Shown here: positions 1-12,492 of the stretch, one piece after another
Position numbering within the stretch: the first letter of the stretch is position 1
Layout of the letters: the number at the start of each line of letters is the position of its first letter
Assembly: GCA_964463155.1 (NCBI GenBank)
Contig: CAYXAY010000020.1
Span: 1-12,492 of the forward strand
Direction of reading: 5' to 3'
Length of the DNA: 12,492 bases
From: an uncultured archaeon
Lineage (GTDB): Archaea > Iainarchaeota > Iainarchaeia > Iainarchaeales > CSSED10-239
Program-made: the position numbers and the translations under genes
The notes under the pieces: model-generated
What the model saw: only the letters and a program-made list of their open reading frames with translations
What the model was told of the DNA's origin: nothing
Databases searched by the model: none

Positions 1-183
1 CTGTTTCTTGTGTATGGATTTTGATATTATATTTTTGAGATACAACATTAAAAATGTTACTATTTCACTTATAAAAACACTACGGAATGTATTATACCTG
101 TATTTTGAAACAAAAACAAAGTGAAACGAGTTTCGGCGTGCATCCGATTGGTTTTTATTCTGATAGCTACACAAGTTATTCAT
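1..183 (-). pseudogene. tnpA: tnpA (IS200-type Y1 transposase), N-terminal fragment, apparently frameshifted
   Basis: Hand translation from ATG at 183-181, with GGAGGA SD at 192-197: MNNLCSYQNKNQSDARRNSFHFVFVSKYRYNTFRSVFISEIV... The FHFVFVSKYR segment matches the conserved YHIVW/FxPKYRR motif of IS200/IS608 TnpA. Relative to copy 2, 4 nt are missing after position 57, which moves the downstream IKIHTQET segment out of frame. Confidence 0.55.
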
Positions 184-207
184 ATTGAATTTCCTCCTAT
201 ATTTTAT

Positions 208-228
208 AGCCGCGAAGCGGCTTTTTTT
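208..228 (+). terminator. GC hairpin (AGCCGC-GAA-GCGGCT) followed by T7; intrinsic-terminator-like on the plus strand, inside the IS left-end region
   Basis: Read directly: tatAGCCGCgaaGCGGCTtttttttata. The function and the relevant strand are uncertain. Confidence 0.3.
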
Positions 229-266
229 ATAGGAGTAATAGTAGAAATAGTTTAAAAATATTTATT

Positions 267-304
267 CGGCATTCATCAGCACATAAATGTGCAGTATACT
301 GCCG
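267..304. repeat. Nested subterminal hairpin of IS copy 1 (left end)
   Basis: Outer stem cggca (267-271) pairs with tgccg (300-304). Inner stem gcaca (279-283) pairs with tgtgc (288-292). It shares the core gcacaNaaNtgtgcagtat(t)ac with 12102-12125. Confidence 0.55.
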
Positions 305-320
305 AGGATTTAATAAGGAG

Positions 321-656
321 TTACTGCACTCCTTCTAAATCATCTAGGTTTTCTTGCTTGTCTTTGCTATCTTGCTTTGTTGCAGAATTGATTTTTTTAA
401 AAATAAGGTCTTCTTGCTTTTGTATGTTTTTTATCCTTAAGTCGATTGTATCTTTTAGGTCCTTTGTATCTTTTATGACATCTTCTTTGTCAGAAAGAAT
501 AAAGATATTTCCAACACCTTTGTAAACCTTCTTTTCCTTTGTCTTTTCTAACTCTTTAACTGTGTTATCAAGAACATTTATCTGAAATTGTAATTGTTGT
601 TTTTGCTGTGTTAAAAACAATAATCGCTGTCTATATACATTTGCATTTTCGCTCAT
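321..656 (-). CDS. pfdB: Prefoldin beta subunit
   Basis: 111-aa coiled-coil protein (..QQKQQLQFQINVLDNTVKELEKT..VYKGVGNIFI..). Last position of the exosome superoperon. Its start overlaps the upstream stop by ATGA. Confidence 0.8.
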   Translation of the reverse strand: MSENANVYRQRLLFLTQQKQQLQFQINVLDNTVKELEKTKEKKVYKGVGNIFILSDKEDVIKDTKDLKDTIDLRIKNIQKQEDLIFKKINSATKQDSKDKQENLDDLEGVQ

Positions 657-904
657 AAATCCACCTCATAAGTTTTTTTAATCAATTCTAAAAGATTAAT
701 GTAATTGTTTATTGTTGCTTTGTAGGCTGTTATGTCCTTACAATCTATGTTTATCTTTATTGCCTTTGGCTTTGCTAAAACCGTTATTTTTGAAGACGAT
801 CTTTTAAAGTCCTTTCTATTCATCTCAAGCTCTAAAAGCTCCTTTAGCTTTTTAGGGTTGCTAGTCTTTATTATCAATTCCTCTGAAATTATAGAACCAA
901 TCAT
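653..904 (-). CDS. pcc1: KEOPS subunit Pcc1-like small protein
   Basis: 83 aa. The C-terminal ITAYKATINNYINLLELI resembles the Pcc1 helix (..aLRAalNsylrwl..). It sits in the conserved slot between Brix and prefoldin beta, with ATGA overlaps on both sides. Confidence 0.6.
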   Translation of the reverse strand: MIGSIISEELIIKTSNPKKLKELLELEMNRKDFKRSSSKITVLAKPKAIKINIDCKDITAYKATINNYINLLELIKKTYEVDL

Positions 905-1335
905 AAACTTTCCTCTTTTATTTTAAAAGAAAAGAAAAGCTCCTTGTTTATTTCAAAGCTTATTGTGTTGTTCTCTTGCTTTGCCTTTGTTTCTGAATCT
1001 TTGTCAATTTCTTCAAGGAAATAAAATAATTTCCCTTTGGCATTGATGGTTGTTATCTTTTTCTTTGGTTTTTTGTAAAGGACATCTGTTATTGTGAATA
1101 ACTTCTCTGGGAAATATTCCTTATCTTTTCTTTTGTAGATTAATAATTTTATATTGTCTTTCTTTTTTCCCACAAGCAAAAGATGATTGTAGCCAATATA
1201 GTTTGATTTTTCAAAGATTTTTTTAAGTGTGGTTTCTCCTCTAGGTATGTGCCTTACTTCTGGAAGAAACTTAGCTAAATGCTTGCAAAATCTTTTTTGA
1301 AAAATCTTGGCGTTTCTTGAAGTCGTAATTATCAT
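901..1335 (-). CDS. Brix-domain (Imp4-like) ribosome biogenesis protein
   Basis: The N-terminus MIITTSRNAKIFQKRFCKHLAKFLP..IPRGETTLKKI matches the archaeal Brix signature (llTTSRkPs.r.r.f.keL....RGk.sl). Superoperon position supports the call. Confidence 0.75.
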   Translation of the reverse strand: MIITTSRNAKIFQKRFCKHLAKFLPEVRHIPRGETTLKKIFEKSNYIGYNHLLLVGKKKDNIKLLIYKRKDKEYFPEKLFTITDVLYKKPKKKITTINAKGKLFYFLEEIDKDSETKAKQENNTISFEINKELFFSFKIKEESL

Positions 1336-1464
1336 CTAGTCAGCCTTTACCTTCTTTACAACAGGCATTCTTTTCTTGTAAAATATTCTTCCTGAACAGC
1401 TTTTACATTTCTTGCTTTCTGGCATAGAATTGTAAACTTCATTACATTTTCCACAATAGTACAT
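1336..1464 (-). CDS. rpoP: DNA-directed RNA polymerase subunit P (Rpo12/RPC10), 42 aa; absent from the supplied ORF track
   Basis: Hand translation: MYYCGKCNEVYNSMPESKKCKSCSGRIFYKKRMPVVKKVKAD, a CxxC...CxxC zinc ribbon. AGGTGA SD overlaps the rpl37ae stop. The stop TAG at 1336-1338 abuts the Brix ATG. Expected superoperon slot between L37Ae and Brix. Confidence 0.75.
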   Translation of the reverse strand: MYYCGKCNEVYNSMPESKKCKSCSGRIFYKKRMPVVKKVKAD

Positions 1465-1472
1465 GATTTCAC

Positions 1473-1697
1473 CTATTGACCTGCTGTTTTGTATTTGTAA
1501 GCACCACCTGAAACCTTTGTCTTACATTTTTTGCATTGAAAGATTCCTGTTGCCACTCTTTTTATCTTGTCTTTTGTTCCACATTTTGGACAAACTTTTT
1601 TGCTTTTGTCCTCAATTGCTAGAAGGTATTTCTTTCTAATACCTACTCCCCCTCTTACTCCGTACTTTCCTGTCTTTTTAACTTTTTTTGTGTTCAT
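1473..1697 (-). CDS. rpl37ae: Ribosomal protein L37Ae (eL43)
   Basis: ..TGKYGVRGGVGIRKK..CPKCG..KRVATGIFQCKKCKTKVSGGAY. Typical eL43 zinc-ribbon sequence. Confidence 0.9.
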   Translation of the reverse strand: MNTKKVKKTGKYGVRGGVGIRKKYLLAIEDKSKKVCPKCGTKDKIKRVATGIFQCKKCKTKVSGGAYKYKTAGQ

Positions 1698-2503
1698 TTT
1701 TCTTCACATATTTTTGTTTTTATTTCTGAATATTTCTTTGTTGCGACATCCATTATCTGGTTGATGTCAGAAATCTTGAAGGTTCCGTTTCCTCCGCCTT
1801 TGTGATAAGCAACAACGGCGTTACCCACAACTCCTAGAGTAAACCTAGAGTCACTTGCTAAATCTTCAACCTCTGTTGCGTCAGCAAATAACTTGTTTTT
1901 TGATTTCCAGAAGGTAAAAGATACTGCTATCTTTTTTAGGTCGATATTGAGTTTCTTGTTTGTGTATTCTTTTAAAACTATGCTATTGTTCTCGTCAAGC
2001 TTTGGAATCTTACAATCAAGTAAAGCTGCCATTGCTGCGTATTGTCCAGCATCTATCAAATTACCGTCTGCATTTAAGGCATAACAATCAACATAGACAA
2101 TAAATGATTTTTCTCCAGTAACTATGTTTAAGTCTTTAAAATCAATACATTTTGAAGACCTTATTACTCTGTCAACAATTCTTCCATATTCCATAGCAGG
2201 AATACTTGGTGGTCCGGTGTCTATGTCTGCTGAGGCTATTCCTGACATCTCAAGATTAATCACTATTGAACCTTCGTTGGGAGAATCTGGATAAGGGGTT
2301 CCTACTACAAACTTTACGCCCGCAATAATTTCAGTATTGCCAAGCTTTGCCCATGCTGAGCCGTCTGCCGATGTCATTACTCCTCTTTTGATTTCAAGAG
2401 ACCTGTATTCTAATAAATCCCTATTGTCAAATCTTTTGTTTTCAAAAATTAATTTTCTTGCATTGTCTGATTTTAGTATCTTTAGAATATCTGTGTCACT
2501 CAT
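1694..2503 (-). CDS. rrp42: Exosome complex subunit Rrp42 (RNase PH-like, non-catalytic)
   Basis: RFDNRDLLEYRSLEIKRGVMTSADGSAWAKLGNTEIIAGVKFVVGTPYPDSPNEG is an RNase PH fold signature. ATGA overlaps with rrp41 and rpl37ae. Confidence 0.85.
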   Translation of the reverse strand: MSDTDILKILKSDNARKLIFENKRFDNRDLLEYRSLEIKRGVMTSADGSAWAKLGNTEIIAGVKFVVGTPYPDSPNEGSIVINLEMSGIASADIDTGPPSIPAMEYGRIVDRVIRSSKCIDFKDLNIVTGEKSFIVYVDCYALNADGNLIDAGQYAAMAALLDCKIPKLDENNSIVLKEYTNKKLNIDLKKIAVSFTFWKSKNKLFADATEVEDLASDSRFTLGVVGNAVVAYHKGGGNGTFKISDINQIMDVATKKYSEIKTKICEEK

Positions 2504-3207
2504 TGTATGTCACCTTCCATTGGATATTTTTCAACAAGCGCTTTTTTTTGAATCTCATATATTTTTTCTGCGCCTTTTAGAGCAGTTTCTAGGATTTTTG
2601 AACAATCTTTTTTGTCAACAAAACCATCCATTTGAAGAAGTGCAAGTTCTTGTTGTGGCATCAAAAAAGCACAAGCCATGTCAACAGCATCCTCTGTGTC
2701 CTCGTCTTCTTTGTCAAGATCAAGAACAAGCGCCCCATTTGCTCTTCCTGCTGCTACTGCGCTTATTAGTCCTTTCATTGGAAGACCCGCCTCAGCTACA
2801 GCTAAGCTTGCTGCTGTTAATGCTGCAACTCTCGTTCCTGCATCTGCTGAAAATATTAAAACATTAACATCTATCATTGTATTTGGGAATTGATCAACCA
2901 TTACTGCTGCTTCTAGAGCGTGACCTGAAACCAAGGAAATTTCTTTATCTCTTTTTCCAGGAACTGGTGATTTTCTTTCAGAAACAGAAAAGCTTGCCAT
3001 TCTGTATTTGTAGTCTATTATTGCTTTTGTAGGGTCTGCTAAATGTTTAGGGAAAACTGGTCTTGGACCGTTTACTGTTGCAACAACTATATTTTTGCCC
3101 CACTCTAAATAACAGGAACCATCTGCATTCTTTGCAATCCCAAGCTCAATCTTTATGGGACGCAACTCATCTAAAGACCTTCCATCTAGTCTTTTTGCAT
3201 TACTCAT
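2500..3207 (-). CDS. rrp41: Exosome complex exonuclease Rrp41 (RNase PH-like, catalytic)
   Basis: RLDGRSLDELRPIKIELGIAKNADGSCYLEWGKNIVVATVNGPR is the canonical Rrp41 N-terminus. GGAGAG SD upstream. Confidence 0.9.
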   Translation of the reverse strand: MSNAKRLDGRSLDELRPIKIELGIAKNADGSCYLEWGKNIVVATVNGPRPVFPKHLADPTKAIIDYKYRMASFSVSERKSPVPGKRDKEISLVSGHALEAAVMVDQFPNTMIDVNVLIFSADAGTRVAALTAASLAVAEAGLPMKGLISAVAAGRANGALVLDLDKEDEDTEDAVDMACAFLMPQQELALLQMDGFVDKKDCSKILETALKGAEKIYEIQKKALVEKYPMEGDIQ

Positions 3208-3221
3208 TTTTATCTCTCCTC

Positions 3222-3830
3222 TTATTGATTATTTTTTAAGTATTCTTCTATTGTGTTTGTAAGATTTGCTTTTTGCGAATTTCTAATTATCATTGAAATT
3301 GCATTTTCTAAAAGACCAGCGTTCTTTGAAACATACCAAATCCAGCCGTTTCTTCCAATTAAGATATTTGATTGAGTGTATTTCTTTAAGATGTTTAGCA
3401 TCGAATCGTTTTTTCCAATTATCCTTGGAATCTTTACTGAAGAAACCGAATAGATTAATCCGTCTGGAAGAATGTTAATGTTATCAAGCTCAGAAACATC
3501 GGCTCCATCTACTCCTTTTACTCTTGCAAAAAGAATCTGTCCAATCTTTAGTTCTTTTGTTATCAAAGACTTTGGAAAGAAACAATCGCTATGGGAATTT
3601 ACATCAATGATATAGCCATTTGCTGTGACATTTCTTACCACACAAACTATTGGATCGTTTTCTTGTGGGATATATGGCCCATTTAATGGAACTATAGAAA
3701 CAAAATCGTCTGTTTCATTTAATATGCCAAGAACTGAGCTGTGTATTTTTTCTTCAGTGATAAAAATATTTTCCCCAACTTTTTTTTTCTTATCTGTGAT
3801 TAACTCTCCAGGAACTACTATTCTTTTCAT
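3222..3830 (-). CDS. rrp4: Exosome RNA-binding subunit Rrp4 (N-terminal, S1 and KH domains)
   Basis: VVPGELI N-terminal motif, an S1-like segment NDPIVCVVRNVTANGYIIDV, and a KH-like segment ILIGRNGWIWY. Superoperon position supports the call. Confidence 0.85.
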   Translation of the reverse strand: MKRIVVPGELITDKKKKVGENIFITEEKIHSSVLGILNETDDFVSIVPLNGPYIPQENDPIVCVVRNVTANGYIIDVNSHSDCFFPKSLITKELKIGQILFARVKGVDGADVSELDNINILPDGLIYSVSSVKIPRIIGKNDSMLNILKKYTQSNILIGRNGWIWYVSKNAGLLENAISMIIRNSQKANLTNTIEEYLKNNQ

Positions 3831-3846
3831 TTATTTTCACTCTTTT

Positions 3847-4542
3847 TTATTTTAAAACATTGACTATTACTGACCCGTGCGTGATGTTGTTTAAATCAGT
3901 TAACAGTTTTGATTTTAGACCTATAGGCAAAGTCACCCTTGCAAACAATCCTCCGCTTGGTAGCCATTTTTCCTCAAGAATCTCATACTTGTGAAGAACA
4001 GGCATTAATTTTCCAGAGTATTGAGCAGTAACCTCAACTGACATAACAATCTTTTCCATAGAGATTGGCATTGCCTTTTTTAGAACAAGCATAACTTCGT
4101 TTAACTCGTCGTCTTTTTTTCTGGAAAGACTAAACTTAAATTTTGCGGATTCTAAAGCATTGAGAATTCTTTGTGGTGGTATTGGTGTCATATCTTTTGG
4201 GTCATGTGCATTTTTTGTTATAAAGTATATAATCTCGCTTTCTCTTCTTTTAAGCATCTCGTTTCTTTGTGATGTTGTTAATTGAACATCGCCGTCATGT
4301 ATTATTTTTTTTGCAATTGTCAAAAAATCAGTTGTCTGGAAAACTTCCTTTATCACTTCTTCTGAAGCCAGTTTTCCTTTTGCTGAATCTGAATAAACTT
4401 CTTCCATTGCAAACATCTCGTCAAAGTTTATTTCTGTTTTTCCGTGCTTGTAGTCCCAAGCCTTGTAAGGATCAACAAATATCTCAAAGCGGTGCCCATT
4501 TCTACTAAGTCTTGCAATTACTGCATCATCTAATTTTACCAT
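3847..4542 (-). CDS. sdo1: SBDS/Sdo1 family ribosome maturation protein
   Basis: MVKLDDAVIARLSRNGHRFEIFVDPYKAWDYKHG is the typical archaeal SBDS N-terminus. GGGGTGAT SD upstream. Confidence 0.85.
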   Translation of the reverse strand: MVKLDDAVIARLSRNGHRFEIFVDPYKAWDYKHGKTEINFDEMFAMEEVYSDSAKGKLASEEVIKEVFQTTDFLTIAKKIIHDGDVQLTTSQRNEMLKRRESEIIYFITKNAHDPKDMTPIPPQRILNALESAKFKFSLSRKKDDELNEVMLVLKKAMPISMEKIVMSVEVTAQYSGKLMPVLHKYEILEEKWLPSGGLFARVTLPIGLKSKLLTDLNNITHGSVIVNVLK

Positions 4543-4554
4543 TATTAATCACCC

Positions 4555-5280
4555 CTATAATAACTTTGAATATTTTTCTAAAGGAACTATAGCATCTTGA
4601 TCTCCGTTCTCTGCAATATTTATTACTTGTATGCTTTGAGGGTTTAGTTTTTGTTTTGGCTCAAGGTTTAAGGATATTGCTTTTATTGCAATTGTTAATG
4701 CTTCTTCAAAGCTTAGGTTTTCCTTGAAATTTTTCTCTAGATAGCCTATTATTTTTTGTTTGTTTTGGCCTATTGCTAATGCCTTGTAGGCGGTTATTGC
4801 TCCGCTTGGTTCTGCTTCAAATATATGCTTTCCTAAAGAATCGTAGCCCGCAATTATCAATGAAACACCAAATGGTCTTCCTCCGCCATATTGTGTGAAA
4901 TATTGCATTATTGATGCTATTTTTCTTACTAATGCTTCCACTTCAATTGGTTGATCGTAGTAGGTTCTGTTCTCTTGAGACATTTGTCTTGCAAAATCAA
5001 CTAGTCTTCTTCCGTCCCCTATTAGTCCTGCACAGGTTGTCCAGACATGGTTGTCTATCTTAAATACCTTTTCTACTGATTCTGGTAGAACCAAAGAAGA
5101 ATGGATTTTCTTGTCTGCCACTATTATTATGCCTTGCTTGTAGATTATTGCCACTGCTGGGCTTCCTTTTTCAATGATTTTGGAGGCATAGTCCACTTGA
5201 TAGAGATGTCCTTCTGGACTAAACATTGTTGTTGAACGATCATAGCCGGCAGCTGCTGCGCCAATAGCATTTGGAATCAA
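4555..5280 (-). CDS. psmA: Proteasome alpha subunit (TTG start)
   Basis: YDRSTTMFSPEGHLYQVDYA is the hallmark alpha-subunit motif and requires a start upstream of it. The only in-frame start is TTG at 5280-5278, preceded by GGTGA 6 nt upstream. Confidence 0.9.
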   Translation of the reverse strand: MIPNAIGAAAAGYDRSTTMFSPEGHLYQVDYASKIIEKGSPAVAIIYKQGIIIVADKKIHSSLVLPESVEKVFKIDNHVWTTCAGLIGDGRRLVDFARQMSQENRTYYDQPIEVEALVRKIASIMQYFTQYGGGRPFGVSLIIAGYDSLGKHIFEAEPSGAITAYKALAIGQNKQKIIGYLEKNFKENLSFEEALTIAIKAISLNLEPKQKLNPQSIQVINIAENGDQDAIVPLEKYSKLL

Positions 5281-5302
5281 ATTTATTCACCATTTTTAGA
5301 AT

Positions 5303-5325
5303 TTTTTAATATAAATATAAATGTG
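5303..5325 (-). promoter_or_regulatory. Candidate TATA/BRE region for the psmA-to-pfdB operon
   Basis: The minus strand reads TTTATATTTATATTAAAAAA about 25-40 nt upstream of the psmA SD and TTG. An AT-rich background makes this weak evidence. Confidence 0.3.
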
Positions 5326-5391
5326 TAAAACATAGTTATCTACTAAGAAATATTATGGATAAGAAGTATTTAAAAAGCTTAAGTTATTAAC

Positions 5392-5399
5392 AAAAAAAA
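5392..5399 (-). terminator. Oligo-T (T8) tract downstream of the membrane-protein gene
   Basis: A8 on the plus strand equals T8 on the minus strand, 18 nt after the stop at 5418-5420. Archaeal termination typically occurs at oligo-T tracts. Confidence 0.35.
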
Positions 5400-5417
5400 G
5401 AGAAATTGGCCGCTTTA

Positions 5418-5918
5418 TTAAAAAGCAGCTTTGGCTTCCTTGGAAAATATCAAGTAGCCTGCGATAAATCCGTAGATTACAATTCCTGCGATATTTGATA
5501 GGTCTCCAGTGAATAATAGACCTATAATTGCTCCAAAAAATGCAAGGCATGCAAGTATCATTATTACATATCTTGCCCAGTTTTTTAGCTTAAACAAACT
5601 TAAACCAAGATAAAATATGAAAGCACCCCATATTATTGCAAGAATTCCAATTATCAAAAAGAATGTTGGAGTATAGAATGCAAAAACTTGCGGACCTACT
5701 GTTGCTGTTGATTTCAATAAGTAATCATTTGCTTTCTTTGGAAAGATTATTATCAATACGCCAAACAGAAAGGCTAAGATTGAAACAATTATATAATATG
5801 TTGAAATTATCTTTATGCCTAGTGGTTTTGTGTGCTTTGTTTCTACTTTCTTTTCTACTGGTTTACTCGCGACTTTCTTTGCTAGCGCTTCTTCCGTAAT
5901 TTTCTTTTTTACTGCCAT
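5418..5918 (-). CDS. Small integral membrane protein: Lys-rich N-terminal tail plus about 4 TM helices, function unknown
   Basis: Four long hydrophobic stretches by eye: IISTYYIIVSILAFLFGVLIIIF, FFLIIGILAIIWGAFIFYLGL, YVIMILACLAFFGAIIGLLF and IAGIVIYGFIAGYLIF. AGGTGA SD lies inside the 3' end of the Pop5 gene. Confidence 0.6.
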   Translation of the reverse strand: MAVKKKITEEALAKKVASKPVEKKVETKHTKPLGIKIISTYYIIVSILAFLFGVLIIIFPKKANDYLLKSTATVGPQVFAFYTPTFFLIIGILAIIWGAFIFYLGLSLFKLKNWARYVIMILACLAFFGAIIGLLFTGDLSNIAGIVIYGFIAGYLIFSKEAKAAF

Positions 5919-5921
5919 TTT

Positions 5922-6251
5922 TTATTTCACCTTTTTTATTGTGCTTTTTATGTCTTTTACTTTTAGCAACCCTAGATCGGATTGAGCAAAAAACAAAGAC
6001 GCAATAAATGTATCTAAATATTCTTTGTTAATTCTTATTAATAACGTTTTGGTTTTTTGTTCAGTGTCAATAATTGTGATGTTTGTTTCAATTTGAGAAA
6101 ATATCCCACTTTGTTTTTGTAAGGCCTTGTAAAGTATTGTTTGCACTATCTTGGAATCTATTGGCTGGTTATAGGTAAGCAATTGCAATTGCAAATATCT
6201 TTTTTTGTGCCTTAAAGTCGGCTTTATTACTGCTAGTCTTTTCTTTTTCAT
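5922..6251 (-). CDS. rnp2: RNase P protein component 2 (Pop5 homologue)
   Basis: IKPTLRHKKRYLQLQL matches the Pop5 N-terminal signature (lPptlRekkRYl). About 110 aa. Follows Rpp30 with an ATGA overlap. Confidence 0.75.
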   Translation of the reverse strand: MKKKRLAVIKPTLRHKKRYLQLQLLTYNQPIDSKIVQTILYKALQKQSGIFSQIETNITIIDTEQKTKTLLIRINKEYLDTFIASLFFAQSDLGLLKVKDIKSTIKKVK

Positions 6252-6841
6252 ATATTTTCTGTTAATGTTCTTTTGATAAGTGGTTTTTCTAAATTAAAAT
6301 TTTTTAAAAACTCCTGAATAATAACAGGGTCAAGTAATTCATCTGCAGTTTTTGCATAGCTGATAAACTTAAACTCTATTTTGTGTTTTTCAAGTATTGG
6401 GATACTGAACTGCATCTGTTTGATTGATTTGTTCTGGTTGTTTCTTATCTGGTTTATGTTGAAGAAAAATAGTTTGTTGTTTTGCTTTGCTATTCTTGCT
6501 AATCCCTCGTCAATGCTGGTTTCCTGGACTATTGGGTCGAATAAATGGATAGGGATTTTGGTTGAGAGTATATTAGATATTGCTAGGATGTCCTTACCTT
6601 GTCCAAGAATTACTGTGTTTTTCGAAATAATTGATTTGCAGGTGTTTAAGAGATTGAGGTCTGTAAACAAAAGCGCTTTTCTAAATTGTTTTCCAGACGG
6701 CAAAGGATAATCTACATCTTCTTTTGTTTTTACTTCTTTAATCACATAAATTGTATAAATACCTAATTGTTCTAAATTCTTTGAAATATTCGGATATTTG
6801 AATAACTCACTTGAAACAAAATCAATATATTTTTCTTTCAT
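6248..6841 (-). CDS. rnp3: RNase P protein component 3 (Rpp30 homologue), divergent
   Basis: The size, the pattern YIDF..LGIYTIYV..VILGQG..IHLFDP..IAKQNNKLFFFNINQI..KFISYAKTADELLDP (compare Rpp30 yDl..lGy..v.gg..vDil.p..la..n.vafEi.l..itSgA.s..elr.P), and its position just upstream of Pop5. Confidence 0.6.
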   Translation of the reverse strand: MKEKYIDFVSSELFKYPNISKNLEQLGIYTIYVIKEVKTKEDVDYPLPSGKQFRKALLFTDLNLLNTCKSIISKNTVILGQGKDILAISNILSTKIPIHLFDPIVQETSIDEGLARIAKQNNKLFFFNINQIRNNQNKSIKQMQFSIPILEKHKIEFKFISYAKTADELLDPVIIQEFLKNFNLEKPLIKRTLTENI

Positions 6842-8542
6842 TTACATTTTCTCCGGAATTTCTATTCCTAAAAGCCATGTTGCATTTTCTAGTGTTTGCA
6901 AATAACTTATTATTAATGCAAGCCTTTGTTCTGTAAGTTCTTTGTCATCAGAGATAACTTGACAATTTCCATAGAACTTATTGAATGTGTGGGACAAGTC
7001 AAGACAGAAGCTAACAACGGCGTTTGGTTTTCTTTCTCTTGTCGCATATTCTGCCTTTGCTGGAAACTGCATAATCAAACTTAATAATTTCTTTTCATCA
7101 TTTTCTAGTTTTTTTGGACTAGGCACTTTTGTAAATTCTTTGAAATTTGCTTTTCGTAGAATGCTTTTTGCCCTAACTCCGCTGTATTGGACATATACTG
7201 AAGAGTCTCCTTGAAGATCAAGAGCTGAATTTATATCAAACACAAATGTCTTGTTAAAACCAATCTTTAACATCTCAAACTTTATTGTTCCAAAAACAAT
7301 TTTGTCAATTATGTCTTTGTCGTGCGCTAGGTTGTTTTCTGTTAGCACATCCTTTACTTTTTCCCTTAATATATCCCTTAAGTCTTCGTAAAGAACCATG
7401 CCACCTGCGCGCGAAGCCATTTTTCCACTAGAAAGATTGACCATCCCAAGAGACAAGTGTTCGTGAGTTGTGCTAGGATATACTTTTGAAAATAAATAAA
7501 ATAGTTGTCTAAAATAAAAATCCTGTTCAGAACCAACAACATAAATAAAATGATTGCATTTTGGAAACTTTTCTTTTTTTATTTGAACAAGAGCTATGTC
7601 TTTTGCGCCGTAAAGTGGTGCGCCATTCTTTTTTATTAATACCAAAACATCAAGCTTTTTGTCCTTCAAGTCAGCAATAACTGCATCATCGCTTTCTTGG
7701 ATTCTGTCTTTGTGTTCTTTAATAAAAGAATCTTTAATATCTAAAAATCTCTTTTCGGTTTCACTTTCAAATATTTTGTCGATAAGCTCTATTCCCAGTT
7801 CGTCTTTGACCTGCATGTATGCCATATAGCAGACATCTCTAAGCCTAGCTATTTCTTTTTGTAATTTTGGGTCAATTAAAATCTGTTTTTGTAAATTGTC
7901 TATTTCTTTTGTGGAGTTTTCATTAACTTTTGCCTTTTCTCCTGCAGCAATGTAAATTTCTCCAAACCATTTGGCGACATTAATTTTTGGAATATTTTGT
8001 TTTTCTTTTGGAAGTTGAAGATAATACCAGTACCACTTGGCAACATGCGTTCCTACATCTCCGCCATAATAAACCGGCCGTGGGTCGTATCCACAAAAAG
8101 AAAGAAGGCGATTTATTGAATCCCCACCAACAACCATTCTTAAATGTCCTACATGAAGCGTCTTGAAGGTATTGGCGTTAAATGTATCAATAACATATTG
8201 TTCTTTTTTACCAATATCTGATTTCCCATATTCTTTTTTTTTGTTTAAAACTTCAGAAATTGTTTCTTTGTAAAGTATATTGTTGTTAATTTTTACATTT
8301 ATGTAACCGGCAACGGAAACAAAATCAAAGATATTTTGCTTTTCTTTTTTTAGTTTTTCAACCAAGTCTTTGGAAATGTCTTGAGGTGATTTCTTCAGAT
8401 TCGTTGCTAAGGAAAAACAAGGAAAGGATAAATCTCCAAGTTCAAAATCTGGCGGCTCTTCTATTGTTTTAATAATTTCAGAAATGTCTTTATCAATAAC
8501 CTTTGAAAGGTCATTTGCAAATTTTTCTTTAAAGTTTATCAT
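6842..8542 (-). CDS. argS: Arginyl-tRNA synthetase
   Basis: Class I HIGH motif (TLHVGHLR), the ArgRS-type KMSKS substitute (GKMASRAGG), and an anticodon-binding C-terminus. I prefer the ATG at 8542 (AGGT SD 8 nt upstream) over the ORF-track TTG at 8548. The stop abuts the rnp3 ATG. Confidence 0.9.
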   Translation of the reverse strand: MINFKEKFANDLSKVIDKDISEIIKTIEEPPDFELGDLSFPCFSLATNLKKSPQDISKDLVEKLKKEKQNIFDFVSVAGYINVKINNNILYKETISEVLNKKKEYGKSDIGKKEQYVIDTFNANTFKTLHVGHLRMVVGGDSINRLLSFCGYDPRPVYYGGDVGTHVAKWYWYYLQLPKEKQNIPKINVAKWFGEIYIAAGEKAKVNENSTKEIDNLQKQILIDPKLQKEIARLRDVCYMAYMQVKDELGIELIDKIFESETEKRFLDIKDSFIKEHKDRIQESDDAVIADLKDKKLDVLVLIKKNGAPLYGAKDIALVQIKKEKFPKCNHFIYVVGSEQDFYFRQLFYLFSKVYPSTTHEHLSLGMVNLSSGKMASRAGGMVLYEDLRDILREKVKDVLTENNLAHDKDIIDKIVFGTIKFEMLKIGFNKTFVFDINSALDLQGDSSVYVQYSGVRAKSILRKANFKEFTKVPSPKKLENDEKKLLSLIMQFPAKAEYATRERKPNAVVSFCLDLSHTFNKFYGNCQVISDDKELTEQRLALIISYLQTLENATWLLGIEIPEKM

Positions 8543-8560
8543 AATCAATTACCTTTAAGG

Positions 8561-8633
8561 CGAGCCCGGAGGGATTCGAACCCTCGACCCACAGCTTAGA
8601 AGGCTGTTGCCCTATCCACTAGGCCACGGGCCC
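8561..8633 (-). tRNA. tRNA-Arg (anticodon UCU), 73 nt, no intron, CCA not encoded
   Basis: Folded by hand. Acceptor GGGCCCG/CGGGCTC (one G-U pair). D stem GCCT/GGGC with loop AGTGGATA. Anticodon stem ACAGC/GCTGT with loop CTTCTAA. Variable region GGGTC. T arm GAGGG-TTCGAAT-CCCTC. Discriminator G. Confidence 0.9.
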
Positions 8634-8687
8634 ACAAGATATATAATTTAGAAAAGAAAATAAATAAAAAGAGAATAGAAAAAGCAC
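8634..8687 (-). promoter_or_regulatory. Intergenic region with oligo-T terminators for the DsbA-like gene and a candidate TATA element for the tRNA-Arg/argS unit
   Basis: The minus strand reads TAAGTGCTTTTTCTATTCTCTTTTTATTTATTTTCTTTTCTAAATTATATATCTTGTG immediately 5' of the tRNA. It holds T5 runs and TTTATTTATTTT / TTATATAT boxes. The exact elements are not resolvable by eye. Confidence 0.3.
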
Positions 8688-10067
8688 TTATTGTGCTATT
8701 TGATTTGTATCTTGGGGATATAATCTGTTGTATTGTTCCTCAAGATAAGCTATCGCTGTTAGGTGTTTGGAATAAACGCTATTGAATATGTTCGTATACA
8801 CATCGTTATTCTCTTTTTTTAATTCAAATAATGCTTGATGCATTTCTAGATATTTGCCTTGTTTTTCTACACATCTAGATACCAGTAATGGTTTAATCGC
8901 TGTTTGTTGATGTGATGGGACTGCAATGAAATCTTTTATGATTATTGCAACATCATCTGTCTCTAGGATTCTTTTTTGAGTTTCCGTCTCAAACTTTGCA
9001 CAGAAAGAACATTCAAAGTCAGTAAACACATACATCTTTACTGGAGAGCTGGTGTTACCCATTACAAAATCTCTGTTGTCTGCTAATAAGCTTGTATCAA
9101 GTATTTGTATTATGTCTGTTGGAATTATCTGAACTGCTTCTGACATTATTTCTTCATTAAACTGATAACCATTAGCATTTGTTTTTGCGAAGAGTCGATT
9201 AAATATTTGGCTATTGTTTTCATCTGTCAGTAATACAGATTCATCAACTTTTCCTTCTATGTAAAAGACAGGTATTTGTTTTGCGTCTATTGCCTCTAAT
9301 ATTTCTTTTCCTTTTGTGGAATCGTAGCTATATCTTTCTGTAGGCAAATCGAACATGTATTCAAAAAAGTTTGCAAGTTGTGGGTTTAGAGTTGTTTCAT
9401 TTTGTAAACTTGTAATTAATGTGTCTGTTCCGTCTTTTATATGTTGATGGTTTTCATTGTCTATAATTATTAGTTTTGCTGGAATTGTGGTGTTTGATTT
9501 GTATGTCTTATTTGTGTAATCTAATGAAAAGTTTGTTTTTGCATCATCTTTTGCTAAATTTATGTATTGTTTAAACACATTATAATCCTTAGCTCCTGAA
9601 ATCTTGTAGCTGCCAACAATTATCGCTGGCGTTCCTGTAATTTTTAGGTTTTGTGCTAACTCGCGGTCTGCCTGTATTTTTGAAATTATTTCATGGGCCG
9701 GATTTTCCATAATTTCTGCAATACAGGAATCAATTTGTGTTTTGTTTACGCCTATGTCCAAATATATTGGTTCAAACAATGCATTGTACCCTTCATCTAC
9801 TTCTGATTGCACTATTTCCCCTAATTCCTTTACTTTTATTTGGAATTCGTCCTCTGTTAAGTTAGTGTCTAATGTGGTTATTGAAATGTTATGGTCGTTT
9901 GTTTTTGTGGTTTTGTTTTTTGTAAGCATTACTGTTGCAAACACTGCCCCAATAATCAAGATAATTAGGATAATTATCCCTATTAGCCAAAAATTAATTT
10001 TTTGTTTTGGTATATGATTCACAACCTGGTCTTTGTGAACGATTTTGTGCGTTTTTTGTTTTTTCAA
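8688..10067 (-). CDS. Membrane-anchored extracytoplasmic thiol:disulfide oxidoreductase, DsbA/thioredoxin-like, multi-module (TTG start)
   Basis: N-terminal TM anchor FWLIGIIILIILIIGAVFATVML. CxxC active site FTDFECSFCAKF (C353/C356, nt 9000-9011). DsbA-type cis-Pro segment KITGTPAIIVGSYKISG (aa 142-157). TTG start at 10067 preceded by AGGTGAT. Confidence 0.7.
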   Translation of the reverse strand: MKKQKTHKIVHKDQVVNHIPKQKINFWLIGIIILIILIIGAVFATVMLTKNKTTKTNDHNISITTLDTNLTEDEFQIKVKELGEIVQSEVDEGYNALFEPIYLDIGVNKTQIDSCIAEIMENPAHEIISKIQADRELAQNLKITGTPAIIVGSYKISGAKDYNVFKQYINLAKDDAKTNFSLDYTNKTYKSNTTIPAKLIIIDNENHQHIKDGTDTLITSLQNETTLNPQLANFFEYMFDLPTERYSYDSTKGKEILEAIDAKQIPVFYIEGKVDESVLLTDENNSQIFNRLFAKTNANGYQFNEEIMSEAVQIIPTDIIQILDTSLLADNRDFVMGNTSSPVKMYVFTDFECSFCAKFETETQKRILETDDVAIIIKDFIAVPSHQQTAIKPLLVSRCVEKQGKYLEMHQALFELKKENNDVYTNIFNSVYSKHLTAIAYLEEQYNRLYPQDTNQIAQ

Positions 10068-10144
10068 AGTATCACCTTCTTATGCTTAACTATAAAAATT
10101 GTAATTATAATATATTATATGTATAGATAAAAATTTAAAAACAA
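10068..10144. promoter_or_regulatory. Divergent intergenic region (DsbA-like gene to the left, taw1 to the right) with several TATA-like boxes
   Basis: Contains aactataaaaatt, ataatatattatatgtatagataaaaatttaaaaa. There is no SD before taw1, so a leaderless or short-leader transcript is possible. Weak evidence in AT-rich DNA. Confidence 0.3.
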
Positions 10145-11155
10145 ATGGTTTTTATGGCAAAAAAATTAATTGATAAAAAGATATCTGATGATTTAAGGCA
10201 TAAGCATTATGCACTTATTGGAGAGCACTCTGCTGTTGAAATTTGTGAATGGAACAAGAAGGCTCTTAGAGGAGAAGGTGTTTGTTACAAACAGCAATTC
10301 TATAACATTGAGTGCCATAGATGCGCACAAATTACTCCTGCCGTTGTTTGGTGCCATAACAATTGTATTTTCTGTTGGAGACCTGCAGAATACATGACTA
10401 TGGATAAGTTTACTAAAGAATATTATGATGATTCTAAAAAAATAATTGATGAATTATTTGAACAAAGAAAGAAATTGCTTTCTGGTTTTGGGGGCTTTCC
10501 AAAGGTATCTAAGGCACTTTTAAAAGAAGCTGAGATTCCAAGTCATGTTGCTATTTCTCTTTCCGGAGAGCCAACGCTTTATAAGGATCTTTGGAGACTT
10601 ATTAAAGAACTTAAATCTAGAAAAGAAATCAAAAGCATCTTTGTTGTTACAAACGGTCTTGAGCCAACAACACTTGAAAGTCTTTCAAAACACAAAAGTC
10701 TTCCAACACAACTTTATCTTTCTTTTGTTGCTCCAAATAAAGAGCTTCATTTAAAGATTAATAAGCCAAAGATAAAATACTCTTGGGAAAGATTAATGAA
10801 AACTGTTTCCTTGTTCCCAAAATTAAAAACTAGAAAAGTTATAAGATTTACATTAATCAAAGGAATAAATGACAATAAAAAATACATTAAAAACTTTGTA
10901 AAAATCTTTGAAAAGACAAAGGCGGATTTTGTTGAGATTAAGGCCTATATGTTTTTGGGGTATTCTAGAAAGACTTTAAAGATAGAAAACATGCCCAGCT
11001 TTGATGATTGTTTGAAGTATGCTAAAGCTTTTGAGAAACTTTCAAAAAACTACAAGATATCAGACACTTGTAAGCCCTCAAGAATCATTCTTCTAAAAAA
11101 CAAGAAATCAAAAGTGGATAATTTTATAATTAAAAGAAAAAGAAAAAAGAAATGA
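10145..11155 (+). CDS. taw1: tRNA 4-demethylwyosine synthase Taw1/TYW1 (radical SAM)
   Basis: HSAVEICEWNKKALRGEGVCYKQQFYNIECHRCAQITPAVVWCHNNCIFCWRP matches the archaeal Taw1 signature: three auxiliary-cluster Cys plus the CxxxCxxC radical-SAM motif followed by WR. An alternative start at ATG 10154 is possible. Confidence 0.85.
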   Translation: MVFMAKKLIDKKISDDLRHKHYALIGEHSAVEICEWNKKALRGEGVCYKQQFYNIECHRCAQITPAVVWCHNNCIFCWRPAEYMTMDKFTKEYYDDSKKIIDELFEQRKKLLSGFGGFPKVSKALLKEAEIPSHVAISLSGEPTLYKDLWRLIKELKSRKEIKSIFVVTNGLEPTTLESLSKHKSLPTQLYLSFVAPNKELHLKINKPKIKYSWERLMKTVSLFPKLKTRKVIRFTLIKGINDNKKYIKNFVKIFEKTKADFVEIKAYMFLGYSRKTLKIENMPSFDDCLKYAKAFEKLSKNYKISDTCKPSRIILLKNKKSKVDNFIIKRKRKKK

Positions 11156-12030
11156 CAGAAATAAATGAATACCAAAAAGCAATAGTTGAAGCTTTGCAAA
11201 AAGAAAAGACCATTTGTCTTCTGGCTCCTAGCTTTCCAGTAGATTTTTCTTTCCCGGATATTGTTCTGGATCTTAGAAGACTTGGCTTTACAATGGTTGT
11301 TGAGCTGACTTATGCTGCAAAGCTTATCAATTACAAATATATTAGCACAATTAATGATAACCCAGAAAAACAATTTATTTGCGCAAACTGCCCAACAATT
11401 GTAAAACTTATAGAAAATCAATATCAAGAGCATAAAGACAAGATACTTGATGTGGCTTCTCCAATGATCGTCATGGCTAAATTTGTAAAAAGAGAATTTG
11501 GAGAAGATTATAAAACAATTTTTATAGGACCTTGCCTTGCTAAAAAACAAGAGGCTAAGGAGAATTCTGAAGTTATTGATTTTGCATTAACATTTAAAGA
11601 GCTTGTAGACATTTATGACTACTTAGAGGAAAACAAATTGCTTAAGGAGATAGATAATAACCCTGAAAACAAGCAATTCGACAAATTCTATAATGATGTG
11701 ACAAAGATTTATCCTCTTGGTGGAGGAGTTACAAGTAATTTGATAACGAAAGATATTCTTAATCTTGATGAAGTCATTGTTTGCGATGGCCCTCATTGTA
11801 TTGAAAAAGCAATGTTTGATTTTACAAACAACAAGAGACATAGATTTTTAGATATCCTTTTCTGCGAGGGCGGTTGTCTTGGCGGTCCAGGAATTATTTC
11901 AAAGGAAGATTTAGAACCCAAAAAACAAAGGATATTTGATTATAAAGATAAATCGAGATATTATCAACCAGATAAAAACTATGGTAAGTTCGTTCACGCT
12001 TTCGGTCTTGATATTAAAAGAAAAAAGTGA
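11152..12030 (+). CDS. Stand-alone [FeFe]-hydrogenase large-subunit H-domain homologue, 292 aa (minimal HydA-like or Nar1-like FeS protein)
   Basis: Four motifs occur in the order found in H-domains. LAPSFPV compares with APavR. FICANCP (C77, C80) compares with L1 TSCCP. IGPCLAKKQEA (C128) compares with L2 MPCxxKKxE. ILFCEGGCLGGPG (C238, C242) compares with L3 ExMxCxxGCxxGGGQ. There is no N-terminal ferredoxin-like domain. The start overlaps the taw1 stop (ATGA). Confidence 0.65.
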   Translation: MTEINEYQKAIVEALQKEKTICLLAPSFPVDFSFPDIVLDLRRLGFTMVVELTYAAKLINYKYISTINDNPEKQFICANCPTIVKLIENQYQEHKDKILDVASPMIVMAKFVKREFGEDYKTIFIGPCLAKKQEAKENSEVIDFALTFKELVDIYDYLEENKLLKEIDNNPENKQFDKFYNDVTKIYPLGGGVTSNLITKDILNLDEVIVCDGPHCIEKAMFDFTNNKRHRFLDILFCEGGCLGGPGIISKEDLEPKKQRIFDYKDKSRYYQPDKNYGKFVHAFGLDIKRKK

Positions 12031-12062
12031 TTTTGTGGCTACCAGAACTCCAAAAATAAACC

Positions 12063-12079
12063 AAATCGCTTCGCGATTT
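12063..12079. repeat. Short hairpin AAATCGC-TTC-GCGATTT in the IS right-end region
   Basis: Read directly. Its CGCGAAGCG core (minus strand) resembles the 208-222 hairpin core. Confidence 0.4.
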
Positions 12080-12089
12080 AATGTTTATT

Positions 12090-12136
12090 GGGAGCCCTTA
12101 TCTGCACACAAGTGTGCAGTATTACAAGCGGCTCCC
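12090..12136. repeat. Nested subterminal hairpin of IS copy 2 (right end)
   Basis: Outer stem gggagcc (12090-12096) pairs with ggctccc (12130-12136). Inner stem ctgcacac (12102-12109) pairs with gtgtgcag (12112-12119). Homologous to 267-304. Confidence 0.55.
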
Positions 12137-12139
12137 TTA

Positions 12140-12492
12140 TTAATTAATTTGCATGTAACTGCTCATACTTTTTTTTCCGTCGTTAATATATTTTCTTACT
12201 GTTTCTACAGTTACTTTTCCTATACTTTCGTAATAGGTATACTTGCTCCAGAAATGTCCTTTGGGATATTTTTTTTTAAATCCAGGAAAGATTGTAAAAA
12301 TGTTATGTGCTGTGTTTGACTTCAACAAGCAGATTGCTTGTCGTATGCACATAGTTGTTGGCAATTCAAGAAACAGATGTATCTGATCAACATCTGTTTC
12401 TTGTGTATGGATTTTTATGTTATATTTTTAAGATACAACATTAAAAATGTCTTTTACTATTTCGCTCATAAAAACATTACAAAATGTATTAT
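12140..12492 (-). pseudogene. tnpA: tnpA (IS200-type Y1 transposase) with an in-frame TAA and a mutated HUH motif
   Basis: Hand translation in a single frame: ..NTFCNVFMSEIVKDIFNVVS*KYNIKIHTQETDVDQIHLFLELPTTMCIRQAICLLKSNTAHNIFTIFPGFKKKYPKGHFWSKYTYYESIGKVTVETVRKYINDGKK.. It aligns with IS608 TnpA (..VEIIEMQTDKDHIHILADIDP...LWTNSCFISTVG...VKQYIENQ). The stop codon is at 12428-12430, where copy 1 has CAA. HUH reads Q-I-H. Confidence 0.65.
12367..12403. repeat. Perfect 13-bp inverted repeat (14 bp with one extra T-A pair) inside the tnpA coding sequence
   Basis: caagaaacagatg (12367-12379), then the 11-nt spacer tatctgatcaa, then catctgtttcttg (12391-12403). It spans the codons for QETDVDQIHLFL, which is the HUH region. 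Confidence 0.7.

Follow-up and report, generated by a model that had tools for sequence, protein, structure and literature searches.

One question stands behind this locus: how is the gene for an arginyl-tRNA synthetase expressed when it begins only 18 nt after the gene for its own tRNA? The window, that is, the whole 12,492-nt stretch of archaeal DNA that was analyzed, carries on its minus strand a tRNA-Arg(UCU) gene, then argS, and then the genes of two RNase P proteins. A first-pass annotation had suggested that all of them might share one transcript, and that the expression of ArgRS and of RNase P might in this way be coupled to the tRNA. Which parts of this reading hold, and what else could account for the arrangement?

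The tRNA is the natural starting point. Its gene (8561..8633, minus strand) is 73 nt long and intron-free, and it is recognized by two programs: the Rfam tRNA model (RF00005) matches 8561-8633 on the minus strand with 69.2 bits (gathering score 29) as a full-length, canonical cloverleaf, and ARAGORN places a tRNA-Arg with the anticodon TCT at 8559-8633, a span that takes in two C past the discriminator, G8561. On reading the sequence, the 3' CCA is not encoded; CCT comes after the discriminator. The nucleotides A20 and C35 are identity elements by which ArgRS recognizes tRNA-Arg, and both are present: A20 in the D-loop AGUGGAUA and C35 in the anticodon U34 C35 U36, as read directly from 8633..8561 with positions numbered by hand. 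The codons of the window point the same way. AGA, which had been judged by eye to be the favored Arg codon, is indeed so when counted (80 of 107 Arg codons, or 75%, in 16 ORFs of the window, the 42-aa rpoP ORF being left out), and AGR codons make up 91%. The UCU anticodon fits this dominant codon and, on these counts, the tRNA is the major Arg isoacceptor.

Could the "tRNA" instead be a tRNA-like element that serves the processing or stability of the mRNA, rather than the tRNA-Arg(UCU) that the cell works with? Archaea do use such elements as processing signals (PMC8406309), and the tRNA-Arg(UCU) gene is known here from this locus alone. Nevertheless, this reading is very improbable, given the complete cloverleaf at 69 bits, the match of the anticodon to the dominant codon, the presence of A20 and C35, and a sequence that is near-invariant throughout the clade of relatives discussed below, with compensatory stem changes at 4:69 and 51:63 among nine distinct orthologous tRNA-Arg sequences.

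The gene that follows, argS (6842..8542, minus strand, 566 aa), encodes arginine--tRNA ligase: it matches TIGR00456 over its full length (347.5 bits, cut-off 261.65), and its N-terminal, catalytic and DALR domains (PF03485, PF00750 and PF05746) all score over their cut-offs. Its start is placed at ATG 8542, and not at the in-frame upstream TTG 8548, because all close ArgRS homologues open with M-[IF]-N-F-K-E at the equivalent ATG. This leaves between the two genes the 18-nt spacer CCTTAAAGGTAATTGATT (8543..8560, minus strand), directly followed by the ATG, and every coordinate that the first-pass annotation had given for the pair was verified. The spacer contains a Shine-Dalgarno-like AGGT at 8554-8551, that is, at -12..-9 from the ATG, the same distance at which other genes of the window have GGTGA or AGGTG (-14..-9), and only 6-10 nt from the tRNA discriminator. 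Is there also space for a promoter? A BRE/TATA at -23..-38 from any usable argS start has no place when the sequence is read, as those positions are taken up by the spacer and the GC-rich 3' strand of the tRNA; the earlier view that the spacer holds the ribosome-binding site and is too short for a separate promoter is thus well-founded. As regards geometry alone, the tRNA and the ORF lie on the same strand with neither promoter nor terminator between them, which is the layout of a tRNA-led mixed operon.

The borders of such a unit can be predicted. On the upstream side, a scan for hairpins with T-tails detects the terminator-like hairpin AGCACAATAAGTGCT (8683..8697, minus strand), which spans the stop codon of a dsbA-like gene, runs into T-rich sequence (T5 at 8683-8679) and is partly conserved among close relatives; it is the predicted upstream border of the transcription unit. 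Next comes the TATA-like element TTTTTATTTA (8661..8670, minus strand), which spans -37..-28 counted from the 5' end of the mature tRNA; it is predicted to be the promoter of the tRNA-led unit and to leave a leader of only a few nucleotides. A TTTWWAWA-like 8-mer begins at -32..-37 in about 20 of the clade's 25 distinct upstream sequences; nonetheless, TATA-like calls stay prediction-grade because the DNA is very AT-rich (68% A+T). On the downstream side, a hairpin (5429-5409) and a T8 run (5399-5392) form a second terminator-like element (5392..5429, minus strand), the predicted downstream border, after which a TATA-like CTTTTTAAATA and then the Shine-Dalgarno sequence of psmA are found.

The same minus-strand scan returned only one more hairpin and T-run site besides 8697-8683 and 5429-5409, located within argS (8096-8078) and taken to be due to chance. 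No such site occurs between the tRNA and argS, where the longest T-run of the spacer is 2, so that a terminator 3' of the tRNA, which the first-pass annotation had named as an observation that would speak against a shared transcript, is not seen. The missing T-run is in itself a weak argument for read-through because only 4 of 24 control tRNAs from other DPANN-like loci have T5 or longer within 30 nt. The output of a sigma-70 promoter scan was discarded, being irrelevant for an archaeal host, and only its hairpin and T-run calls were kept.

The best explanation of this anatomy, and probably the correct one, is a tRNA-led mixed operon in which tRNase Z both frees the tRNA and makes the 5' end of the argS mRNA. 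A promoter ∼30 nt upstream of tRNA-Arg(UCU) would give rise to a single primary transcript comprising, in this order, a short leader, tRNA-Arg, the 18-nt spacer, argS, rpp30, pop5 and a membrane-protein gene, and ending at the hairpin/T8 of 5429-5392. RNase P would remove the short 5' leader; cleavage by tRNase Z after G8561 would then leave the tRNA free for CCA addition and an argS mRNA beginning with the spacer and its Shine-Dalgarno sequence. The separation of tRNA and mRNA would be a tRNase Z step, to which RNase P would be irrelevant because it cleaves on the 5' side of the tRNA. In living archaea, both enzymes are known to cut out RNAs that have tRNA-like elements on their flanks (PMC8406309). 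Under this reading, the synthetase, joined in this genome by two RNase P proteins, would be expressed from the major Arg isoacceptor's promoter, and a promoter would be saved in a very compact genome. Co-transcription from the tRNA onward, as proposed earlier, is the reading that explains the geometry most simply: an 18-nt spacer, a Shine-Dalgarno sequence at -12, and terminators predicted only at the outer borders.

Is the pairing more than an accident of one genome? By a rough estimate, the chance that some tRNA gene immediately precedes the gene of its own synthetase on the same strand is about 2% per genome, and tight tRNA-to-ORF arrangements occur in 5 of about 18 controls from these compact genomes, so that the cognate pairing could be accidental given how common such spacing seems to be. 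As a single-genome arrangement it is not compelling; however, a whole deep clade shares it. In all 31 assessable clade loci, whose ArgRS proteins are 45-83% identical, tRNA-Arg(UCU) lies directly upstream of argS in the same orientation, and the conservation that the first-pass annotation had asked for is therefore present in every relative that could be assessed. The breadth of the clade is based mainly on metagenome contigs, with at least two clade genomes among the matches listed. The pair is found in none of about 125 loci with a more distant ArgRS, with no independent recurrence; the nearest non-clade case is a bacterial tRNA-Arg(TCG) located 1.8 kb upstream of argS (locus L075). The pair would have originated once, in the ancestor of this DPANN clade, which is probably Iainarchaeota-like.

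These same data can be read in another way: the junction might be a neutral relic of synteny, with argS expressed independently, whether by low-level read-through or by a promoter of an unconventional or overlapping kind, and with a cognate pairing that is coincidental. What is conserved is an entire syntenic neighborhood of ∼10 kb (tyw1-dsbA-tRNA-argS-rpp30-pop5-psmA-sbds-rrp4-rrp41), and not this junction alone, so that the conservation amounts to one evolutionary event and is no more than weak evidence of selection; the single origin, with no case among the ∼125 non-clade loci, fits a relic as well, and the per-genome chance given above is not negligible once many genomes are scanned. Moreover, several relatives have spacers of 43-81 nt and/or a T5-T7 run straight after the tRNA, and L094, L097/98, L103/104 and L106 combine a long spacer with T-runs and TATA-like stretches. 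In these relatives, to judge from their spacers, transcription could end after the tRNA and argS could have a promoter of its own, and co-transcription is thus not obligatory clade-wide.

A relic is nonetheless unlikely for the arrangement seen in the window. Spacers of 14-20 nt are present in 14 of the 25 distinct clade sequences, and neither the window nor the other 13 of these has room for a BRE/TATA, the 3' strand of the tRNA being GC-rich; because argS is essential, it must be transcribed from upstream. In addition, among four adjacent junctions, tRNA-argS is the sole one that is never disrupted, while each of its neighbors is broken at least once; dsbA, for example, is missing in L107/L108/L146.

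If the tRNA-led operon is the preferred reading, does the tRNA also control the gene behind it? Arginine activation by ArgRS requires tRNA, and enzyme and tRNA are therefore functionally tied. One can imagine a cis-regulatory device in which ArgRS binding to the precursor tRNA, or the need for its removal by tRNase Z, controls access to the Shine-Dalgarno sequence, thus allowing autoregulation of ArgRS and, indirectly, control of the RNase P proteins. The ribosome-binding site so close to the discriminator invites this idea, as does a motif right after the tRNA, CTTTAAAG(G), conserved in most short-spacer members and able to pair with argS codons 3-5 (AAC TTT AAA G) in a hairpin enclosing the Shine-Dalgarno sequence and the AUG. 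This hairpin is weak, though (-2 to -7 kcal/mol), and in most sequences no better than shuffles; the window's own copy lacks one T and has z = +0.4. Covariation is absent, no Rfam family other than tRNA matches, the spacers of the clade vary freely in length and sequence, and the AAC codon is an ordinary choice (AAT/AAC = 105/98). The device is accordingly improbable. The palindrome CUUUAAAG of the spacer, considered as a 5'-terminal or SD-enclosing hairpin with argS codons 3-5, gave z values mostly from -1.4 to +0.7 and was rejected as evidence. No sign was found of a regulatory link made by ArgRS binding or by processing, the spacer hairpin being the sole candidate and not significant. The bolder version, a minimal autoregulatory module in which ArgRS binding or slow tRNase Z cleavage gates translation of ArgRS and the RNase P proteins, appears more doubtful still; if true, synthetase output would be tuned to the supply of its major substrate tRNA, in an archaeal analogue of the T-box or thrS operator built from a real tRNA.

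What, then, of the genes that come after argS? The first is a 197-aa ORF (6248..6841, minus strand), whose ATG at 6841 is abutted by the argS TAA (6844-6842), with a gap of 0 nt. It was labeled rnp3 in the first-pass annotation, and profiles give no hint of this: there is no PF01876 match in Pfam even at E <= 10, no NCBIfam match, and no Rpp30 among PDB sequences in a search with a 20-sequence profile of its family, and all homologues are either unnamed or tagged "hypothetical protein". Rpp30 has a TIM-barrel-like alpha/beta fold, and here the predicted structure is informative. The AlphaFold2 model (pLDDT 85.8, pTM 0.83) has the Rpp30 fold over its full length, and ranks 1-7 of a Foldseek search of the PDB are all archaeal Rpp30 (TM 0.72-0.78, E 2e-8 to 2e-5; structures 3wyz, 3wz0_E, 2czv, 6k0a_C, 1v77 and 6k0b_C), followed by transaldolases with TM below 0.5. 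Position agrees with fold: the ORF invariably adjoins pop5 in the clade loci, as rpp30 does in the archaeal proteasome/exosome operon (PMC4919917). Judged by its model, the protein is Rpp30, diverged past sequence-profile detection, and the rnp3 name stands. Because the clade's Rpp30 is invisible to Pfam and NCBIfam, gene-content surveys would mistakenly record this RNase P subunit as missing.

The next gene, pop5 (rnp2; 5922..6251, minus strand, 109 aa), belongs to the Pop5/Rpp14 family (PF01900, 31 bits, gathering score 23; NF002986 weak). It overlaps rpp30 by ATGA (6251-6248), and its 3' end contains the GGTGA Shine-Dalgarno sequence of the last gene of the unit, a predicted membrane protein (5418..5918, minus strand, 166 aa) that is variably present in relatives and matches no family over its threshold. 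From argS to this gene the junctions measure 0 nt, a 4-nt overlap and 3 nt, exactly as first described.

The presence of RNase P genes here has an older origin. The genes rpp30-pop5 form the head of the archaeal exosome/proteasome superoperon, which continues as psmA-sbds-rrp4-rrp41-rrp42-L37ae-rpoP-brix-...-prefoldin beta (PMC2695463, PMC4919917), and the window has the same gene order over 6841..321, co-oriented and tightly spaced, with rpoP (19 bits) and brix (NCBIfam, 38.7 bits) under their cut-offs and assigned partly by position. RNase P genes follow argS, then, because the inherited order begins with them. What sets the window apart from that superoperon is a highly diverged Rpp30 and a head, tRNA-Arg and argS, that occurs only in the clade; none of the ∼125 other argS loci adjoins rpp30, pop5, sbds or rrp4. 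The tRNA-argS pair would have been set in front of a superoperon that already existed. The junction between argS and rpp30 is split in two relatives, L100, where an AbiEii toxin-antitoxin system has inserted, and L106, which carries an IS at this place; tRNA-argS is intact in both. The link between RNase P and tRNA-Arg suggested by the first-pass annotation thus gives way to superoperon ancestry.

If co-transcription is true, the mRNA of a housekeeping synthetase would come into being through 3'-end processing of the very tRNA that the enzyme charges, and this throughout a deep DPANN lineage, which would make a useful system for tRNase Z-made mRNA 5' ends, for promoter economy in reduced archaeal genomes, and for a possible control of synthetase/tRNA stoichiometry. 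A full-text literature search returned nothing relevant on a tRNA-Arg/argS linkage or, more generally, on linkage of tRNA and cognate synthetase genes, and yet related arrangements exist. The closest is pylT-pylS(BCD) of Methanosarcinales (PMC2933860), where the tRNA is likewise first in the cluster, co-oriented and directly 5' of its own synthetase gene; that cluster is a transferable cassette with biosynthesis genes and an orthogonal pair for a non-canonical amino acid, whereas the window has a canonical major isoacceptor and a housekeeping ArgRS atop an RNA-processing/proteasome superoperon. The t-elements of Haloferax (PMC8406309) resemble the present proposal in that RNase P and tRNase Z release the RNAs flanking a tRNA shape; they are not functional tRNAs, while the tRNA of the window is itself a product. 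T-box riboswitches and the E. coli thrS operator also relate the 5' region of a synthetase transcript to the cognate tRNA, but as a sensor or a mimic, and not as a complete, functional-looking tRNA gene in an archaeon; tRNA is the sole Rfam match in the window, with no T-box or other tRNA-responsive leader. Finally, metY-rimP-nusA-infB and thrU-tyrU-glyT-thrT-tufB of E. coli are tRNA-headed polycistrons that encode tRNA-binding translation proteins, and endonucleolytic processing of the tRNA separates it from the mRNA. They share the tRNA head with the window and differ in being bacterial, in the nucleases, and in a partner that is a translation factor instead of the cognate synthetase. Seen against these systems, the arrangement is conserved and of a known type, explicable by known principles and one ancestral rearrangement.

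In the window, tRNA-Arg(UCU) (8633..8561, minus strand; 69.2 bits with Rfam at 8561-8633, and called Arg with anticodon tct by ARAGORN) stands directly ahead of the gene for its cognate synthetase, argS (8542..6842, minus strand), and this pairing is shared by a whole clade. The first-pass annotation had drawn attention to the adjacency, and its gene identities and every one of its coordinates hold on re-checking. By its ArgRS homologues, this archaeal DNA (12.5 kb, ~32% G+C) falls within a clade of uncultured DPANN archaea that includes a cluster labelled Candidatus Iainarchaeum sp. The sample comprised 160 argS loci, 80 of them taken from species-representative genomes and the other 80 from metagenomes, all scanned for tRNAs. 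Thirty-five form the clade, with ArgRS 45-83% identical to that of the window; four end within or just upstream of argS, and in every one of the 31 that can be assessed a co-oriented tRNA-Arg(UCU) immediately precedes argS. The adjacency is absent from all of the ~125 loci whose ArgRS is ≤40% identical, which belong to other DPANN phyla and CPR bacteria, among others.

The junctions are tight. The discriminator base, G8561, is followed by CCT, so that CCA is not encoded; most relatives likewise lack it, and four (L102, L107, L108, L146) encode a 3' CCA. The spacer at 8560-8543 is CCTTAAAGGTAATTGATT, and the argS ATG comes next at 8542. An ORF lister picks the in-frame TTG at 8548; close homologues all open with M-[IF]-N-F-K-E at the equivalent of the ATG. 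The AGGT at -12..-9 of argS occupies the same position as the GGTGA/AGGTG Shine-Dalgarno (SD) motifs of other window genes. Downstream on the minus strand, the argS stop directly abuts the ATG of a 197-aa ORF (6841..6248), which overlaps pop5 (6251..5922) by ATGA, and the gene for a 166-aa membrane protein (5918..5418) begins 3 nt after pop5, with its GGTGA inside pop5. The tRNA itself is nearly invariant in the clade (nine distinct sequences), with compensatory changes at 4:69 and 51:63. Its acceptor-stem G2.U71 wobble (8632/8563 in the window) is kept across the clade except in two lineages (L093 and L096), where A2-U71 replaces it, so that U71 is the fixed partner. AGA is indeed the favoured Arg codon, as had been judged by eye: it accounts for 80/107 Arg codons in the window ORFs (75%), and AGA plus AGG for 91%.

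From the 197-aa ORF onward, the window is the archaeal exosome/proteasome superoperon, already described with POP5 and RPP30 adjoining (PMC4919917; PMC2695463). After the membrane-protein gene the minus strand carries psmA, sbds, rrp4, rrp41, rrp42, L37ae, a 42-aa rpoP-like ORF, a Brix-like ORF, pcc1 and prefoldin beta. The 42-aa zinc-ribbon ORF (MYYCGKCNEVYNSMPESKKCKSCSGRIFYKKRMPVVKKVKAD, 1336-1464, minus strand) has a GGTGA SD and a below-cut-off RPAB4/RpoP match of 19 bits; because it occupies what looks like an empty 137 nt separating L37ae from the Brix-like gene, the string from psmA to prefoldin is continuous. Both psmA (5280, minus) and the gene for a DsbA/thioredoxin-like membrane protein (10067..8688, minus), which precedes the tRNA, apparently start at TTG, each with a GGTGA SD 6-7 nt upstream; a nearby ATG at 5293, upstream of psmA, is out of frame. 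Divergent from the dsbA-like gene, the plus strand holds, at 10145-12030, tyw1 (radical-SAM, wyosine synthesis) and the gene for a 292-aa protein with the C-terminal domain of the Fe-only hydrogenase large subunit (PF02906, 130 bits). These are unexpected partners, and their 4-nt overlap suggests translational coupling.

How much weight can the conservation of the tRNA-argS pair bear? It is not very specific: the whole neighbourhood, tyw1-dsbA-tRNA-argS-rpp30-pop5-(TM)-psmA-sbds-rrp4-rrp41, is syntenic throughout the clade, so that the pair goes back to a single ancestral event. It gains some weight in that each neighbouring junction is broken at least once and the tRNA-argS junction never. 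Thus, dsbA is absent from L107/L108/L146; in L100 argS is separated from rpp30 by a two-gene insertion (5783-7115), made up of a 184-aa ORF, probably an antitoxin gene, and after it the gene for the corresponding AbiEii nucleotidyltransferase toxin (PF08843, 89 bits); and in L106 synteny stops right after argS, where the opposite strand carries an IS630-like element (5769-6822; DDE_3 transposase and HTH ORF) in place of the rpp30-pop5 continuation. Outside the clade, argS never adjoins rpp30, pop5, sbds or rrp4 in the loci compared. A Micrarchaeota contig (L025, 1168-4377) has argS without a tRNA and, further along the same strand, a gene for a proteasome subunit and tyw1; three families of the window thus recur close together in another order, which may be coincidence.

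The label "rnp3" given to the 197-aa ORF was the only one in the first-pass annotation that lacked verification. Neither Pfam nor NCBIfam matches the protein, even at permissive thresholds, a 20-sequence profile found no Rpp30 among PDB sequences, and none of its 16 database homologues has a Pfam domain (the sources call three of them hypothetical and leave the rest unnamed). A confident AlphaFold2 model built with 17 homologues (pLDDT 85.8, pTM 0.83) has as its seven best PDB matches archaeal Rpp30 throughout, with TM 0.72-0.78 across the full length and well ahead of generic barrel proteins; they include T. kodakarensis 3wyz and 3wz0_E, P. horikoshii PH1877 (1v77, 2czv) and the cryo-EM archaeal RNase P holoenzyme (6k0a, 6k0b). 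The position beside pop5 is invariant. On predicted fold and synteny, we accept the protein as a highly divergent Rpp30, and the label is upheld. With this Rpp30 beyond the reach of Pfam, NCBIfam and a PDB sequence profile, gene-content surveys of these DPANN genomes would count the RNase P subunit as missing.

Another question is whether one transcript serves tRNA and argS. In ~20/25 distinct upstream sequences a TATA-like 8-mer (TTTWWAWA, at least 7/8 positions matching) begins at -32..-37, counted from the 5' end of the mature tRNA, although promoter prediction is unreliable at 68% A+T; in the window the element is TTTTTATTTA (8670-8661, minus strand), and from its position the leader should be no more than a few nt long. 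Minus-strand hairpin and T-run sites lie at just two gene borders, 8697-8683 (across the dsbA stop) and 5429-5409 (after the membrane-protein gene, with T8 following at 5399-5392), and the scan found none between tRNA and argS. The missing T-run is not distinctive in itself, since T5+ occurs within 30 nt in only 4/24 control tRNAs from other DPANN-like loci. A separate argS promoter would have its start site no further downstream than the SD or ATG, and its TATA box ~23-30 nt ahead of that site; in the window and the short-spacer lineages the box would fall in the GC-rich T-arm/acceptor strand of the tRNA, which makes co-transcription likely there. Measured from discriminator to ATG in 25 distinct sequences, spacers are 14-20 nt in 14, 26-30 nt in three, 43-57 nt in seven (counting the near-identical L097/L098), and 68 and 81 nt in one each. 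In seven relatives (L094, L097, L098, L102, L105, L106, L109), a T5-T7 run starts 1-8 nt past the tRNA, with argS within 26-68 nt (just 30 nt in L105 and L109). Such a run may terminate leakily and thereby set the tRNA:mRNA ratio, or may serve as the TATA box of a leaderless argS; with these runs and/or long AT-rich spacers, partial termination or a separate argS promoter is possible.

For the window, co-transcription would mean a single primary transcript from just upstream of G8633 to ~5392. RNase P would take off the short leader, tRNase Z would cut after G8561, the tRNA would then receive CCA, and the argS mRNA would begin with the 18-nt SD-bearing spacer; the promoter of the tRNA reading three quarters of Arg codons would also drive ArgRS, Rpp30, Pop5 and the membrane protein. 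The freeing of RNAs beside tRNA-shaped elements by archaeal RNase P and tRNase Z is established practice in Haloferax (PMC8406309). The earlier proposal, one transcript with scope for coupling synthetase and RNase P expression to tRNA-Arg processing, is supported in part: a shared transcript is plausible and conserved. The RNase P coupling is incidental: the argS-rpp30 link is dispensable, being broken in L100 and L106, and because RNase P cuts at the tRNA 5' end and has no part in separating tRNA from mRNA, feedback of its protein levels on this mRNA is not obvious from the architecture.

Might the spacer regulate argS? The short-spacer group keeps CTTTAAAG(G) directly 3' of the tRNA, and it can pair with argS codons 3-5 (AAC TTT AAA G) in an 8-bp AU-rich stem around SD and AUG. 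The CTTTAAAG palindrome occurs at two sites, past the tRNA (8543-8560) and in argS codons 3-5 (8528-8536), with equivalents in L001, L002, L081, L083, L110 and L115. The stem was rejected, being weak and no better than dinucleotide shuffles (z = +0.4 in the window, whose copy is one T short), and the choice of AAC is not unusual. Rfam found no family in the window but the tRNA. ArgRS might regulate its own expression by binding the precursor, an unsupported possibility.

Is the cognate pairing selected or accidental? In other DPANN-like loci, 5/~18 control tRNAs have a co-oriented ATG-ORF (at least 100 aa) no more than 40 nt downstream, a mechanical count and not one of verified genes, so that tRNA-led genes look common in these compact genomes. 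By our rough estimate, assuming ~45 tRNAs and ~1000 genes, chance would put some tRNA immediately ahead of its cognate synthetase gene, in the same orientation, with a probability of roughly 2% for each independent gene order. Given both figures, the pairing may be either.

The arrangement is best described as a tRNA-led mixed operon that pairs a tRNA with its cognate synthetase; it is specific to the clade and has been grafted onto the exosome superoperon. A full-text literature search found no description of tRNA-Arg/argS linkage. Bacterial tRNA-led operons encode translation factors, as in metY-nusA-infB and the tufB operon, and the window would work alike; its leader is not of the T-box or operator type. 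The closest analogue is pylTSBCD, in which the tRNA gene pylT comes first, ahead of pylS (PMC2933860): there, as in the window, the tRNA gene leads the synthetase gene.

Follow-up and report, generated by a model that had tools for sequence, protein, structure and literature searches.

Can a DsbA domain whose two halves stand in swapped order along the chain still form one fold, and how could such an order have arisen? The question is raised by an open reading frame at 8688..10067 on the (-) strand of the window (the whole stretch of DNA analysed here, 12,492 nucleotides), which encodes a protein of 459 aa. DsbA is the textbook disulfide-forming enzyme and a classic subject of engineered circular permutation. 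The first-pass annotation of this DNA had described swapped DsbA halves around a Cys-less module, and had explained them either as a circularly permuted domain that reassembles or as what remained of a tandem duplication after the loss of its outer halves. From the analyses described below we propose that the gene product is anchored in the membrane and faces outward, that it is a thiol:disulfide oxidoreductase of the DsbA / Thioredoxin_4 type, and that its catalytic domain is naturally circularly permuted, a reading to which we assign a probability of roughly 75%.

Order of the DsbA halves along the chain

A Shine-Dalgarno-like GGTGAT, read from the sequence, lies at 10071..10076 on the (-) strand (as do all features of the gene given below), 3 nt 5' of the TTG start codon. 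In the window protein a Lys-rich N-terminal tail and a TM anchor precede the C-terminal half of a DsbA domain; a Cys-less module of ~146 aa comes next, and the chain ends with the N-terminal half of a DsbA domain. The tail (aa 1-25, 9993..10067) was recognized from the sequence, has pLDDT <50 in the structure model and is predicted by the positive-inside rule to be cytoplasmic; a K-rich tail ahead of the TM helix is present in all family members. The single TM helix, a signal anchor (aa 26-47, 9927..9992), has the hydrophobic sequence FWLIGIIILIILIIGAVFATVM, is modelled as a helix spanning residues 26-47 and is conserved in the family, and the protein beyond it is predicted to lie outside the cell.

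The DsbA piece that follows the anchor, here called the N piece (aa 72-178, 9534..9854), corresponds to the ancestral C-terminal part of the domain according to PF01323, hhalign and the model. It contains a long extra helix (72-~96), the equivalents of alpha4-alpha6, the cis-Pro loop, beta4, beta5 and the last helix, and in the AF2 model it is folded into helices at 72-105, 109-121 and 126-140, strands at 148-151 and 154-157, and a helix at 162-175. Its cis-Pro loop motif, G145-T146-P147 (9627..9635), aligns with the GTP of DsbA crystal-structure sequences. The C piece (aa 325-459, 8691..9095), assigned to the ancestral N-terminal part by PF13462, hhalign and the model, contains beta1, beta2, CxxC-alpha1, beta3 and alpha2-alpha3, plus two extra C-terminal helices (423-449). 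The AF2 model places its strands at 335-337, 343-349 and 373-379 and alpha1 at 356-370, followed by helices at 384-401, 406-419, 423-434 and 436-449. The catalytic-type CxxC at the start of alpha1, C353-S-F-C356 (9000..9011), comes after strand 343-349, opens helix 356-370 and aligns with the CPFC or CPYC of solved DsbAs (CPFC in 4pwp). Most family members have CPYC or CGYC at this site; the CSFC of the window protein is unusual. Both motifs, like IPVFYIEGK around P266 of the middle module, lie where the first-pass annotation had placed them.

Using Pfam, we found that positions 4-94 of the 165 in PF13462 (Thioredoxin_4) matched aa 332-421 (E 2.2e-16, 61 bits, cutoff 23.2), while positions 128-190 of the 191 in PF01323 (DSBA) matched aa 101-169 (E 6.8e-9, 36.2 bits, cutoff 25.6). 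Because these matches map in reversed order, the DsbA halves are swapped in the window protein. A phmmer search against the PDB gave the same reversal; in the 4pwp DsbA, for example, residues 67-156 correspond to aa 331-419 of the window protein, and aa 120-169 are matched by residues 188-234. Helical-domain columns of the DsbA unit were matched from both sides, by helices 384-401 and 406-419 of the C piece and by helices 109-121, 126-140 and the end of 72-105 of the N piece. The canonical order, in which the CxxC half is followed by the helical domain and then by the cis-Pro half, is thus not that of the window protein, and a complete DsbA match in normal order was not seen in the Pfam search. 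These mappings bear out the swapped halves around a Cys-less module, including the reversed partial HMM matches that had been suggested as a check.

When the pieces were de-permuted in silico (aa 325-421 followed by aa 97-178), a single colinear PF13462 match covered positions 4-164 of 165 with an E value of 1.9e-19 and 70.9 bits, versus 61 bits in the native order, and the sequence aligned in single stretches with DsbA crystal-structure sequences, for example with residues 69-233 of 4pwp. Against a DsbA unit of 177 columns, hhalign placed aa 74-178 of the N piece on columns 85-176 (probability 98.9%) and aa 328-454 of the C piece on columns 2-124 (probability 99.75%), so that together the pieces make up the whole DsbA domain plus ~40 overlapping columns. 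An overlap of this kind is expected if the two truncations fell at different points. Two half-domain segments in swapped order that jointly span the whole domain are what characterizes a natural circular permutant, and since the order is reversed and becomes colinear only after de-permutation, the window protein is a topological variant and not a canonical member of the DsbA family. The normal-order proteins of PF13462, namely C. diphtheriae MdbA (4pwp), B. subtilis BdbD (3eu3) and ScsC (4xvw/6nen), share with it significant homology over both halves, the CxxC, the GTP cis-Pro motif, the helical insertion, and export or membrane anchoring, but in the window protein the halves are reversed and a domain is inserted at their junction.

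The protein ends without a second cis-Pro strand, as the first-pass annotation had noticed, and a tRNA-Arg gene (8559-8633) begins 54 bp past the stop codon, with the ArgRS gene next after it. These 54 bp leave no space for a frameshifted remainder. The locus order Fe_hyd_lg_C / TYW1 / gene / tRNA-Arg / ArgRS was identical in the four relatives checked (P0002, L047, P0026 and P0013), and the relatives with this TYW1-to-ArgRS neighbourhood are DPANN archaea. The window consists of one metagenomic contig, the only contig on which the exact protein was seen, so that a misassembly, a chimeric contig or a frameshift might be thought to have created the reversed order; however, the same order and the same synteny recur in dozens of independent assemblies (JGI, NCBI, ENA and Logan). 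Misassembly was rejected on this agreement, and a frameshift or pseudogene on the lack of downstream space and the conserved open frame, which leaves an artefact a negligible chance. No VKOR or DsbB redox partner was seen in the 12.5-kb window or in the syntenic loci.

Proposed assembly of the two pieces into a DsbA fold

The AF2 model of the window protein has a mean pLDDT of 82 and a pTM of 0.76, and the five strands of the DsbA sheet are split in it 2 + 3 between the N and C pieces. Because the C piece contains just three strands in this model, it does not make a complete thioredoxin fold by itself, which speaks against the possibility, raised with the first-pass annotation, that residues 353-459 form such a fold alone. 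The models and the conservation suggest instead that the two pieces pack into a single DsbA fold within one chain. The C piece would supply beta1-3 and the C353xxC356 helix, and the N piece the cis-Pro147 loop together with beta4-5, completing the active site. The helical cap would be assembled from alpha2-3 of the C piece and alpha4-6 of the N piece, with the chain break between alpha3 and alpha4 as in engineered cpDsbA_Q100T99, and the leftover overlapping helices (aa 72-96 and 423-449), which are conserved, may serve as a clasp. At the cell surface, the CxxC would exchange disulfides with exported proteins.

Foldseek comparison of the full window model with the PDB returned half-domain DsbA matches only (TM ≤0.46, E ≥9e-3), a result that is uninformative on reassembly since a sequential aligner cannot bridge a permutation plus a 146-aa insertion. 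Some orthologues lack the middle module and have their pieces joined by a linker of only ~20 residues, and the AF2 model of one of these (P0002) has a pTM of 0.69. By both TM-score and rmsd its best match was 1un2, with 200 aligned columns, a TM of 0.59 and an rmsd of 5.8 Å (Foldseek E 2.1e-2, in a comparison whose E values were weak throughout, the best being 2.4e-3), versus ~140 columns, TM ≤0.44 and rmsd ≥12 Å for DsbAs of normal order. We infer the reassembly of the window protein itself from its own pTM and its homology to this orthologue. The first of the two earlier explanations, a permuted DsbA that reassembles, is therefore supported at the level of models, by the de-permuted match, the AF2 pTM, the match to 1un2 and the retention of a pair of helical cysteines that is described below.

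The structure 1un2 is that of cpDsbA_Q100T99, an engineered permutant of E. coli DsbA from random circular permutation work (Hennecke, Sebbel & Glockshuber 1999), and engineered circular permutants of this protein are reported to fold and to be active (Hennecke et al. 1999, as cited in PMC3281007 and PMC11348275). In cpDsbA_Q100T99 and in the window family alike, the chain begins past alpha3, within the helical domain, continues through the cis-Pro loop, beta4, beta5 and the last helix, and past the old termini runs through beta1, CxxC-alpha1, beta3 and alpha2-3. The window family differs in being natural, membrane-anchored, archaeal and of the Thioredoxin_4 branch, and the alignment of P0002 with 1un2 has only 12% identity to E. 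coli DsbA. What bridges the old termini is a natural linker or, in the window protein, the 146-aa module, whereas cpDsbA_Q100T99 has a short Gly linker, and the new termini of the family, unlike those of the engineered protein, retain overlapping helices equivalent to ~40 columns.

3D domain swapping is a well-known behaviour of split or half domains, and the N piece of one chain could instead complement the C piece of another, with the middle module as a spacer, so that complete DsbA folds would arise only between the subunits of a membrane-anchored dimer or chain. The 146 aa that separate the two pieces in the window protein would suit such an oligomer, and AF2 runs on the monomer cannot tell an intramolecular from a swapped assembly. 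The orthologues without the module nevertheless model as compact chains across their short linker and can be superposed on the monomeric 1un2, and for the window protein itself the pTM of the monomer points to an intrachain arrangement modelled with confidence. On balance we regard a swapped oligomer as unlikely.

Conservation of the permuted family

The permuted architecture is not confined to the window. A homologue search with the single sequence found 2 relatives and a family-profile search found at least 5; the family was revealed by a search of 50%-identity cluster representatives, among whose best 150 matches ~20 protein clusters, 26-38% identical to the window protein, had the permuted order. 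Most of these clusters retain the middle module and a few are without it, and the permuted sequences that were fetched comprised 43 with the module (c-M-n) and 11 lacking it (c-n). Residues P147, P266, G272 and C399 are invariant in the family, and the CxxC is present in 51 of the 54 permuted proteins. It has been lost in P0026 (DEPNS) and P0037 (MYSGC), so that not every member of the family is catalytic. A CxxC-pattern scan of genome contigs listed 80 loci, most of them ordinary DsbAs because the scan patterns were generic CxxC motifs, and the only informative ones were a short, syntenic permuted form (L047) and an M–DsbA protein (L036). Three others (L008, L043 and L010) contain ordinary DsbAs.

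The two proteins without a CxxC, the atypical dipeptide within CSFC and the position of the window protein as sole member of its 90% cluster could be read as signs of decay, the protein then being a decaying or non-catalytic remnant of a broken tandem DsbA that has another role or none. Against this, the architecture has been kept at such low identity and in a fixed syntenic slot, the CxxC, the cis-Pro and the helical cysteines have been retained almost throughout the permuted proteins, the confidence of the model is high, and an open frame of 459 codons with a Shine-Dalgarno-like site is not expected of a pseudogene. A decayed remnant is thus very unlikely.

Our preferred reading, a permuted domain that reassembles, gains from two cysteines of the helical domain that lie on different pieces: Cys115 (IDSC, 9723..9725) of the N piece, which is near-invariant in the family, and Cys399 (SRCVEKQGKY, 8871..8873) of the C piece. 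Both are retained in 52 of the 54 permuted proteins, although they are now ~285 residues apart. At the same positions in 309 DsbA units of normal order, both residues were Cys in 75, both were non-Cys in 231 and only 3 were discordant, and the pair is thus found in only ~1/4 of the normal-order relatives sampled. This pattern suggests that a Cys115–Cys399 disulfide probably staples the helical cap. We found no known disulfide that matches it, since none of the inspected alignments of solved DsbAs has both cysteines; the C97–C146 pair of Wolbachia alpha-DsbA1 may be equivalent.

The middle module and the origin of the permutation

The Cys-less middle module, M (aa 179-324, 9096..9533), lies where the ancestral C- and N-termini of DsbA meet and has the order beta-alpha-beta-alpha-beta-beta-alpha in the model, with the invariant P266 (codon 9270-9272) standing before its third strand. 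Its first-pass description as a thioredoxin-like module devoid of cysteines holds as far as secondary-structure topology and homology to CxxC modules are concerned. The family HMM of M matches proteins of the form TM–DsbA–M–DsbA, in which M carries a CxxC exactly at the NENH..IKD of the window protein. The matches to Pfam and PDB are statistically weak, with Thioredoxin_2 remaining sub-threshold at E 0.005-0.006 and with the top PDB matches of the M profile, the N-terminal unit of Pyrococcus PDO (1a8l, E 0.11) and the MJ0307 thioredoxin, not being significant; these non-significant alignments are in register at the CxxC and cis-Pro positions.

The alternative that the C piece is completed by the cis-Pro strand of M (IP266VFYIEG), with the N piece left as an independent helical stalk, is raised by the place of M directly upstream of the C piece and by its invariant Pro, which precedes a strand at the thioredoxin-fold cis-Pro position. 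M, however, possesses a full beta-alpha-beta-alpha-beta-beta-alpha set of its own and shares homology with CxxC modules that are self-contained, and P147 in the N piece is likewise invariant. The orthologues lacking M retain the N-piece GTP motif and are modelled with a cpDsbA-like fold. The last of these points led us to reject M as the cis-Pro donor, and such a completed fold is highly improbable. Within the permuted protein, M is plausibly, if speculatively, a redox-inactive substrate-binding or spacer module like the b domain of PDI. The combination of a catalytic thioredoxin-fold unit with a redox-inactive thioredoxin-like unit resembles that of PDI-type foldases (PDI a/b, Pyrococcus PDO 1a8l/1j08), but there is no significant sequence relationship to these (E 0.1-0.7), the catalytic unit of the window protein is a DsbA with a helical cap, and its additional domain hangs at the old termini whereas the domains of PDI-type foldases follow one another as beads on a string.

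The proteins with the TM–DsbA–M(CxxC)–DsbA order (n-c-M-n-c) come from Woesearchaeota and relatives (P0061 = PIN70527.1, P0126, P0148 and P0124), and n-c-n-c... arrays are abundant among the homologues. These proteins, like L036, which is a TM–M–DsbA protein from a Nanoarchaeia MAG, share with the window family a homologous M and the helical Cys pair. They differ in that their DsbA domains are complete and run in the normal order and their M has a redox-active CxxC, whereas in the window family the outer halves and the cysteines of M are missing. The window protein can be aligned colinearly with the inner, C-half(1)–M–N-half(2) part of the DsbA–M–DsbA proteins, and homology thus places the origin of the permutation in a duplication or fusion whose outer halves were then lost. 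The ancestor would have been a TM–DsbA–M–DsbA protein in which M was a small CxxC thioredoxin- or glutaredoxin-like module. Loss of the N-terminal half of the first DsbA and of the C-terminal half of the second would have left C-half(1)–M–N-half(2), and M would have lost its cysteines while hanging from the old DsbA termini. The second of the earlier explanations, a tandem duplication stripped of its outer halves, accordingly draws support from the DsbA–M–DsbA relatives and the colinear alignment, and the two explanations are both supported as two sides of one story. An NJ sketch, drawn without support values, suggests a single permutation event with later loss of M in the short clade.

More tentatively, the family may be a DPANN-specific surface foldase that repeats in nature the design of cpDsbA_Q100T99 and adds three features to it, a combination that we hold to be possible rather than probable. 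The break in the cap would be closed by a new clasp, formed by aa 72-96 with 423-449; the membrane tether would exit from the helical cap and so re-orient the active site relative to the membrane or a partner; and the redox-dead thioredoxin module on the old termini would bind substrate in the manner of a PDI b domain. If true, this would be a one-chain 'a+b' oxidative-folding machine with a topology not described for any Dsb protein.

It has been stated in general terms that thioredoxin-like folds can be permuted (PMC3091736). In a literature search whose coverage was incomplete, and which does not prove absence, we found only engineered permutants of DsbA and no natural one. A conserved natural family with permuted connectivity offers a real-world test of the break points that engineering predicted to be tolerated, and here an intervening domain has been captured at the junction of the permuted halves. 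Because precursor-like DsbA–M–DsbA relatives still exist, the family also illustrates clearly how a permutation comes about by the 'duplication then truncation' route, and it bears on cell-surface disulfide formation in genome-reduced DPANN archaea, which is poorly known. Proteins of this kind are under-called by tools that work sequentially, Pfam domain tables and Foldseek among them, and the permuted DsbA proteins carry only the annotations 'thioredoxin domain-containing' or 'protein-disulfide isomerase'.

Order of the DsbA halves along the chain

The 459 aa protein encoded at 8688-10067 on the minus strand (TTG start, with GGTGAT before it) gave two partial Pfam matches, both above the curated cutoffs, in reversed order. 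Positions 4-94 of 165 of the Thioredoxin_4 profile matched aa 332-421 (E value 2.2e-16), and positions 128-190 of 191 of the DSBA profile matched aa 101-169 (E value 6.8e-9). A phmmer search of PDB sequences was likewise reversed, with residues 67-156 of 4pwp matching aa 331-419 and residues 188-234 matching aa 120-169. The swapped order of DsbA halves proposed in the first-pass annotation, which had suggested HMM mapping as a check, was thus recovered by both searches. When aa 325-421 were joined in silico to aa 97-178, the de-permuted sequence produced one colinear Thioredoxin_4 match (positions 4-164 of 165, E value 1.9e-19, 70.9 bits) and aligned to DsbA crystal-structure sequences in single stretches.

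Against normal-order DsbA units aligned over 177 columns, profile-profile comparison placed aa 74-178, within the N piece (the ancestral C-terminal half, c), on columns 85-176, and aa 328-454, within the C piece (the ancestral N-terminal half, n), on columns 2-124. The pieces jointly span the whole DsbA domain, with approximately 40 columns of the alpha3/alpha4/alpha5 region present twice. The copy of the alpha4-5 signature (Y..L.L....C) in the N piece is well conserved, while that in the C-terminal tail has diverged but is still conserved among permuted relatives (Y446 invariant, L442 near-invariant). The chain was confirmed to end after this helical segment, with no following cis-Pro strand, as first described; since the 140 bp gap to the ArgRS gene is filled by tRNA-Arg(TCT) (8559-8633, minus strand), no DsbA remainder is concealed there by a frameshift. 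The protein passes the DsbA-like profile, CxxC and helical-cap tests, has the cis-Pro motif at the sequence level, and fails the test for canonical half order. It was therefore classed as a topological variant of DsbA.

Structure models and the split helical cap

An AlphaFold2 model of the protein, built with a 16-sequence family alignment, had a mean pLDDT of 82 (approximately 90 over aa 70-450) and a pTM of 0.76. The modeled N piece contains beta4 (148-151) and beta5 (154-157), and the C piece only beta1 (335-337), beta2 (343-349) and beta3 (373-379). Because the DsbA strands are divided in this way, the C piece by itself would form no thioredoxin fold, contrary to the possibility, raised earlier, that aa 353-459 might do so alone. 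Foldseek returned only half-domain matches to DsbAs for this model, as expected because the aligner is sequential. The model of P0002, an orthologue lacking the middle module (M, aa 179-324), had a pTM of 0.69 and matched 1un2, a crystal structure of the engineered circular permutant cpDsbA_Q100T99 of E. coli DsbA, with the top TM-score and lowest rmsd (200 columns, target-normalised TM 0.59, 5.8 Å), versus approximately 130-150 columns, TM 0.26-0.44 and rmsd of at least 11.5 Å for the normal-order alpha-DsbA1, BdbD, MdbA and DsbG. This best match indicates that the model is connected like a DsbA whose permutation point lies between alpha3 and alpha4. In E. coli DsbA, T99/Q100 follow the 'PLFEGVQKT' helix, which we take to be equivalent to 'MHQALFELKKE' here.

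Two helical-domain positions were compared across 128 proteins with 309 normal-order DsbA units: both were Cys in 75 units and both non-Cys in 231, with only 3 discordant. Co-occurrence this close to perfect is characteristic of two disulfide-bonded cysteines. The pair is kept in 52 of 54 permuted proteins, where it now lies on separate pieces (C115 and C399 here), and we infer a disulfide stapling the split cap. The de-permuted match, the AlphaFold2 models, the match of P0002 to 1un2 and this Cys pair all argue for a circularly permuted DsbA domain that reassembles across M, as the first-pass annotation had envisaged. It seems unlikely that the folds are instead completed between chains, in a swapped oligomer.

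A single TM helix behind a Lys-rich tail makes a signal anchor, and the ectodomain is predicted to face outside. Within a single chain, the N and C pieces would form one DsbA-like catalytic domain with its cap stapled by C115-C399. The CxxC, cis-Pro motif and helical cap are all present in sequence and models, and the predicted enzyme would carry out disulfide exchange with exported proteins. VKOR and DsbB genes were absent from the window and from the syntenic loci.

Circularly permuted versions of E. coli DsbA made by engineering are well known, both from the literature (Hennecke et al. 1999, cited in PMC3281007, PMC11348275 and PMC2395249) and from PDB entry 1un2, and thioredoxin-like folds in general are known to include permuted cases (PMC3091736). 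Our literature search, incomplete in coverage, turned up no report of a DsbA that is circularly permuted in nature. Whereas 1un2 is engineered, the present family would be the natural counterpart of that classic protein-engineering result, its likeness in connectivity coming from the P0002 model. The enzyme type itself is well understood; activity and assembly in this case are predicted from sequence and models.

The permuted family and its gene context

When 1.84 billion representatives were searched exhaustively, 5567 relatives emerged. The closest (P0012-P0017, P0023, P0024, P0026, P0027, P0029 and P0030) are full-length, colinear and of the same architecture at 26-38% identity, so the orthologue alignment proposed at the outset showed the permuted order to be kept. 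HMMs of n, c and M were run over 192 fetched proteins, of which 43 were c-M-n, 11 c-n (M absent), five n-c-M-n-c and one n-M-n-c; the rest were chiefly normal tandem arrays (n-c-n-c...). The permuted architecture is thus that of a family and not an accident. Many of the homologues listed (e.g. P0019, 1163 aa; P0020, 678 aa; P0090, 847 aa) have 2-5 complete DsbA domains in tandem on one polypeptide, and, going by the titles of genome records, relatives are spread over CPR bacteria, DPANN archaea, Chloroflexota, Acidobacteriota and Myxococcota. Public annotations of the permuted proteins read only 'thioredoxin domain-containing protein' or 'protein-disulfide isomerase'.

Invariant residues of the family are P147 (GTP), P266 and G272 (both in M), K378, P393 and C399, with C115 and C356 near-invariant. 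The CxxC is usually CPYC or CGYC, and is CSFC in the window protein. P0026 (L085, 3590-5206) and P0037 have lost it (DEPNS and MYSGC, respectively) and retain the remaining architecture and the helical Cys pair, with synteny also kept (shown for P0026), a sign that the protein may be non-catalytic in certain lineages.

The window, a contig of 12.5 kb with approximately 32% GC, carries archaeal housekeeping genes on one strand (prefoldin, L37ae, the exosome subunits Rrp42, Rrp41 and Rrp4, SBDS, proteasome alpha, an Rpp14-like RNase P subunit and ArgRS), and TYW1 and an Fe-hydrogenase-like protein on the opposite strand. All four relatives checked for context, two encoding the short form (P0002, L047) and two the long form (P0026, P0013), had the gene in a common slot: Fe_hyd_lg_C, TYW1, gene, tRNA-Arg(TCT), ArgRS, ..., Rpp14, proteasome alpha, SBDS, Rrp4, Rrp41, Rrp42, L37ae. 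Misassembly as the source of the reversed order was ruled out by independent assemblies from four data sources. Two carriers bear the NCBI label 'Candidatus ainarchaeum sp.', so a DPANN archaeon close to these is the most likely source of the window.

The tRNA-Arg(TCT) occupies the same slot in 4/4 syntenic loci (L088, 11574-11647; L001, 6642-6715; L085, 5286-5359; L047, 7167-7240), a conserved juxtaposition of a synthetase gene and its cognate tRNA. Pfam matched neither of two window ORFs on the minus strand (5418-5918 and 6248-6841). One encodes a 166 aa polytopic membrane protein, and the other, of 197 aa, lies between the ArgRS and Rpp14-like genes, where syntenic loci have a similarly long ORF (196-207 aa), also with no Pfam match. 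In a Woesearchaeota contig (JAGVXW010000033.1), two neighbouring, separately encoded DsbA genes have directly upstream of them an ORF (L008, 5225-5728) for a small membrane protein that has a CxxxxC motif and, fused to it, a winged-helix-like C-terminal part; this protein may regulate the Dsb genes or act as their partner.

Origin of the permutation and the middle module

Four relatives, P0061 (Woesearchaeota PIN70527.1), P0126, P0148 and P0124, have the order TM, complete DsbA, M, complete DsbA; the first domain of P0061 covers Pfam positions 4-165 of 165 and the second of P0126 positions 6-163. The window protein is colinear with their inner part, from the C-terminal half of the first DsbA through M to the N-terminal half of the second. 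These precursor-like, still extant relatives bear out the earlier suggestion of a tandem-duplication remnant that lost its outer halves, and the route read from the sequences is the classic one, duplication/fusion followed by truncation of those halves, with the intervening domain kept at the junction. In a rough Neighbor Joining sketch of the shared pieces, made without support values, all permuted proteins form one clade, and the M-less forms are nested in it as a subclade, which suggests that the permutation arose once and that M was lost afterwards. A Nanoarchaeia MAG (JBNKLP010000001.1; L036, 5587-6912) encodes a 441 aa ORF consisting of TM, M with a CxxC (SCTTC) and a complete normal-order DsbA. 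M-DsbA thus occurs as a unit in its own right and may have been a building block of the DsbA-M-DsbA proteins.

The modeled elements of M follow thioredoxin-fold order (E198-203, H208-223, H229-238, E243-247, H251-259, E267-271 preceded by P266, and H283-292, plus a small extension). M is homologous to the modules of the DsbA-M-DsbA relatives, which have a conserved Pro ahead of the third strand and, right behind the first, a CxxC (CIYC, CYVC, CKPC, CDAC); the window-family columns at the CxxC site read NENH..IKD, showing that the cysteines are gone. Direct matches to thioredoxin families were weak: one CxxC-bearing homologue matched Thioredoxin_2 (E value 0.005-0.006), and the best PDB matches of the M profile, in register and not significant, were Pyrococcus PDO units (E value 0.11-0.14) and MJ0307 thioredoxin (E value 0.7). 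M is probably the Cys-less thioredoxin-like module first proposed, and by analogy with the b domains of PDI it is tempting to speculate that it acts in substrate binding or as a spacer.

Follow-up and report, generated by a model that had tools for sequence, protein, structure and literature searches.

Group E of the [FeFe] hydrogenases, the "ultraminimal" enzymes of DPANN archaea with a mean length of 286 aa, was named and characterised in 2024 (Greening et al., Cell 2024, PMC11216029). Its members are the smallest known [FeFe] hydrogenases and are of interest both as streamlined H2 catalysts and for the physiology of the DPANN archaea. The enzyme of Ca. Forterrea multitransposorum, an organism placed in Ca. 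Iainarchaeota, is referred to below as Fm; it carries one [4Fe-4S] cluster, with 4.2 Fe per protein, takes up synthetic [2Fe]adt in a well-defined environment, and displays FTIR H-cluster bands after loading (PMC11216029). Artificially matured Fm evolves H2, and in voltammetry and protein film electrochemistry it works in both directions with a bias to H+ reduction (PMC11216029). The H-cluster of group E is solvent-exposed and has no relay, and the closed Fm genome encodes none of the three maturases, which also holds for most archaeal genomes with [FeFe] hydrogenases (PMC11216029). Among characterised proteins, TmHydS of Thermotoga maritima is the homologue closest to Fm, at 28% identity; it is a member of group C that prefers H2 oxidation, and group C has been reported as the sister of group E (PMC11216029). 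In the prototypical enzymes, the M497L exchange or the loss of C299 cripples activity; in TmHydS, C299 is replaced by A131, M497 by S267, and M353 by G, S or T (PMC10055695).

The window analysed here is a contig taken in full, 12,492 bp long, and it encodes a protein of this kind, which we call HydA (Table 1). We think it likely that HydA is the catalytic subunit of a group E [FeFe] hydrogenase in an Iainarchaeota-type DPANN archaeon. The homology, the ligand mapping, the fold, the family membership and the gene order described below are those of HydA and its own locus; by analogy with Fm, this new member of an already described group would also turn over H2.

Table 1. Features of the hydA locus, in coordinates of the window
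Feature	Position	Strand	Basis and remarks
AT-rich divergent intergenic region between a DsbA/thioredoxin-like gene (-) and TYW1 (+)	10068..10144	.	sequence and ORF map
TYW1, 4-demethylwyosine synthase (radical SAM)	10145..11155	+	TIGR03972, 349.9 bits against a cut-off of 317.95
hydA, group E ultraminimal [FeFe] hydrogenase	11152..12030	+	292 aa, 33.8 kDa, H-domain only; ORF map, PF02906, AF2, 53% identity to Fm
LAPSFPV codons (L24-A-P-S-F-P-V30)	11221..11241	+	motif at aa 24, script check
L1 motif C77-A-N79-C80-P81	11380..11394	+	CpI alignments, homologue conservation
L2 motif G126-P-C128-L-A-K131-K-Q-E134	11527..11553	+	CpI alignments, homologue conservation
L3 motif F237-C238-E-G-G-C242-L-G-G-P-G247	11860..11892	+	CpI alignments, homologue conservation
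Inverted repeat, terminator-like hairpin	12060..12082	.	consensus match only; 30 nt after hydA stop

An earlier note on this DNA had read the ORF as a stand-alone H-domain and had proposed a PF02906 search and a structure prediction with superposition as checks. The Pfam search returns PF02906 (Fe_hyd_lg_C) far above chance, with an E-value of 1.2e-37 and 130.3 bits against a cut-off of 22.1, and the match covers the full profile (positions 3-245 of 245) over aa 20-246 of HydA. Only ~45 C-terminal residues lie outside the H-domain. The same scan finds no other domain in HydA and no F-cluster/ferredoxin domain, nor is there a ferredoxin-type Cys motif among its eight Cys (22, 77, 80, 128, 211, 216, 238, 242), all of which agrees with the proposal that the protein consists of the H-domain alone and is shorter than the algal enzymes. 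The AF2 model reaches a pLDDT of 94.9 and a pTM of 0.92. When searched against the PDB with Foldseek, it matches the H-domains of solved [FeFe] hydrogenases: CbA5H, CpI and HydABC-alpha lead with TMq 0.70-0.78, and all 50 matches listed are [FeFe] hydrogenases (E 1e-14 to 1e-12). HydA is thus predicted to have the H-domain fold.

Residue correspondences were taken from HMMER alignments of HydA to the CpI sequences in the PDB. In these alignments, C77-A78-N79-C80-P81 falls on CpI T297-S298-C299-C300-P301; G126-P127-C128, K131 and E134 fall on M353-P354-C355, K358 and E361; and L236-F237-C238 and C242 fall on M497-A498-C499 and C503. The four Cys that had been put forward as cluster ligands, C80, C128, C238 and C242, therefore align with CpI C300, C355, C499 and C503. 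By this mapping, C80 takes the position of a [4Fe-4S]H ligand and C242 that of the Cys that bridges to [2Fe]H. The L2 lysine is kept, as had been stated, and a script check reproduces every motif position given earlier, with LAPSFPV, CANCP, GPCLAKKQE and FCEGGCLGGPG starting at aa 24, 77, 126 and 237, respectively. We take A25-P26-S27 to be the counterpart of CpI A230-P231-S232, which contacts the distal CN ligand; in the alignment to HydABC alpha, 'cLLaPs' of HydA lies over 'GMIAPA'. The alignments also bear out the deviations that had been pointed out: N79 stands in place of the proton-relay Cys C299, M353 becomes G126, M497 becomes L236, and GGGQ becomes GGPG. At further relay positions, CpI E282, R286 and S319 correspond to K62, T66 and L99, and E279 is opposite a gap.

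Conservation places these deviations in a different light from the earlier reading. Among 120 homologues, N79 and C80 are each present in 120 and C77, an extra Cys of L1 that is nearly invariant, in 118; C128, C238, C242, K131 and E134 are invariant in the same set. The non-canonical C-x-N-C-P is the norm of the family and subclade rather than a one-off deviation, and it is also found in the active Fm. P127 is invariant in the homologue alignments, and over hundreds of sequences so are the diiron-contact residues A25-P26-S27, P104 and K131 together with the bridging C242. A 72-sequence alignment contains 34 invariant columns, L23, L24, A25, P26, S27 and F28 among them. The homologues measure 285-299 aa and align end to end with HydA at 44-79% identity.

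Compared with the group A enzymes CpI and CrHydA1, HydA shares the fold, the four Cys ligands, K358, E361, P231, S232 and P324, but does not keep C299, E279, E282, S319, R286, M353 or M497. Sequence identity to group A in the structural alignments is 17-20%. CrHydA1, which with 457 aa used to be the minimal enzyme, likewise has no F-clusters; HydA is ~165 residues shorter and its loops are condensed. The top NCBIfam matches of HydA are [FeFe] hydrogenase models throughout, all below threshold. The group A model TIGR02512 gives 55.7 bits against a cut-off of 405.95, and HydA falls far short of the group A cut-offs in general. We accordingly rejected prototypical group A membership, on the relay residues, on M353 and M497 and on the NCBIfam scores alike. 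Group B was also set aside: the best NCBIfam match is to the C-terminal half of the group B1 model TIGR04105, a sub-threshold partial match that arises because the H-domain is common to the groups and is no sign of group B membership.

TmHydS, like HydA, has lost the canonical proton relay and has both Met replaced, with HydA having N79, L236 and G126 at the three positions. The two differ at the C299 position, which is an invariant Asn in the HydA family and Ala in TmHydS, and in architecture: in TmHydS the H-domain is accompanied by an FeS cluster at the N-terminus and by FeS and PAS domains at the C-terminus, whereas HydA has no extra domain. The absence of these flanking FeS and PAS domains led us to discard membership of the group C/D sensory (HydS) enzymes for HydA. 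Beyond the small stand-alone clusters, the nearest relatives are proteins of 480-1035 aa in which the H-domain starts at ~aa 60-75, and these nearest multidomain relatives have a sensory, group C/D-like architecture.

The group E assignment is based on a neighbour-joining (NJ) tree with 200 bootstraps and on identity to Fm, whose gene we located by a GTDB scan on the closed 839,632-bp genome CP045477.1. Fm is 53% identical to HydA over 289 aligned residues, the full length, which bears out the earlier mention of very small homologues in DPANN archaea: these are group E. The motifs CxNCP, GPCxxKKQEA and LFCxGGCxGGPG are identical in both proteins, both are stand-alone H-domains of 286-292 aa, and both come from Iainarchaeota-type DPANN archaea. 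The clade of HydA, Fm and their relatives receives 96% bootstrap against 18 multidomain outgroups and the other small clusters; within it, Fm and HydA fall into separate subclades with 100% each. HydA thus combines a stand-alone H-domain of about 286 aa, grouping with Fm and a DPANN host. The archaea-specific monophyly in the description of group E (PMC11216029) is not recovered: close homologues occur in many CPR bacteria, and monophyly of the archaeal sequences has 24% bootstrap. This bears on how the family is described and leaves the membership of HydA untouched. Taken alone, HydA is one more sequence in a family published in 2024, and its value lies in comparison: the invariant Asn and the nearly invariant extra Cys mark a subclade in DPANN archaea and CPR bacteria.

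The neighbourhood of hydA is archaeal and largely housekeeping. Exosome Rrp4/41/42, proteasome alpha, RNase P Pop5, SBDS and TYW1 genes lie in the window, and the nearest relatives of HydA belong to Iainarchaeota MAGs (the syntenic relatives are labelled Iainarchaeum, Diapherotrites or Forterrea), so that the attribution to an archaeal genome stands. The TGA stop of TYW1 overlaps the ATG start of hydA by 4 nt (ATGA), and the two genes therefore probably form a single transcription unit. The divergent intergenic region upstream is the only non-coding space before the pair and is therefore likely to contain its promoter; a sigma-70 scan stayed at background level, and the sigma-70 model is not informative for archaea. 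Of 22 archaeal loci, 20 have TYW1 directly before hydA, the spacing between the two genes being -17 to +45 nt, and the order PsmA-Pop5-hyp-ArgRS-DsbA-like / TYW1-hydA is common to the window and the Fm locus. Downstream, the loci part ways: NifU, SufB/D and SufC are the next genes in the Fm subclade, an IS200-like remnant adjoins hydA in the window, and relatives at 77-78% identity have an MFS transporter or RadA. Related loci have small ORFs in the gaps between hydA and the adjoining genes; judged by eye, none is a ferredoxin, and they represent toxin-antitoxin genes, a cation antiporter, an H+-pyrophosphatase and S19e-like genes. Scans of the window for tRNA and Rfam families return tRNA-Arg alone, and the window holds no hydE, hydF or hydG, as had been noted before. 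The context of hydA is thus one of a radical-SAM gene for tRNA modification and housekeeping genes, not of fermentation genes; this speaks against the hydrogenase reading, as does the loss of the canonical proton pathway.

By analogy with Fm, HydA would have the same activity, and its electron donor and the direction of its reaction in the cell are likewise proposals. In the mechanism we favour, C80, C128, C238 and C242 would hold one [4Fe-4S] cluster and C242 would bridge to the diiron [2Fe]H, whose pocket would be lined by A25-P26-S27, P104-M105 and K131. As HydA has no accessory FeS clusters, the direct electron partner of its H-cluster must be a soluble low-potential carrier, and reduced ferredoxin is the likeliest candidate. 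None of the group A relay residues (C299, E279, S319, E282, R286) is conserved, so protons need another route, which may run past the invariant N79 and might involve C77 or bound water. Like Fm, the enzyme would be bidirectional with a bias to proton reduction, and in the cell it would vent surplus reductant as H2. Its [2Fe] subcluster would presumably be made without HydEFG.

The earlier note had left the choice between a minimal hydrogenase and a Nar1-like FeS protein. Nar1/NARF, a component of the CIA pathway, is an H-domain homologue that has no hydrogenase activity and bears an N-terminal ferredoxin-like four-Cys cluster; Nar1 proteins also keep some of the diiron-contact residues. Like group E, Nar1/NARF occurs in organisms without HydEFG, and the association of group E genes with genes for FeS clients and FeS assembly recalls its role. 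HydA could be a protein whose pocket stays empty in the cell for want of HydEFG and whose only working cofactor is the [4Fe-4S] cluster; it would then serve FeS and radical-SAM enzymes such as TYW1, either as a small redox partner or, in the manner of Nar1, as an adaptor or cluster carrier. We regard this as unlikely, though several observations are consistent with it: neither the closed Fm genome nor the majority of archaeal genomes with [FeFe] hydrogenases has the maturases (PMC11216029), hydA overlaps the stop of an enzyme with two [4Fe-4S] clusters in a pairing kept at nearly all the archaeal loci, NifU and the Suf genes follow hydA in the Fm subclade, and RimO-like and HemW-like genes flank the homologue in those CPR bacteria for which TGA is a sense codon. 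However, Fm accepts [2Fe]adt and turns over H2 (PMC11216029), where Nar1/NARF is inactive, and the diiron-contact residues and C242 are invariant. The N-terminal four-Cys region typical of Nar1 is absent from HydA, in which only C22 precedes the L1 motif, and Pfam and PDB searches with HydA bring up nothing that points specifically to Nar1. Moreover, the archaeal lineage shows synteny over the entire housekeeping block, and the adjacency to TYW1 may thus be inherited gene order rather than a sign of function. The hydrogenase half of the earlier alternative thus gains from the activity of Fm after artificial maturation, and the Nar1-like half is disfavoured as a description of the state in the cell.

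A functional H-cluster might instead run in the other direction, oxidising H2 from the environment or a host in cells that have no flavodoxin/reductase systems; the low-potential electrons would go straight to radical-SAM enzymes (TYW1) or to other acceptors. The adjacency to radical-SAM genes recurs in two domains, and radical-SAM clusters have potentials near that of the H2/H+ couple. The sensory, group C/D-like architecture of the nearest multidomain relatives and the preference of TmHydS for H2 oxidation would also fit, as would an H-cluster that is exposed to solvent and has no relay (PMC11216029). Yet the bias of Fm in protein film electrochemistry is to H+ reduction (PMC11216029), and we judge uptake to be very unlikely as the working mode. 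That hydA is a decaying or chance ORF without function, a reading that the absence of maturases and the IS200-like remnant alongside might suggest, is effectively refuted by the conservation pattern: the gene is intact and full length, aligns over its whole extent with its homologues, shares their invariant columns, and yields a confident structure model. The group E hydrogenase that vents reductant as H2 remains the reading we prefer.

Close homologues of HydA (45-55% identity) turned up in many CPR bacteria in the GTDB scan. An in-frame TGA occurs in 34 homologue loci, and homologues are present in CPR lineages of the Absconditabacteria/Gracilibacteria type, in which TGA is a sense codon. 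In most CPR loci the RimO-like gene precedes hydA, but in six, the deepest-branching ones among them, it lies downstream; its presence on either side indicates that proximity was kept despite rearrangement. In the C-x-N-C-P subclade, hydA is found beside radical-SAM genes in both domains, TYW1 on the archaeal side versus RimO-like and HemW-like genes on the bacterial side. In the literature searched, nothing relevant came up on [FeFe] hydrogenases or group E in Absconditabacteria, Gracilibacteria or Patescibacteria, and the occurrence in CPR and the two-domain adjacency may be new observations.

Because hydA adjoins three unrelated radical-SAM families in two domains, the protein of the C-x-N-C-P subclade might be a dedicated radical-SAM partner rather than mainly a fermentative H2 valve, which from gene context we consider quite unlikely. 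Such a partner would pass low-potential electrons, possibly from H2, to [4Fe-4S] clusters, or would hand over or repair clusters, and in ultra-reduced genomes it could take the place of flavodoxin or reductase systems. The recurring link could bear on maturation without HydEFG as well as on the cellular role.

The presence of the subclade in both DPANN archaea and CPR implies that the gene moved between these groups of ultra-small symbionts. A first NJ tree nested the CPR clade among archaea; once outgroups were included and 200 bootstraps run, support for the internal branching was weak (archaeal monophyly 24%, the window subclade with CPR 7.5%), and we dropped the direction of transfer that the first tree had suggested. 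A 4122-aa match with 14 H-domain stretches (P0130) proved to be a tandem repeat with a period of 444 aa that resembles group A and contains 'MFTSCC'; it is unrelated to the HydA family.

The gene hydA encodes a small protein (33.8 kDa, pI 5.75; eight cysteines, at 22, 77, 80, 128, 211, 216, 238 and 242) that resembles the H-cluster domain far more closely than chance would allow. The open reading frame described in the earlier note is confirmed; it runs from ATG to TGA, and a script recovered every motif claimed there: LAPSFPV (residues 24–30), C77-A-N-C80-P at the L1 position, G-P-C128-L-A-K-K-Q-E at L2 (126–134) and F-C238-E-G-G-C242-L-G-G-P-G at L3 (237–247). Pfam PF02906 matches with an E-value of 1.2e-37 over profile positions 3–245 of 245, and the Pfam search found no second domain. 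The NCBIfam matches are exclusively [FeFe] hydrogenase models, every score falling under the full-length cut-off, as expected for a product devoid of any accessory domain.

Features of the window discussed in the text
Feature	Position	Strand	Remarks
Archaeal "exosome superoperon" block	321–6841	−	
Conserved 197-aa ORF	6248–6841	−	no Pfam match
Arginyl-tRNA synthetase	6842–8548	−	
tRNA-Arg, anticodon TCT	8559–8633	−	
Non-coding stretch ahead of TYW1	10068–10144		only upstream non-coding space
TYW1, 4-demethylwyosine synthase (radical SAM)	10145–11155	+	TIGR03972, 349.9 bits (cut-off 317.95)
hydA	11152–12030	+	ATG start, TGA stop, 292 aa
IS200-like Y1 transposase remnant	12137–12430	−	in-frame stop; contig end; PF01797, E 2.5e-16, profile 38–120 of 121

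Comparison with PDB sequences, by phmmer using the window protein and by hmmsearch using a family profile of 72 sequences, returned [FeFe] hydrogenases only (CpI, HydABC alpha, CbA5H, CrHydA1 and DdH). In the printed alignments to CpI, the prototypical group A enzyme, C77-A78-N79-C80-P81 falls on T297-S298-C299-C300-P301 (L1), S103-P104-M105 on S323-P324-Q325, G126-P127-C128, K131 and E134 on M353-P354-C355, K358 and E361 (L2), and L236-F237-C238 and C242 on M497-A498-C499 and C503 (L3). C80, C128, C238 and C242 thus occupy the ligand positions C300, C355, C499 and C503, as had been proposed, and by this alignment the window protein has all four cluster ligands and also the CN-binding Lys. The proton relay of group A enzymes is missing: C299, E282, R286 and S319 are replaced by N79, K62, T66 and L99 in the phmmer alignment, and E279, counted along the aligned CpI segment, lies opposite a gap. 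An AlphaFold2 model computed from the family alignment (pLDDT 94.9, pTM 0.92, every residue at or above 70) matches known [FeFe] hydrogenases, which account for all 50 of the Foldseek PDB matches listed (E 1e-14 to 1e-12, TMq 0.70–0.78, 17–20% identity). The earlier interpretation of an H-domain homologue is supported.

Group E [FeFe] hydrogenases are ultraminimal enzymes of DPANN archaea, averaging 286 residues, with bacterial sensory group C as their sister (Greening et al., Cell 2024, PMC11216029). Their representative, Fm, from Ca. Forterrea multitransposorum, contained 4.2 ± 0.4 Fe per protein, took up synthetic [2Fe]adt to give sharp CO/CN FTIR bands, evolved H2, and was bidirectional in protein film voltammetry with a bias to proton reduction (PMC11216029). 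We take P0040 (286 aa) to be this enzyme; locus L014 of our GTDB genome scan sits on the closed 839,632-bp Ca. Forterrea multitransposorum genome (CP045477.1). Fm and the window protein are 53% identical over 289 aligned residues and have in common the blocks LLAPSF, IC-x-NCP, ASPM, GPC-x-x-KKQEAKEN and LFC-x-GGC-x-GGPGIIS, as well as the gene order PsmA-Pop5-hyp-ArgRS-DsbA-like / TYW1-hydA. Ca. Iainarchaeota includes Forterrea, and the rest of the syntenic relatives carry the names Iainarchaeum, Diapherotrites or just archaeon. A large protein search found 302 relatives, the best 120 of which are nearly all stand-alone PF02906 proteins of 281–299 aa. In a neighbour-joining tree of the related-locus sequences, 24 small cluster representatives, 18 multidomain outgroups and the window protein, the latter groups with Fm and their relatives in one clade (96% bootstrap) that holds a window subclade and an Fm subclade (100% each). 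We therefore file hydA in group E, of which its product is almost certainly a new member. The ultraminimal group itself was published in 2024; what merits following is the problem of maturation, a proton path built on Asn, the extension into CPR bacteria and the link to radical-SAM genes.

Two proteins encountered in the searches deserve mention. P0006, a 292-aa stand-alone H-domain protein and 77% identical homologue, bears the JGI name "two-component system, NtrC family, sensor kinase", probably an annotation carried over from group C sensory enzymes, in which the hydrogenase is fused to signalling domains. P0130, from the representative library, spans 4122 aa with 14 matched H-domain stretches and CxGGC motifs at a 444-aa period; it is of group A type (MFTSCC), unrelated to group E, and represents a tandem poly-hydrogenase or else an artefact of assembly.

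L1 had been called non-canonical: Asn does replace the relay Cys, but this is the family norm. N79 is present in 120/120 homologues, as are C80, P81, C128, K131, E134, C238 and C242, and C77 in 118/120. Since Fm is active with C-G-N-C-P at L1, turnover is compatible with Asn at the relay-Cys position. The substitution pattern across L1, L2 and L3 resembles that of the sensory group C enzyme TmHydS, where A131 stands for C299, S267 for M497, and G, S or T for M353, and where proton transfer is thought to take an alternative pathway (PMC10055695). Other small stand-alone clusters have A, P, V, S, T, N or H at the N79 position, and another deep branch, whose members are labelled Dojkabacteria or Saccharibacteria and include two archaea, reads I-[AS]-S-P-C-P, with neither the Asn nor Cys77; C-x-N-C-P is thus a subclade signature. 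Loci of this branch (L055–L084, including archaeal L079 and L082) are labelled Dojkabacteria, "Saccharibacteria" or Microgenomates. Their hydA neighbours differ from those above: an uncharacterised membrane protein gene (~172–195 aa; no Pfam or NCBIfam match) is divergent upstream in most loci and also occurs in archaeal L082, the hydA stop overlaps by 1 nt the start of a cytidine/dCMP-type deaminase, and genes for CTP synthase and ADP-forming acetyl-CoA synthetase lie nearby.

By analogy with Fm, the window protein probably serves the cell as a hydrogenase working most likely toward H2 evolution. C80, C128, C238 and C242 would hold one [4Fe-4S] cluster, with C242 bridging to [2Fe]H. Because there is no relay cluster, electrons would pass directly between the H-cluster and a soluble carrier, for which ferredoxin has been proposed (PMC11216029). 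Protons would travel to the adt amine along a route bypassing C299, E279, S319, E282 and R286, with invariant N79, nearly invariant C77 and bound water as candidates. Maturation is the main gap in this account: as the earlier note had also reported, hydE, hydF and hydG are missing from the window, which is the entire contig, and the closed Fm genome is reported without them (PMC11216029).

The GTDB scan, over contigs at one genome per species, gave 329 pattern matches; 252 encode a relative, and the best 80 of these are mostly from CPR bacteria, with labels including SR1, Absconditabacterales, Gracilibacteria, "Peribacteria", Dojkabacteria, "Saccharibacteria" and Microgenomates. In 34 loci hydA contains 3–11 in-frame TGA codons, marking a genetic code in which TGA is sense. 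Public translations of these homologues place Trp at invariant Gly 191, 240 and 241; across the Gly columns (G191, G240, G241, G244–G247) this affects 37–48 of 120 sequences (P0044–P0120). Translation with code 25 returns Gly at 240 and 241 in 31/31 sequences. The public versions apparently render TGA as Trp, under code 4, where code 25 gives Gly, an error that would lead studies of motifs in the L3 CxGGC region astray. The close CPR homologues (L016–L056, L064), widespread among bacteria of the Absconditabacteria, Gracilibacteria and SR1 types, carry C-x-N-C-P, share 45–55% identity with the window protein, on a par with Fm, and fall inside the 96% clade with the Iainarchaeota enzymes, the inner branching order having no clear support. 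This shared clade argues that the gene crossed the archaea–bacteria boundary, in one direction or the other. Archaeal group E has been described as monophyletic (PMC11216029); that text mentions neither CPR bacteria, radical SAM, wyosine nor a TYW1-hydA pairing, and our literature search found no paper describing CPR bacterial group E-like homologues.

The gene directly upstream of hydA is a bona fide TYW1. Its stop overlaps the hydA start by 4 nt (ATGA), which, with the only upstream non-coding space lying ahead of TYW1, makes co-transcription of the pair probable. TYW1 immediately precedes hydA in 20/22 archaeal loci (the window plus L001–L015, L018, L019, L025, L026, L044 and L048); the gap between the two genes ranges from −17 to +45 nt, and hydA identities span 44–78%. 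Among genes within three positions of hydA in L016–L050, a RimO-like methylthiotransferase (UPF0004 and Radical_SAM; TIGR00089 303.6 bits, cut-off 251) occurs in 25 TGA-sense loci, and a HemW-like gene (Radical_SAM and HemN_C; TIGR00539 under cut-off) lies downstream in 22, both on the hydA strand. The RimO-like gene is mostly upstream, and downstream in L035, L042, L043, L047, L049 and L050, deepest-branching loci included, so the two genes stay close even where their order has changed.

Three unrelated radical-SAM families beside hydA in two domains are suggestive of a link, and this recurrence underlies the reading that the C-x-N-C-P protein is a dedicated partner of radical-SAM enzymes. 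The neighbours, however, are housekeeping genes in compact genomes, where adjacency is no proof, and synteny extends over the whole housekeeping block of the archaeal loci, so that vertical inheritance of gene order suffices to explain the TYW1-hydA pair. We consider a dedicated partnership unlikely.

Downstream of hydA the subclades differ: the Fm subclade (L001/L014, from Ca. Forterrea, L013, L015, L018 and L019) has an iron-sulfur assembly cluster, NifU, SufB/D, SufB and SufC, convergent on the opposite strand within 3 nt, whereas the window subclade has an MFS transporter, toxin-antitoxin genes or RadA. In the window the assembly probably broke at the insertion sequence. The superoperon block comprises prefoldin beta, Pcc1, a 144-aa ORF (no match), L37ae, Rrp42, Rrp41 and Rrp4, then SBDS, proteasome alpha, a 166-aa membrane protein, RNase P Pop5 and the 197-aa ORF, which sits in a slot that might have been expected to hold an RNase P Rpp30-like subunit. 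The tRNA-Arg gene lies directly upstream of the arginyl-tRNA synthetase gene, with which it shares a strand; 10 nt separate it from the start codon of the synthetase.

Follow-up and report, generated by a model that had tools for sequence, protein, structure and literature searches.

Two genes, taw1 for an archaeal enzyme of wyosine synthesis and hydA for an ultraminimal [FeFe] hydrogenase, form a conserved bicistronic operon of Iainarchaeota-type DPANN archaea. This conserved linkage suggests that HydA feeds electrons to radical-SAM enzymes, and we consider HydA a plausible redox partner of such enzymes, one that is not specific to Taw1. The full proposal, i.e., a conserved, translationally coupled operon whose hydrogenase would serve as a redox module for radical-SAM enzymes generally, is put forward tentatively, as a reading that may well hold and that we would stop short of calling probable. 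The first-pass annotation had seen in HydA a candidate partner dedicated to Taw1, which proved too narrow, as the orthologs in bacteria are paired with genes of RimO-like and HemW-like enzymes and taw1 also occurs in DPANN archaea that lack the hydrogenase. What is new is the link of group E hydrogenases to radical-SAM genes, together with the bacterial SR1 sister clade; our literature search found no paper describing a hydrogenase/radical-SAM gene link. Radical-SAM enzymes form a class of more than 100,000 members. A physiological electron donor is known for just a couple of systems (PMC8941971), and group E hydrogenases have been described only recently (Greening et al. 2024, Cell; PMC11216029).

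The operon and its two products

The window, i.e., the whole stretch of DNA analysed here, is an entire contig of 12,492 bp, and the features at and around the operon are the following:

8688..10067, minus strand: DsbA-like thioredoxin-fold gene, divergent from taw1 (domain search)
10068..10144, no strand: AT-rich divergent intergenic region, 77 nt (ORF map and sequence)
10145..11155, plus strand: taw1, 336-aa ORF, alternative start at 10154
11152..11155, plus strand: ATGA stop/start overlap, taw1 TGA with hyd ATG (sequence)
11152..12030, plus strand: hydA, 292-aa ORF, H-domain only
12063..12079, plus strand: GC hairpin, then T-rich tail (terminator-like scan, consensus match only)
12140..12440, minus strand: remnant of an IS200/IS605-type Y1 transposase gene (PF01797 on ORF 12140..12364)

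Both the ORF map and the sequence bear out the ATGA overlap that had been claimed for the pair: at the junction (...aagaaATGAcag...) the ATG of hydA occupies 11152-11154 and the TGA of taw1 11153-11155, an arrangement by which translation of the two genes would be coupled. Neither a gap nor a GGAGG-type Shine-Dalgarno precedes the second ATG, in agreement with the claim that a separate ribosome-binding site is absent, and the two genes do stand as an isolated plus-strand pair with minus-strand genes on both sides. The intergenic region ahead of taw1 is presumed to be the promoter region of the operon, and the GC hairpin, which starts 33 nt 3' of the hyd stop, probably ends the transcription unit. 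The "IS end" that had been named as the downstream limit is reasonable as a boundary, but it is actually a truncated and interrupted transposase gene: PF01797 matches ORF 12140..12364 (E=2.3e-10) over profile positions 60-120 of 121, the C-terminal part, and the translation of the frame, which runs towards the contig end, is broken by an internal stop. This remnant is the boundary of the pair and lies outside the taw1-hyd system.

On its sequence, the product of the first ORF is predicted to be a bona fide archaeal single-domain 4-demethylwyosine (imG-14) synthase with two [4Fe-4S] clusters. It scores 349.9 bits against TIGR03972 rSAM_TYW1 (NCBIfam; cutoff 317.95), carries the Pfam domains Radical_SAM PF04055 (E=4.9e-18) and, C-terminally, Wyosine_form PF08608 (66.5 bits), and matches the TYW1 proteins of P. 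horikoshii (2YX0) with 281 bits and of M. jannaschii (6DJT/2Z2U) with 210 bits. The database entry P0270 uses the second ATG (10154), giving 333 aa. The radical-SAM CxxxCxxC motif is kept (C70/C74/C77, aligning to Mj C62/C66/C69); in addition, C34/C47/C60 align to Mj C26/C39/C52, which from the 6DJT work we take to be the ligands of the auxiliary [4Fe-4S] cluster, and K49 aligns to Mj K41, presumably the lysine that forms the Schiff base with pyruvate.

The second product had been annotated as a "HydA-like FeS protein", of which the likeness to hydrogenases stands; the protein is, however, no orphan and belongs to group E, which Greening et al. described from DPANN archaea (PMC11216029). By its domain content it would be a group E ultraminimal [FeFe] hydrogenase, an H-domain without any accessory FeS domain: PF02906 Fe_hyd_lg_C, the sole domain, is covered from position 3 to 245 of 245, and the protein is 53% identical to that of Ca. 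Forterrea (P0040/L006), encoded in a genome of 839,632 bp. The AF2 model has a pLDDT of 95.6, and the best 50 matches listed by Foldseek against the PDB are all [FeFe]-hydrogenases (TMq 0.68-0.78). To our knowledge, the group E enzyme is the smallest known iron hydrogenase. Membership of the Nar1 family was rejected on domain architecture, as HydA carries no Cys motif at its N terminus, its H-domain beginning at residue ~20.

In all 27 family representatives the ligands of the [4Fe-4S]H cluster (C80, C128, C238 and C242, aligning to CpI C300, C355, C499 and C503) are invariant, as are K131 and E134 (CpI K358 and E361), and P26/S27 of the H-cluster pocket are also invariant in the family. The canonical proton-relay cysteine, CpI C299, is not kept, its place being taken by N79 here and by A, V, P or T in other minimal clades, while G126 replaces CpI M353 and L236 replaces M497; this pattern departs from the prototypical high-flux group A enzymes. 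Group E differs in its proton-transfer residues, according to its description (PMC11216029), so the loss of C299 does not exclude membership. We counted the N-for-C299, G-for-M353 and L-for-M497 pattern on the side of a redox-partner role.

Gene neighbourhoods in archaea and bacteria

Our archaeal survey comprised 27 dereplicated loci carrying a group E hydrogenase. In every one of them taw1 lies within two to three genes of hyd, and in 23 it is the -1 gene, with one intervening gene in the other four. The adjacency, first noticed in a single genome, thus recurs in every related archaeal locus retrieved and is not unique to this one. The spacing among relatives is mostly -4 to +38 nt (-4, 0, +1, +4, +7, +10 and +13 to +21 were seen, larger values being rare), taw1 being 13 nt upstream of hydA at the Forterrea locus (L006), and the pairing is kept down to about 45-50% HydA identity. 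Downstream of hyd, 16 different gene families occur in 26 archaeal loci.

Such a pattern could also come about through co-transcription without partnership, HydA being a monomeric fermentative hydrogenase and both its neighbourhoods accidental, the bacterial one through insertion into a pre-existing block; we regard this as a real possibility, if one that we incline against. Several observations speak for it. The whole block of the archaeal clade is syntenic throughout (Pop5-Rpp30-ArgRS-Dsb on one side, taw1-hyd on the other) and the genomes are compact. Of the dereplicated relatives that have taw1 immediately ahead of hyd, 20 also show the gene upstream of taw1, and in 16 of these 20 a DsbA-like gene diverges from taw1 as it does here, so the Dsb-taw1 junction is conserved almost as well as taw1-hyd; given this and the synteny of the block, the archaeal conservation amounts to roughly one evolutionary event. 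Some lineages have unrelated genes separating taw1 from hyd (L035/36, L053, L075 and L054; 4 of the 27 dereplicated loci), so that direct coupling is dispensable. In related DPANN archaea without hyd, taw1 adjoins neither a hydrogenase nor any redox gene. The neighbours there are unannotated non-FeS proteins, and the idea that taw1 has an alternative redox partner in these genomes was rejected for this reason.

The published role of the enzyme is in keeping with an accidental association as well. Greening et al. treat the group E enzyme as a stand-alone fermentative ferredoxin-oxidising hydrogenase by which PFOR-reduced ferredoxin is reoxidised and H2 released, and report the Forterrea enzyme to be active after artificial maturation, making H2 in vitro (PMC11216029); taw1 or radical-SAM neighbours are not mentioned in the main text of their paper. 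Forterrea encodes PFOR and ferredoxin, which suffice for the fermentative role (PMC5905446), and the reading of HydA as a fermentative H2 valve therefore stays a live rival. The search for fusion proteins points the same way: no HydA/radical-SAM fusion was found among 269 HydA homologs (phmmer with Taw1, RimO and HemW seeds; CxxxCxxC in long proteins), and no HydA fusion in the best 120 Taw1 homologs, all of which carry PF04055 and PF08608 only. A mirror-tree comparison of just 15 taxa gave a weak signal, with r(Taw1,Hyd)=0.81 versus 0.72 and 0.65 with the saturated DsbA-like control (partial r=0.65).

The bacterial relatives weigh on the other side. Bacteria of the CPR that use genetic code 25 (SR1/Absconditabacteria) do without wyosine. 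Their HydA forms a sister clade (the CPR homolog is ~50% identical), and their hyd usually adjoins a HemW-like radical-SAM gene, the gene of a RimO-like methylthiotransferase, or both. The methylthiotransferase belongs to the MiaB/RimO family (TIGR00089, 284.9 bits vs a cutoff of 251; best model RimO, 327 bits), and it lies upstream of hyd in one CPR subclade and downstream in another (L021, L050, L071, L077). Radical-SAM-like genes make up 22 of the 50 immediate hyd neighbours in archaea as against 0 of 111 genes at least three positions away, and 30 of 60 as against 5 of 79 in CPR. The two independent radical-SAM-adjacent placements, in different domains of life and with three radical-SAM families, the change of side by RimO between subclades, the strong enrichment at +-1 relative to farther positions and the active-site substitutions, which are atypical for high-flux fermentative enzymes, all count against accident. 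Radical-SAM genes are a small minority in such small genomes, and a double chance adjacency is therefore improbable; the cross-domain linkage argues for a functional tie between HydA and radical-SAM chemistry.

Part of the bacterial arrangement is, on the other hand, seen in the absence of hyd, which again favours accident: a Gracilibacterium lacking hyd already has RimO and HemW within about 1.5 kb of each other, and a second hyd-less code-25 relative (a metagenome contig) shows the order UvrB-x-RimO-MetK, so the bacterial radical-SAM cluster predates hyd or is independent of it. The notion that radical-SAM genes gathered around hyd in CPR is weakened by the same two cases. A universal radical-SAM link of all minimal HydA proteins was rejected, since in the clades at 36-45% identity the partners are either a ~190-aa multi-TM protein together with ferredoxin and a glutaredoxin-like gene, or housekeeping genes. 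The occurrence of distant minimal HydA clades with the membrane protein and ferredoxin was counted against a redox-partner role.

A proposed redox role for HydA and the alternatives to it

We postulate that the ultraminimal HydA, whose H-cluster would lie exposed to solvent and which lacks relay clusters, would dock directly onto a radical-SAM enzyme and pass on a single low-potential electron, taking the SAM-binding [4Fe-4S] cluster from 2+ to 1+, in a role analogous to that of the flavodoxin domain fused in eukaryotic TYW1. The electron could come from H2, given an installed [2Fe] subsite, or from ferredoxin, with the [4Fe-4S]H cluster as mediator. Such a small redox module would serve radical-SAM enzymes in general, beyond Taw1. 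In its strictest form, i.e., a dedicated radical-SAM reductase of DPANN archaea and SR1/Absconditabacteria that activates Taw1, RimO and HemW directly with electrons from H2 or its own [4Fe-4S] cluster, we hold the proposal to be possible and, on balance, unlikely. The H+/H2 couple at environmental H2 is less reducing than typical radical-SAM clusters, which we count against a redox-partner role. In its favour we count that Taw1 and RimO are both among the few radical-SAM enzymes to carry a second [4Fe-4S] cluster with an open site (PMC5352715), that a cognate reductant is known for only a minority of radical-SAM enzymes, eukaryotic TYW1 having solved the problem as a flavodoxin-domain fusion (PMC8941971), and that archaea with [FeFe] hydrogenases mostly have no HydEFG in their genomes, the closed Forterrea genome being one example (PMC11216029).

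HydA might instead handle FeS clusters: where HydEFG are missing, the protein, holding its [4Fe-4S] cluster only, could insert or repair the labile open-site [4Fe-4S] clusters of Taw1, RimO and HemW in the manner of eukaryotic Nar1/CIAO3, a cluster-delivery factor derived from a hydrogenase. Eukaryotic TYW1 and the methylthiotransferases are CIA clients, which we counted for this alternative, as we did the lack of maturases in most archaeal genomes with hydrogenases. It would also suit the second, three-Cys cluster with a free site that Taw1 and RimO carry and the auxiliary clusters of RimO/MiaB, which are consumed or remodelled (PMC5352715). A SUF operon (SufC, SufB, SufD, IscU-like) even abuts the hyd stop in the Forterrea subclade, but this adjacency is convergent, not co-transcribed and limited to that one subclade. 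Moreover, the N-terminal ferredoxin-like cluster domain of Nar1 is absent from HydA, the residues of the H-cluster pocket (P26/S27, K131 and E134) stay invariant, and the Forterrea ortholog is reported to bind [2Fe]adt and to give H-cluster FTIR signals and H2 (PMC11216029). We consider cluster handling improbable.

That the dependence runs in reverse, the radical-SAM neighbours replacing the missing HydE/HydG and helping to build the [2Fe] subsite of the hydrogenase, would fit with HydE and HydG being radical-SAM enzymes themselves, with the alternative maturation route postulated for HydEFG-less archaea (PMC11216029) and with hyd almost always adjoining a radical-SAM gene, but it seems very improbable, as a maturase would be expected to come from the same family throughout and the neighbours are distinct, well-defined housekeeping families in each lineage, with Taw1 passing the equivalog cutoff and retaining the tRNA-specific Wyosine_form domain and every residue for its tRNA reaction, and the CPR neighbours being RimO-like and HemW-like.

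If HydA is indeed a radical-SAM reductase, hydrogenases would gain a new physiological function, and radical-SAM enzymes their first cognate activating system that is not flavin-based and is conserved in two domains of life. The retention of a hydrogenase without its maturases by symbionts with minimal genomes would then be explained, hydrogenases would have housekeeping work in the modification of tRNA and ribosomes, and radical-SAM biocatalysis would obtain a compact activating module driven by H2. If HydA is not such a reductase, taw1-hyd would be a clean example of streamlined-genome synteny mimicking functional coupling. Either field is offered a concrete experiment by the conserved genetic link, and a cheap one, because there are established assays for Taw1 and the Forterrea enzyme has been produced and matured in vitro before.

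Comparison with known systems

The archaeal Taw1/TYW1 proteins of M. jannaschii (MJ0257) and P. horikoshii (PH1705) are likewise single-domain, and all their catalytic residues are retained here; we know of no hydrogenase co-encoded with either. The physiological reductant of these two orthologs is not established (PMC8941971). Eukaryotic TYW1, with its N-terminal flavodoxin_1 domain (Young & Bandarian 2021), is the same enzyme tied to a low-potential one-electron carrier. There the carrier is a fused FMN domain, whereas here it would be an FeS/H-cluster protein from a separate, overlapping gene, for which electron transfer is proposed. Conserved genetic linkage, as known for cognate radical-SAM reductants (the flavodoxin domain of TYW1, Dph3), is found for HydA in the form of an operon.

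Among hydrogenases, the group E enzyme of Ca. Forterrea multitransposorum (Fm; Greening et al. 2024, Cell) has the same H-domain-only architecture (about 286-292 aa), the same four cluster cysteines and altered proton-relay residues. Nar1/CIAO3 shares the hydrogenase fold, may likewise function without HydEFG and has clients that include TYW1 and methylthiotransferases; unlike it, HydA retains the H-cluster pocket, and the HydA ortholog works as a catalyst when supplied with the [2Fe] subsite. Chlamydomonas HydA1, a minimal M1 hydrogenase, is likewise without accessory clusters, and its redox partner must dock beside [4Fe-4S]H. Chlamydomonas HydA1 docks directly on the ferredoxin PetF. The archaeal protein has about 165 residues fewer, its loops are condensed and Asn stands in for C299, and whereas the partner of the algal enzyme is a ferredoxin, that of HydA would be a radical-SAM enzyme.

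The taw1-hydA pair and its setting

The window (12,492 bases; GC about 30-38%), which is a complete contig, carries nearly all of its genes on the minus strand, where they form a typical archaeal information-processing block, and taw1 and hydA are the sole plus-strand genes.

Main features of the window
321-6841, minus strand: classical archaeal exosome/proteasome/RNase P super-operon (prefoldin beta, Rrp42, Rrp41, Rrp4, SBDS, proteasome alpha, Pop5, probable Rpp30)
6842-8548, minus strand: arginyl-tRNA synthetase
8559-8633, minus strand: tRNA-Arg(TCT)
8688-10067, minus strand: membrane-anchored DsbA-like double-thioredoxin protein (459 aa), divergent from taw1
10145-11155, plus strand: taw1
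11152-12030, plus strand: hydA
12063-12079: GC hairpin with T-rich tail, 3' of hydA

The two plus-strand reading frames have the four bases ATGA in common, and the first-pass annotation was right both about this overlap and in describing the pair as isolated: an AT-rich spacer of 77 nt separates taw1 from the divergent DsbA-like gene, and beyond the hairpin lies a truncated and interrupted IS200-type transposase gene on the minus strand (remnant ORF 12140-12364), extending to the contig end. A nested palindrome, GGGAGCC...CTGCACAC/GTGTGCAG...GGCTCCC (12091-12136), sits between the putative hyd terminator hairpin and this remnant, and a perfect 14-nt inverted repeat (12367-12403) adjoins the remnant just past the start of its ORF; both look like the end structures of IS200/IS605 elements. 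Several stop/start overlaps also occur inside the super-operon (321-6841), so close coupling between neighbouring genes is common in this genome. The tRNA-Arg(TCT) gene precedes that of arginyl-tRNA synthetase by 10 nt in the same orientation, so the enzyme and one of its substrate tRNAs appear to be co-transcribed. The DsbA-like protein combines an N-terminal membrane anchor with a DSBA-like region (residues 101-169) and a Thioredoxin_4 domain (residues 332-421), and such an extracytoplasmic disulfide oxidoreductase is unexpected for an obligate anaerobe with a minimal genome.

The window Taw1 scores 349.9 bits against the NCBIfam equivalog model for TYW1 (cutoff 317.95), contains Radical_SAM and Wyosine_form domains, and can be aligned end to end with the solved enzymes of P. 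horikoshii and M. jannaschii (Mj). By alignment, C34/C47/C60 correspond to Mj C26/C39/C52, K49 to Mj K41 and C70/C74/C77 to Mj C62/C66/C69, which we take to have the same roles in both enzymes, i.e., auxiliary-cluster cysteines, Schiff-base lysine and SAM-cluster cysteines, respectively. Judged by its sequence, the gene at 10145-11155 is a real Taw1, and the protein lacks a flavodoxin domain, which fits an archaeal enzyme and agrees with what the first-pass annotation had said of archaeal Taw1 in general.

PF02906 covers the window HydA over its full length and is its only domain, i.e., a bare H-domain. Each of the best 50 structural matches listed for its AF2 model (pLDDT 95.6) is an [FeFe]-hydrogenase catalytic domain (TMq 0.68-0.78), and the protein shares 53% identity with its 286-aa counterpart in Ca. 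Forterrea multitransposorum. It belongs to the group E ultraminimal [FeFe] hydrogenases, a family published in 2024 and defined, in the main text of Greening et al. (PMC11216029), for DPANN archaea with a mean length of 286 residues. According to the same text, the Forterrea enzyme was expressed and loaded with a synthetic [2Fe] cofactor, after which it showed the FTIR signatures of an H-cluster and produced H2; the complete set of HydEFG maturases is found in only 5 of 130 hydrogenase-encoding archaeal genomes, and the closed Forterrea genome has no HydEFG maturases. Alignment of 27 minimal HydA representatives shows C80, C128, C238, C242, K131 and E134 to be invariant (C300, C355, C499, C503, K358 and E361, respectively, in the C. 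pasteurianum hydrogenase CpI), likewise the A25-P26 and F124/P127 positions, and the cluster-binding site is intact. Its second sphere differs from that of prototypical group A enzymes, with N79 at the position of CpI C299 (proton relay), G126 at that of M353 and L236 at that of M497. Taw1 and HydA are each ordinary members of known families.

Gene neighbourhoods of hyd in archaea and bacteria

With one genome scanned per GTDB species, 8 archaeal loci were obtained, and taw1 was directly upstream of hydA on the same strand in all 8, with junctions of +1, 0, +4, 0, +15, +13, +15 and +16 nt (window, -4). MAGs with the names Ca. Iainarchaeum and 'ainarchaeum' are among the sources of related loci, as is Ca. 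Forterrea multitransposorum, whose biochemically studied enzyme is encoded in the same taw1-hydA operon (L006; L numbers are handles of the loci compared). Judged by similarity to these loci, the window most likely stems from an Iainarchaeota (Diapherotrites) DPANN archaeon. Extra look-ups and a metagenome scan raised the total to about 100 loci, from which 27 informative archaeal ones were left after we had called genes, clustered and dereplicated (95% HydA identity); taw1 is the -1 gene of hydA in 23 of these, and in 4 (L035/36; L053, L075, L054) one inserted unannotated gene parts the two. The adjacency first seen in this single contig recurs in its relatives as a conserved, co-oriented and often overlapping operon. 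The inserted genes belong to two lineages: one (L075, 3211-3987, grouped with L053 and L054) overlaps hydA by 8 nt and encodes 258 aa with a glycine-rich loop resembling that of kinases, the other (L035, 3423-4001) encodes a 192-aa protein, and neither has a Pfam match; direct translational coupling is therefore dispensable.

Genes downstream of hydA belong to 16 different families in 26 loci (RadA being the commonest, with 6), and this boundary of the pair is an insertion hotspot, the IS remnant of the window included. A MazF/PemK-type toxin gene with a small partner ORF lies convergently just past hydA in L001, L002 and L024-L027, and other close relatives have RadA there instead. The Forterrea subclade (L006, 6862-10380; also L005, L007, L008, L038-L040) has a SUF operon for FeS assembly (SufC-like ABC ATPase, SufB, SufD and an IscU/NifU_N-like scaffold) that converges on hydA and meets its stop codon across a gap of 3 nt or with an overlap of 4 nt. 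Given that the block of Pop5-Rpp30-ArgRS-Dsb and taw1-hydA is common to the archaeal loci as a whole, and that the Dsb-taw1 junction, kept in 16 of 20 related loci, is almost as well conserved as that of taw1-hydA, the archaeal adjacency data amount to about one evolutionary event. There are other DPANN archaea whose Taw1 shares 50-54% identity with that of the window, and in these no hydrogenase or redox gene lies alongside taw1.

About half of the close HydA homologs (about 50% identity) are supplied by the CPR bacteria SR1/Absconditabacteria, with UGA read as Gly inside the hyd gene (L014, L015, L021, L042 and other genetic-code-25 loci). To our knowledge, the wyosine pathway is absent from bacteria. 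The SR1 hyd usually lies between a MiaB/RimO-family methylthiotransferase (284.9 bits on TIGR00089, cutoff 251; best model RimO, 327 bits, under the equivalog cutoff of 357) and a HemW/HemN-like radical-SAM gene (172 bits on TIGR00539, under the cutoff of 205). The commonest order is UvrB-RimO-HydA-HemW and that of a second subclade (L021, L050, L071, L077) is UvrB-HydA-RimO, so RimO swaps sides of hyd yet stays adjacent. In a Gracilibacterium that lacks hyd, RimO and HemW already lie about 1.5 kb from each other, and another hyd-less relative (L107, genetic code 25; 5001-7895) has UvrB-x-RimO-MetK, so the bacterial radical-SAM block also occurs where there is no hyd. The latter locus places a RimO-like methylthiotransferase before SAM synthetase (MetK), a radical-SAM enzyme/SAM supply pair. 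The SR1/Absconditabacteria clade of HydA, sister to archaeal group E at ~50% identity, implies a transfer between DPANN archaea and CPR bacteria, both of them episymbiotic lineages; the main text of the defining paper (PMC11216029) reports the archaeal group E sequences to be monophyletic and makes no mention of an SR1/Absconditabacteria sister clade.

Counts by position relative to hyd, made on 61 dereplicated loci, show a strong enrichment of radical-SAM-like genes beside it: they make up 22 of 50 immediate neighbours in archaea and 30 of 60 in CPR bacteria, against 0 of 111 and 5 of 79 genes, respectively, at least three positions away, one of these 5 'CPR' cases being in fact archaeal (taw1 of L054, a locus wrongly assigned to code 25). 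The 5 cases are at positions 3 to 5, and in most the usual neighbours look to have been displaced outward by inserted genes. This HydA clade is, in short, repeatedly linked to radical-SAM genes in two domains of life. A mirror-tree comparison is weakly in favour of co-evolution, and neither 269 HydA homologs nor the best 120 Taw1 homologs include a HydA/radical-SAM fusion. Minimal HydA proteins of more distant clades (36-45% identity) have as partner instead the gene of an unannotated ~190-aa multi-pass membrane protein (L080/L090, 3700-5460; L084, L089, L091, L093, L095, L102; L035/L036), probably the 'hyd6TM' of Greening et al.; the two reading frames often overlap. Some of these clades pair with housekeeping genes. 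L035/L036 carry both taw1 and the membrane protein, and in L080/L090 the minimal HydA is also preceded by a single-cluster ferredoxin and a glutaredoxin-like gene.

A possible electron donor for radical-SAM enzymes

The likeliest reading, in our view still a tentative one, is that HydA, with a presumably exposed H-cluster and no relay clusters, could be an electron donor that docks on radical-SAM enzymes and supplies the one electron for reduction of the SAM-binding cluster; the electron would come from H2 where the [2Fe] site is installed, and otherwise HydA would be a [4Fe-4S] mediator. Where environmental H2 is low, the H+/H2 couple is too weakly reducing to populate the radical-SAM [4Fe-4S]1+ state much; irreversible SAM cleavage can pull cluster reduction despite this. 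A second, open-site [4Fe-4S] cluster is found in five classical radical-SAM enzymes, Taw1 and RimO among them (PMC5352715). The first-pass annotation had proposed HydA as a candidate dedicated redox partner of Taw1: the radical-SAM linkage stands, 'dedicated' falls with the SR1 hyd beside RimO and HemW, and the idea is better widened to a partner of radical-SAM enzymes and called plausible rather than likely.

It is also possible, and only somewhat less likely, that the genes are co-transcribed without partnership and that HydA is a fermentative H2 valve, given that PFOR and ferredoxin of Forterrea suffice for the published fermentative role (PMC5905446) and that the main text of PMC11216029 describes the group E enzymes as monomeric and fermentative. 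A Nar1-like role of HydA in delivering or repairing clusters, in favour of which the Forterrea subclade has the SUF operon directly next to hyd, is unlikely, as the pocket residues are kept and an ortholog is catalytically competent. That the radical-SAM neighbours act as surrogate maturases for the hydrogenase is very improbable, because these are housekeeping enzymes, and of different families in the archaeal and the bacterial lineage.

Full-text search of the accessible literature brought up no account of this recurrent linkage between the HydA clade and radical-SAM enzymes, neither as a hydrogenase-TYW1 nor as a hydrogenase-RimO/Absconditabacteria link, and TYW1, wyosine, tRNA and radical SAM are absent, in the group E context, from the main text of PMC11216029. 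The proposal that HydA is a partner of radical-SAM enzymes is directly testable with already existing reagents. Eukaryotic TYW1 has its flavodoxin domain fused, which lets it run on NAD(P)H (PMC8941971), and taw1-hydA would be the operon counterpart of this arrangement.
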